Source: Halalkalibacterium halodurans (GTDB lineage Bacteria; Bacillota; Bacilli; Bacillales; Bacillaceae_D). From it: a DNA stretch of 32,000 nt. Positions within the stretch are counted from its first letter, which is position 1; every line of letters starts with the position of its first letter. Positions 1 through 32,000 of this stretch are shown in pieces. The notes under the pieces are model-generated. The model was not told the DNA's origin. It ran no database searches and saw only the letters and a list, made by a program, of their open reading frames with translations. The translations under genes and the position numbers were made by a program. The stretch spans positions 49,941-81,940 of the forward strand of contig NZ_SNUY01000011.1 in assembly GCF_004376175.1 (NCBI RefSeq). The letters run 5' to 3'.

Positions 1-66
1 TGAAGGGGGAACATACATGCGCCTTGAGAAGTTAGAGATCAATCCGGAAAAATCGAAATAGATTTA

Positions 67-210
67 ATGAAACGCGAGGGACCATTCGTTGTAGTGGTAT
101 CTGATGGGCGGGCTAAAATAACGAGTTTACCACCTCATGGTGAAACCAAAGTATTAACTCACCAGGGGAAGGTGAAAAGAATTAAGTTTGACGAGGGAGA
201 AGAATTTTAA
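67..210 (+). CDS. XtrA-like small protein of PBSX-type elements (47 aa; below the ORF-track size cut-off)
   Basis: ATG 67, TAA 208-210. Translation is MKREGPFVVVVSDGRAKITSLPPHGETKVLTHQGKVKRIKFDEGEEF. It sits directly upstream of the xpf-like gene, as xtrA does in PBSX. No clear RBS. The frame open from the window edge (2..61) could be a separate upstream gene end. Confidence 0.45.
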   Translation: MKREGPFVVVVSDGRAKITSLPPHGETKVLTHQGKVKRIKFDEGEEF

Positions 211-230
211 ATAGTTCTACCAGACATCTG

Positions 231-281
231 GAGGACACTGATTGGATTACGGGATACACGTGTCTGTCGGTGTCCTTTTTT
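231..281 (+). terminator. Long hairpin plus T6, candidate attenuator/terminator in front of the sigma-like activator gene
   Basis: 231-242 pairs with 266-277 (core GGACAC 233-238 / GTGTCC 270-275) and is followed by TTTTTT 276-281. An alternative pairing, CAGACA 221-226 / TGTCTG 261-266, competes for the 3' arm. Confidence 0.45.
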
Positions 282-305
282 GCTTAAAAAAATTTAAGGA
301 GGCGG

Positions 306-815
306 TTGTCCATGCAAGAATTGATTGAAGAGTATACAGAGACTTTGCACGACGTCGAAAAAATGCGAGAGAAGGCAGCGGAAGATGACAAAATAATCTT
401 GGGCAGCATGGCAAGCGATCTTAAATACGCCATTCAGTGGATGAAAACCGGCAGGCAACCAGGCAACCGCAGAGGGGTGGAGAGGCTGGCCGCATATCAA
501 AAAGAAAAGAGCTTCGATCCGCTAGAAATGCAGAAATTTTTCCGTTCTACATGCGATTCATATTCATGGACAGAGGATGGTCGAGAAGAAAATGCCATCA
601 CCGAATGGGATAAAATTCGCATTGAGGATGCTCTGTCGGTGCTCACCGATCGTGAAAAAGAAATATATTTGATGTCTCGAGGGCAAATGTTGTCATACGA
701 TGATATTGCCAAGTTGCTGTGCGTTTCAAAGAGCACAATCCAGACGACGATTGAACGTGCAGAAAATAAAATACGCCAACAAATTTCTCAAAGCCTATTC
801 TCTTTTACGGGATAG
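306..815 (+). CDS. Sigma-70 region-4-type late transcription activator (PBSX Xpf-like positive control factor)
   Basis: AAGGAGG RBS 8 nt upstream. The C-terminal LTDREKEIYLMSRGQMLSYDDIAKLLCVSKSTIQTTIERAENKIRQQ is a region-4 HTH. It lies between the XtrA-like ORF and the small terminase, as xpf does in PBSX. Confidence 0.8.
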   Translation: MSMQELIEEYTETLHDVEKMREKAAEDDKIILGSMASDLKYAIQWMKTGRQPGNRRGVERLAAYQKEKSFDPLEMQKFFRSTCDSYSWTEDGREENAITEWDKIRIEDALSVLTDREKEIYLMSRGQMLSYDDIAKLLCVSKSTIQTTIERAENKIRQQISQSLFSFTG

Positions 816-825
816 GCTTTTTTTG
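791..825 (+). terminator. Rho-independent terminator overlapping the end of the sigma-like gene
   Basis: AAGCCTAT 791-798 pairs with ATAGGCTT 812-819 (13-nt loop) and is followed by a T7 run to 824. Confidence 0.7.
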
Positions 826-931
826 TCGTACGAATGCCACCTATATATAAAGAGGTTATTCAAGGTAACGGAGTGAGACGATGGAAATACGCAAAGTACC
901 TGTTGGGGATTAATACAGGGGACGATCTAAA

Positions 932-975
932 AAAACTCGTCGAACTTGATCTCCAACTCCAGCGTGACGAGTTTT
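932..975. promoter_or_regulatory. Perfect 10-bp inverted repeat upstream of the small terminase gene (late-operon control or packaging-related element)
   Basis: AAAACTCGTC 932-941 and GACGAGTTTT 966-975 are separated by 24 nt, 48 nt before the terS ATG. A sigma-A-like TTGTCG(823-828)-N17-TATAAA(846-851) lies upstream. Confidence 0.5.
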
Positions 976-1023
976 GAAACAAACACAAACTTAAACCAAT
1001 ATATGGGGGTGGCGGTGATGTAG

Positions 1024-1914
1024 ATGGCTAGACCGAGAGACCCGCGGAGGGATGAAGCAAAAGAAGCGTGGTTAAAATCCAACGGGGAAGCGAAATTGAA
1101 GGACATTGCCACCTATCTAGGTGTTTCGGCTTCAACCATCCGCAAATGGAAAGCTCAAGACCGTTGGGAAGATGAATTGAAAGGGAGCGCTCCTAAACCG
1201 AAAAGGAGCGCTCCTAAACAGGGAGCTCCTAAAGGCAACGATAACGCCAAAGGTAATAAAGGCGGTGCTGCGCCCAAAGGCAACAAAAATGCAGTAGGAA
1301 ATTCGGGCGGAGCTGCACCACGAGGGAACAAGAACGCACTCACCACGGGCGAGTATGAATCCATCCTTATCGACACATTGTCCGAAGAGGAGCAGGCACT
1401 ATTCGACATTGTGGACACGTCTCCTGTCTCTCAAATTGAAGAGAATATCCGTATCCTTGCAATTAGGGAAAGGCGAATGTTGCAAAGGATAAACGACATC
1501 ATAGAGGGTATGACAGAGAAGGAAGTGCGGATTCTAAAACAACTAAGAAAAACGAAGGTGCCAGTTGAAAAGCCGGACTTTGAAAATGGTGGCTTTAAAG
1601 AGGTTATAGTCAATAAGGAAGAGTTAGTCGTTGTCGAAGAGGAAGAGACCACATATCGAAAGATTGACGACATACTGAAGATTGAAGACGCCCTCACACG
1701 AGTGCAAAATCAGAAGCAAAAAGCCATCAAGATGTTATTCGAGATGACCGAGGCGTATTCGCAGCGTACAGAGATTGCCTTGCGTCGCTTGAAGTTGGAT
1801 GAGGAAGCTGCAAAGAAGGATGCTCAAATTGATCTTGTGAAGGACAATGTGGATCTGTCTAACCTTTCAGACGAAGAGCTAGAAAAGGAACTGAAAAAGT
1901 ATGGATTATCGTAG
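1024..1914 (+). CDS. Terminase small subunit (XtmA-like)
   Basis: N-terminal HTH (DIATYLGVSASTIRKWKAQDRW). Reiterated GAPKGN-x-NA / GNKNA low-complexity motif typical of Firmicute phage small terminases. Overlaps the large terminase start. Confidence 0.85.
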   Translation: MARPRDPRRDEAKEAWLKSNGEAKLKDIATYLGVSASTIRKWKAQDRWEDELKGSAPKPKRSAPKQGAPKGNDNAKGNKGGAAPKGNKNAVGNSGGAAPRGNKNALTTGEYESILIDTLSEEEQALFDIVDTSPVSQIEENIRILAIRERRMLQRINDIIEGMTEKEVRILKQLRKTKVPVEKPDFENGGFKEVIVNKEELVVVEEEETTYRKIDDILKIEDALTRVQNQKQKAIKMLFEMTEAYSQRTEIALRRLKLDEEAAKKDAQIDLVKDNVDLSNLSDEELEKELKKYGLS

Positions 1915-3490
1915 AGCGCTATTAGAAGAGAAATTGCGACGCGCCATGCGTGAAACGATTTTGAATGCTAGGCGTAATTTCTGGGACTTCTGTAAGACCA
2001 GGGCGCCAGATTTCTACAAAGAGGATCGATGGTATCTAGAACTCTATTGTAAAACTCTCGAAGCTCTATATAGGAAGCACCTTACAAAACAATACTTTTA
2101 TTCCTTGGCAAAAGAGATCGCTCCCGACTGGTTTATAGAAGAGTTTGAGTGGGAACTAATTCCCGATCGATCACAGCCTTTTGAAAAAATGATCATCAAT
2201 ATGCCCCCACGTCATGGGAAATCACGAACTCTCAACATGTTTTGTGAATGGCTGCTGGGTGATGATCCCGATAACAAGATCATTACGGCCAGCTACAATG
2301 AGGATATGGCCACAACCTTCTCCCGTAATACTCGTGATGGGATAGCGGAGAAAAAGGTTGCACCGCAGCACTTGGTCTATTCGGATATCTTCCCGAATAT
2401 CAAAATTCGACGTGACAACTCGAGTTATCGGGAATGGGCGCTGGAAGGTAAGCACTTTAGTTACAAAGGCGCTGGTCTTGGTGGTTCTGTCACAGGTAAG
2501 GGTGGAAACATCCTGATCGTTGACGATCCGATTAAGAACGCAGAAGAGGCGTATAACGAGAATGCCTTAGACAAACAATGGCTTTGGTATACAGGGACAT
2601 TTCTCTCTCGTTTGGAAGAAGAAAGCGGAAACCCGATCGAGATCGTGAATATGACTAGGTGGGCAAAGAAGGATATATGCGGTCGTATTCTTGATGGCAA
2701 AGGGAGAGAAGAATGGTTCGTTCTGAAAATCGAGGTGAAAAGCAAGACCACTGGTGAGATGTTATGTGAGCAAATCCTCTCCAAAAAGCGTTATGAGTAT
2801 TTCATGTCCGAGATGGAGGAGGGTGTATTTTGGGCTAACTATCACCAGAAAACGATCGATCAACGCGGCAGATTATACAAGTACTTTAAGACATATACCG
2901 CGCTGCCTAAAGCGGAAGATGGCTCTTTGCTGTTTGAGCGAATTGTTGCATACACGGATGTGGCAGATACGGGAGACGATTACTTGTGTACTGTCGTAGC
3001 TGGAATATACCAGGGTGTTGCTTATGTCCTCGATGTTATCTACACGCAAGCTGATTTGGAGGAAACGGAGCCAGATGTTGCATTCACGTTAAATGAGAAT
3101 AACGTCAACGTCGGATACTTTGAATCGAATAACGGAGGTGAAGGGGCTGCACGTAGTGTTCGTCGTATCCTTCGCCTGAACTATCCGACAGCGCCGACGA
3201 TTGTCCGTTCATTCCATCAAAGCAAGAACAAACAAGCTCGAATATTGTCGAACAGCACCTTTGTGATGAAGAGGGTGCTTTTTCCTGTGGACTGGAAAGA
3301 CAGATGGCCGGAATACTACCAAGCTATGTCAGAGTACCAACGGTCCGGTAAGAATGCCCACGACGACGCGCCAGACGCAACGACAGGAATTGCAGAGATT
3401 TTGCAAAATCGTATTGATGAGGAAGAAAGGGAAGAAAAACGACCGGAGCGCAAGCGACCGAGCGGACGAACTAGACGAGAAAGGAGGTAG
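1901..3490 (+). CDS. Terminase large subunit (PBSX XtmB type)
   Basis: Walker A PPRHGKSR and Walker B ILIVDDP. C-terminal nuclease motifs VADTGDDY and HDDAPDA. Unusual Arg/Glu-rich C-terminal tail. Confidence 0.95.
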   Translation: MDYRRALLEEKLRRAMRETILNARRNFWDFCKTRAPDFYKEDRWYLELYCKTLEALYRKHLTKQYFYSLAKEIAPDWFIEEFEWELIPDRSQPFEKMIINMPPRHGKSRTLNMFCEWLLGDDPDNKIITASYNEDMATTFSRNTRDGIAEKKVAPQHLVYSDIFPNIKIRRDNSSYREWALEGKHFSYKGAGLGGSVTGKGGNILIVDDPIKNAEEAYNENALDKQWLWYTGTFLSRLEEESGNPIEIVNMTRWAKKDICGRILDGKGREEWFVLKIEVKSKTTGEMLCEQILSKKRYEYFMSEMEEGVFWANYHQKTIDQRGRLYKYFKTYTALPKAEDGSLLFERIVAYTDVADTGDDYLCTVVAGIYQGVAYVLDVIYTQADLEETEPDVAFTLNENNVNVGYFESNNGGEGAARSVRRILRLNYPTAPTIVRSFHQSKNKQARILSNSTFVMKRVLFPVDWKDRWPEYYQAMSEYQRSGKNAHDDAPDATTGIAEILQNRIDEEEREEKRPERKRPSGRTRRERR

Positions 3491-3493
3491 GAT

Positions 3494-5062
3494 ATGTCGC
3501 AGCCACAAGTTAAAGCACGTGTAATAAAGGCACAAGGATTGTCGGGGTCATCAAAACAGATTTATCAGGATGACTTTAAAGAATGGTATGGACTAGATGT
3601 TATTATGCCTCCCTATAATCTCCAAGAACTCAAGGTGATTGCAGAAAAATCTACTGTACTTCAGCAGTGTATAGATGCCTATTGCACAAACCTAATTGGT
3701 TTCGGTCTAGAGCCTGAATATACGTTTGATTTTAATGCTGCCAAAGACGAGAAGGACGGGAACCGTAGATCTGCGAAACAGGTGGAAGCTGAAAAAGAGT
3801 GGGTGCAGCTCGAGGAATTCATTAAATATCTAAATCATGATGAACGGGCTGAAACCATAATCGAATACGCAATCGCAGACATGGAAAAGACGGGAAATGG
3901 GTACCTCGAAGTAATGCGAAATGTCAAAGGCGAACCGGCTGAAATCCAGTACATGGACAGCCAATACATGCGTGTCTGTACTCGCACAGTTCCAGAAAAA
4001 ATTGAAGAACCTATAACCGTCCAAGGGAAGCCGAGCACATACACGAGGTGGAAAAGGTTCAGGCGGTATGCGCAGATGGTGAATGGGAAAATTGTCTACT
4101 TCAAGGAATATGGAGATCCACGAATCATGAACTCTAAAACTGGGAAATTTGATGACAACACACCCGAGAATCTTCGTGCCACCGAGGTCATTCATTTCAA
4201 AGTTGGAAGTGGAGCTTATGGCATACCGCGATGGATCGGGAACTTAATAGGGATGTATGGGGCCAGAAAAGCAGAGGAGTTAAACTACTTGTATTTCAAA
4301 AATGGTCGACACATACCTGCTGCAATTCTTGTAGAAAACGGGATGCTTAGCGAAGACTCATACGAAGAGTTACAAGAGTACATGAATCAGGCGCAAGGGG
4401 TGGACAATGCACATAAATTCCTACTGTTAGAGGTGGAAGGAATCAAGCCTACCGATGATCTGAAATTAAACGCGGACAATGTATCTAATGTTAGGGTGCA
4501 AATTAAGAGTCTTGCCGAAATGCTGCAGCAGGACGCTCTTTTTCTGGAATACGATGAAAAACACCGAGAAAAGCTGCGCTCGTCCTTTAGATTGCCGCCT
4601 ATTTATGTGGGAGAAGCAAAAGATCTGAACCGAGCTACGGCGGATACAGCGCGTAAGGTAACGGAAGAACAAGTCTTTCAACCTATGAGGAATAAAATCG
4701 TAGGAAAGCTCAATTCATTGTTTTTGCCTGACCTTGGGTTGAATCTTGTTCGCATGGTCGCCAAAGGTCCAGACTTCCGTGATCCTATGGAAATTGCGAA
4801 AGTACTTATTCCTTTTGTTAATGCTCGCGCATTAGCGCCAAACGACTTGCGTGATGCTGCCGGACGTATCTTGGGTAAGACGCTAGAAGAATGGCCAGAG
4901 GAGATCTATAATCGCCCACTTGCACGAGAGCAGCAAGTTATCGATGGTGAAACGATTCAGCAAAACTCAATCCAAAAGGCGGCACCACACGATCAATCCG
5001 AACTCGTGAGCGTGCTTAAAGATTTGCGAGATTATGTGATCCGTTCGGAGGAAAAACGATGA
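3494..5062 (+). CDS. Portal protein
   Basis: 522 aa, immediately after terL. The GNGYLEV-type portal core motif region is present. Overlaps the next gene (ATGA). Confidence 0.9.
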   Translation: MSQPQVKARVIKAQGLSGSSKQIYQDDFKEWYGLDVIMPPYNLQELKVIAEKSTVLQQCIDAYCTNLIGFGLEPEYTFDFNAAKDEKDGNRRSAKQVEAEKEWVQLEEFIKYLNHDERAETIIEYAIADMEKTGNGYLEVMRNVKGEPAEIQYMDSQYMRVCTRTVPEKIEEPITVQGKPSTYTRWKRFRRYAQMVNGKIVYFKEYGDPRIMNSKTGKFDDNTPENLRATEVIHFKVGSGAYGIPRWIGNLIGMYGARKAEELNYLYFKNGRHIPAAILVENGMLSEDSYEELQEYMNQAQGVDNAHKFLLLEVEGIKPTDDLKLNADNVSNVRVQIKSLAEMLQQDALFLEYDEKHREKLRSSFRLPPIYVGEAKDLNRATADTARKVTEEQVFQPMRNKIVGKLNSLFLPDLGLNLVRMVAKGPDFRDPMEIAKVLIPFVNARALAPNDLRDAAGRILGKTLEEWPEEIYNRPLAREQQVIDGETIQQNSIQKAAPHDQSELVSVLKDLRDYVIRSEEKR

Positions 5063-5988
5063 ATAAAGTGCAGGATCTGGTAGCGAATCTAAATGACTTG
5101 ATCAGGAAAGAGCTAGCTTTTGATTCTAAACTGTCTGAAGTACTTGCTGACTTCCCAGGCAAAGAAAAAGTAGAGACATTCATTGAGGAGTATGAGGCCG
5201 TTATTGCTTTTTTGCTTTTAAGGATGAGGAATCACTTTATCGATGCCTTGCACTCGTTTATTGCAAAGGATGATAGCGAAACATTAGAAGCCATCTTATC
5301 CTACTTTCAGGAGCATGTTTCCTATGAAATGTTTGTCGAAGAGCTAGCTGCTGAATCGGAGCGTTTTTTACGCATGTCAGTTGAAGAGTTTTCAAAGGTG
5401 ATCATGGATTCTCTTGATCCAGAAGTACCGTTTCAAGTGTTATCTAATCGGTCCATTAAGTGGATCGAGGAATGGTCCCAAGAACTGGCCGAACTGATGA
5501 ATCTATCAACCCAAAATTCAGTAGAGAAGATTCTCACCACGGCCATAAATGAGGGAAAGGGAATAGACTACGTGGAACGCGAACTCATGGAACATGAGTC
5601 TTTCAGTCGTCAGCGAGCAAGGACCACAGCTATAACCGAAGTTCTCACAGCGTCGTCAGTAGCGCAGCAAGAAAGCTATTCGCAAAGTCCAGCTGTCATC
5701 GGGAAACGGTGGAAGCATTCGGGAACCAAAGGAATTGACCCAAGGGAAAACCATATGGCACTTGATGGAACGGTGGTCCCTGTTGACGAGCCGTTTGTGA
5801 TCCCAGGCAGCGAGGAGGTCGCCATGTTCCCTCGCGATCCTAACCTATCTGCAAAAGAACGCGTCAATTGCCACTGTGCGCTTGGTCCAGCAGTCGACGA
5901 AAGTATCACTGGGCTGTCTCCCGAAGAAAAACAGGCGATTCGGGACGAGGCTTTAGCTGAAATGAACAGTAAGGGTGCATGGGAGTAA
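5059..5988 (+). CDS. Minor head morphogenesis protein, SPP1 gp7 / Mu F family
   Basis: C-terminal pattern RENHMALDGTVVPVDEPF...VNCHCA is typical of Mu F-like head proteins. Position follows the portal. Confidence 0.85.
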   Translation: MNKVQDLVANLNDLIRKELAFDSKLSEVLADFPGKEKVETFIEEYEAVIAFLLLRMRNHFIDALHSFIAKDDSETLEAILSYFQEHVSYEMFVEELAAESERFLRMSVEEFSKVIMDSLDPEVPFQVLSNRSIKWIEEWSQELAELMNLSTQNSVEKILTTAINEGKGIDYVERELMEHESFSRQRARTTAITEVLTASSVAQQESYSQSPAVIGKRWKHSGTKGIDPRENHMALDGTVVPVDEPFVIPGSEEVAMFPRDPNLSAKERVNCHCALGPAVDESITGLSPEEKQAIRDEALAEMNSKGAWE

Positions 5989-6009
5989 TCCATGAAAGGA
6001 GGTGAGAAC

Positions 6010-7125
6010 ATGCCAAGAGAATTAATAAACGCACAGATAACACATGTATCACTTGTTGACAAAGGAGCCAACGGGAAGAAGTTTGCCATCGTTAAGTCTG
6101 AAAAAGACCCTGTCTTTCAGAAGACAGTCAACATCATGAAATCTGATGAGGAAAAGCAGCTTGTTACCGGTGTTGTGTACGAGCCAGAGGTAGAGGATGC
6201 TCACGGAGATTTCATGACAGCTGATGAGATTGAAAAGGCTGCCCATCAGTTTTTAAAAGATTATCGGAACATCGATAAGCAGCACGACTTTATTTCTGAC
6301 GTAGGCGAAGTGGTTGAGTCCTGGATTGCAAAATCGGATATGACACTAGGTGATGAAGAGATCACCGAAGGTACTTGGGTGATGACGGTGAAAGTCACTG
6401 ATAACGACAGTTGGGAAGCGATCAAGAAGGGTGACATAACAGGTTTCAGCATGGCAGGGTCAGCGGAAGTCATCGAAAAGCAAAAGGAAAAAAAGCCTGT
6501 TTCCAAAAACCAAGAAGGCGAAGAGGAAATGAAAGGCTTTTTTACTTTGCTTAAAAACTTCTTTACAAAGGGAGAAGTCCGAGACAATTACGAGGCTAAC
6601 CAACAACGGCGCAACTTATGGGCAGTTTGGGATGCGCTGGAAGATGCTTTTTATTCTTCTATTTGGCACAACCCTACACCTCAAGTTGCTGATTTTGAGC
6701 GTATTAAAGCTGCGGCAATTGAGTTTGAGGAAATTGTGTCAGAAATCCAATCACCTGAGGCCGTTGAGAAAGCAATGGCATCAAAGCCTGAAAACATGAA
6801 AAAGTCAAAGGAGGATAACGAAGTGAAACCAGAGGAACTTCAACAAGCGCTTGAAAAAGCAATGGACCCATTGAACAAAAAACTGGAAGCCCTTGAAAAA
6901 GGACAAGATGCCAACATTGACCAAACGGGTGAGCAAGAGCTATCGGATGAGGAAAAGTTAGCTAAACAATTGGAGGATGTAGTTGCAGCTGCAGTTGATC
7001 CAATTGCAAAGCGCTTGGAAGCTATTGAAAAAACTCGTGCTGGATCTCAGCAGCAGTCTACAGATGATCAACAATCGCAAGCTCAACCTGTCGAAAAAAG
7101 CTATATGCAACATTTTTATCGGTAA
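6010..7125 (+). CDS. XkdF-type prohead protease-like / scaffolding protein
   Basis: Start moved to ATG 6010 because the track start at 5992 contains the AAAGGAGGTGA RBS. The N-terminus (ITHVSLVDKGANGKKF ... FSMAG) resembles the XkdF family. The acidic coiled-coil C-terminus is scaffold-like. Confidence 0.8.
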   Translation: MPRELINAQITHVSLVDKGANGKKFAIVKSEKDPVFQKTVNIMKSDEEKQLVTGVVYEPEVEDAHGDFMTADEIEKAAHQFLKDYRNIDKQHDFISDVGEVVESWIAKSDMTLGDEEITEGTWVMTVKVTDNDSWEAIKKGDITGFSMAGSAEVIEKQKEKKPVSKNQEGEEEMKGFFTLLKNFFTKGEVRDNYEANQQRRNLWAVWDALEDAFYSSIWHNPTPQVADFERIKAAAIEFEEIVSEIQSPEAVEKAMASKPENMKKSKEDNEVKPEELQQALEKAMDPLNKKLEALEKGQDANIDQTGEQELSDEEKLAKQLEDVVAAAVDPIAKRLEAIEKTRAGSQQQSTDDQQSQAQPVEKSYMQHFYR

Positions 7126-7168
7126 TTCAATAACCGAAGAAGAAGAAGAAGAAAAGGAGTGAATCAAA

Positions 7169-8116
7169 TTGGATAACAACGACGTAATTGCAATGGAAAA
7201 GGGCAACTCGATTCAGCAAATCAAAAAAGATATCGAAGTCACGATGCCGAAACAACAAGCGCAACAATTTTTGATCGATACGATCGAAACAACATCAACA
7301 CTACAAAAGCTAGATCCGATTTATCGTAATGACAGCAAAGGTTCCATTGACACACTTAGTGTTCAAAGTCGCCGCTTAAGAAAACATTCAAAGAACCACA
7401 CTCCAAATAACACAACTGACGGTATCGATAATGGTCAGATTGAGTATAACGTTCAAAAAGTATTTTGGGATACATGGCTTAATGATGATGATGTGTGGTA
7501 TAACTTACGAGTCCGTGGTGAGAACATCGAGGATACTGTCATTGGAATGATCCAGAGACAATTTGGTGTGGATTTGCAGGACTTAATTTTTAACGGGGAT
7601 ACAGAGATTGACCCTACAGCAGAAGATGCTGCTTTCTTAAGTATTCTTGACGGCTTCGTTAAAAAGATGAAGAAATCTCCATATGTTACAGACTTGGGAG
7701 ATGAGGAACCGACGCTGCTTGACTTTATAAATCACGTGCAGATCCTCCCAGAGCGATATAAAAATGCTCATGATGATATCACTTGGTTTATGACTCGGAA
7801 TACTCATGACAAACTAATGTCTCAAGCTACGCAACGTATGACAGGCTTCGGAGATGCTGTTTTACAAGACGGTAAATTAGTAAGAATTGCTGGATATCAA
7901 ATTGAAATTGTTGCAACTCTACAATCTGGATTTGCAGCTTTAACACCGATGAAAAACCTCAAGCCTGTTTTCACTCGTGACTTGAGATACAATCGCACGG
8001 GTGTCGGTGCAACTGCTGTCGCAAAAGATGCAACGTACCACATCTTGTTTGCGTATTTGGATGCTGTGCTGCGTGAAGTAGATGCAGTAGCTTACCTAAC
8101 AGGGTCTAAGCTATAA
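7169..8116 (+). CDS. Major capsid protein (XkdG position)
   Basis: TTG start 6 nt after AAAAGGAGTGA. 315 aa. The call rests on position after the scaffold and on size. Confidence 0.75.
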   Translation: MDNNDVIAMEKGNSIQQIKKDIEVTMPKQQAQQFLIDTIETTSTLQKLDPIYRNDSKGSIDTLSVQSRRLRKHSKNHTPNNTTDGIDNGQIEYNVQKVFWDTWLNDDDVWYNLRVRGENIEDTVIGMIQRQFGVDLQDLIFNGDTEIDPTAEDAAFLSILDGFVKKMKKSPYVTDLGDEEPTLLDFINHVQILPERYKNAHDDITWFMTRNTHDKLMSQATQRMTGFGDAVLQDGKLVRIAGYQIEIVATLQSGFAALTPMKNLKPVFTRDLRYNRTGVGATAVAKDATYHILFAYLDAVLREVDAVAYLTGSKL

Positions 8117-8147
8117 AACTAATAATGACAAAGGAGGGTAACTGAAA

Positions 8148-8432
8148 ATGCCGTATCAATTGAAGAGTAAAAGCGTCCTTCATGTGCCTGGAGGACGCTT
8201 TTTTAAGAAGGATGAAGTATACAAGGACGTGCCAAAAACGCATATGAGCTACTTTGTGGAGTCGGAAAAAGGAGGACCACAAGAGCGAACTCCATACACA
8301 CATAGTGAGTTGGAGAAATTGTCTGCTTCCGATCAGAAAAAAATTATTGAAGAACTTGGTGGAGACGCAGAAAGTGTGAAGAATGCTGAGCAGCGCATCG
8401 CCTTGATTTTAGAATTACAAGACGGTGAGTAA
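8148..8432 (+). CDS. Small head-associated protein with a HeH/Rho-N-like C-terminal motif
   Basis: GGAGGG RBS. The C-terminal LEKLSASDQKKIIEELGGD...AEQRIALILELQ resembles a HeH/SAP-type helix pair. Confidence 0.5.
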   Translation: MPYQLKSKSVLHVPGGRFFKKDEVYKDVPKTHMSYFVESEKGGPQERTPYTHSELEKLSASDQKKIIEELGGDAESVKNAEQRIALILELQDGE

Positions 8433-8435
8433 GCC

Positions 8436-8822
8436 ATGGCGCTTATAACACCTCAAGATGTCAAAGACTATACAACGTTTCCGATCGTAAAAAACCGTCC
8501 TGACAAATTACTCGAAGATGACATCTTGGAGGCAGAGATCGAGATTGAGAGTGTGACAGGTCACAGGTTCACGGATCCGGAATTTAATCCCTTGCCACGT
8601 CCGGTTAAACTAGCGGCCATAAAACTAGCCCAGTTTTATGCCGTGCTTAACTCAGATGAGGATCGAGCCCGAGGTGTGAAGCAAGAACGCTTTGAAAATT
8701 ACAGCTACACCTTTGCCGACGGTCAGAACATACAAAAGCCTGATATTGGATTTCTCCTTGCGAAGTATATTCGCAAGGATGATCCAGAGAGAGGTGTAAA
8801 GATGAGGATGAGGATCATATGA
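8436..8822 (+). CDS. Head-tail connector (gp6-like)
   Basis: N-terminal ITPQDVKDYT...LLEDDILEAEIEIE pattern of gp6-type connectors. Position supports the call. Confidence 0.65.
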   Translation: MALITPQDVKDYTTFPIVKNRPDKLLEDDILEAEIEIESVTGHRFTDPEFNPLPRPVKLAAIKLAQFYAVLNSDEDRARGVKQERFENYSYTFADGQNIQKPDIGFLLAKYIRKDDPERGVKMRMRII

Positions 8823-9184
8823 GTCTTTTAAACTTACTTGATCACCTTTGCGACATCTATCGGCTTGAAAAGGCGGGGCAACAACAAAACTATGGAGTAC
8901 CCATAGAGGTACCGGGGAAGTATTCAGATGCCCCGATTGCAACAGATGTGCTCTGCCATTTTGAAGAGGTTGCCCAAGATGTGGTGCAGGGCGAACCGCA
9001 GGCAACCATTGTGCAGCGTATGCGTGTGACATTTCCTGCTGGCACCGATGTGCAGATGAACGATCTTGTGAGATGGCACGACGGGGAGAATCGGGACGAC
9101 TATGTCGAGTATAGGCTGCAGAAACCTAAAAGCGTGAGGGGTCATCACATTATCGTGATGGCCTTGAGGAGTGACGATCTATGA
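8819..9184 (+). CDS. Head-tail adaptor / head closure protein
   Basis: ATGA overlap with neighbours, 121 aa, neck-module position. Confidence 0.6.
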   Translation: MSLLNLLDHLCDIYRLEKAGQQQNYGVPIEVPGKYSDAPIATDVLCHFEEVAQDVVQGEPQATIVQRMRVTFPAGTDVQMNDLVRWHDGENRDDYVEYRLQKPKSVRGHHIIVMALRSDDL

Positions 9185-9702
9185 GTAAGGGTGGTTTTGG
9201 TGGGTTAGAGGACTTTATCAAGAGTGTGGACAAGGCTGCGAAAAAAGGTGCTAAAGAGGAAATCAAGCTGTGGGGCGAAGCAATGGCTTTGGATTTTCTT
9301 GATGAGGTGCAGAATGAGATCATTCGCACGCAGACCGTTGATACTCGGCGCCTGCTAAACAGCTTTGGCAAAGGCGATTCTGACAACGTATGGCGTATTA
9401 GCAAGGGCGGCTTGTCGTTGGAAGTCGGAACAAACGTTGAATATGCGAGATACGTTAATGATGGCCATTTCACTGTCAATCCTAATTCCGGCAAGGATCG
9501 ACGGTGGGTTCCGGGGTATTGGAAGGGCGACAAGTTTGTCTATGACAAAAGCGCTAAAACGGGAATGCTCTTGACCATCAAGTGGGTGGATGGAACCGGT
9601 TATTGGGATAGTGCGAAGTTTATCTTTGAAAAAATGTTTGCTAAATCCCTTGAGAAAAAGCTACAGAGCTGGATGGACCGTACATTCGAAGGGAGGGCAT
9701 GA
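9181..9702 (+). CDS. HK97 gp10-family neck/tail-completion protein
   Basis: The motif region FLDEVQNEIIRTQTVDTRRLLNSF matches the gp10 V-D-T-G-x-L-x-x-S signature. Confidence 0.75.
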   Translation: MSKGGFGGLEDFIKSVDKAAKKGAKEEIKLWGEAMALDFLDEVQNEIIRTQTVDTRRLLNSFGKGDSDNVWRISKGGLSLEVGTNVEYARYVNDGHFTVNPNSGKDRRWVPGYWKGDKFVYDKSAKTGMLLTIKWVDGTGYWDSAKFIFEKMFAKSLEKKLQSWMDRTFEGRA

Positions 9703-10172
9703 CGTTGGAAGAATTGAAGCTCCACCCTGAAGTTGCAGCCATTGTTGCCTATCTGCATGAGCGACATAAAGAAGCAAAGTTGTACATTGAGGAGATGCCG
9801 CAAGATTTCGAGCTTCCTGCATTGTACATTCCTCCTACAACCTCGTTTGGGAGTAATGACACTGTTAGCACATTTGCAAAGTCTTATACTTTGAATCTGA
9901 AACTCTTTGACAAAACAAAACGGGTAGCGGTAGCGGTCGCAGAATCCCTACACGACGAGTTTCAGAGAGTGCGAATGATTTTGCCCATGCTCGACGTGGA
10001 CGGGGCTCCCACGGGCGACTATGTACGAATTAGCCGCATAGATGTTCGCCCGGGTGATCTGAATACGGCCGTCATAGTCTTTCAGTGGACGAGTCGCTAT
10101 TACTACGACCGTCCTCAATACTTGTCACTTGAGACAATAGAAATGAGAGGAGGGCTAAAAGAAAATGAGTGA
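9699..10172 (+). CDS. Putative tail terminator/neck protein (XkdJ position)
   Basis: Overlapping starts and stops; position between the gp10-like protein and the sheath. Confidence 0.5.
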   Translation: MTLEELKLHPEVAAIVAYLHERHKEAKLYIEEMPQDFELPALYIPPTTSFGSNDTVSTFAKSYTLNLKLFDKTKRVAVAVAESLHDEFQRVRMILPMLDVDGAPTGDYVRISRIDVRPGDLNTAVIVFQWTSRYYYDRPQYLSLETIEMRGGLKENE

Positions 10173-10383
10173 AGAGACCAAACCAAAAGAGAATAAACGG
10201 TCAACAAAGCCACCAGAGGCAAAATTTTATCTTCACGAGCTAAGAGAGCACAGCCGAGAACTATTCGGAGTAAAACCGGAAGTTTTCGATGGTGCTCTTT
10301 TTGATTGCAAAGAAATTCAAATTACTAAGTCAGATGCTGAACGCCGCATCCGGGCGTTTCTGAATAAGGAGGCGAAACAGTAA
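10165..10383 (+). CDS. Hypothetical small structural-module protein
   Basis: 72 aa, translationally coupled on both sides (TAATG junction with the sheath gene). Confidence 0.55.
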   Translation: MSEETKPKENKRSTKPPEAKFYLHELREHSRELFGVKPEVFDGALFDCKEIQITKSDAERRIRAFLNKEAKQ

Positions 10384-11726
10384 TGAATGGTGGAACATTT
10401 ACACCAGGAGTAGAGAAAGCAAGAGCTGGCATCTACTTTAATTTTAAGTCAACCGCATTGCAACGAGTCGGTATTGGCGACCGGGGAACAGTCGCACTCC
10501 CAATCCAAACGAGTTGGGGAGAAGCGAAAAAATTTGTTTCTATCTCGTCAGTTGAAGATTTGAATCGAAAAGTTGGGATCAACATTGATGATCCGTCGTT
10601 GTTGCTTTATCGTGAAGCGGCGAAAAAGGCGAGAACTGTCCTGCTGTATCGATTGACAGAGGGGGAGAAAGCAGCAGCAACAATTGGAGACATGTCTGTT
10701 TTAGCGAGACATGGCGGTTCTATGGGAAACAGCATTTCTATTCGCATTCAGCCTAATGTATTGGATGCGGACAAACGCGATGTTCTGACGTTTGTTGGTA
10801 CAGATGAAGTTGATCGGCAAACAGTAGGCACAATTGAAGAATTACAACCTAACCGATTTGTCGAGTTTAACGGTTCAGGAATTTTAGAGACAACGCAAGG
10901 AACCTTCTTGTTAGGCGGTGCTAACGGTACACCTAGCAACGCTGATTATACTGCATTTTTAGAGGCTGCTGAAACAGAGTACTTTGATACTATCGCTCTA
11001 CCGGTACAGGGGAATGAACAGTTGAAAGCAACGTTTACGTCTTTTGTGAAACGTATTCGTGATCGCCAAGGTATTAAGGTTCAAGGGGTGCTCGCCAATT
11101 ATCCAGGCGACTTTGAAGGGATTATCAACGTAACAGACGGTGTTATCTTGGAAGATGGTACAGAAATCACGCCAGAGCTAGCGACTGCATGGGTGGCTGG
11201 AGCTTCGGCAGCAGCAACATTTCGTCAATCGCTTACGTTTATGGAGTATCAAGGGGCAGTTGATGTTTTAGAGCGAAGAGATGAGGAAGAGGTTATCAAG
11301 CGACTAGAGAAGGGCGAGTTTCTATTTTCTTTCGATCCTCGAGATAAAACAGTTAGCGTTGAACGAGATATCAACTCCCTTACAAGCTTCACGTCCGAGA
11401 GAAATCAGTTGTTTCGCAAAAATAAGATCATTCGCGTTCTCGATGGGATTAACAACGACATAACAAATGAAATAAAACTGCTGATTAAAACACGGAAAGA
11501 AGCGGGGAATGATATTCCTGCCAACGATGACGGCATCCAGTTTATTCGGACTCTTTGCAGCGTGTATTTTACAACACTTGAGGAGAATGATGGGATTACA
11601 AACTTTGATTCAGAAACGGATATTGAAATTTCGTTGAATGAGGATCGTGATGGATTCTTGATTAATGCGGCTGTACAGCCTGTAGATGCAGCCGAAAAAT
11701 TCTACTTCAATGTGGAGGTGAGATAG
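10383..11726 (+). CDS. Tail sheath protein (XkdK type)
   Basis: 447 aa. The N-terminus GGTFTPGVEKARAGIYFNFKS is typical of Firmicute sheath proteins. Followed by the tube gene. Confidence 0.9.
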   Translation: MNGGTFTPGVEKARAGIYFNFKSTALQRVGIGDRGTVALPIQTSWGEAKKFVSISSVEDLNRKVGINIDDPSLLLYREAAKKARTVLLYRLTEGEKAAATIGDMSVLARHGGSMGNSISIRIQPNVLDADKRDVLTFVGTDEVDRQTVGTIEELQPNRFVEFNGSGILETTQGTFLLGGANGTPSNADYTAFLEAAETEYFDTIALPVQGNEQLKATFTSFVKRIRDRQGIKVQGVLANYPGDFEGIINVTDGVILEDGTEITPELATAWVAGASAAATFRQSLTFMEYQGAVDVLERRDEEEVIKRLEKGEFLFSFDPRDKTVSVERDINSLTSFTSERNQLFRKNKIIRVLDGINNDITNEIKLLIKTRKEAGNDIPANDDGIQFIRTLCSVYFTTLEENDGITNFDSETDIEISLNEDRDGFLINAAVQPVDAAEKFYFNVEVR

Positions 11727-11727
11727 T

Positions 11728-12174
11728 ATGAGTTTTCACGCTAAAAATACAATATCAGGTAAAGAGGGGCGTCTTTTTCTTGACGGTGAGGAAATGGCGT
11801 ACATTAAGTCATTAGAAGCAAACATAGAAAAACAGAAATCTGAGGTTAACATTATGGGGCGTCGAATGACGGGCCATAAAACGACAGGTGCTAGCGGTAC
11901 CGGGACGGCCACGTTTTACAAAGTGACATCGCGTTTCGCACGCATCATGTTAAATTACGTGAAAAAAGGGGAAGATCCTTATTTCACTCTACAGGCTGTG
12001 CTCGATGACAAATCGTCTGGACGTGGTACCGAGCGTGTCACGCTGTTTGATGTCAATTTTGACAGCGCGAAAATTGCCGGTTTAGATGTGGATTCAGAAG
12101 CGCTTGAAGAAGAAGTACCGTTCACGTTTGAAGACTTTGATATTCCAGAGTCGTTGTCAGATTCATTTTCTTAA
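11728..12174 (+). CDS. Tail tube protein (XkdM type)
   Basis: 148 aa, directly after the sheath. Contains an XkdM-like GKEGRLFLDGEEMAYIKSLEA segment. Confidence 0.85.
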   Translation: MSFHAKNTISGKEGRLFLDGEEMAYIKSLEANIEKQKSEVNIMGRRMTGHKTTGASGTGTATFYKVTSRFARIMLNYVKKGEDPYFTLQAVLDDKSSGRGTERVTLFDVNFDSAKIAGLDVDSEALEEEVPFTFEDFDIPESLSDSFS

Positions 12175-12181
12175 TACACAT

Positions 12182-12210
12182 GGGGCGCAGCTAGCGCCCT
12201 TTCTATATTT
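12182..12210 (+). terminator. Partial terminator/attenuator after the tube gene
   Basis: GGGCGC 12183-12188 pairs with GCGCCC 12194-12199 (5-nt loop), followed by TTTCTATATTTCT. Confidence 0.55.
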
Positions 12211-12234
12211 CTAAATTAAGAGGAGCGATAATCA

Positions 12235-12714
12235 ATGAGCGAAAAAGAAAAAAATGAACAAATCGAAGTACAAGATGTACCAGTAGAAATGCAGGATATG
12301 TCTATTTTTTTGCCTGACAATATAGAAGAGGCTAAGGAAGTTAAAGAAGTGATTTCATCACGCTTTAAAGATAAAAAGGGAAATCCAGTTCCTTTTATTT
12401 TTAAAGCGATCACAACAGAGCGCATTAATGAACTGGAAAAAGAATGCACTCGATTCGAGAAAGTACGAGGACAAGGGAAAGTCAAAAAATTTGACTCTAC
12501 GCGATTTGTTGAACGGATAGCAGTAGAAACAACTGTATATCCAGACTTCAAAAGCGGTGAATTGCGACGTGTATATAAAACAGAAGATCCTATTGAAGTA
12601 GCGAAAAAAGTACTGTCAATCGGTGGGGAATTTCAGCGCTGGATTGAATTAACGCAAGAAGTCAATGGATTTGGCGATGATGAGGAAGTCCTTGAAGAAA
12701 TTGCAAAAAACTAA
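12235..12714 (+). CDS. Tail assembly chaperone (XkdN type), zero-frame product
   Basis: Acidic 159-aa protein between the tube and tape measure genes. Ends at a slippery heptamer. Confidence 0.8.
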   Translation: MSEKEKNEQIEVQDVPVEMQDMSIFLPDNIEEAKEVKEVISSRFKDKKGNPVPFIFKAITTERINELEKECTRFEKVRGQGKVKKFDSTRFVERIAVETTVYPDFKSGELRRVYKTEDPIEVAKKVLSIGGEFQRWIELTQEVNGFGDDEEVLEEIAKN

Positions 12715-12905
12715 TTAAAGGCGGGAACAAACAGGCCGCCTATCTGCATTACCTTTTACACAAACGAAATATTCCACCAAGCGAATTGAAAGAATTGTTA
12801 ATGGGACCTAAGGAATGGAGAATTTTTATTTTTGCATCTGTTGGACTGCAAATAGAGGAAGAAATAAAAGAAAGAGAAGAGATTGAAAGAAAAAAACATA
12901 AATAG
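12235..12905 (+). CDS. Frameshift-extended tail chaperone (G/GT-like; extension corresponds to the XkzB position)
   Basis: My hand translation of the -1 frame from 12711 is [64 protein letters not shown]. It stops exactly at the tape-measure start region. Confidence 0.6.
12705..12711 (+). other. Candidate -1 programmed ribosomal frameshift heptamer A_AAA_AAC
   Basis: The zero-frame reading is GCA AAA AAC TAA. The -1 frame is open from here to TAG 12903-12905. Confidence 0.65.
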
Positions 12906-12925
12906 TGAGAAGGGAGGGGGAAAAG

Positions 12926-15900
12926 TTGGCAAAATTCACAGCAAAATTCGATTTAGAAGATCTAATATCAAAAAAACTTAGACGTATGTTGAAAAGGCTA
13001 GAGGATACCGATAGACTTGCTAAACGCTTAGGTTTAATTGAGATGAAAGCAAAAGATGGTGTGTCCCCTACGCTTCGGCGTGTCGAAAAGCGCTTAACTA
13101 ATCGAAACTTTCAAAAGCATGAAACACTGCTTCTTGCGGATGCTAAACGGTTTGAAAAAACGGTGAAATCGACAGGGATTAAGCTTAAGAGACATCTTCC
13201 AGAATCAATGGAGATATCGTTCCTAGCAGATGATCGAGTGACAATTCGGGCAAAGCGCATTCAAGATAATATTCGTCGCAAGCTAGGGAAAGGTCATGAA
13301 TATACGATTCAGGCTAATGATAAAGCGACACCTGTAATGCATCGAATTGCTAACTATGCAAAAAGGCAACTATCAAAAGGTTATAATTTCTCTGTCAGAG
13401 CCATCGACATTGCATCCAAAACAGTTGGACGAATTGCTTCATACGCTGGGACGGCAATCCCAAAGTATAGAGATTTCACAATCCGTGCTATTGATACTGC
13501 TTCCGGGGTGATAGGCTCAGTAAAAAGAGCGTTGTTCTCTATACCAACTTTAATTACTGTCACCCTTGCCATGGTGGGGGTCAATAAACTGACGGACTCC
13601 ACAATTGGTGCTGCTATGACCTTTGAACAATATCGAGTTTCCATGGAGCACTGGCTAGGAGGGGACAAAAAAGCAGCTGATGAATTAATCAAATGGATGG
13701 GCAAATTCGCAGACAGTACTCCTTTTAGCTCCCCTGATTTGTTCCCGGCGTTAGTTGAGGGAGTCAGTTTGTCTGGAGGCGATATTAATGGCGCACAGCG
13801 TTATTTAAAGATTGCTGCTGACATGGCGGCAATGACACCGGGACGGACTGTGGAGGAAGCAATGATGGCTTTAAGTTCTGCTAAAATGGGAAATTTTGAA
13901 ATGATGAAAGGATTCAGAGTGAATGTGACACAAGAAGATTTTAAAGCCATGGGTGGATGGGACGGCTTTACTGAAATGGTTGAAGGAAAATTCTTAGATG
14001 GTGCTGAAAAGTTGTCCGAAACTGCCCATGGTGTCCTTTCAACCCTTCAAGGTTATCGCGCCTCTTTGCTACGAACCTTTGGAGATGGATTACTTGGTCC
14101 TATGAAACCTAGACTTGACGCAATTAATGAATGGTTGGATGAGAACCAAGAGACATGGGAACGGTGGAAGGATGTTGTTTGGCGTCACGGAGAAGAGGCC
14201 TCTGAGTGGATTTTTTCTCACTTGGAAAAAGGTTTTAATTGGGTAAGATCAAGATACCTAGACAATGAAGATTTTATGAGTTTGGATTTTAAAGGAAAAA
14301 TAAAGTTTATCATGGATGATTTGGGTGCATGGTGGGATCGCACCGGGCGCCCTTGGCTAACTGACGTAGCTAAGGATGTAGGAAGCGCTATATTTGATGG
14401 AATTGTTTGGGGTGTAAAAGAAGGGATAAAAAGCATCGGTAGCATGTGGGTGGAGGCTTTCAAAAATCCTTCTACCGATAATTTCGCAGGCGCGGGGATT
14501 TCCACTCTGATTGCAACGTCGCTTGCTTCGTTGGTCTTAGCTCCATTGATTAAAGGTTTTGGAACTCTTTATAAAGTAGGTAAATGGATCTTTGATCGTG
14601 GCAAACAGTTAGGGGGATTATTTGGGGGTAAAAGAGGAGGTGGCCCCAAAGGAGGCTCAGCTGGTGGCCGAGGAGGAAATAGCTCACCAGCAGGATCACC
14701 ACGGACTGGACGCTCACCTTTCATTCCAGGAGGTAAATTCCCGAGTTGGCTCAAAAAAGCAGGACGTAGGGTGCCATATCTAGGTCCTCTCTTAGCGGGG
14801 AGCGCTTTGATAGGAGGAGACCGAGATCGCCTTGGCGCAAATCTTGGGGGATTGCTCGGAGGCATAGGTGGAGGAGCTGCAGCTGGTGCTGCAGTCGGTA
14901 GTATTTTTCCGGGTGTAGGCACAACCATAGGCGGTATCGTCGGGGGTATCGCTGGTGCATTCGGTGGCGAAAAGATCGGCGAATGGATACAGAACAGCGG
15001 GATACTAGAAAAAATCTCGGATACCCTTTTCAACGGAGAATGGTGGCGCGAGAAATGGAATAGCGTCACTGACTACGCTAAAAACCTATATGAAGGCTCT
15101 TGGCTACAAGACACTATAACCGCTATCGACGATACTCTCTTTAGCGGTGATTGGTGGAGTCAAAAATGGGATGGTGTTACGGACTTTGTTGATAACAAAC
15201 TATTAAACGCTAGTTGGTGGGCTGAACAAGCCGGCTATATGTACGGTTATCTTGAATCGACCGTGTTTAGCGGAGAATGGTGGAGTCAGAAGTGGACCGA
15301 TGCCGGTGAGTGGGCTAGTAACCTATATGAAGGTTCATGGCTTGAAAAAACAGTGACATCTATCAACGAAACCATTTTCAACAAAGAGTGGTGGGGCCAG
15401 AAATGGGAGGACACCAAAGCATGGGCGCAAGAAAAATGGGATCAAGCCGTCGCAGTATGGGACTCAGTAACCCAGAAAATTGACGAAACGATATTTAACA
15501 AGGAATGGTGGAGCCAAAAATGGACAGATGCCAAAGCATGGGCTCAGCAAAAATGGGATGAAGCTCAGGCTGTATGGGAGTCCGTAACAACAAGAATTGA
15601 TGAGACCATCTTTAACAAAGAATGGTGGGGTCAAAAATGGGACGATACCAAGGCGTGGGCTCAGCAAAAATGGGATGAAGCTCAGGCTGTATGGGAGTCC
15701 GTAACAACAAGAATTGATGAGATCATTTTTAACAAAGAGTGGTGGAAAGGAAAATGGAATGATGTCATTGGTTGGGGAAGGAAGCAGCTCGAAGGTCTCA
15801 CTGATTGGTGGGATGGTGTAAAAAGTAGCTTCAACAGTGGTCGTCAAAGCGGGCAGACAGCTGCAAGAGGAAGCGGTAGCGGTGTTGCTCAACGAGGATC

Positions 15901-17527
15901 AGAAACCCCATATGCCAATGGCGGCTTTATCAACCGTCCACACCTTGGATTGGTCGGTGAGGCAGGACCAGAGGTTATCATTCCACTTTCATCGAATCGC
16001 CGAGGCCGCGCTCTCGATCTCTATCAAAAAGCAGGTGCAGCCCTCGGAGTTCGACCGTATGCTAATGGCGGCTTAGTTGGTGGCTCTGTAAAAATGCCTA
16101 AATCCCAACCGGTTCAAGCATCTGTAAGTGTTGGATCAGTATATATGCAAGGTGCAACAAAAGAAGCAAAGCAGTATGGAGAATCAATCACAGCTGCAGT
16201 TGCGTCGGGTATCAATGACACGGTCGTACCTATCAACAATTGGAGAAAGAACAACATTGAAACTCCAATGCAAGGTGTGGTCAAAGAAGCTGTCGGATTT
16301 GGCTCTAGTACGGTCAGGTCGTTTTCAACTGGTCAAAATGCAACACCGACCAAAACGGATGCTTATCTAGACAGACAGGTCCGATCTCCATTCCGCGTTA
16401 TCCAAGGCGGAGCGTCTCAATGGGGTTCTGGCACAGTCACAGGATTCCGTTCTGGTCAAGATTCTACCTCTACAGGAACAAGACCTTATCTTGTGTCCAA
16501 TGTCCATACGCCTTTCGATGAAACGAAAGGCAAAGGAAGAGGATGGGGCGCAGGCACCGCGAGTGAATTTGTCACTGGAATGCGTTCTCAATCTAGTCAA
16601 GTGACGGAAGCTGCAAAATACTTGGCCAAACAAGTTGAGAAGACGTTTAAAGAAGAGCTTGGTATTCACTCCCCTTCACGCGTCATGATGGAACTTGGTC
16701 GATTTGCTTCGCTAGGTATCGTAAAAGGTCTCGGAGCTGTTGACATCAAGAAATTTGCTGAGAAACAGGCAGGCTCTCTTGCAGCAGCATTCTCAGGATT
16801 AGGAGCTGTTGGTGGGAACATATCACAGTGGATTCAAGCGGCCATGATGATCACCGGTGTCCCATCTTCGTGGTTAGGACCATTAACCATAATTGCACAA
16901 AAAGAGTCGGGCGGAAACCCTAGAGCCATAAACTTGTGGGATATCAACGCCAAGCGTGGTATTCCGAGTAAGGGGTTAATGCAGACCATTGATCCTACCT
17001 TCAACGCCTACAAAATGCCGGGGATGAACGATATCTACAACCCGATTCACAATGCTGTTGCCGCGATCAGGTATATTGAATCGCGTTATGGCAATGTGTT
17101 TAATGTACCTGGTATTCGCAGCATGGCCCGAGGTGGAGCATATCGCGGCTATGCTAACGGCGGACTGATCACCAAGGATCAAATCGCTCGTGTAGGTGAA
17201 GGGAACAAGCGTGAGTGGATTATTCCAGCTGAGCGCGGCATCCGTGGCAGATACTTGCTCCATCAAGCGGCTGCCGATCTTGGCATGTCGGTTGTGGATC
17301 AAGGAGCCGGCGAGACTGTAGACACTGATACGGTTCAGGTTGCTACAAGACCGACAACTAACAGCAAAGTGGTGGTTGCGTCCGAACCGAGCGTGCAACT
17401 GATCATTCAAGGGGATCAACATTTTTATGATGACACCGATAAAGAGGCATGGTTTAGAGAAATGGAACAACGCTTAACAAATGCAATACGTGAAGCACGT
17501 CAGAATGGCGCAAGTGAGGTGTATTAG
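12926..17527 (+). CDS. Tail tape measure protein with a C-terminal lytic transglycosylase (SLT) domain
   Basis: Start set at TTG 12926, 5 nt after GGGAGGGGG; the track's GTG at 12905 lies upstream of that RBS. Contains a Gly-rich segment, Trp-rich repeats, an LGIHSPSRV motif, the SLT motif [15 protein letters not shown]...GLMQ, and three ANGG...GE-G-E-IIP-type motifs. Confidence 0.95.
15362..15770 (+). repeat. 117-nt (39-codon) tandem repeat, about 3.5 units, inside the tape measure gene
   Basis: Units start at 15362, 15479, 15596 and 15713. Each encodes [12 protein letters not shown]-x-Q-K-W... The stretch gctcagcaaaaatgggatgaagctcaggctgtatgggagtccgtaacaacaagaattgatgag recurs identically at 15542 and 15659. 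Confidence 0.9.
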
Positions 17528-18187
17528 ATGCCGAAAAGTGTCTATGAATTTTGGTTGTCTCAGGGTAAACAAAAACTAAGGCTCCCCGTACTACCGGAGA
17601 AAATTGAAATTGGCGGAGCCATGCAAAATGAATCCGTCAAGGTTAGCGGTCTTGGCGAGCTAATATTTATAGAGGAACCGGGCGCAAGGGAAATCTCCTT
17701 TGCGTCCTTTTTCCCGAGAAGACATACTCCACTTTGTGAATATAGGTCTATTCCTAAGCCCGAAACAGCCATAGCTACACTCATGAAATGGCGTAACAAA
17801 AAGCAACCGGTCAGATTAATCGTGACTGGTACAAAAATTAATTTCCTGTGTAGCCTTGAGGAGTTTACGTACAGTGAGGGAGCAAGCGGTGTTGGAGATC
17901 GTGACTATACTATGCAACTCAAAGAGTATAAAACAGCGTCACCGCGAAAAATCAAAGTGAAAAAGCCCGTACAGAAAAAGCGCCCTTCTAAGCCAGCACC
18001 GCGTACATGGAAAGTAAAAAAGGGAGATACGCTTTGGGCCATTGCCGGAAAGGTGTACGGTAAAAATACGGACTGGCGTAAGATCTGGAATGCAAACAAA
18101 AGCATGCTGATCAAGAGAGATAAGCGAAACAATCGACAACCGGGTCACTGGATCTATCCAGGCCAAGTCCTGAAAATACCAGCGTGA
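17528..18187 (+). CDS. LysM-domain tail/baseplate protein (XkdP type)
   Basis: C-terminal LysM: [31 protein letters not shown]...PGQVLKIP. Confidence 0.9.
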
Positions 18188-18198
18188 GGTGATGAGGC

Positions 18199-19176
18199 AT
18201 GATAGAGATTTGGTGTGTTAAACCCACCGAGCGTCTGGAACTGGTTGTTGAAGGACAAGTGACATGGGAAGGGAAGAGATATCAAGCTCCAAGGAAACTC
18301 CAAGCCACCATTGTCACTAAGCAAGGGAATCAACGCTATTACACCCTGGAAGAGGGCGACACGGTTCTTTTTAAGTGGAAGGGCAAGGAGTTGTTCCGTG
18401 GAACGGTATTTAGTCGAATCCCTCGAGACAACACGCTCTTTTTTGAAGCATATGACATGTTGACCTATCTCGTAAGAAATAAGGATGTTTATGCTTTTAG
18501 CAATCAACGAGCGGATCAGATTGTACGTCGTATATGCAATGATTTTCAGATCCCAACGACCACCATTGTCAATACAGGAGTAACCTTTAAATCTCTTTTA
18601 GTGACTCAGGAGACGACGTTATACGACATTATTCTTAAAGCGCTCAAACGCACTCGTGCTAACAATGGCCGTAATTATCAACTTTACTCAACAAAGGGAA
18701 AGCTGGGATTACGAGCTTGGCCAGATCCGAGTGAGGTTTATGTCATAGAGAAAGGCGTAAACCTTATTTCGTATGAATACAGCACGAGCATCGAAGAAAC
18801 GGCCACTCGAGTAAAAATGAAAATGCAGAAAAACGACAAGACCTATACTGCAACAGCTCGGGACAATGACGGTGCAAGGAAATTCGGGGTGCTGCAATAT
18901 ACGGAAACGGTAACGGACGACCTTAACCAAGCCCAGCTGAAACGCAGGGCTGATAACAAGCAAAAAGAACTCAAGGGTGTACAGCGCAAGTTAAACGGTG
19001 TCCAAGCGATTGGGATTCCAGATGTAACAAGTGGCTTGCCAGTGCGGGTAATCATTAAGGACGTGGGTATCAATCGTAACTATTGGGTGGACTCTGACTC
19101 CCACACTTTTCAAGGTAATACTCACAAAATGACGCTTGACTTAGTTCGTAACAATAGGATTCCGGAGGTGTCATAA
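18199..19176 (+). CDS. Baseplate hub / gpD-like protein (XkdQ type)
   Basis: 325 aa; order LysM-Q-R-S-T-U as in PBSX. Confidence 0.8.
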   Translation: MIEIWCVKPTERLELVVEGQVTWEGKRYQAPRKLQATIVTKQGNQRYYTLEEGDTVLFKWKGKELFRGTVFSRIPRDNTLFFEAYDMLTYLVRNKDVYAFSNQRADQIVRRICNDFQIPTTTIVNTGVTFKSLLVTQETTLYDIILKALKRTRANNGRNYQLYSTKGKLGLRAWPDPSEVYVIEKGVNLISYEYSTSIEETATRVKMKMQKNDKTYTATARDNDGARKFGVLQYTETVTDDLNQAQLKRRADNKQKELKGVQRKLNGVQAIGIPDVTSGLPVRVIIKDVGINRNYWVDSDSHTFQGNTHKMTLDLVRNNRIPEVS

Positions 19177-19442
19177 TGGGACTTGCGGAGGAATTACGTC
19201 TACTCGCTGCACAAACTCAGGAGGCGATGCAGCCGGTACAACTGATTGAGGGATCGATTCGATCGATTAGTCCTCTTGTCATCCGACTGGCGTCCAACAG
19301 CAAACTGGACATACCAGGTGAGCTTTTTACAATTCCCAAGCGCTTGCGACAAAGTGGCGATGATCCCTTACAAGTTGGCGATAACGTGATGGCTGCATCC
19401 TTTACGGGAGGGCAGTCTTTTTACATTATGGATAAAATCTAG
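19176..19442 (+). CDS. Small baseplate protein (XkdR type)
   Basis: 88 aa, TAATG-coupled to the hub gene. Confidence 0.7.
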   Translation: MGLAEELRLLAAQTQEAMQPVQLIEGSIRSISPLVIRLASNSKLDIPGELFTIPKRLRQSGDDPLQVGDNVMAASFTGGQSFYIMDKI

Positions 19443-19445
19443 GGG

Positions 19446-19880
19446 GTGATGATGTTGCTATCACCAGAAGTGCAATTTGAAGAAGAAGAGGACAATCTGG
19501 ATGAAGAGATAGAGACCTCTAGCACATGGTTGATTGATTTCGAGAGTGGCCGAATCCTAAATCAACGTGTTGACGGTCTGAGAGCAATTGAACAGTTTGC
19601 TCATATAGCCTTGAGGACAGAACGGTACGCTTATCCTATTTATTCTCATGATGTGGGGAGCGAGCTGCAGGAGCTTCTGTCGGATCCAGAAACAACTGAT
19701 GCTTACAAGGAAATGGAGATTCCAAGGTTGCTCACCGAAGCCCTTGAATATGACGATCGAATTGAAGCGGTAACTGACATTGAAATAGAAAAACAAGGAG
19801 ACGCCTTTCATGTTTCATTTGTGATTGAGTCAGAGGAGGGGACTCTTGAAATGGAGGAGATGTTAAATGCCGCAACTTAG
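19446..19880 (+). CDS. Baseplate wedge gp25/gpW-like protein (XkdS type)
   Basis: About 141-144 aa; the exact start among GTG/ATG/ATG at 19446-19454 is uncertain. Position supports the call. Confidence 0.7.
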
Positions 19881-20946
19881 TGGATTGACCTATAACGAGG
19901 TCATGGAACTCCTGCAGTCCCAGACATTTGAAGAGATCATGGAACGTATGCTCGATCGTGTTCCTGCCGACATTGATAAAAGAGAGAACAGCGTCATTTG
20001 GAACGCGTTGGCTCCTGCAGCTGCCGAATTAGCTCAAGCCTACACGTGGCTTGAATCTAGTTTTAATCTAGTTTTCGCTGATACGGCACAAGGGGAATTT
20101 CTTGATCGTCGGGCCGCAGAGTTTGGGATTGTTCGGCATCAGGCTACCCCTGCTGTTTGGCAAGGGATTTTTAATATTCAAGTTCCTGTCGGCTCACGTT
20201 TTTACGTGGAGCCGCTTTATTTTGTTGCCCGCTCCAACAATTTATTGGAGTGCGAAACACCGGGAGAAGAAGGAAATGCCAATTTAACAGGGAGAGAGCT
20301 CCAACCACTTGATACCATACCAGGATTAACGGAGGCAAGGATGGGGGAAAGGCTCATACCAGGGCGAGATGAAGAAGATGATCAATCTTTCTACCAACGT
20401 TACCTCGTCCGTGTGCGCCGTGAAGCTGTGAGTGCTAATAAGGCACATTACAAACAGTGGGCCGAAGAAGTTCCTGGCGTAGGGAGAGCAAAGGTGTTTC
20501 CTTTATGGGCAGGAGAAGGAACTGTCAAAGTAGTTATTACGGATGCACAAATGCAGCCGGCCACGACTGAATTAATCCAAGAAGTACAAGATTACATTGA
20601 TCCTACCCCTGGACAAGGCGAAGGCCAAGCCCCGATCGGTTGTACTTTAACAGTAGAGAGTGCTGTTTGGTCAGAAATTAATATTTCTGCAGATGTCACC
20701 CCTTCATCTGGCTTCACGATCGCGGACTGTGAAGAAGAGGTTAGGGGTTCGATTGAGCGATTATTTAAAGAAATTGCGTTTGAGGAGAACGTTATTAGAT
20801 TGGGGCTGATTAACAATATTCTCTTTAATGCTAACTCTGTATTGGATTATTCGAATGTCCTCATCAATGGGCAACCCGAAAGCTTAGAACTTTCAGATGA
20901 AGAGCTTCCGAAGTTAGGGGCGGTGATACTCAATGAGCAAGTTTGA
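19867..20946 (+). CDS. Baseplate J-like protein (XkdT type)
   Basis: 359 aa, overlaps its neighbours, baseplate J-like size and position. Confidence 0.85.
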
Positions 20947-21511
20947 GGAAATGAGTGATTACTTGCCACTGTTTTTTGCTAGGTTGCGAGAAATGCAAGA
21001 AATACTCTCAACTGAAGCAAAAGAAATGGAAGACCAGCAACAACTCATTTTTGATGTAACTGATCAACTTTTTATAACAACGGCAACATGGGGACTGGAA
21101 CGTTGGGAAAAACTTCTTAATGTTGAACGGGAGTCTAGTGACAATTTAGAGATGCGAAGAGCTCGACTGATTAATAAGATATCTAACATTCCCCCAGCCA
21201 ATTACCGTGCACTAGAACGGGCAGTAAATAGGTTTTTGAAGAATCCATCTGCTCAAGTGCGTTTAATGGAAGGACATTACAAATTTAGCGTAGATGTTGA
21301 TATTGATGACTTGCAGCATGTCCGACTTATTGTCGAGACACTTGAAAATATGAAGCCGGCACATTTGGCCTACGTTTTGCGGCCAGCGCTTAACGAGCGT
21401 ATACGTATCAAGAATACCGTCACCCTTAATCTTCGTCGGTATAGACGTGTCAGGGAATTACGGGTAGGACTCTCCGTAACTCTTGATAATAACGAGGTGG
21501 TGCTGAGATGA
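20933..21511 (+). CDS. Baseplate/tail-fibre-attachment protein (XkdU / DUF2313 type)
   Basis: N-terminus [16 protein letters not shown]...[13 protein letters not shown] is typical of the XkdU/YmfQ family. Confidence 0.8.
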
Positions 21512-21780
21512 ATCAGCAATATTTAGAACGAGTCGCTCAAGATTTGCTAGAACGTATAACATCCGCAAAGTTGAATGGTCAAGAGGTGCCAATTGTATCC
21601 AAGGAGAGAGGAGGGACAATAATAACGGTGATGACAGGTAGAGTTGAGGACCAAAAAAAAGCAGAACATATTGCCCTCTACGATGAACAAGGTGGAGTGA
21701 TTACAGAGCGTTTTTCCAACCTCGATGTAAGTGCAAACCGATCACTAGATTTTAGATTTGAATTTGAGGTGACAAGCTGA
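21508..21780 (+). CDS. Small protein in the XkzA position
   Basis: 90 aa, ATGA-coupled on both sides. Confidence 0.55.
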
Positions 21781-24047
21781 TGGCAGACTATAATCCAAAA
21801 ACAAATTGGTTGCCAGATGACCCCATAACTGAGGACGATTTAAACCGGATAGAGAAGGGTATTAAAGACGCAAACGACGATATAAATAACCACAAATTGC
21901 AAACCAATAACCCCCATAGGGTAACGAAAGCACAAGTCGGTCTTGGGAGCGTTGATAATGTAAGACAAGCATCCAAGCAAGAGTTTGATGCACATAAAAA
22001 TGACAAGGCCAATCCCCATGGAGTAACAAAATCTCAAGTGGGATTGGGGAATGTAGATAACTTGAAGCAAGCGACAAAAGAGGAGTTCGACGCTCATAAA
22101 AATAACACGAATAATCCCCATGATGTGACGTCCGAACAGGTGAACTTAAAAACGATAGGTTGGGCAGCAGATACACCATATGATCAATTACCTAAAGGTA
22201 TGACAGTTACACAGATTCCTACTAGTTCTGGTTATCCTCTCAGTAACGGAACATTGATAACTAATAATGTTTCAGAGTTTAGATGTAACCAAATTTTATT
22301 TTCTCATAGTAAAACCGTAGGGGTTAGGATGCTTTTCAGAGTTTATCACCACGATGCAGGTTGGTCCGAATGGAAAGAGGTTTCCGCCACAGATGGCGAC
22401 TATACTAACCTTCGAGCAAGGGCAACGACTAAGGCAGATGTTGGTCTTGGTAATGTCGAGAATTACGGTATAGCAACTCAAGCAGAAGCAGAGGCGGGTA
22501 CATCAAACACAAAATACATGACTCCTCAGAGGACAAAACAAGCTGTTGATAAAGGTACCGCCCCTCTAAATCAAAATATAACAACAGTAGGTACCACTTT
22601 ATTAAATCATATAGATAACAAAAATAATCCACATGGGGTGACATCTCACCAAGTAAACCGTATAGCAACTGGTTGGCCAGCAAATACACCATATGATGAA
22701 TTACCGACAGGAATTACGGTTACTCAGGTGCCTAGCAATTCAGGATACCCTATTAGTATCGGTACATTAATTACAAATAACGTCACGCAACATAGATGTA
22801 CTCAATTGTTTTTTCACCCTAGCACACTTACTCGAATGTGGTTTCGTATCTATCATAGCGAACACGGTTGGACTAGCTGGGCAGAAATAGAAACTACGGC
22901 GGGGGCGCAAACAAAGGCAGATCAGGCCGAAACAAACGCCAAGAATGCTAGTCTACCTAGAACGGGAGGATTCGTCGATGGGCAGATTATAAGGCAAACG
23001 GATGGTGGGTTTCATACAGTGTATCAAATCGTCGGGATTCCAGACCAAGGTGGTAATCAACAGTATTTAGTGTTAGCTCCGTTAAACAACACTCCGAAAA
23101 GGCTGAACGGGGTGTTTTTCGGTCAACGCACAAATGGATCTAGTAACTATACGAGTGATATGATCATGGTTTCTTTTGGACAAGGCAACTCTGGAAGCCA
23201 TAGAGCATCATATCAAGCTTTAAGGACGCAAAATGTTTATGATAACGGATCTATATATGACCTTCGTATGGTTACGCTAACTTATGATGGTCAACAGCAT
23301 ATTGCTTTACTGATTCCGCGAGAATTTGGAGTCTATCAAAATGTCGTTTTTCATGGGTATAGAAGAGGAGTAAACCCTTTTATTGTTGGAGATAGTGAAG
23401 TGTCAAATGTAGCTGACTATACAGAGTTCTCGCCAATAGAAGGAAACAATGGTGTTATATCAAACATATTGAGGAACAACCGATGGGGGATGGAAGTTAG
23501 TCCTAATTCTTATCCAGTTGGAGTTACTGCTTTTATGGTTTCTGGTACTGGATGGAACATGCCCAGGGTAGGTTTTGTTAGCGGTACAGTTGAAACAATA
23601 AAAACTAATAATCTAAGAGTGACTCAACATTTTTATAGGATAGGACACGCCTATAATAACAGGCAGTGTTTCACTCGACATGGGTATGACGGTACTTGGT
23701 CTCCTTGGAGTGAGAATGTTTACGTTATAGAAGTAGGAGAAAACGTAAACGGAAGCTATATTAGGTATTCAAATGGCATGCAGGAATGCTTTTTCCGCAT
23801 TCCTGCAGATGGATCATTAAATACCGATGGAGTGACCCACTATCCTATGCCAGCTTCTTTTGTAGAGATTTATTTTGCTGACGGCGTAATTTCTTCTTCG
23901 GTTGCTACCGCAAGGAGAGCTTTAATGGGGAATTGGAGTGTCCATGGAGATGATTATGATAGATGGAGTGTGCGTGTTAATGCCGATGTATCCAGTTCTG
24001 CCAACCTAAACAGATGTTACTTGAGCGCATATGGGAGGTGGAGATAG
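21780..24047 (+). CDS. Tail fibre / receptor-binding protein (XkdV position) with collar repeats and three knob-like modules
   Basis: NPH-x-VT-x-x-QVGLG-x-V-D-N repeats; the A-x-x-EAEAGTSNTKYMTPQRT fibre motif; two clearly paralogous GW...TPYD-LP-G-TVTQ-P...W-x-W modules plus a third degenerate one. Confidence 0.85.
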   Translation: MADYNPKTNWLPDDPITEDDLNRIEKGIKDANDDINNHKLQTNNPHRVTKAQVGLGSVDNVRQASKQEFDAHKNDKANPHGVTKSQVGLGNVDNLKQATKEEFDAHKNNTNNPHDVTSEQVNLKTIGWAADTPYDQLPKGMTVTQIPTSSGYPLSNGTLITNNVSEFRCNQILFSHSKTVGVRMLFRVYHHDAGWSEWKEVSATDGDYTNLRARATTKADVGLGNVENYGIATQAEAEAGTSNTKYMTPQRTKQAVDKGTAPLNQNITTVGTTLLNHIDNKNNPHGVTSHQVNRIATGWPANTPYDELPTGITVTQVPSNSGYPISIGTLITNNVTQHRCTQLFFHPSTLTRMWFRIYHSEHGWTSWAEIETTAGAQTKADQAETNAKNASLPRTGGFVDGQIIRQTDGGFHTVYQIVGIPDQGGNQQYLVLAPLNNTPKRLNGVFFGQRTNGSSNYTSDMIMVSFGQGNSGSHRASYQALRTQNVYDNGSIYDLRMVTLTYDGQQHIALLIPREFGVYQNVVFHGYRRGVNPFIVGDSEVSNVADYTEFSPIEGNNGVISNILRNNRWGMEVSPNSYPVGVTAFMVSGTGWNMPRVGFVSGTVETIKTNNLRVTQHFYRIGHAYNNRQCFTRHGYDGTWSPWSENVYVIEVGENVNGSYIRYSNGMQECFFRIPADGSLNTDGVTHYPMPASFVEIYFADGVISSSVATARRALMGNWSVHGDDYDRWSVRVNADVSSSANLNRCYLSAYGRWR
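21909..22140 (+). repeat. 102-nt (34-codon) tandem repeats in the tail-fibre N-terminus
   Basis: NPHRVTKAQVGLGSVDNVRQASKQEFDAHKNDKA / NPHGVTKSQVGLGNVDNLKQATKEEFDAHKNNTN / NPHDVTSEQV... Confidence 0.85.
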
Positions 24048-24334
24048 TGCGCGTTAAATTAAGTCCTATACGTAGCGACAAACAAATCAATTACACATTT
24101 GGTCATGACTCGTTCGAGTTTCAGGTCACGGGAGATGGCAATACAATCGAACAACAAGGGGTGTATGATCTTTCATCTTTTACTGATGATGGTTCTCTAG
24201 AGGACCCCCCATTTCCGATTATACAAGGATACCGAGAGGACGGCACCTTGTATCTGGAGCTCATCAATTTCTATCAATCTGATGCGCCTGAGTCAGTTCT
24301 TTTCCCCAAATGGGAGGAGGTGAACAAATCTTGA
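24047..24334 (+). CDS. Small protein in the XkdW position (possible fibre-associated protein)
   Basis: Start set at GTG 24047 (TAGTG overlap with the fibre stop) after GGGAGGTGGAG. 95 aa. Confidence 0.55.
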   Translation: MRVKLSPIRSDKQINYTFGHDSFEFQVTGDGNTIEQQGVYDLSSFTDDGSLEDPPFPIIQGYREDGTLYLELINFYQSDAPESVLFPKWEEVNKS

Positions 24335-24552
24335 GCCAGCTGAAGTGGAAGACGAAAGCGGAGAAAGAAAATGAAAGAGCAGAAGTGGCGCAAGAGAAGA
24401 ATCGGAGGGAACAGCTTCCTGATACCGTTGAACAGCTTGGTCAATCACTGACAGATAGTGAGATTATTGCAATGCATCAAGGACAAACGATTACTGACTT
24501 AGAACTAAAAGTGTTAATGCTGGAGGCGAAGCTAAATGAGTCCAATGTTTGA
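24331..24552 (+). CDS. Hypothetical coiled-coil protein
   Basis: TTG 24331 after GGGAGGAGGTGA. The upstream part of the track ORF overlaps the preceding gene. Confidence 0.5.
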   Translation: MSQLKWKTKAEKENERAEVAQEKNRREQLPDTVEQLGQSLTDSEIIAMHQGQTITDLELKVLMLEAKLNESNV

Positions 24553-24673
24553 AACCTTAAAAGAACGTTTTTTGAAAAACTGGTGCCGAAAGGATCAGTT
24601 AAAGCAATTTGTCCAGTTGGGAGCAATCACAGCTGATGAATACAAGGAAATTACCGGTGAAGATTTTAAATAG
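24536..24673 (+). CDS. XkdX-family small protein (45 aa; not in the ORF track)
   Basis: GGAGG 9 nt upstream. The translation MSPMFETLKERFLKNWCRKDQLKQFVQLGAITADEYKEITGEDFK carries the family's characteristic I-T-x-x-E-Y-K-E-I-T-G ending. Confidence 0.85.
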   Translation: MSPMFETLKERFLKNWCRKDQLKQFVQLGAITADEYKEITGEDFK

Positions 24674-24690
24674 AGAAGGGAGGAGAGAAA

Positions 24691-24933
24691 GTGAAAGTTT
24701 GGCTCATTTATATTGATGAAAATGGAAAGGAAAAGGTTGTGAAAGAAGAACAAGAGAGAATCGCAATTCGTTTTTGTAGCAATGTCATGAGTGGCTTTCA
24801 TCCAGGCGTTGTTATTAAGAATATTTTTCTTGTAGATTGTGCTCAAAAAACTTTTACAGAGTTGGAAACTCTTGTTGCTGGGCCGCCGTTGTCTGGCGAG
24901 TCATTACAATTCAAAGAAAAGGCTTCAGAATAA
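24691..24933 (+). CDS. Hypothetical 80-aa protein occupying the slot held by XepA in PBSX
   Basis: GTG start 6 nt after GGGAGGAG. I recognise no family. Confidence 0.5.
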   Translation: MKVWLIYIDENGKEKVVKEEQERIAIRFCSNVMSGFHPGVVIKNIFLVDCAQKTFTELETLVAGPPLSGESLQFKEKASE

Positions 24934-24977
24934 GTCCGGTAAGGGCTTTTTTATTTTGGTTGAAAGTAGGTGATGTT

Positions 24978-25274
24978 TTGTCTATCGAGATTGGTCTTTT
25001 AGTTGCTATAAGTGGTTTGGTTATAAGTTATTTGGCTTATCAGTTTAACCGCACAAAATCGATTAAAACGGATAGTAGCCAGAGTGCAAGTCAAAACGCC
25101 CAAATTAAGGCGCAACTTGACTATATCGGCAAAGGAGTGGATGAGATAAGGATTGATCAAAAGGCAACGGAAAAACACATGGTTTTATTAAATGAACGAG
25201 TCACGCGCGTTGAAGAATCGGCAAAACAAGCACATAAACGCTTGGATAAATACGAAAAAAGGGAGTTGGTTTAA
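24978..25274 (+). CDS. Membrane-anchored coiled-coil lysis-cassette protein (XhlA/BhlA-like role)
   Basis: Start moved to TTG 24978. It has an N-terminal TM (IEIGLLVAISGLVISYLAY) followed by a coiled coil, directly upstream of the holin. Confidence 0.6.
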   Translation: MSIEIGLLVAISGLVISYLAYQFNRTKSIKTDSSQSASQNAQIKAQLDYIGKGVDEIRIDQKATEKHMVLLNERVTRVEESAKQAHKRLDKYEKRELV

Positions 25275-25276
25275 AA

Positions 25277-25504
25277 ATGATGTTTGATACAGGAAGCATT
25301 GCGCGTTTTTTCGGTTTGATTGCTGCACTATTGGCGTATTTCGGGGTAAATGTGCCAGAGGATTTAACAGAGGCGGTTACTAGTTTTGTTGTTGCCGCTC
25401 TAGCAGTTTACGCTGCATGGAAAAACAACTATATCAGCAAAAAAGGGCATGAACAAAAGAAAGTTTTAGAGGAAGCTGGTCTAAAGAAAGGGGAGATCGA
25501 GTAA
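25277..25504 (+). CDS. Holin (XhlB / SPP1 holin family)
   Basis: Two TM segments. The motif AAWKNNYISKKG matches the XhlB-type W-x-K-N-N-Y-x-T/S-x-K-G signature. Confidence 0.85.
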   Translation: MMFDTGSIARFFGLIAALLAYFGVNVPEDLTEAVTSFVVAALAVYAAWKNNYISKKGHEQKKVLEEAGLKKGEIE

Positions 25505-26670
25505 TGGGATATAGATTCGAGAAACTTTCACAGTTATCCGATCAACGGAACCGATTAAGAAAAAAGGGGAATTATTCAAAACGTACACAGCCTATCACTG
25601 TTCGTGCTTGGCATCATTCTTTGACTAAAAAACATTCTGCAGGTTCGACCGCTGCCGGATTTGCAAATTATCATGTGGGGTCTTTAGGATGGCCTGGTAT
25701 TGGCTATACGTTTGTGATCGAACCACAAAATATAGTAAATACACCAAACGGTAAGCGGGCAAGAATTGTATATTGCCATGACATTGATCGTCGTACTTAT
25801 CATGTTGGTAACAGCAACTCATTTGCATTAGGTATTTGTGTTGCAGGCGACTATCGAACTGAACAGCTAGATCAACCGACCTTAGCGTCAATTGCAGATT
25901 TACACTCGGCGTTAGTAGCCGACAAGATCGGAAGTAGTGACAAATCACACCACGAATTTCCGGGATACGCTTGGAAACAGTGTTGCACATTTGATTATAA
26001 AAAGGCATTTAAGGCACAGTCGCCGTCTGATCAAACCAACACAAAACCTCCAGCCACTGTACCTTCAACGTACACGATTCAAGAAGGAGATACATTCTGG
26101 AGCATCGCCCATAAAAATAGCGCAACTGGAGTAACAGTGGAAGGTTTGATTAAAGCCAACCCTGGAGTTGATCCAACTAAACTTAAAGTTGGCCAAGTCA
26201 TCAATTTTAATACAAAAGCTAGTAAGTCAAACAACGAACACAAACAATCCCAATCTGGTGCTTCTAAGGCTAAACCAAGTGGTGACCCATATGTACGTAA
26301 TATCCAACAGTTTGTAAACAGCTATGGATTCAGCATTGCGGTTGACGGGATCGCGGGACCGCAGACGATGAGAGGTCTGGTGCGAGTTTTGCAAACGGAG
26401 CTCAATAAACAATTTGGGCGCGGTCTTGTCGTTGATGGCATCTTTGGCCCACGAACACGGGCGGCATTAGTCAATGTGAGAGCAGGGGCACGCGGCAACC
26501 TCACTCGTGTATTACAGGCTTTGCTGTACATCAAGGGCTATGATGTTGGCCCATTTGACGGCATCTTTGGCGGAAAAACAGAGACGGCTGTAAGATCGTT
26601 TCAGCGCGCAAACAGGTTGACCGTGGATGGGATTGTCGGCCCTCAAACTTGGGCGGCATTACTTAGTTGA
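25504..26670 (+). CDS. Endolysin: N-acetylmuramoyl-L-alanine amidase (Amidase_2/PGRP) + LysM + PG-binding repeats
   Basis: Amidase core: GWPGIGYTFVIEP...YHVGNSN...GICVAGDY. LysM: YTIQEGDTFWSIA...VGQVINF. PG_binding_1-like repeats: VDGIAGPQT, VDGIFGPRT, VDGIVGPQTWAAL. Confidence 0.95.
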   Translation: MGYRFEKLSQLSDQRNRLRKKGNYSKRTQPITVRAWHHSLTKKHSAGSTAAGFANYHVGSLGWPGIGYTFVIEPQNIVNTPNGKRARIVYCHDIDRRTYHVGNSNSFALGICVAGDYRTEQLDQPTLASIADLHSALVADKIGSSDKSHHEFPGYAWKQCCTFDYKKAFKAQSPSDQTNTKPPATVPSTYTIQEGDTFWSIAHKNSATGVTVEGLIKANPGVDPTKLKVGQVINFNTKASKSNNEHKQSQSGASKAKPSGDPYVRNIQQFVNSYGFSIAVDGIAGPQTMRGLVRVLQTELNKQFGRGLVVDGIFGPRTRAALVNVRAGARGNLTRVLQALLYIKGYDVGPFDGIFGGKTETAVRSFQRANRLTVDGIVGPQTWAALLS

Positions 26671-26674
26671 AAAA

Positions 26675-26697
26675 AGCCCTCACGTTTTGCGGGGGCT
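26675..26697 (-). terminator. Hairpin whose T-tract lies on the minus strand, abutting the endolysin stop
   Basis: 26675-26681 pairs with 26691-26697 (AGCCCTC / GGGGGCT, one G-U pair). On the minus strand it is followed by TTTTT; on the plus strand only CTCTTGAC follows. Confidence 0.5.
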
Positions 26698-26796
26698 CTT
26701 GACTCACTGTAAATCATATGCTATCTTTTAAACAAGGTCGCGCCCGATACGGACGCGTGGATTGAAATAGTAACTATATAATAGGTTATCACGAAG

Positions 26797-26826
26797 CCCC
26801 TGCTCATTGAGCGGGGGTTTTGTCTG
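26797..26826 (+). terminator. Strong plus-strand intrinsic terminator (probable end of the lysis transcript and/or of a short RNA)
   Basis: CCCCTGCTC 26797-26805 pairs with GAGCGGGGG 26809-26817 (3-nt loop, one G-U pair), followed by TTTTGTCTGCTTCTTT. Confidence 0.8.
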
Positions 26827-26850
26827 CTTCTTTGAATATCTAATTTAATA

Positions 26851-26871
26851 GGGAGGGGCTTTGCCCCTCCC
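26851..26871. terminator. Perfect 9-bp GC hairpin just beyond the stop of the 69-aa gene
   Basis: GGGAGGGGC-TTT-GCCCCTCCC. The flanking U-tracts are weak on both strands. Confidence 0.5.
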
Positions 26872-26874
26872 GAT

Positions 26875-27084
26875 TTAAGCGTTGGTAGTGTTAAGGTAAT
26901 GATACTCAAATCCGTATTCTGTTTCCTTTTCTTCGTACCAGTGAGCATAGCGTAATCCTTGCTCGTTTTCCGCTTCTACCTTTTCTTGCATGTCGATCCC
27001 TGCTTCAATTGCGAGGTCGCTAGATATTACCTCACCAGGGCATCCTACATTGTCACTGTAAACTACATAAATCTTTTCCATCAT
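26875..27084 (-). CDS. Small acidic protein of unknown function (69 aa)
   Basis: GGAG RBS and its own operator-bearing promoter. The sequence is rich in E/D/Y (MMEKIYVVYSDNVGCPGEV...EKETEYGFEYHYL). Confidence 0.65.
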   Translation of the reverse strand: MMEKIYVVYSDNVGCPGEVISSDLAIEAGIDMQEKVEAENEQGLRYAHWYEEKETEYGFEYHYLNTTNA

Positions 27085-27149
27085 TTTTTCTCCATCCCTT
27101 CACCTCATCCGGTATCTCCGGCTTGTTGGATTATTTTATGTCTTCCCTT

Positions 27150-27190
27150 GCTGTTATTTATAATATATCATAGAAATAACAGCATGTAAA
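27150..27190 (-). promoter_or_regulatory. Sigma-A-type promoter with an overlapping 10-bp palindromic operator
   Basis: Minus strand: TTTACA (27190-27185), N17, TGaTATATT (-10 at 27167-27162). The inverted repeat GCTGTTATTT 27150-27159 / AAATAACAGC 27174-27183 spans the -10 and the start site. Confidence 0.6.
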
Positions 27191-27204
27191 TAGTTATATG
27201 AAAA

Positions 27205-27429
27205 TTAATTTTGTTTTTTAAAAGTTTTTTTGTTACGTGCGTATTCTTCAAGGTCTGCACGTAAGTACAGCCTTGTTTTGCGCACCGCTCCAAACTCCAC
27301 AAAAGGCTCAATCTTTCCTGTAGCCACCGACTGATTAAAGCCGTGTACAGATTGACCCGTGATGTCTTTTGCTTCGTCCTGCATGACCAAGTTTTCTTTT
27401 ATCCATTTCCTTACTTCTTCTTTATTCAT
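27205..27429 (-). CDS. Xis/MerR-like helix-turn-helix protein (74 aa)
   Basis: Start at the ATG at 27429, 6 nt after AAGGAGG; the track's 122-aa version overlaps the upstream gene. It forms an ATGAATAA overlap with the 213-aa gene. Motif: V-M-x-x-EA...GKIEPF...RLYLRADLEEY. Confidence 0.75.
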   Translation of the reverse strand: MNKEEVRKWIKENLVMQDEAKDITGQSVHGFNQSVATGKIEPFVEFGAVRKTRLYLRADLEEYARNKKTFKKQN

Positions 27430-28063
27430 TGTTGTCCTCCTTATCATTTTTTCTATTCCCGTGTTTCGGCATCTTTTCGGCAAGTATATCAAGGTCATCT
27501 TGCCAATAAAGTTTGATGCTTGCCCTTTCGCCCCCAACGATTTTGAATGGATATATTTCATATAACTCTGCATATTTGACGAATGTGAGTTTTGAGCATT
27601 TTAAGTATTCGAGCGCTTCGGTTTGAGAGTAGATTTTTTTCATTGCTTCTTCTCTCAACCTTATCTTTCGGGCACGCTCTTTTACTTCGTTCCACTTCAT
27701 TTGTGTGTTCGCGAGTATCGAGGTGTGGGATGGTCTTCGGTTTGACGATGCCCAACCGTTATACTCTTGAACTGAAAAATTGCTATGGCCGAAATGCTCA
27801 ATTGCTTCCACTAATGCCTGGATATAATCTGTTCTTTTATACCTTGGTACTGGCTTCCCCCTCCGTGCAACATTGTGAGGTAGTGGAGAGTCTGTCTTGG
27901 GAAACAAGTCCGACCAATGGGCGTTAAGATAGGTAATAAGCGTTGGAGACCGTGGTAAACCGTTTTCCTTTGCCCAAACATCATAATCATTTTTGGATAT
28001 ATATCCATGTTCTTTTTTTGCGCGCTCATATGCATTGATAATATCCTGCATGCTATACGACAT
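27422..28063 (-). CDS. DNA-binding protein: two homing-endonuclease-associated-like repeats plus a C-terminal Xis-like HTH, with no nuclease domain
   Basis: There is an internal duplication: QDIINAYERAKKEHGYISKNDYDVWAKENGLPRSPTLITYLNAHWSDLF versus TDYIQALVEAIEHFGHSNFSVQEYNGWASSNRRPSHTSILANTQMKWNEVK. The C-terminus (TEALEYLKCSKLTFVKYAELYEIYPF...KLYWQDDLD) is paralogous to the 74- and 80-aa HTH proteins. Confidence 0.7.
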   Translation of the reverse strand: MSYSMQDIINAYERAKKEHGYISKNDYDVWAKENGLPRSPTLITYLNAHWSDLFPKTDSPLPHNVARRGKPVPRYKRTDYIQALVEAIEHFGHSNFSVQEYNGWASSNRRPSHTSILANTQMKWNEVKERARKIRLREEAMKKIYSQTEALEYLKCSKLTFVKYAELYEIYPFKIVGGERASIKLYWQDDLDILAEKMPKHGNRKNDKEDNNE

Positions 28064-28090
28064 ATATTTACCTCTCCCCTCCGTTTTCTT

Positions 28091-28129
28091 TGTTATATAA
28101 ATAATAACATATGATTTTATATATGTAAA
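28091..28129 (-). promoter_or_regulatory. Sigma-A-type promoter with an overlapping inverted repeat sharing TGTTAT/ATAACA half-sites
   Basis: Minus strand: TTTACA (28129-28124), N17, TGtTATTAT (-10 at 28106-28101). The inverted repeat is TGTTAT 28091-28096 / ATAACA 28104-28109. Confidence 0.6.
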
Positions 28130-28197
28130 GAGTTTTCTAAAACTTTTTTCAAGGAATATTCAAAAGAGGGGAGAACCTTTATTTTAGAGGTGATCAC

Positions 28198-28395
28198 ATG
28201 GAGGTAAAGAACAAACTCAAATCAATGCGCCACGCACACGAGATGGATCAAAAGCAATTTGCCGAAAAACTCGGATTGCGGCAAGAACAATATAACCGCT
28301 ACGAGCGGCAGGCAAGGCAGCCGACTCTGAAAATAGCACTAGAGATAAGCGCTAAACTCAATATGACAGTCAACGATTTATTTTATTTAGAATAG
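28198..28395 (+). CDS. XRE/Cro-C1-family HTH transcriptional regulator (65 aa)
   Basis: The classical HTH_3 pattern MDQKQFAEKLGLRQEQYNRYERQARQPTLKIALEISAKLNMTVNDLF, with a GAGGTGA RBS. Confidence 0.9.
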   Translation: MEVKNKLKSMRHAHEMDQKQFAEKLGLRQEQYNRYERQARQPTLKIALEISAKLNMTVNDLFYLE

Positions 28396-28455
28396 GACAG
28401 GCAATATTTATACCAAACTGGCATACACTGTATCATCAAAAGGAGGATGATACAC

Positions 28456-28704
28456 ATGCAAGTAATAATGCCGTTTCATCGACGATTGGCTGAACTGGCC
28501 CACATTCAAAAATCGAGGGAACTGACAGAACAGGAATATGATGATTTTGATTTGTGCATCAAAGCTAATATGTACTATGTACAAAAGCTAACAGGTTTGT
28601 ATGAGTTGAGTTACTTGGCAAGCGTGACACAAGATGTAGAATGGCAACATGAGATTTGTAGTAAGATCGATGAGGTTGTTGTAGGTAAGCGAAAAAAGAA
28701 GTAA
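28456..28704 (+). CDS. Hypothetical helical protein (82 aa) downstream of the XRE gene
   Basis: Start moved to ATG 28456, 9 nt after AAGGAGG. The basic C-terminus overlaps the terminator stem. Confidence 0.6.
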   Translation: MQVIMPFHRRLAELAHIQKSRELTEQEYDDFDLCIKANMYYVQKLTGLYELSYLASVTQDVEWQHEICSKIDEVVVGKRKKK

Positions 28705-28720
28705 AAAACTTCTTTTATCT
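28695..28720. terminator. Bidirectional AT-rich terminator
   Basis: AAAGAAGT 28695-28702 pairs with ACTTCTTT 28708-28715. T-rich sequence follows on the plus strand, and TTTTTTCG follows on the minus strand. Confidence 0.6.
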
Positions 28721-28721
28721 A

Positions 28722-28750
28722 TTTACATTTGTCATGAGATTTGATATAAT
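28722..28750 (+). promoter_or_regulatory. Near-consensus extended -10 sigma-A promoter for the small peptide operon
   Basis: TTTACA 28722-28727, N17, TGaTATAAT (TATAAT at 28745-28750). Confidence 0.7.
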
Positions 28751-28774
28751 TAAAGTAGAAAGGGGGGAGATAAA

Positions 28775-28912
28775 GTGGATTGGGAAAAGTTAGTCCTTCT
28801 TTTAGCTTCCATATCAGGCATCTTTGCTGGTGTCACCACAGGAATGAAGAACATCCAAGAAATGAAAGCTAAAAGAAAGCGACGTCCTCGGTCAAGGAAA
28901 CGTCGCAAGTAA
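28775..28912 (+). CDS. 45-aa membrane peptide with a poly-K/R tail (type I toxin-like; not in the ORF track)
   Basis: GTG 28775, 4 nt after GGGGGGAGA. The translation is MDWEKLVLLLASISGIFAGVTTGMKNIQEMKAKRKRRPRSRKRRK. 12 of the last 15 residues are K/R. Confidence 0.6.
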   Translation: MDWEKLVLLLASISGIFAGVTTGMKNIQEMKAKRKRRPRSRKRRK

Positions 28913-28919
28913 TACCTAG

Positions 28920-28937
28920 GGGGAGGGAAACCTCCCC
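28920..28937. other. 7-bp GC hairpin with a GAAA tetraloop, without a U-tract
   Basis: GGGGAGG-GAAA-CCTCCCC. It would sit at the 3' end of the peptide mRNA and at the extreme 5' end of the predicted antisense RNA. Confidence 0.6.
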
Positions 28938-28970
28938 ACATAAAAATTATACCACAATCCACTTAAAAAT

Positions 28971-29126
28971 ATGAGAGGCCAACTGATTTTGAACGGGTCT
29001 TTGGTTGTTTTATGTCTAGTGGTAATGGATTGGAACTTTGGATCGTGGCTAGACTATGCTCTATTAGGAGTAGCTATAGTTCTTTCTTCCATTACACTCT
29101 GGAACTTATTAATGAAGGGTGACTGA
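28971..29126 (+). CDS. Possible second small membrane protein (45-51 aa; start uncertain)
   Basis: The frame is open from ATG 28971 (no RBS) or from TTG 28989 (AGAGG 10 nt upstream). It ends 2 nt before the TTG start of the 80-aa HTH gene. It is hydrophobic: ...LVVLCLVVMDWNFGSWLDYALLGVAIVLSSITLWNLLMKGD. Confidence 0.3.
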   Translation: MRGQLILNGSLVVLCLVVMDWNFGSWLDYALLGVAIVLSSITLWNLLMKGD

Positions 29127-29128
29127 CG

Positions 29129-29371
29129 TTGTACAAATTCGATTCGAAAGAGGAGCTTTTGGAGTTTATTAGCCGTGAAGTCCTAATGACTAGTGAAGCT
29201 AGCGAGTTTTTGGATGTTTCGCGGCAGCGTATGAGCGAACTAATACGCGCAAAGAAAATTACACCAATCAAAAAATCGCGTGGTTCCAGTTTATTTCTGC
29301 GTGAGGATCTTGAGCAAAAGAAAAAAGAGCTTGAGCAGCTCCGCAAAAAATACCGCCCTTATGATGAGTAG
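29129..29371 (+). CDS. Xis/MerR-like helix-turn-helix protein (80 aa), paralogue of the 74-aa protein
   Basis: TTG start 6 nt after GAAGGGTGA. It aligns with the 74-aa protein along its whole length (EELLEFISREVLMTSEASEFL...KKITPI...LFLREDLEQ). Confidence 0.75.
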   Translation: MYKFDSKEELLEFISREVLMTSEASEFLDVSRQRMSELIRAKKITPIKKSRGSSLFLREDLEQKKKELEQLRKKYRPYDE

Positions 29372-29386
29372 GGGCGGTATTTTATT
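29347..29386. terminator. Bidirectional terminator between convergent genes
   Basis: ATACCGCCC 29350-29358 pairs with GGGCGGTAT 29372-29380. An A-run precedes it and TTTTATTG follows. Confidence 0.8.
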
Positions 29387-29393
29387 GATCACC

Positions 29394-30161
29394 CTATTGT
29401 ACAAAGTGAGGATATACCATTTGTCCATCTACTACATCTAATAAATTAGCATAATTAAAATTATCCCAATTGATTTTATCCATTGTTTCACGGGACATCC
29501 ATGTTTCCATCACTGCTTCCTCCTCGATGTTCCCGTATTGGTCTTGCATAGGAAAAGTAATTGATATCCATACTTCGTCTATACGTTTATCGCTTGATAG
29601 CTGACGATAGGCTATGGTGGAATCTTCGTAAAAACCCCTGCCAATTGATTCGTCAGACCAGCCGTCTTTTCCTTTAACTGTTGCCATCAGCGAATTGTCA
29701 CTTTCATCAAATTCTATACTTACGATCGTTTCATCGATCGGATCATCCCCAGATTTGAAAATGTCATATAGAATGTCCTTTGAATCCTCTAGTACTGTCC
29801 CTTTCTTCTTTTCTGATTTTTGTTTTTTAGAATCTTTATTAGATTCTTTATCAGATTCTTTTTTGTTTGGGGCAGGCTCTTCTTCGTCAGCAGCTTCAGC
29901 TTCCTCATCTTCTTCTGTGGTTTCTAGCGCTATTACCTCAGTATCATTTTCCTCTTGTTGTACCACGTCGTCGCTATTTACTAAGTATGTGATGAATCCA
30001 ATTAAACCGATAATAAAAGCAGAAGCACCGCTTAGCAGAACGATTCTGTGTTTTTTTCCTCGTTTTTCTCTATCCCTGAACAAATTAACTATAAAGAGTA
30101 CGATTCCTACTAATACAGTAATCAGTCCAACAACAGAAAGTAGGAAAGATATAACTCCCAA
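29394..30161 (-). CDS. Two-TM membrane protein with an acidic/lysine-rich linker and a C-terminal globular domain of unknown function
   Basis: TTG start 9 nt after AAGGGGG. The TM segments are VISFLLSVVGLITVLVGIVLFIV and IVLLSGASAFIIGLIGFITYLV. A candidate promoter is TTGAAA (30224-30219), N17, TATATT (30201-30196). Confidence 0.8.
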   Translation of the reverse strand: MGVISFLLSVVGLITVLVGIVLFIVNLFRDREKRGKKHRIVLLSGASAFIIGLIGFITYLVNSDDVVQQEENDTEVIALETTEEDEEAEAADEEEPAPNKKESDKESNKDSKKQKSEKKKGTVLEDSKDILYDIFKSGDDPIDETIVSIEFDESDNSLMATVKGKDGWSDESIGRGFYEDSTIAYRQLSSDKRIDEVWISITFPMQDQYGNIEEEAVMETWMSRETMDKINWDNFNYANLLDVVDGQMVYPHFVQ

Positions 30162-30252
30162 TATGGTTAACCCCCTTTAGAGTATTTATATGGTAAATAT
30201 ACGTTTTGATGGCCTTATTTTCAATCATTAAATCAAAAGGACCGAGTAAGGT

Positions 30253-30600
30253 TTATATTTTACTAGCGCTTTTTAAGCAGTCAATCTTTACATAATAAAT
30301 ATCGTCATCACCAAAAACTACTTTTATTTGTTTAAGTTGCTGATCTATTTTAGAGATGTGGCCAACGACAGTTTGATAAAACCCTTCATGCCAATATGTG
30401 ATACTTAAGGGGTATTGTTGATCTATTGAATCCATTATGAGGTAACCAATTTCTTGTAATTCTTGTTCGTCGAGTGTAGGTTTTGAAACTTTTTTTGATT
30501 CAAATTTATATTGTTGCAGAGCGGATATATGCTCAGGCAGCATAAAGCGAGACGACTCCCATCTTAAATTTGTTCCTGGTGTTAGCTTATTTTGTTTCAT
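30253..30600 (-). CDS. YolD-like protein
   Basis: 115 aa. The N-terminal pattern R-W-E-S-S-R-F-M-L-P-E-H and the overall size match the YolD-like family of Bacillus. GGGAGG RBS. A LexA box lies in its promoter. Confidence 0.8.
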   Translation of the reverse strand: MKQNKLTPGTNLRWESSRFMLPEHISALQQYKFESKKVSKPTLDEQELQEIGYLIMDSIDQQYPLSITYWHEGFYQTVVGHISKIDQQLKQIKVVFGDDDIYYVKIDCLKSASKI

Positions 30601-30628
30601 TTCATAACCTCCCTAAAATTATTATACA

Positions 30629-30640
30629 GAACTTTTGTTC
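30629..30640. promoter_or_regulatory. LexA (Cheo/SOS) box GAAC-N4-GTTC
   Basis: GAACTTTTGTTC sits immediately upstream of the minus-strand TATAAT (30626-30621) of the YolD-like gene. Confidence 0.7.
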
Positions 30641-30768
30641 CTATTATGCATAAGTGGGGTTTTTGTTTCAACACATATTTATAGAAGGGGATCAATTAAC
30701 GGGAAGGCGCACTTGGATATATGTGATGTGCTATACTTTTAGTATAATTTACTAATGGAGGTGTATTT

Positions 30769-31893
30769 ATGTCTTTTAAAAACTTAGTATCAGGTAAAAA
30801 ATTGCCTGTTATATTTATTGGCTCCGGCCTAAGTAGAAGATATTTAGATAGTCCTGATTGGGATAACTTATTAATAAAAACATTGCAGTTTATAGGTAAA
30901 AACGAGCGGGATTTTAAAAGGCTAAAATCGCGAATAAAGAATAAGCCTGAGAATAGAAATTTAATTAATGGTGAAATAAATGCAAAAGTCGCGGCAGAGA
31001 TTGAAAATGAATTTAATGAATTCTTTTATGAAAGTGATTTAATTGAAAAGTATCCGGATTGGCTAGACGAAGGAGTTAATCCTTTCAGAAAATGTATTGC
31101 TACAATTCTACAAGGGTTAAATGTTATGAAAGAAAAAGAAGAAGAGGTTTCTTTATTTAAAGCTTTAAAAAACAAGACAATAGCAGCTATTACTACTAAT
31201 TATGATACCTTATTAGAGCAGTTGTTTAACTTACCTAAAGAAAGTATCTTCATTGGACAACCTCAATTATTTAATCCTAATTCTCTTGATCTAGGTGAAC
31301 TTTACAAGATTCATGGATGTGTTACAGACCCAAATAACATAGTTATTACAGAGCATGATTATAAAAACTTCAAGAATAATGCAAAACTATTTACTGCGAA
31401 GCTCTTAACTTTAATTAGCGAAAATCCTGTGATTTTTATAGGCTACTCAATTGATGATCCCAATATGCAACAGATCTTAAGTGATTTAGTAAGTTGTTTA
31501 TCATCCGAACAAATCAAAAGTCTAATTAATCATTTTTATTTTGTAGAGTATAATGAAGGGGAAGAGAATCTAATAGAAAAAGAGTACCTTTTTGAAGCGA
31601 AATCTTACGATGGTAAACTCTCAGTTTTTCCTATATCAATTATTAGTACTGATAATTACGCAGAAGTATATAAAGAGCTAGCTAAATTAACACCAACTAT
31701 GAATATCAATACAGTAAAACAAGTAAAAAGAATTGTTAAAGATATTGTGTTAGAGTCTACAGAAGCTCAAAGTGGTAACGAAGAGGTGTTGACTATTCTC
31801 TTAGAAGATATAAACAAACTATCTGAAACTAAACAGAAGTTTGCTATTGCTATTGGTAACGTAAAAGAAATTACCTCTATAGCCCCTAAATGA
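30769..31893 (+). CDS. SIR2-like (SIR2_2 family, NADase-type defence) protein, probably 3'-truncated by an IS insertion
   Basis: Motifs: LPVIFIGSGLSRRY (glycine-rich NAD loop), TTNYD (Asn144), KIHGC (His182), VIFIGYSIDDPN. GGAGGTG RBS. The stop TGA 31891-31893 coincides with the terminal TG.. of the IS. Confidence 0.85.
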   Translation: MSFKNLVSGKKLPVIFIGSGLSRRYLDSPDWDNLLIKTLQFIGKNERDFKRLKSRIKNKPENRNLINGEINAKVAAEIENEFNEFFYESDLIEKYPDWLDEGVNPFRKCIATILQGLNVMKEKEEEVSLFKALKNKTIAAITTNYDTLLEQLFNLPKESIFIGQPQLFNPNSLDLGELYKIHGCVTDPNNIVITEHDYKNFKNNAKLFTAKLLTLISENPVIFIGYSIDDPNMQQILSDLVSCLSSEQIKSLINHFYFVEYNEGEENLIEKEYLFEAKSYDGKLSVFPISIISTDNYAEVYKELAKLTPTMNINTVKQVKRIVKDIVLESTEAQSGNEEVLTILLEDINKLSETKQKFAIAIGNVKEITSIAPK

Positions 31894-32000
31894 ACTTGGA
31901 CAGTAAGAGTAATAAATATTATACTACTTATTGTACCAAGGAGGCTGACATCATGAAACGAACAAGACACTCAAAAGGTTTCAAATTACAAGTCGTAAAA
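31891..32000 (+). mobile_element. Left end of an IS3-family insertion sequence (runs off the window)
   Basis: It begins TGAACTTGGACAGTAAG (IS3-family ends start with TG). OrfA starts 62 nt inside, which is typical spacing for the family. Confidence 0.7.
31953..32000 (+). CDS. IS3-family transposase OrfA, N-terminal fragment
   Basis: AAGGAGG RBS. MKRTRHSKGFKLQVVK matches the conserved FKLQVV start of IS3/IS150-group OrfA HTH proteins. Confidence 0.75.
   Translation, partial: MKRTRHSKGFKLQVVK

Follow-up and report, generated by a model that had tools for sequence, protein, structure and literature searches.

A mosaic accessory region at a Halalkalibacterium halodurans prophage end contains a conserved operon with the layout of a type I toxin–antitoxin system

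The window analysed is a 32,000-nucleotide (32-kb) stretch of Halalkalibacterium halodurans DNA. Within it, a 2.5-kb interval is flanked by lysis genes on one side and by the right attachment end of a temperate myophage on the other. The prophage of an H. halodurans sister strain adjoins yhbH and encodes a large serine recombinase; the cI/cro/ImmA/integrase region of the prophage is at the opposite end, as seen in the sister strain. A first-pass annotation had described the interval as an enzyme-free set of regulators and membrane peptides between two hairpins, in a part of the prophage where accessory genes are found. Its gene inventory proved correct, both boundary hairpins were found (Table 1), and the location is in an accessory arm that separates the lysis genes from the right prophage end. 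No catalytic domain and no known defence system was matched by any interval gene in Pfam, PHROGs, PADLOC (suggested with that annotation as a check) or NCBIfam, and an Rfam search gave 0 matches. A SIR2-like gene lies near the interval.

Table 1 Features of the 2.5-kb interval, in window coordinates
Feature	Position	Strand	Description and evidence
Left-boundary hairpin	26844..26878	.	GC-rich with A/T flanks; terminator of p69; inverted repeat I10, 16-nt arms, 88% complementary
p69	26875..27084	-	Acidic, 69 aa; ORF with GGAG ribosome-binding site
p69 promoter	27149..27190	-	-35 27185-27190, -10 27162-27167; promoter scan, inverted repeat I21
p74	27205..27429	-	Small Xis/MerR-type HTH protein, Xis80 paralogue; phrog_4691 3e-8, HTH_17 5e-4
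p213	27422..28063	-	Two tandem three-helix repeats, then C-terminal MerR/Xis-like winged HTH; AlphaFold, Foldseek, internal repeat
Divergent control region	28091..28139	.	p213 promoter, palindrome, weak candidate XRE65 promoter
p213 promoter	-35 28124-28129, -10 28101-28106	-	Palindrome TGTTAT-N7-ATAACA covers -10 box
XRE65	28198..28395	+	Cro-like XRE-family HTH protein; HTH_3 1e-10
DUF7667	28456..28704	+	Helical, 82 aa from ATG at 28456; PF24704 1e-28
pepA promoter	28722..28750	+	TTTACA-17-(TG)TATAAT; matches consensus at 11/12 positions
pepA	28775..28912	+	45 aa, GTG start, strong ribosome-binding site; one membrane helix and polybasic tail KRKRRPRSRKRRK
Predicted antisense RNA gene	28870..28954	-	~71-nt transcript from 28940 to 28870; extended -10 box 28946-28954, 5' stem-loop 28920-28937, terminator stem 28879-28906, U-run 28870-28878; covariance-model match 28870-28940(-), 77.5 bits
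pepB	28971..29126	+	51 aa, two membrane helices, no ribosome-binding site; yoyJ-like component
Xis80	29129..29371	+	80 aa, HTH_17 (Xis/MerR-type); HTH_17 5e-7, phrog_4691 'excisionase' 8e-30
Right-boundary bidirectional terminator	29347..29383	.	A-tract, 15-nt stem, T-tract; inverted repeat I18, 93% complementary

The left arm (unit C) comprises a p213–p74 operon, in which the p74 start and the p213 stop overlap by 8 nt, together with p69; this set of MerR/Xis-type DNA-binding proteins is rare. The acidic p69 (15 D/E vs 4 K/R) matched no family in Pfam, PHROGs, PADLOC or NCBIfam, and p74 aligned with Xis80 over 72 aa at 26% identity (BLAST E 3e-8). The N-terminus of p213 had been read as endonuclease-type repeats; the internal duplication was borne out (residues 3–53 against 75–127, E 5e-6), but Pfam matched neither a homing-endonuclease repeat nor any other family, and no relatives of the three-helix repeats were identified. 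The C-terminus resembles p74 weakly (E 0.007) and was modelled by AlphaFold as a beta-alpha-alpha-beta-beta-alpha winged helix, with pLDDT 82–90 across residues 80–200. The best Foldseek matches of the p213 model were RacA, BldC, MerR-family proteins and Pukovnik Xis. The p213 C-terminal domain is thus predicted, from matches with weak E-values (0.2–1), to share the fold of BldC and of the RacA DNA-binding domain, small MerR-like DNA-binding proteins that differ from p213 in that the latter adds the duplicated N-terminal repeats. Family membership makes a BldC/RacA-like fold likely for p74 and Xis80 also. Only 2 relatives of p213 were found among 5.8 billion proteins, and p213 and p69 recur only in Shouchella clausii prophages, where the p69 homologue (79% identical) adjoins that of p213.

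The right arm begins with XRE65 and DUF7667 (unit B). XRE65 is 69% identical in the sister strain and 45% in Brevibacillus, where it likewise precedes a DUF7667 gene. An exhaustive search for DUF7667 relatives returned 98 cluster representatives, with conserved His and Cys residues in the alignment; the gene occurs in phage early operons and also as a Paenibacillus core gene. Unit B has the look of a phage early operon's opening gene pair, in which XRE65 would be the Cro-like repressor and DUF7667 a small early protein.

A promoter scan located TTTACA-17-TATxxT sites with a TG extension at 27190(-), 28129(-) and 28722(+), and the context CTMTTTACA occurs in the 32 kb at these three sites only (0.68 expected). 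Two copies of the palindrome TGTTAT-N-ATAACA were found in the 32 kb, over the -10 boxes of the p69 promoter (TGCTGTTATTTATA / TAGAAATAACAGCA) and the p213 promoter; 0.08 were expected by chance, and two copies occurred in 0/100 shuffles. The look-alike promoters and shared operator noted in the first-pass annotation are therefore present, the former as three TTTACA-type promoters and the latter over two of them. Autorepression by p213 or p74 is probable, given that one palindrome covers the -10 box of both the p69 and the p213 promoter. The palindrome was absent from 73 other loci, and in the sister strain the operator sequence changed along with the left-arm regulator, not with the right arm. 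Read by eye, a weak plus-strand sequence back to back with the p213 promoter is a candidate promoter for XRE65. Back-to-back promoters of p213 and the small XRE65 gene, together with a palindromic operator that covers a -10 box, recall the divergent immunity switches of CI/Cro type; here, in contrast, lytic, early and replication genes are absent downstream, the two arms are swapped independently, and the genuine immunity region of the prophage lies at the other end.

The common promoter context, the palindrome over two promoters and the divergent arrangement could also indicate that the whole 2.5 kb is one regulatory module that unites the four HTH proteins with the peptides, whether as an exclusion or abortive-infection switch guarded by a repressor, as a second immunity region or as the remnant of a minimal satellite. 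Such a module, proposed in the first-pass annotation as undescribed, would also fit the resemblance of XRE65–DUF7667 to an early-operon start facing a repressor gene, and a location typical of defence genes with the SIR2-like gene close by. Comparison between strains and species largely refuted it. The sister strain retains XRE65, DUF7667, the peptides and Xis80 at 68–80% identity, and has a 238-aa HTH_17 protein and a 201-aa protein in place of p213, p74 and p69, with an additional LXG toxin cassette. A third H. halodurans prophage has just pepA, pepB and Xis80 behind the same endolysin, and a Shouchella clausii siphophage has the p69 and p213 homologues beside its endolysin. Of the 65 IMG/VR loci that encode an Xis80 homologue, only that of the sister strain contains XRE65 and DUF7667, and neither p69 nor p213 was found in any; the XRE65–DUF7667 pair is joined to unit A (pepA, pepB and Xis80) in H. 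halodurans only. The 7–8 interval genes do not travel as a set. Parts are exchanged independently, and the operator changes with one arm only. A second immunity region or a satellite remnant is further contradicted by the absence of early, replication, integrase and packaging genes after the divergent promoters, by the cI/cro/ImmA region that the prophage has of its own, and, for defence, by 0 PADLOC matches. We regard a single module as highly improbable. The interval, at the end of the prophage, is pieced together from accessory genes that move separately.

The only widely conserved part of the 2.5 kb is unit A, an unannotated operon of two small membrane peptides, a predicted antisense RNA and a DNA-binding protein. 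It spans 28.72–29.38 kb, where one strong promoter would drive pepA, a stem-loop, pepB and Xis80; the promoter is conserved at the nucleotide level among related loci. The pepB stop codon lies 2 nt from the Xis80 start, and pepB may be poorly translated because it has no Shine-Dalgarno sequence. Relatives of Xis80 in IMG/VR number 65, with a near-invariant C-terminal motif, KKYRPYDE, in the alignment. The gene for the Xis80 homologue directly adjoins a pepB-like ORF in 60 of the 64 usable IMG/VR prophage loci; a pepA-like ORF was found in 48, and 47 contain both. The trio was also found in the phi105-like Bacillus phage yong1 and in Parageobacillus JGon-2020a. The peptides diverge fast, and pairwise similarity is mostly insignificant.

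The antisense potential suggested earlier at a tiny membrane peptide was recovered as a predicted RNA convergent with pepA, which shares ~43 nt with the 3' end of the pepA ORF and has its terminator inside the codons of the polybasic tail. The predicted antisense RNAs fold into a 5' hairpin and a terminator with z-scores of -3.4 to -5.5 (-3.7 in the window), a pattern that recurs across groups. A covariance model built from 5 sequences located the RNA in 22 loci, on the expected strand and in the expected place, including groups outside the training set. Compensatory changes were seen in 14/18 pairs, and 91.5% of cells were paired vs 76% in shuffles, pairing counts that are inflated because the alignment was fitted to the model itself. 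The fold contains many G·U pairs, which correspond to A·C mismatches in the sense strand, and is therefore specific to the antisense strand.

The pepA/antisense/pepB layout mirrors the yonT–yoyJ/SR6 type I toxin–antitoxin architecture of Bacillus subtilis prophage SPβ (the YonT/as-YonT family of T1TAdb), whose toxin, antisense RNA and downstream ORF have been described (PMC5848175, PMC6562991, T1TAdb paper). The earlier statement that the interval matches no known toxin–antitoxin module does not hold for this part. Both are located in prophages, and in both the small toxin or candidate toxin has a GTG (GUG) start, a very strong extended ribosome-binding site, one membrane helix, a polybasic tail bearing an RP[KR] motif, its own strong promoter and a stem-loop directly 3' of the stop codon. 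As with SR6, the predicted RNA is convergent, has a length in the range of ~70–100 nt, carries an extended -10 box and terminates within the toxin tail codons; just past the stem-loop, the minus-strand -10 reads TGGTATAAT in the window, TGATATAAT in yong1 and TGTTATAAT in SPβ. A downstream two-helix membrane ORF in a polycistronic layout corresponds to yoyJ, and an XRE-family gene lies two genes upstream (yonR in SPβ, XRE65 here). Homology in sequence to YonT, YoyJ or SR6 was not demonstrable: pairwise peptide similarity was mostly not significant, HMM searches with pepA and pepB did not retrieve YonT or YoyJ, and the covariance model did not find SR6 in SPβ. Unlike SR6, the predicted RNA stops short of the pepB ribosome-binding site, without overlap. 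The third gene also differs, being a conserved Xis/MerR-type HTH gene where SPβ has YonU, a 62-aa coiled-coil; as SPβ has no HTH gene at the equivalent position, the trio is not simply the yonT operon. Nor is it limited to SPβ-like phages, its hosts including Halalkalibacterium, Parageobacillus, Lysinibacillus and phi105-like phages.

By this analogy pepA is a candidate type I toxin. A stable antisense RNA would pair with the pepA mRNA at its 3' end and so trigger degradation of the mRNA, whereby the membrane-active pepA peptide, and a weaker pepB, would remain silent as long as the element is present. The likely benefit would be retention of the prophage or plasmid, or a response to stress or infection. 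We consider it fairly probable that the interval holds at least three independently mobile accessory units, of which unit A acts as a type I toxin–antitoxin within an ordinary accessory ("moron") region. The analogy also lends support to the earlier guess of a guarded membrane toxin, with tiny peptides under antisense control.

The peptides might instead be ordinary, non-toxic membrane proteins expressed in the lysogen, such as superinfection exclusion proteins or holin modulators, with no functional antisense RNA and with hairpins that serve as mere transcription terminators or mRNA stabilisers. Their genes directly follow the lysis genes, their sequences diverge rapidly without homology to proven toxins, and a GC hairpin after a gene is commonplace. 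We consider this unlikely: the minus-strand extended -10 box keeps the same offset in distant loci, the terminator helix and U-run can be read on the minus strand only, the covariance model recovers the element across groups, and one homologous module adjoins plasmid partition genes.

A further question is the role of Xis80, which could be the recombination directionality factor (excisionase) of the prophage, the region then being the rdf side of an int-attP-rdf unit and the peptides and antisense RNA mainly holding Xis80 expression low in lysogens. In addition to its family matches (Table 1), Xis80 and the large serine recombinase sit at opposite ends of the prophage; int and rdf are likewise placed in SPβ and phi3T (PMC6957869). 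As in such layouts, and in HTH_17-type excisionases such as mycobacteriophage Pukovnik Xis, Xis80 is a small winged-HTH protein encoded near attR, and circularisation places it on the other side of attP from the integrase. In yong1, 670 nt separate the homologue from a 478-aa serine recombinase, the Caldibacillus phage CBP1 record opens with a homologue and closes with a serine recombinase, and the majority of IMG/VR homologues are located at contig ends. However, these three serine recombinases are mutually ~24% identical and their Xis80 homologues ~50%, and the family, with its near-invariant KKYRPYDE tail, also accompanies tyrosine integrases (phage SDFMU_Pfc, locus L068). A homologue lies beside ParA and Rep genes in the plasmid-like circular JGon-2020a, whose sole recombinase-like gene is ~32 kb away. 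Unlike HTH_17-type excisionases, Xis80 follows two membrane-peptide genes and shares their near-consensus promoter, whose apparently constitutive activity would be dangerous in an excision factor. An excision role is therefore rather doubtful. Most likely Xis80 serves the unit A operon, as a regulator that binds DNA or as an accessory factor; an integrase lies within 4 kb of the Xis80 homologue in just 7/65 loci.

The cassette lies in a tailed prophage whose late region, with sheath, tube, tape-measure and baseplate genes and a holin, is contained in the window. A copy of this prophage in a sister strain of H. halodurans is a complete temperate phage (IMG/VR UViG 2648501690; loci L055, L049 and L004). 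At its left end, yhbH is succeeded by a large serine recombinase of 510 aa, then by a protease resembling ImmA and an XRE repressor of cI type; a cro-type XRE gene opposes the repressor and leads into genes for RecT, DnaD, DnaC, a late sigma-like factor and terminase. Taken with the late region of the window, this gene order places the cassette in the arm that runs from the lysis genes to the right prophage end. This arm stops immediately past YolD in strain GCA_001274915.2, where ydjM, rubrerythrin and yunB of the chromosome come next. The recombinase-bearing left end of the sister-strain prophage (L055 1-2744) starts 27 nt past yhbH, a position that recalls the SPβ and skin elements, which lie in or adjoining sporulation genes.

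Features of the cassette and its flanks (window coordinates)
Feature	Position	Strand	Description
Endolysin	25504-26670		388-aa amidase/LysM
Candidate sRNA	26699-26830	+	promoter-like TTGACT-17-TATCTT; ~95 nt without an ORF; strong terminator at 26791-26823
pepA			45 aa; one membrane helix, hydrophobic core at residues 6-22; tail KAKRKRRPRSRKRRK
Imperfect inverted repeat in pepA ORF	28797-28877	+	28-nt arms, 79% complementary
Predicted antisense RNA	28870-28940	-	two hairpins and a U-run; in silico
Antisense -10 box, extended	28946-28954	-	TGGTATAAT, just past the pepA stem-loop
YolD	30253-30600	-	LexA-type box GAACTTTTGTTC upstream at 30629-30640
SIR2-like gene	30769-31893	+	PADLOC candidate family PDC-S25 at 4e-91; also ThsA/Dsr models

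Every ORF named in the first-pass annotation of the cassette exists and has a plausible ribosome-binding site, and the boundary hairpins and three near-identical promoters (TTTACA-17-TG-extended -10) were borne out. So was the shared operator, a palindrome (TGTTAT...ATAACA) found over the -10 boxes of p69 and p213, two genes of the minus-strand left arm; these are its two occurrences in 32 kb, against 0.08 expected by chance. As had been stated, no cassette protein matches a catalytic domain. The proposed 'endonuclease-type repeats' of p213 have nothing to back them, a Pfam search at lax E-values having found no homing-endonuclease repeat.

The proposal that the 7-8 genes form a single undescribed module was contradicted by a check of co-occurrence, which showed that they do not travel together. 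The sister strain retains the right arm (XRE65, DUF7667, the two small peptide genes and the HTH gene Xis80) at 68-80% identity; its left arm instead encodes two other proteins, one of 238 aa with HTH_17 at the N-terminus and one of 201 aa, and an LXG toxin cassette is inserted. A third H. halodurans prophage has the same endolysin, a Panacea-domain gene pair and then only pepA, pepB and Xis80. A Shouchella clausii siphophage has counterparts of both p69 (79% identity) and p213 (56%) next to its endolysin, arranged in a different order. IMG/VR was scanned with an alignment of Xis80, giving 65 loci of which 64 were usable; among these Xis80-homologue loci, XRE65 and DUF7667 were found only in the sister strain, and p69 and p213 in none.

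XRE65 matches HTH_3 (1e-10), and the 82-aa protein is DUF7667 (1e-28), a family with 98 cluster representatives in an exhaustive search that is not specific to the cassette. DUF7667 was rejected as an anchor for the module, being mostly a Paenibacillus core gene in 42 genome loci. In Paenibacillus the gene is chromosomal, conserved and present in one copy, with speE, speB, argS, DUF1934 and a DNA glycosylase gene in its vicinity (comparison loci L007-L043), and in Bacillaceae it is an early-operon gene behind a cro-like XRE gene, facing int-ImmA-cI. His8, Cys34 and Cys68 are near-invariant and His65 is mostly conserved; from this pattern DUF7667 may be a small zinc-binding protein.

Three further readings offered for the cassette as a whole fared no better. 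A second immunity region would share with CI/Cro regions the divergent architecture and operator seen here, but the early lytic operon expected downstream is missing: up to the terminator there are only DUF7667, the peptides and Xis80. The left end of the prophage holds its own cI/cro/ImmA region. A satellite remnant is opposed by the gene content, since from the endolysin to YolD there is no integrase, no replication or primase gene and no gene for packaging interference. For a defence system, a PADLOC-DB check of the cassette proteins found no specific defence model, returning only generic HTH models for XRE65 and a marginal mad1 match for Xis80 (E 0.004). At the nucleotide level the cassette had no match in 50,697 phage records, searched in near and distant modes, and exact-protein look-ups with the window proteins returned no entry. 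The cassette is a patchwork, a more modest picture than a new enzyme-free module, and its most interesting residue is a widespread, unannotated trio of pepA, pepB (51 aa) and Xis80 (80 aa) with a predicted antisense RNA.

Full-length homologues of Xis80 were identified in Bacillus phage yong1 (phi105-like), Parageobacillus JGon-2020a, Lysinibacillus phage SDFMU_Pfc and Caldibacillus phage CBP1, and in yong1 and JGon-2020a unannotated ORFs immediately upstream match the pepA type (a single membrane helix and a polybasic tail) and the pepB type (two membrane helices). In the IMG/VR set a pepB-like ORF abuts the HTH gene in 60 of the 64 loci, a pepA-like ORF lies 230-290 nt upstream of it in 48, and both peptides are present in 47. 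The peptides are publicly annotated as 'hypothetical protein' and the HTH member as a generic HTH protein or hypothetical. A decayed copy of the trio was observed beside the suf operon of H. halodurans (L068 5851-7240 and L069), in which the pepA promoter and start are intact, the ORF is shortened to 11 codons and an intact Xis80-like gene follows downstream; it adjoins an 86-aa tyrosine-integrase fragment.

The suggestion of a membrane toxin with an antisense partner was supported and corresponds to a known kind of system, type I toxin-antitoxin. Like YonT-type toxins, pepA has fewer than 60 residues, one membrane helix and a charged C-terminus; it has a GTG start and an over-strong ribosome-binding site (AGAAAGGGGGGAG), and pepB has two membrane helices, like the yoyJ-type downstream ORF. 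In other type I toxins, structure in the mRNA limits translation, and the inverted repeat inside the pepA ORF could be a toxin-mRNA structure of this sort.

In the SPβ prophage of B. subtilis the yonT toxin is 58 aa long, starts at GUG behind a very strong ribosome-binding site, and consists of one membrane helix and a polybasic tail; the downstream ORF yoyJ encodes an 83-aa two-helix weak toxin, and SR6 is a convergent antisense RNA of 100 nt that has an extended -10 box and overlaps the toxin 3' end (PMC5848175, PMC6562991). T1TAdb gives the 3'-overlapping antisense layout as the defining organisation of the YonT/as-YonT family. The SPβ locus was compared with the window, the comparison loci L005 and L067, yong1, JGon-2020a and SDFMU_Pfc. 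Four likenesses to yonT were seen: a TATAAT promoter with a TG extension, ahead of ...AGTAtAGAAAGGAGG and a start codon that is GTG or ATG (alignment A8); a GC stem-loop immediately past the stop codon of the toxin gene; shortly past the stem-loop, a -10 box on the minus strand; and a minus-strand terminator in which the Lys/Arg codons of the tail supply the U-run. Most of these features recur in the compared loci, and all of them are present in the window, L067 and yong1. The slot of the trio's HTH gene is occupied in SPβ by YonU, which was rejected as a counterpart of Xis80, being a coiled-coil protein.

Profile searches with pepA and pepB HMMs against 11,886 ORFs missed both YonT and YoyJ at E < 10, pairwise comparisons of the peptides were mostly insignificant (E-values of 0.03 or worse with YonT and YoyJ), and a covariance model of the antisense RNA (R1) gave no SR6 match at E <= 1 in the SPβ locus. 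Since homology to yonT-yoyJ/SR6 is not demonstrable, the core is better described as one that would, by analogy, work like this system than as a proven member of the family.

The predicted RNA of the window is a cis antisense RNA at the 3' side of the candidate toxin gene, partially overlapping the ORF and having its own promoter and terminator; equivalent minus-strand -10 boxes are TGATATAAT in yong1 and TGTTATAAT in SPβ. The predicted antisense RNAs form a 5' hairpin and a terminator (z-scores -3.4 to -5.5), and authentic SR6 folds likewise. Aligning 10 antisense RNAs with MAFFT alone put their hairpins out of register (RNAalifold), and R1, built from five sequences, was used instead. R1 matches 22 loci, with strand and position as expected, including the phi105-like and JGon-like groups left out of model building. 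In the resulting alignment 91.5% of cells are paired, against 76% when shuffled and 50-64% when partners are slid, and compensatory changes occur in 14 of 18 pairs, counts in which the structure is somewhat favoured by the fitting of the alignment to R1. Many pairs in the terminator helix are G·U, which indicates that the fold belongs specifically to the antisense strand. In one IMG/VR prophage the antisense RNA is present twice on the minus strand (L125 2349-2423 and 3693-3766; 81.6 and 89.9 bits), suggesting a tandem duplication of the toxin-antitoxin unit.

Xis80 matches HTH_17 at 5e-7 (above the Pfam cut-off) and the phrog_4691 'excisionase' family at 8e-30, and is a small winged-HTH protein of the Xis type (HTH_17). 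A near-invariant KKYRPYDE motif at its C-terminus suggests a conserved protein partner. The main alternative to a DNA-binding role linked to the operon is that Xis80 is an excision factor, or recombination directionality factor, of the prophage. Its location at the attR end, opposite the serine recombinase, fits such a function and parallels the split int/rdf layout of SPβ and phi3T (PMC6957869); in yong1 the homologue lies 670 nt from the serine recombinase, and in CBP1 the two are at opposite ends of the record. However, the serine recombinases are only ~24% identical to one another while the Xis80 proteins are ~50% identical, the family also occurs with tyrosine integrases and in the plasmid-like JGon-2020a, where it adjoins ParA and Rep genes, and an integrase is found within 4 kb in 7 of the 65 loci. 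Xis80 is, moreover, co-transcribed from a near-consensus promoter. The divergence of the recombinases, the tyrosine integrases, the plasmid-like host and the promoter together favour the operon-linked DNA-binding role over an excision factor.

It is possible, and we put it forward only tentatively, that the trio and its antisense RNA are a distinct undescribed module of Bacillaceae prophages and plasmid-prophages in which a type I toxin-antitoxin system is functionally coupled to an Xis/MerR-type HTH protein. The toxin might then be expressed in step with the excision or loss of the element; alternatively, Xis80 could be a second, protein-level controller of the toxin. Homologues of yonT/SR6 were reported in the Bacillus subtilis group in a 2018 study, and the present loci extend this style of architecture beyond that group to Halalkalibacterium, Parageobacillus and Lysinibacillus, and to phi105-like phages of B. 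subtilis. In these added hosts the core always shares its operon with a gene for an Xis-like HTH protein and lacks any annotation. As phi105-like B. subtilis lysogens carry the core, a model organism is at hand for asking if the HTH protein regulates, acts in excision or connects both functions, and if the peptides stabilise the prophage.

The left arm yielded an orphan family of DNA-binding proteins, p213 and p69. The p213 protein, 100% identical to locus tag E2L07_05840 of H. halodurans, matched no family, and no relatives beyond those of H. halodurans and S. clausii were found among 5.8 billion proteins searched. Its AlphaFold model (pLDDT 82-90 across residues 80-200) has a C-terminal winged helix, for which the top Foldseek matches, with weak E-values, were RacA, BldC, MerR-family domains and Pukovnik Xis; the N-terminus is a true internal duplication (E 5e-6). 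A PDB sequence search with p213, Xis80 and DUF7667 gave no meaningful match. The third left-arm protein, p74, belongs to phrog_4691 like Xis80 (3e-8), to which it aligns at E 3e-8; it was also considered as a relative of the HTH_59 protein at the S. clausii locus, with which it has no similarity. The TGTTAT...ATAACA palindrome is absent from 73 other loci compared. In the sister strain the operator of the divergent region consists of TGCGTTAyCGCA repeats, having changed along with the left arm, which suggests that the left-arm regulators bind it. The three proteins are orphans, probably auto-regulated through the shared palindrome.

The LexA-type box upstream of YolD is the sole one in the window, a search within the cassette finding none, and YolD is on this basis probably SOS-regulated; YolD lies within about 2 kb downstream in 14 loci of the IMG/VR Xis80 set. 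The match of the SIR2-like gene spans about two thirds of the PDC-S25 profile, and the gene is missing in the sister strain, where chromosomal ydjM comes after YolD. A candidate sRNA was also flagged. Its promoter-like site is paralogous to the p213 promoter and its fold has a z-score of -4.4; it too is missing in the sister strain. A target search with 26735-26830 gave no duplex better than shuffled sequences, and Rfam over 26-32 kb of the window gave nothing relevant, with no match for the candidate sRNA or the predicted antisense RNA. Among strains, variable cargo occupies the interval from the endolysin to the peptide operon, a hotspot that holds a polymorphic toxin of LXG type and a small immunity-like gene in one locus (L005 6435-8116) and a SocA_Panacea-domain gene with a 358-aa gene in another (L067 4786-6399).

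Follow-up and report, generated by a model that had tools for sequence, protein, structure and literature searches.

The yonT/SR6/yoyJ locus of the prophage SPbeta has been described by Fozo et al. 2010 (PMC2887945) and by Reif, Loeser, and Brantl 2018 (PMC5848175). Experiments in SPbeta have mapped psr6, the antisense promoter with its extended -10 element, and the ~100-nt SR6 RNA; psr6 is a weak promoter, no terminator follows yonT, the yonT mRNA is polycistronic, and SR6 supplied from a plasmid acts in trans on yonT mRNA stability (PMC5848175). So far, reports of YonT/SR6 are confined to the B. subtilis group and its SPbeta-like elements (PMC5848175), and the members found in this analysis are likewise all of that kind. 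Toxin mRNA decay assisted by RNase III is described for txpA/RatA of skin, bsrG/SR4 of SPbeta, and bsrE/SR5 of P6 (PMC5848175; T1TAdb).

The window, as the whole 32-kb stretch of DNA analyzed here is called, contains at 28694-29386 a region that, with a probability of roughly 0.65, is a type I toxin-antitoxin-like module built like yonT/SR6/yoyJ of SPbeta. Judged by its sequence, the module appears to be a distant additional member of the YonT-kind systems, located on a prophage. The initial annotation of this DNA had proposed a type I toxin-antitoxin locus of the YonT kind, and that proposal is strengthened by a part-by-part match with SPbeta, by the same anatomy in two diverged relatives, and by a plasmid-encoded peptide that bridges the window to YonT. 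The features of the region are as follows.

28694-28716, both strands: AT-rich hairpin with U runs on both sides
28722-28750, plus strand: sense promoter, with TTTACA (28722-28727), a 17-nt spacer, and the extended -10 element TGATATAAT (28742-28750)
28759-28769, plus strand: Shine-Dalgarno sequence AAAGGGGGGAG, anti-SD pairing -17.5 kcal/mol
28775-28912, plus strand: putative toxin gene, 45 aa, GTG start, N-terminal TM helix (residues ~6-22), polybasic tail
28871-28906, minus strand: candidate antisense intrinsic terminator, hairpin 28906-28879 followed by UUUCUUUU (28878-28871), within the K/R-tail codons
28871-28939, minus strand: predicted antisense RNA (antitoxin candidate), ~68 nt, two-hairpin fold
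28920-28937, both strands: GC hairpin after the stop codon, GGGGAGG/CCTCCCC, without a U-tract on the plus strand
28946-28975, minus strand: antisense promoter, with the extended -10 element TGGTATAAT (28954-28946), an 18-nt spacer, and a weak -35-like CTCATA (28975-28970)
28971-29126, plus strand: second small ORF, 51 aa, two TM helices (2-TM), without a Shine-Dalgarno sequence; positional counterpart of yoyJ
29129-29371, plus strand: HTH_17 (excisionase-like) gene, Pfam HTH_17, phrog_4691; last gene of the operon
29353-29386, plus strand: operon terminator, -24.1 kcal/mol, z -6.9, followed by UAUUUUAUU

The known independent relatives of the module number four. The loci compared with the window are a Logan assembly contig (L006), the B. 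thuringiensis plasmid pHS18-7 (L011), which is a small Mob plasmid of 4.7 kb, SPbeta itself (L008), and the H. halodurans locus variant of a related NCBI assembly (L003). The window, L006, pHS18-7, and SPbeta all have a strong RBS in front of a peptide gene whose product combines a TM helix and a polybasic tail; past its stop codon come a hairpin that lacks a U-tract and an extended -10 element on the antisense strand, and a 2-TM ORF lies downstream. There is no blastn similarity between L006 and the window across the module. The H. halodurans variant lacks the polybasic tail and a clear antisense terminator, and the equivalent interval in L003 contains no gene call. What the analysis shows is that these features exist and are conserved, that the peptide is under selection as coding sequence, and that it can be connected to YonT through pHS18-7.

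The sense promoter matches the consensus at 11 of 12 positions, with the additional TG, and is the top promoter-like site within 27500-30000; transcription is expected to start at ~28757, and the promoter is kept in the H. halodurans loci and in pHS18-7. The anti-SD pairing of -17.5 kcal/mol compares with -17.4 to -20.2 kcal/mol for the corresponding peptide ORFs in the other three loci. The ORF at 28775-28912 follows the promoter and a strong RBS as the initial annotation had described, and the hydrophobic helix and K/R tail that it described are borne out by a best 15-residue Kyte-Doolittle hydropathy of 2.44 (residues 6-20; 2.63 in YonT) and by 12 K or R residues among the last 15 (10 in YonT). 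Shorter than 70 aa, with a single TM helix near its N terminus and a strongly basic tail at its C terminus, the peptide has the properties that characterize the YonT family. Among the 319 six-frame ORFs of 25-80 aa in the whole 32-kb window, only 28775-28912 combines a hydropathy of at least 2.0 with at least 8 K/R in the last 15 residues, and no ORF with this combination arose in 100 shuffles.

A search of 1.84 billion representative proteins with the window peptide recovered one relative, P0005, at 42% identity; P0005 as the query returned itself alone. The initial annotation had suggested looking for similar peptides, which was productive to the extent of this one protein and came back empty from the phage collection, where near and distant DNA searches and tblastn with the window, P0005, and pHS18-7 peptides gave no match. 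In the comparison with the L006 peptide, 15 of the 24 identical residues are encoded by differing synonymous codons, and the nucleotide differences are distributed 19/12/28 over the three codon positions, with the third position dominant. The existence of a relative and the codon-position pattern indicate that the 45-aa peptide is the product of a real gene. The same pattern bears on the idea that the true gene is a 70-aa minus-strand ORF (28962-28750), which has a 61-aa counterpart in L006, or that the arrangement arose by chance in AT-rich intergenic DNA. The substitutions by codon position fit the plus-strand frame; the minus-strand ORF has no RBS and starts upstream of the sole minus-strand promoter, and stop codons are in any case not expected in the complement of K/R codons. 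The uniqueness tests, together with the recurrence of the arrangement at other loci, exclude chance, and both versions of this explanation are regarded as extremely improbable.

The motif TGNTATAAT occurs at two sites in the 32 kb, both beside the peptide ORF and in convergent orientation; their number is ordinary (2 against 1.3 expected), whereas their placement is unusual. One of them is the minus-strand -10 element that the initial annotation had reported at 28954-28946, which lies 33 nt past the peptide stop codon; the other belongs to the sense promoter. The -35-like hexamer of the antisense promoter is poor (3/6 match) and overlaps the 2-TM start codon. Exactly two TGNTATAAT sites, again convergent, are present in pHS18-7, an arrangement found in 0 of 200 shuffles. 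In L006, the sole TGNTATAAT site in 3.4 kb is the antisense one, and this -10 element is so near the hairpin that the transcription start would fall inside the stem.

The RNA predicted to start from the antisense promoter would be complementary to the final ~41 nt of the peptide ORF and to the 3' UTR, with a fold of -29.1 kcal/mol. In the window, L006, pHS18-7, and SR6, the antisense RNA as predicted has the same order of a 5' hairpin, a terminator hairpin, and a U-tract, and the z scores of the four are -3.5, -1.4, -4.1, and -3.3, respectively, the fold of L006 alone not being significant. The GC hairpin (-16.0 kcal/mol on the plus strand and -13.9 kcal/mol on the minus strand) appears to be both the 3' hairpin of a short toxin mRNA and the 5'-terminal hairpin of the predicted antisense RNA. 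The hairpin without a U-tract that had initially been noted after the ORF is this one, at 28920-28937. The GNRA cap ascribed at the time to the antisense RNA sits on the sense strand instead, the loop being GAAA in the sense RNA and UUUC in the antisense RNA. Counterpart hairpins of other sequence follow the stop codon in L006, pHS18-7, L003, and SPbeta.

The candidate terminator of the antisense RNA is made of coding sequence: its stem corresponds to Arg CGN codons and its U-tract to Lys/Arg AAA/AGA/AAG codons. In every case, the terminator hairpin is stabler on the antisense strand than on the sense strand, with values of -14.5 versus -13.6 kcal/mol in the window, -16.1 versus -11.3 in L006, -24.6 versus -17.9 in SPbeta, and -17.5 versus -11.1 in pHS18-7. 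The SR6 and L006 terminators were taken from folds, as the limits of the automatic finder on hairpin length and U count are too strict for both. The main antisense RNA most likely stops after ~68 nt within the K/R-tail codons, as SR6 does. An antisense RNA complementary to the whole mRNA and ending at 28695-28715 had been envisaged in the initial annotation; the RNA is probably shorter, with the hairpin and UUUCUUUU stopping it at ~68 nt, and the long form would match the minor 215-nt SR6 species. The AT-rich hairpin at the proposed distal end (-9.1 kcal/mol on the plus strand and -9.9 kcal/mol on the minus strand, z about -4) is likely the terminator of the upstream DUF7667 gene, and it is possible that it also provides a stop for a long read-through antisense form. 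The layout that T1TAdb gives for YonT/as-YonT, with the antisense gene 3' of the toxin and overlapping its mRNA and ORF, is found here at the level of sequence signals, with a 41-nt overlap. The predicted antisense start at ~28939 leaves the 2-TM ORF (28971-29126) free of overlap, and coverage of the kind seen with yoyJ is absent.

The 2-TM ORF and the HTH_17 gene, which make up the rest of the operon, had gone unmentioned in the initial annotation. The 2-TM ORF has an SD pairing of merely -0.4 kcal/mol and matches the 2-TM ORF of pHS18-7 (BLASTP E=3e-6); by BLASTP, there was no similarity between the window and L003 2-TM ORFs and none to YoyJ when the L003 2-TM ORF was used as the query against SPbeta. 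The HTH_17 protein is 42% identical to the product of the pHS18-7 gene at the same position, and HTH_17 is missing from the L006 module and from SPbeta.

The three genes travel together in the window, H. halodurans, and pHS18-7, and no terminator interrupts them before the strong one that follows HTH_17, which is what would be expected if the membrane peptide, the 2-TM protein, and HTH_17 formed an ordinary operon with a nontoxic accessory role in the phage or plasmid, for example in excluding superinfecting phages or in controlling excision or replication, and if the minus-strand TATAAT were silent. The peptide, moreover, reaches no curated toxin model, and its toxicity is a prediction. However, the opposite-strand extended -10 element is kept in four divergent loci (the window, L006, pHS18-7, and SPbeta), H. 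halodurans has in its place a minus-strand promoter TTCATA-17-TATAAT, and the SPbeta site is a proven promoter. The retention of an antisense-strand-specific terminator within the tail codons and the occurrence of the L006 module without HTH_17 also argue against a simple accessory operon, which we consider unlikely.

Because the hairpin after the peptide lacks a U-tract, sense RNA polymerases must pass the antisense promoter. The read-through into the downstream genes that the initial annotation had foreseen is consistent with the polycistronic yonT mRNA. The convergent promoter could act through transcriptional interference or collision, limiting read-through into the 2-TM ORF and HTH_17 as an expression switch and not as the source of an antitoxin. 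The overlap of the antisense -35 region with the 2-TM start codon is in line with such a switch, as is the recurrence of the HTH_17 association, even with an unrelated peptide at one further locus (L014). Interference alone, however, does not require a conserved, short, structured, and terminated antisense RNA such as is predicted here, plasmid-borne SR6 affects the stability of yonT mRNA in trans, and two of the modules, L006 and SPbeta, have no HTH_17 gene. A switch in place of an antitoxin is judged distinctly improbable; the two roles are compatible with each other.

The connection of the type I module to YonT runs through pHS18-7. The window peptide matches the pHS18-7 peptide (BLASTP E=1e-6), which in turn matches YonT (E=5e-4), with LDIVEKVQTMK aligned to LTIVEKVRNLK, and scores 25 bits (E=1.5e-5) against the NCBIfam YonT model, under its 45-bit cut-off. 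By transitivity, the pHS18-7 peptide appears to bridge the window peptide to YonT. Direct comparison of the window peptide with YonT gave a BLASTP E value of 2.8 and an hhalign probability of 4-5%; the profile-profile comparison involves small peptide alignments, in which MAFFT makes the YonT-like segment of pHS18-7 an insertion. The YonT equivalog model (NCBIfam NF047537, cut-off 45 bits) had no match at E<=10 to the window peptide, P0005, or the H. halodurans peptide, with YonT itself scoring 110 bits as a control. The Rfam SR6 model (RF02892, gathering threshold 55 bits) had no match at E<=10 in window positions 27000-30500 and none at E<=1 in L006, and the SPbeta control scored 128 bits (L008, 1415-1312); an Rfam E-value scan of the region returned noise only.

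Pfam and NCBIfam gave no relevant family match for the window peptide. The initial annotation had likened the peptide to both BsrG and YonT, and the likeness to YonT stands. The comparison with BsrG is unsupported beyond the general class, since BsrG-kind toxins have neither the tail nor the second ORF and there is no family match in Pfam or NCBIfam. Neither the DUF7667 alignment nor the peptide alignment had a match in profile scans of genome contigs, and the peptide alignment had none in metagenome and viral scans. The DNA pattern of the hairpin-to-promoter spacer was not found in viral contigs; its lone match, in L009, was rejected as chance, with no peptide nearby, and an HTH_17 relative in L013 was set aside as lacking the peptide module.

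If the module functions like SR6, RatA, SR4, and SR5, the strong promoter and RBS would drive synthesis of a 45-aa putative membrane toxin with a polybasic tail. The sense transcript would stop, or undergo processing, at the hairpin behind the ORF that lacks a U-tract; alternatively, it would read through the 2-TM ORF and HTH_17 to the terminator at ~29386. The convergent extended -10 element (28954-28946) would launch the ~68-nt antisense RNA, with a stable hairpin first and then the terminator encoded by the K/R-tail codons. Perfect pairing of this RNA would extend over the 3' UTR and the final ~41 nt of the toxin coding sequence, and cutting of the duplex by RNase III would keep the toxin mRNA low. 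Antisense transcription, peptide toxicity (a step taken over from YonT), and RNase III-dependent decay are what the analogy would predict for the window locus.

The locus may be seen as a small and testable case in which a single stretch of DNA is under protein and RNA constraints at once. A more speculative reading, which we hold only tentatively and think somewhat doubtful, joins this doubly constrained tail to an exchangeable cassette slot and to HTH_17 as the module's dedicated regulator. The slot would be bounded by the conserved sense promoter on one side and by the HTH_17 gene on the other, and cassettes consisting of toxin peptide, antisense RNA, and second membrane ORF would be swapped among Bacillaceae prophages and small plasmids. 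In the YonT-like cassettes, Arg CGN and Lys AAA/AAG codons would serve both the cationic tail and the stem and U-tract of the antitoxin terminator, so that the tail of the toxin and the 3' end of the antitoxin would need to coevolve, and HTH_17 would not be an excisionase.

The YonT/SR6 design would extend to a contractile-tailed prophage of alkaliphilic Bacillaceae, a Logan assembly, and a B. thuringiensis mini-plasmid. The divergence of peptide and RNA is so great that curated protein and RNA models miss the window locus and its relatives, making the locus an example of how type I systems may evade homology searches. The architectural signals that still detect it are the convergent extended -10 pair, the combination of a TM helix and a polybasic tail, and the antisense terminator in the tail codons. 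Prophage annotation gains two unannotated small genes and one predicted small RNA.

With a small membrane toxin predicted to be under the control of an antisense RNA, the module resembles par (Fst/RNAII) and hok/sok, and its location on pHS18-7 suggests that it might have a plasmid-stabilizing role like theirs. In par and hok/sok, the antisense RNA targets the translation-start region (T1TAdb), whereas the contact predicted for the window is at the 3' end of the ORF and in the 3' UTR. With txpA/RatA, bsrG/SR4, and bsrE/SR5, the module shares convergent RNAs that overlap at their 3' ends (predicted for the window), a prophage location, and a small hydrophobic toxin (putative in the window); in contrast to the window peptide, the toxins of these three systems have no long polybasic tail, and no second membrane ORF lies downstream.

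The module differs from yonT/SR6/yoyJ in several respects. There is no direct sequence match, the link being solely via the pHS18-7 peptide. SR6 is ~100 nt long, in comparison with the ~68 nt predicted for the window, and overlaps yoyJ by 30-40 nt, whereas the window antisense RNA would miss the start and RBS of the second ORF. The SPbeta operon continues with yonU/yonV, and that of the window ends in HTH_17. The host element is a contractile-tailed prophage of a relative of Halalkalibacterium halodurans and not SPbeta, and a relative resides on a small Mob plasmid. The resemblance nevertheless covers the whole arrangement. Both loci have an extended -10 sense promoter, a very strong SD sequence, and a GTG start, followed by a toxin or putative toxin that is shorter than 70 aa, has its TM helix at the N terminus, and carries a polybasic tail. 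In both, a hairpin without a U-tract comes directly after the stop codon and a convergent extended -10 element lies 30-45 nt past it, psr6 and the window antisense promoter being positional counterparts and pyonT and psr6 both being of the extended -10 type. The antisense RNA, predicted in the case of the window, is short in both, begins with a hairpin, and has a terminator U-tract complementary to Lys codons of the tail, and a small 2-TM ORF with a poor or absent SD sequence lies directly downstream. A polycistronic sense transcript (predicted for the window), a prophage location, and an Xre-type HTH gene upstream complete the likeness to SPbeta.

The window represents the late part of a prophage with a contractile tail. 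Genes for the terminase, portal, head protease, tail sheath, baseplate and tail fibre were identified by PHROG matches, and a tape-measure gene (12905-17527) was assigned from size and position only. G+C content is 42.9%, and the products of the flanking genes are closest to proteins of Halalkalibacterium halodurans (about 80% identity). An accessory block lies 3' of the lysis genes and contains the module considered here (a putative toxin ORF, a convergent antisense promoter, a 2-TM ORF and an HTH_17 gene).

Endolysin and accessory-block features
25504-26670: endolysin gene
minus strand: two HTH_17-like ORFs
28198-28395, plus strand: Xre-type HTH gene, 65 aa
28447-28704, plus strand: DUF7667 gene, 85 aa
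28971-29126: 2-TM ORF, 51 aa, after the module's peptide ORF
29129-29371: HTH_17 "excisionase-like" gene
minus strand: membrane protein gene
30253-30600, minus strand: YolD-like gene
30769-31893, plus strand: SIR2 gene, at the prophage end

Several neighbours deserve separate mention. The Xre-type HTH and DUF7667 pair (28198-28704, plus strand) lies directly upstream of the module and has H. halodurans counterparts that are about 80% identical; a word-index search found only 3 DUF7667 proteins among 5.8 billion. The SIR2_2-domain protein (30769-31893, plus strand), whose gene adjoins the YolD-like gene, matches the candidate defence family PDC-S25 (E=4e-91) as well as ThsA-type SIR2 models, its 374 aa comparing with about 520 aa in those profiles. 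At 27205-28063 on the minus strand, ORFs of 122 and 213 aa overlap, and an HTH_17-like segment ends both; since the match of the 122-aa ORF to phrog_4691 begins only at residue 48, its true start is probably an internal Met past the stop codon of the 213-aa ORF. An H. halodurans locus has an LXG-domain polymorphic toxin gene between the endolysin gene and the module (L003 587-2116, minus strand), which has no counterpart in the window.

Signals and peptide ORF of the module
28722-28750, plus strand: sense promoter, TTTACA, 17 nt, TGATATAAT; 11/12 with TG extension
28775-28912, plus strand: peptide ORF, GTG start, product MDWEKLVLLLASISGIFAGVTTGMKNIQEMKAKRKRRPRSRKRRK
28954-28946, minus strand: antisense promoter, TGGTATAAT

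The sense promoter, strong Shine-Dalgarno (SD) sequence and helix-plus-tail ORF are as the initial annotation described them. The promoter is the best site within the 2.5 kb scanned, and the SD sequence AAAGGGGGGAG pairs to the anti-SD at -17.5 kcal/mol. The peptide has a hydropathy of 2.44 at residues 6 to 20, and K or R occupies 12 of its 15 C-terminal residues. Among 319 six-frame ORFs of 25 to 80 aa in the window, only this one combines a hydrophobic segment with a polybasic tail, and none did so in 100 shuffles. The GC hairpin (28920-28937) and the AT-rich hairpin (28694-28716) both fold as claimed.

A HMMER search of 1.84 billion representative proteins returned a single relative, P0005 (50 aa, 42% identity, E=4.9e-4), encoded on the Logan assembly contigs L006 and L007. 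In a codon-aware comparison, identical residues occupy 24 of 46 aligned positions; synonymous codons differ at 15 of these 24, and differences by codon position number 19, 12 and 28, a pattern characteristic of selection on the plus-strand reading frame. A 70-aa minus-strand ORF overlapping the peptide ORF was rejected: it has no ribosome-binding site, its start lies upstream of the only minus-strand promoter, and it arises as a side effect of the K/R codons, since stop codons are absent from their complements.

The motif TGNTATAAT occurs only twice in the 32 kb, at sites facing each other across the peptide ORF, and one of these is the minus-strand TGGTATAAT previously claimed at 28954-28946. 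With the RNA start set about 7 nt past the -10, at G28939, the minus-strand RNA is predicted to form two hairpins (-29.1 kcal/mol in total, z -3.5). The first is GGGGAGG-UUUC-CCUCCCC, and the second is bulged (28906-28879) and followed by UUUCUUUU. The GNRA cap earlier assigned to the antisense RNA was misplaced, as the GAAA tetraloop is on the sense strand and the antisense RNA would have UUUC. The predicted antisense RNA is about 68 nt long and would be complementary to the 3' UTR plus ~41 nt at the 3' end of the peptide ORF.

The related loci conserve anatomy rather than sequence. No blastn similarity was found between L006 and the window across the module. L006 has a sense promoter (TTGACT-17-TAAAAT), a strong SD (-19.9 kcal/mol) with GTG as start codon, a peptide that combines a TM helix and a polybasic tail, a GC hairpin without a U-tract, and a 2-TM second ORF without an SD; TGNTATAAT occurs once in its 3.4 kb, as the minus-strand TGTTATAAT directly past the hairpin. 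L007 is the same locus minus a 1.7-kb insertion (L006 904-2587) immediately past the module's terminator; this insertion has three genes, one for a ParE/YoeB-type toxin. Compared with plasmids by blastn, the region matched the promoter and start region of pHS18-7, a 4.7-kb Bacillus thuringiensis plasmid on which the whole operon is present: TTTACA-17-TGATATAAT, a 68-aa peptide with the N-terminus MDW, a GC hairpin, TGATATAAT on the minus strand, a 2-TM ORF and an HTH_17 gene. Its TGNTATAAT sites are exactly the convergent pair (two were reached in 0 of 200 shuffles), and its products resemble those of the window (peptide, E=1e-6; 2-TM ORF, E=3e-6; HTH_17 protein, 42% identity).

Four H. halodurans loci (L001 and L003 to L005) share the flanks and sense promoter with the window. 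Between the flanks (L003 4279-4660) they contain an unrelated 34-aa peptide, MLDEIEKILRIIFYIASVSWITKQWFDKKSDKKD, that lacks a polybasic tail, and their 2-TM ORF also differs, a pattern that looks like cassette replacement in a fixed slot. At the equivalent place they too have a minus-strand promoter, TTCATA-17-TATAAT. A viral contig found via the HTH_17 gene (L014 1613-2222) carries TTGATA-17-TGGTATAAT, a strong SD and a 38-aa peptide of reversed layout (polybasic N-terminus, C-terminal TM helix), followed by a convergent TGCTATAAT, a 31-aa TM ORF and HTH_17. Its 4.2-kb locus has six TGNTATAAT sites against 0.63 expected, including a second convergent pair at 2294 (plus) and 2990 (minus).

A layout of two hairpins plus a U-tract is common to the antisense candidates of the window, L006 and pHS18-7 and to SR6, the antisense antitoxin RNA of the toxin gene yonT in SPbeta (L008).

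Antisense versus sense stability of the terminator hairpin (kcal/mol) and gap from stop codon to antisense -10
Window, 28871-28906: -14.5 versus -13.6; 33 nt
L006, 433-459: -16.1 versus -11.3; 28 nt
SPbeta, L008 ~1312-1362: -24.6 versus -17.9; 46 nt
pHS18-7, L011 ~561-612: -17.5 versus -11.1; 41 nt

The antisense strand gives the stabler hairpin in all four loci, because G-U pairs on one strand are A-C mismatches on the other. In each, the stem corresponds to Arg and neighbouring tail codons and the U-tract to the complement of Lys-rich tail codons, so that the toxin's polybasic tail would encode the antisense terminator and one DNA stretch would be under both protein and RNA constraint. The window and L006 hairpins share a topology (6 bp, bulge, 5 bp, 4-nt loop) in differing sequence, which is suggestive, the sequences being too few to test covariation statistically. 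What these loci show directly is the set of signals and its conservation.

The type I toxin-antitoxin reading, to which we give a probability of roughly two in three, is the most likely. The strong sense promoter and efficient translation signals would yield a membrane-active peptide, the antisense RNA would act on the toxin mRNA, and RNase III would cleave the duplex. Analogy with yonT/SR6 and the related txpA/RatA, bsrG/SR4 and bsrE/SR5 is the basis for predicting transcription, toxicity and dependence on RNase III. With lower probability, the operon may be a plain small-membrane-protein operon, or the convergent promoter may chiefly interfere with read-through into the HTH_17 gene. The observation itself is real and the initial annotation was essentially right, with the loop, antisense RNA length and operon composition corrected.

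By curated definitions, the locus falls outside the YonT/SR6 family, since neither the YonT model NF047537 matched the peptide nor the Rfam SR6 model the window. Direct BLASTP of the peptide against YonT gave E=2.8, and profile-profile comparison of its alignment was uninformative. The pHS18-7 peptide resembles YonT (E=5e-4; 1.5e-5 and 25 bits on the YonT model, under the cut-off of 45) in addition to the window peptide, so distant common ancestry of the window peptide and YonT is likely.

The anatomy of the putative module is that of yonT/sr6/yoyJ. In the SPbeta locus, taken from a phage collection, TGNTATAAT occurs at pyonT, psr6 and pyonU, the Rfam model locates SR6 at L008 1415-1312, and a hairpin, the antisense -10 and the membrane ORF yoyJ come in this order after the yonT stop codon. 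Experiments identified both pyonT and psr6 as sigma-A promoters whose -10 boxes are extended, and yonT has no Rho-independent terminator 3' of the gene, its mRNA being polycistronic with an additional short 217-nt form (PMC5848175). [quoted passage not shown] A minor 215-nt SR6 form extends to pyonT (PMC5848175). The full-length antisense RNA first proposed, ending at the 28695-28715 hairpin, would be its counterpart. In contrast to SR6 in SPbeta, the predicted antisense RNA leaves the start of the second ORF uncovered. With no SD in the window, L006 or H. halodurans (-0.4 to -1.5 kcal/mol), this second ORF resembles yoyJ remnants of other Bacillus species that likewise lack a ribosome-binding site (PMC5848175). 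[quoted passage not shown]

Follow-up and report, generated by a model that had tools for sequence, protein, structure and literature searches.

A truncated PDC-S25-type SIR2 gene, interrupted by an IS3-family element and probably carried as defence cargo by a PBSX-like prophage of Halalkalibacterium halodurans

A SIR2 domain serves as the NADase effector in several phage defence systems. In Thoeris the effector ThsA is a SIR2-SLOG NADase (PDB 6lhx, 8bto, 7uxt). DSR1 and DSR2 are single proteins of about 1000-1250 aa in which one polypeptide joins a SIR2 NADase at the N-terminus to a helical C-terminal region, and in DSR2 this region binds a phage tail-tube protein, as the titles of the PDB entries state. 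The same effector domain is common to SIR2-HerA, SPARSA (SIR2-pAgo), the LmuA-SIR2 form of Lamassu, KomC of Kongming and Avs5. SIR2-HerA, SPARSA, Lamassu and Kongming need HerA, pAgo, LmuB/C and KomA/B respectively, and Avs5 has a fused STAND NTPase. A functional analogue from outside the SIR2 group is SpbK of ICEBs1, a single-gene NAD+-degrading cargo defence that acts against SPbeta by abortive infection, but its catalytic fold is TIR rather than SIR2 and it has no sequence similarity to the proteins considered here. Finally, PADLOC lists PDC systems, described as unpublished phage defence candidates. One of these, PDC-S25, appears in the searchable literature only in lists, where we found neither an experimental report nor a named or validated equivalent.

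Here we compare with these systems a SIR2 gene close to the right-hand edge of a 32,000-nucleotide stretch of H. halodurans DNA, called the window below. The features to which the analysis refers are as follows.

1024-26670, plus strand: morphogenesis and lysis module of a PBSX/skin-type contractile-tail prophage, ending in an endolysin
25504-26670, plus strand: Amidase_2/LysM/PG-binding endolysin, the last gene of the lysis module
26671-30252, no strand assigned: prophage accessory arm, from the endolysin to the YolD/SIR2 pair, defined by Pfam and PHROG matches
30253-30600, minus strand: YolD-like gene, divergent to the SIR2 gene (Pfam YolD E 3e-26; phrog_3352)
30757-30761, plus strand: ribosome-binding site GGAGG, 7 nt before the ATG of the SIR2 ORF, read directly from the sequence
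30769-31893, plus strand: SIR2 ORF, ATG start, 374 aa
30769-31881, plus strand: native SIR2 coding part, codons 1 to 370/371, with the complete SIR2_2 domain and most of the interdomain linker
30820-30828, plus strand: codons of G18-S19-G20 in the glycine-rich NAD-binding-type loop, conserved in 68 family members
31192-31206, plus strand: TTNYD motif (residues 142-146); its Asn144, putatively catalytic, is encoded at 31198-31200
31306-31317, plus strand: KIHG motif (residues 180-183); its His182, putatively catalytic, is encoded at 31312-31314
31881-32000, plus strand: left end of an IS3-family element that runs off the window, assigned by identity to an annotated IS3 region
31882-31893, plus strand: junction codons Ala372-Pro373-Lys374 and a TGA stop, supplied by the end of the IS

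The SIR2 ORF corresponds to E2L07_05870, a protein product listed in the annotation of the source genome, and a first-pass annotation made from the sequence had recognized in it a SIR2_2-type gene with its motifs in the proper order. A profile search bears this out: residues 140-273 match Pfam SIR2_2 (PF13289) with 93.5 bits (E 1.6e-26) against a gathering cutoff of 24.5, which by score is well beyond chance, and all motifs lie where they had been placed. The glycine-rich loop, VIFIGSGLS, takes up residues 14-22. TTNYD aligns with the TTNYD of ThsA (chain 6lhx, residues 110-114) and KIHG with the 'yKmHGdv' of the same protein, while IFIGYSIDDPN spans residues 222-232. Across the 68 relatives the invariant positions are F16, G18 and G20 in the loop, with S19 kept in at least 90%, and further along T142, T143, N144, Y145, D146, K180, H182, G183, G225, Y226 and D230. 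Mutants described as inactive are present in the PDB for the position corresponding to His182, where the molecule names give H171A for DSR2 and H146N for KomC. The conservation of these motifs and the homology to ThsA, DSR2 and KomC suggest that the intact relatives of the ORF would act as NAD+ glycohydrolases. Scans of the SIR2 region for sigma-70 promoters and for terminators gave sites no more frequent than in shuffled sequence, and because the sigma-70 sites do not exceed this background we claim no promoter upstream of the ORF.

The first-pass annotation had left the system type undetermined and possibly new. However, a PADLOC scan assigns it: the best matches of the ORF are the two PDC-S25 profiles, PDLC04968 (E 4.2e-91) and PDLC04967 (E 5.6e-72), and the next best are ThsA, Dsr1 and LmuA. 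Residues 6-370 cover positions 18-360 of the 517 in PDLC04968; a full-length relative from Peribacillus, P0003, covers positions 18-515 of 517 with E 2.3e-110. The ORF therefore falls short of full-length PDC-S25 coverage, for which both domains and a profile of about 517-528 positions are required, and by these matches it is a truncated member of a family that PADLOC has already catalogued. Relatives are encoded in 397 or more species-representative genomes and on 129 IMG/VR viral contigs.

Beyond PDC-S25 itself, the nearest relatives are defence-associated sirtuins (ThsA, DSR1/2, LmuA-SIR2), a placement that both sequence and structure support. Sequence matches in the PDB over residues 140-316 are to defence NADases only: ThsA (7uxt, 6lhx and 8bto, with profile E values of 5e-17 to 5e-13), DSR2 and the KomC chains (E 8e-10). 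Foldseek likewise returns DSR2, ThsA and KomC at E 1e-9 to 1e-7, with DSR2 chains as the top matches and a probability of 1.0 for ThsA.

How much of the gene is missing can be read from the intact relatives. These are 526-545 aa long. The ORF is 60-67% identical to relatives of ~530 aa, in frame and free of stops, up to '...GNVKEITSI'; homology then ends at residue 370/371, where the relatives go on with YGY.... The AF2 model of P0003 (mean pLDDT 83) consists of a SIR2 domain from residue 1 to ~330, a linker at 330-380 modelled with low confidence, and a helical domain at 380-530 with pLDDT ~90. This fits the earlier estimate of ~320 aa of SIR2 fold followed by a tail of ~50 aa. The ~50 residues are indeed present, but they are linker, and the whole domain of ~150 aa that should follow is missing.

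The lost domain has no structural counterpart that we could find. Modelled in isolation it is all-helical with pLDDT >95, no Pfam model was found for it, and fold searches gave no match in the PDB (best E 1.2) or in BFVD (best E 1.1); the noise in these searches consisted of 14-3-3 and FAT helical bundles at E >1. A profile of the domain collects 357 clusters at 50% identity, and in every listed near-full-length match (about 490-555 aa) it sits at roughly 330-545, while the shorter matches look like fragments. Among 73 sampled matches 72 carry SIR2_2 and no other Pfam domain, and in the phage proteins BC1912 and Javan227_0002 both domains align (hhalign probability 100%). Conserved polar residues of the domain (E384/D385, K418/Y419, R518 and D524 in P0003 numbering) would fit an autoinhibitory interface and a pocket for a small ligand equally well. 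The sensor role given to the domain is a conjecture from the example of DSR2, ThsA and SpbK.

The cause of the truncation is visible at the edge of the window. Positions 31881-31994 are 88.6% identical over 114 nt to the start of a region annotated 'IS3 family transposase' on plasmid pNe-1, an identity that takes in the untranslated leader and the first codons of the transposase orfA, whose ATG lies at 31953 (MKRTRHSKGFKLQVVK...). Judged by this identity the disrupting sequence is a real IS3-family element, which agrees with the earlier proposal that an IS cuts the gene, since IS identity starts at 31881 and family homology stops at 370/371. The window contains 120 nt of the element, and no clear right end was seen in the pNe-1 copy. 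Aligned with its relatives, the ORF is missing the last ~160 residues, and with them the whole C-terminal domain of ~150 aa, removed by the insertion. A 3' fragment of the gene may still lie downstream of the IS.

We regard the truncated allele as probably a dead remnant that was recently inactivated, with the loss of function deduced from the lost domain. The 370 retained codons, in which neither a stop nor a frameshift has accumulated despite a GC content of 30%, point either to a recent insertion or to a stump that is under selection. In a different reading the 374-aa protein still works, as a stand-alone SIR2 NADase freed of its regulatory domain or complemented by a C-terminal fragment expressed beyond the IS. 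The intact SIR2 domain with its catalytic-type residues, the strong ribosome-binding site, the AT-rich but undamaged codons and the annotated product would all fit. However, the C-terminal domain is kept at a fixed position in every member seen, fragment-length matches aside, and this argues that it is required; moreover, an unregulated NADase would be toxic and one that cannot be activated would be useless. A search of recorded proteins with the profile of the C-terminal 160 aa found no fragment from H. halodurans, with two fragments from other Bacillaceae, and broken copies of the family at other loci (L046, L038, L055, L073, L082) fit recurrent decay. A functional stump thus seems to us quite improbable, and the fitting annotation for the locus is that of a pseudogene, a PDC-S25-type SIR2 gene on a PBSX-like prophage that an IS has interrupted.

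Several of the named systems would require a second gene, and the first-pass annotation had expected partner genes to come to light once the ORF was rebuilt. We collected the neighbours within three genes of the relatives at 80 genome loci, none of them from H. halodurans, clustered them by BLAST and scanned the recurrent clusters against Pfam. The 437 neighbours fall into 364 clusters, of which the commonest, a large serine recombinase, occurs at 10 of the 80 loci; among the other recurrent clusters, those given an identity are type I R-M subunits, ImmA, HATPase_c_4 and DUF559. No partner gene is conserved across these loci, and in the window a PADLOC scan of the neighbours of the SIR2 ORF matched nothing except a generic XRE regulator. 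PDC-S25 is a stand-alone single-gene system without an obligatory partner. Because no partner recurs in the 80 loci, rebuilding the locus is unlikely to reveal any.

The same data bear on the relation to Thoeris. ThsA is the top match among the named systems, both in PADLOC (ThsA1) and among PDB chains, and it has the SIR2_2 core, TTNYD and K-x-HG in common with the ORF, so one could suppose a ThsA-type effector triggered by a cyclic-ADPR signal from a ThsB that is encoded elsewhere or was lost beyond the IS. However, the ThsA models and structures cover the SIR2 part only (PADLOC ThsA1 E 2.8e-27, profile positions 85-283 of 478; PDB matches over residues 140-316). Where ThsA has an alpha/beta ligand-binding domain of the SLOG or Macro type, PDC-S25 has an all-helical C-terminus that matches nothing in the PDB, which includes ThsA. 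The earlier remark that the visible tail does not resemble SLOG was thus sound. In addition, no gene for the TIR protein ThsB was matched by PADLOC among the neighbours in the window, and none recurs in the 80 loci. We consider a Thoeris effector extremely unlikely.

The other named systems can be set apart by the same combination of architecture and neighbours, on which we reject membership of DSR, SIR2-HerA, SPARSA, Lamassu and Avs5 as well as of ThsA. DSR1 and DSR2 have the same plan, but the PDC-S25 family is half as long (~530 aa), its C-terminal domain of 150 aa has no detectable fold similarity to the C-terminal repeats of DSR2, and the NCBIfam equivalogs score only 25.9 bits (Dsr2) and 18.4 bits (Dsr1) on the ORF for cutoffs of 1400. 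PADLOC LmuA matches the ORF at E 9e-15 and the generic SIR2 models match weakly. HerA, short pAgo, LmuB/LmuC and KomA/KomB are not among the recurrent neighbour clusters identified at the 80 loci. A STAND NTPase or sensor repeats of the Avs5 type are likewise absent, SIR2_2 being the only Pfam domain found in 73 members of ~530 aa.

Where the relatives sit in other genomes is informative about the origin of the gene. In phBC6A51, in prophages of the B. cereus group and in a Peribacillus prophage they follow holin and amidase; in Streptococcus phage Javan227 and in R. gnavus elements they lie between integrase and repressor/ImmA; and at 6-8 loci they adjoin or lie inside type I R-M operons (EcoEI_R_C, HsdS, HsdM). 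In an ICEBs1-like element of B. atrophaeus the relative is directly upstream of a rap-phr pair, the slot equivalent to that of spbK, which in ICEBs1 is found at rap-phr. Among the 40 IMG/VR contigs of at least 20 kb, 22 have the gene within 4 kb of one of their ends.

In the window, the morphogenesis module includes genes for small terminase, portal, XkdF protease, sheath, tube (DUF2001), a YqbQ-like protein, Baseplate_J and tail fibre. The accessory arm beyond the endolysin encodes an XRE regulator, DUF7667, an HTH_17 excisionase-like protein, a membrane protein and ORFs of unknown function, with matches to phrog_13817, phrog_4691 (excisionase) and phrog_8263. A DNA search with 24-32 kb of the window against sequenced phages gave a single match of 120 nt, which means that none of these phages is close. 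Within the window nothing usable as a mark of the prophage borders was found, be it an att repeat, a tRNA or an integrase.

Composition changes along the same path. GC content falls from 44.2% in the structural and lysis genes to 38.3% in the accessory arm, 33% in the YolD-like gene and 30.0% in the SIR2 ORF (GC3 22.7%), which is the lowest-GC 1125-nt stretch of the window (window mean 43.1%, sd 3.8). The hand counts behind the earlier claim of low GC are thereby confirmed, and the low GC argues for a foreign cassette. That annotation had further placed the gene next to the prophage as a separate acquisition; the foreign cassette stands, but a mere neighbour does not agree with relatives that occupy post-lysis slots of prophages. 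Because relatives occupy cargo slots of mobile elements, the SIR2 gene is best read as cargo of the PBSX-like prophage. Alternatively, YolD, SIR2 and IS could form a chromosomal islet that was acquired separately and merely abuts the prophage, as the stepwise fall in GC would allow, as would the ill-defined ends of PBSX-type elements, the att site not found in the window, and a YolD-SIR2 pair in Salibacterium that lies outside any obvious prophage. However, in three further Bacillaceae prophages close relatives likewise follow the lysis genes, and genes between the endolysin and SIR2 match phage protein families. In the B. cereus prophages the gene immediately upstream of SIR2 is a 70-aa HTH_17 gene, 41% identical to window positions 29129-29371. 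Low GC is also usual for defence cargo within prophages. A separate islet is therefore doubtful, though it deserves some weight.

The contexts also bear on whether the family is a defence system at all. SIR2-fold enzymes have several chemistries, the cargo slots of prophages and ICEs hold non-defence morons too, and the anti-phage role of PDC-S25 still has candidate status, so that the family might instead be a non-defence accessory enzyme of mobile elements, for example a protein deacylase or ADP-ribosyltransferase that acts on the physiology of the host or the element, or an addiction module. Against this, the nearest relatives in sequence and in structure are all NAD+-depleting defence effectors and not deacetylase sirtuins, the type I R-M neighbours and the spbK-equivalent slot are typical contexts of defence genes, and the PADLOC curators chose the family as a defence candidate. 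We consider a non-defence function unlikely.

Taken together, the reading that we favour, and hold to be probable, is that the ORF keeps the 5' 70% of a gene whose product, one protein with two domains, is a self-contained defence candidate, and that this gene is carried as mobile-element cargo and was inactivated by an IS. Intact members of ~530 aa would hydrolyse NAD+ with the SIR2_2 domain, through the GSG loop, Asn144 and His182, and the all-helical C-terminal domain (~150 aa) would restrain the enzyme until a component of the phage is sensed. Depletion of NAD+ would then abort the infection and shield the lysogen population from superinfecting phages. On this model the genes would travel on prophages, ICEs and R-M islands, and the present copy would be a low-GC imported cassette at the far end of a PBSX-like prophage, hit by an IS3-family insertion at codon 371. 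A broader version, which we put forward tentatively, is that PDC-S25 is a widespread self-contained SIR2 immune receptor whose C-terminal domain is a new helical sensor fold that binds a phage protein directly, so that prophages and ICEs from Bacillota to Pseudomonadota and the archaea could exclude competitors; the present insertion and the other broken copies might then reflect recurrent selection to disarm the system, for example if it fires when the resident prophage is induced.

As one more disrupted copy of a PADLOC-listed family, the locus in the window has little weight of its own. More is to be gained from the family: it is a compact SIR2 system, one protein of ~530 aa in classic cargo slots, and if validated it would be among the smallest self-contained SIR2 sensor-effectors and a tractable model for the gating of an NADase by a small helical domain. 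For the question of gating, the truncated allele could serve as a natural 'sensor-less' construct.

The YolD-like gene was considered as a partner of SIR2 and rejected: among about 175 loci the two are adjacent in only 1 other, in Salibacterium halotolerans, where the pair is again divergent. In H. halodurans the YolD-like gene is possibly part of the cassette with which SIR2 was imported.

The ORF at 30769-31893 (+) opens with an ATG, carries GGAGG 7 nt 5' of it, and encodes the 374-aa product that the first-pass annotation had called a SIR2-like NADase-type defence protein. All of the motifs on which that call was based are present at the residues given for them:

Motifs of the SIR2 protein of the window
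Residues 14-22, VIFIGSGLS
Residues 142-146, TTNYD
Residues 180-183, KIHG
Residues 222-232, IFIGYSIDDPN

The key positions, with the catalytic-type residues among them, are conserved, G18, G20, T142-D146, K180, H182, G183, G225, Y226 and D230 being invariant across 68 relatives, and the expected Pfam SIR2_2 domain is detected at residues 140-273 (E 1.6e-26). The system type had been left open, but PADLOC-DB assigns the protein to the single-gene candidate PDC-S25 (E 4.2e-91), well ahead of ThsA (2.8e-27), Dsr1 (5e-18) and LmuA (9e-15). Membership of DSR1/DSR2 was rejected, the NCBIfam Dsr1 and Dsr2 equivalogs giving 18-26 bits for cutoffs of 1400. With the window protein as query, 1363 proteins reach E <= 0.001. 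One identical protein is on record (H. halodurans E2L07_05870, annotated hypothetical or 'SIR2 family'), and the next relatives, 60-67% identical, come from the Bacillus cereus group, Peribacillus, Priestia, Paenibacillus, Lentibacillus and B. atrophaeus; at 529-535 aa, they do not end naturally near residue 374. We regard it as almost certain that the gene is a truncated PDC-S25 member. The family is already catalogued in PADLOC as a candidate, and the window contributes a disrupted copy of it; in the searchable literature PDC-S25 is present in inventories only, with PDC systems described as unpublished candidates, and it is absent from a validation study that covered eight other systems of this kind.

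The window protein aligns to its relatives without gaps or stops as far as '...GNVKEITSI' (residue 370/371), beyond which they go on with 'YGY...' for 155-165 further residues. The match of the window protein to the 517-position PDC-S25 profile ends at position 360, compared with 18-515 for P0003, a full-length Peribacillus relative. From 31881 the window DNA shares 88.6% identity, leader and first codons included, with the beginning of a pNe-1 plasmid region annotated as an IS3-family transposase, and the orfA ATG is at 31953; the codons Ala372-Pro373-Lys374 and the TGA stop are therefore supplied by the end of the IS. A profile search for the lost C-terminus returned no fragment from H. halodurans. 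Having lost its entire C-terminal domain, the allele is probably inactive, and the insertion looks recent, given the 370 intact codons. In the plasmid collection the IS end (31881-32000) matches best at 2501-2614 of the pNe-1 locus (Aeromonas sp. Ne-1, 88.6%), on a plasmid assigned to a gammaproteobacterium, an odd source for an IS carried by an alkaliphilic member of the Bacillaceae; a right inverted repeat is not clearly seen 3' of the transposase gene in the pNe-1 copy.

What was lost is seen when P0003 is modelled with AlphaFold2 on an alignment of 68 sequences (mean pLDDT 83.4):

Domains of P0003
To about residue 330, alpha/beta SIR2 domain
Residues 330-380, linker, low confidence
Residues 380-530, all-helical domain, pLDDT about 90

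Modelled from the natural C-terminal fragment P0121, the helical domain (C-domain) reaches pLDDT above 95. It has no Pfam model, and Foldseek searches with it give no match (best E 1.2 for PDB, 1.1 for BFVD). DSR2, ThsA and KomC, the solved structures matched by the whole P0003 model, are matched through the SIR2 domain only. Searched against 1.84 billion representatives, the C-domain profile matches 357 clusters at E <= 0.001. Every near-full-length match listed (about 490-555 aa) carries the domain at roughly residues 330-545, while shorter matches resemble fragments. SIR2_2 occurs in 72 of 73 sampled matches and any other Pfam domain in none, so that the architecture is both fixed and exclusive. 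Because the C-domain is unmatched, the family would stand apart among SIR2 effectors. Tentatively, PDC-S25 may be a self-contained SIR2 immune receptor with the C-domain as a new sensor fold.

Neighbours were surveyed at 80 loci of species-representative genomes, taken from at least 397 matching and spanning Bacillota, Bacteroidota, Pseudomonadota and archaeal MAGs. The 437 proteins within three genes fell into 364 clusters, and the recurrent ones were named by Pfam:

Recurrent neighbours among 80 loci
10 loci, large serine recombinase
6-8 loci, type I restriction-modification pieces EcoEI_R_C, HsdS and HsdM
4 loci, ImmA (Peptidase_M78)
4 loci, HATPase_c_4
3 loci, DUF559

Another four-locus cluster is not a separate gene but the N-terminal fragment of frameshifted SIR2 gene copies. 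A PADLOC scan of the neighbours in the window returned nothing except a generic XRE regulator. The gene is a single-gene system without partners, and the Thoeris, SIR2-HerA, SPARSA, Lamassu and Kongming architectures do not describe the family.

Type I restriction-modification genes (HsdM, HsdS, EcoEI_R_C fragment) adjoin the member at loci L029, L051, L052, L054, L056, L070 and L091. In Salipaludibacillus sp. HK11 (L046, 8001-9076) the member is split into a 185-aa piece and a separate 114-aa C-terminal fragment (P0122), and at L038, L055, L073 and L082 the N-terminal part is a separate ORF just upstream. Pseudogenisation thus appears recurrent, at about 5 of the 80 loci.

The SIR2 gene lies beyond the lysis genes of a PBSX/skin-type prophage with a contractile tail:

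Features of the window
1024-26670, prophage: small terminase, portal, XkdF protease, sheath, DUF2001 tube, YqbQ-like protein, Baseplate_J; also a 1540-aa tape-measure ORF, a LysM protein and a 755-aa tail fibre
To 26670, endolysin (Amidase_2-LysM-PG_binding)
Between endolysin and SIR2 gene, XRE regulator
Between endolysin and SIR2 gene, DUF7667 protein (phrog_13817)
29129-29371, HTH_17 excisionase-like protein, 80 aa (phrog_4691)
Between endolysin and SIR2 gene, membrane protein (phrog_8263)
30253-30600 (-), YolD-like protein (phrog_3352), GC 33%

Each of the last five belongs to a family known in phages. None of 50,697 phage records is closely related to the prophage at the DNA level, a stretch of 120 nt being the sole match. 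Just 3' of the endolysin, 27205-28063 (-) holds two overlapping ORFs of 122 and 213 aa; neither has a PADLOC match, and the latter also lacks a Pfam or PHROG match.

As first noted from small samples, the SIR2 ORF is poor in G+C (30.0%, GC3 22.7%) compared with the structural and lysis genes (44.2%) and with the window mean (43.1%, sd 3.8); no 1125-nt stretch of the window is lower. The GC falls stepwise from 44% to 38%, 33% (YolD) and 30% (SIR2), which points to the YolD-SIR2 end as an imported cassette. To that extent separate acquisition holds, but composition does not place the cassette outside the prophage, and a border search of the window did not map one.

The relatives argue that 'next to the prophage' was too narrow a description. 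B. cereus-group prophages run from tail genes through holin, amidase and small genes, an HTH_17 homologue among them, to SIR2, which is followed by the chromosomal genes PadR and lexA. The SIR2 gene of a Peribacillus prophage is directly 3' of holin and amidase, and in Bacillus prophage phBC6A51 the member BC1912 is just beyond the lysis genes. In Streptococcus phage Javan227 and R. gnavus elements it is flanked by integrase and repressor or ImmA. BC1912 and Javan227_0002 align over both domains (hhalign probability 100%). IMG/VR has 129 viral contigs that encode relatives, and 22 of 40 with a length of 20 kb or more have the gene <4 kb from one end, against an estimated random-position expectation of roughly a quarter. 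In B. atrophaeus (L008-L010, 8001-9593) the member is directly upstream of rap-phr in an ICEBs1-like element with TcpE, AAA_10, cell-wall hydrolase and DUF4467 genes, the last, upstream, presumably matching yddJ of ICEBs1. This is the slot that the TIR NADase gene spbK takes in ICEBs1, and it looks as if one NADase defence has been swapped for another in the same cargo position. From these positions, the SIR2 gene is typical prophage and ICE cargo. An FRG-domain gene comes after rap-phr in the B. atrophaeus element.

In the B. cereus-group prophages (L003-L006) a 70-aa HTH_17 excisionase-like gene (7632-7844) lies on the same strand about 150 nt upstream of the SIR2 gene, and is possibly a local regulator. 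Its product is about 40% identical to that of the window HTH_17 gene, which is 1.4 kb from the SIR2 gene with two opposite-strand genes between.

Established knowledge of ThsA, DSR2, KomC and SpbK leads us to favour, with some reserve, an NADase-defence mechanism for the family. By this analogy, the SIR2 domain of intact members would hydrolyse NAD+, and the C-domain would hold it off and sense a phage component; the activated protein would deplete NAD+ and abort the infection, to the benefit of the lysogen population. Deposited structures of ThsA, DSR2 and KomC include His-mutant inactive forms and phage-protein complexes.

The YolD-like gene is divergent from the adjoining SIR2 gene, and no Y-family polymerase gene stands beside it in the window. 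Salibacterium halotolerans (L017) has the same divergent pair (YolD 5394-5813 (-), 39% identical; SIR2 6070-7671 (+), 60% identical), with no obvious prophage around it. Among about 175 loci the pair was found nowhere else, and YolD and SIR2 are therefore probably a co-travelling cassette rather than partners. A 219-nt direct repeat without an Rfam match (1659-1877 and 8010-8228, 90% identical) flanks a 6.35-kb segment with the Salibacterium pair, and a second, 68-nt repeat is nearby; these repeats could mark a mobile or recombined segment.
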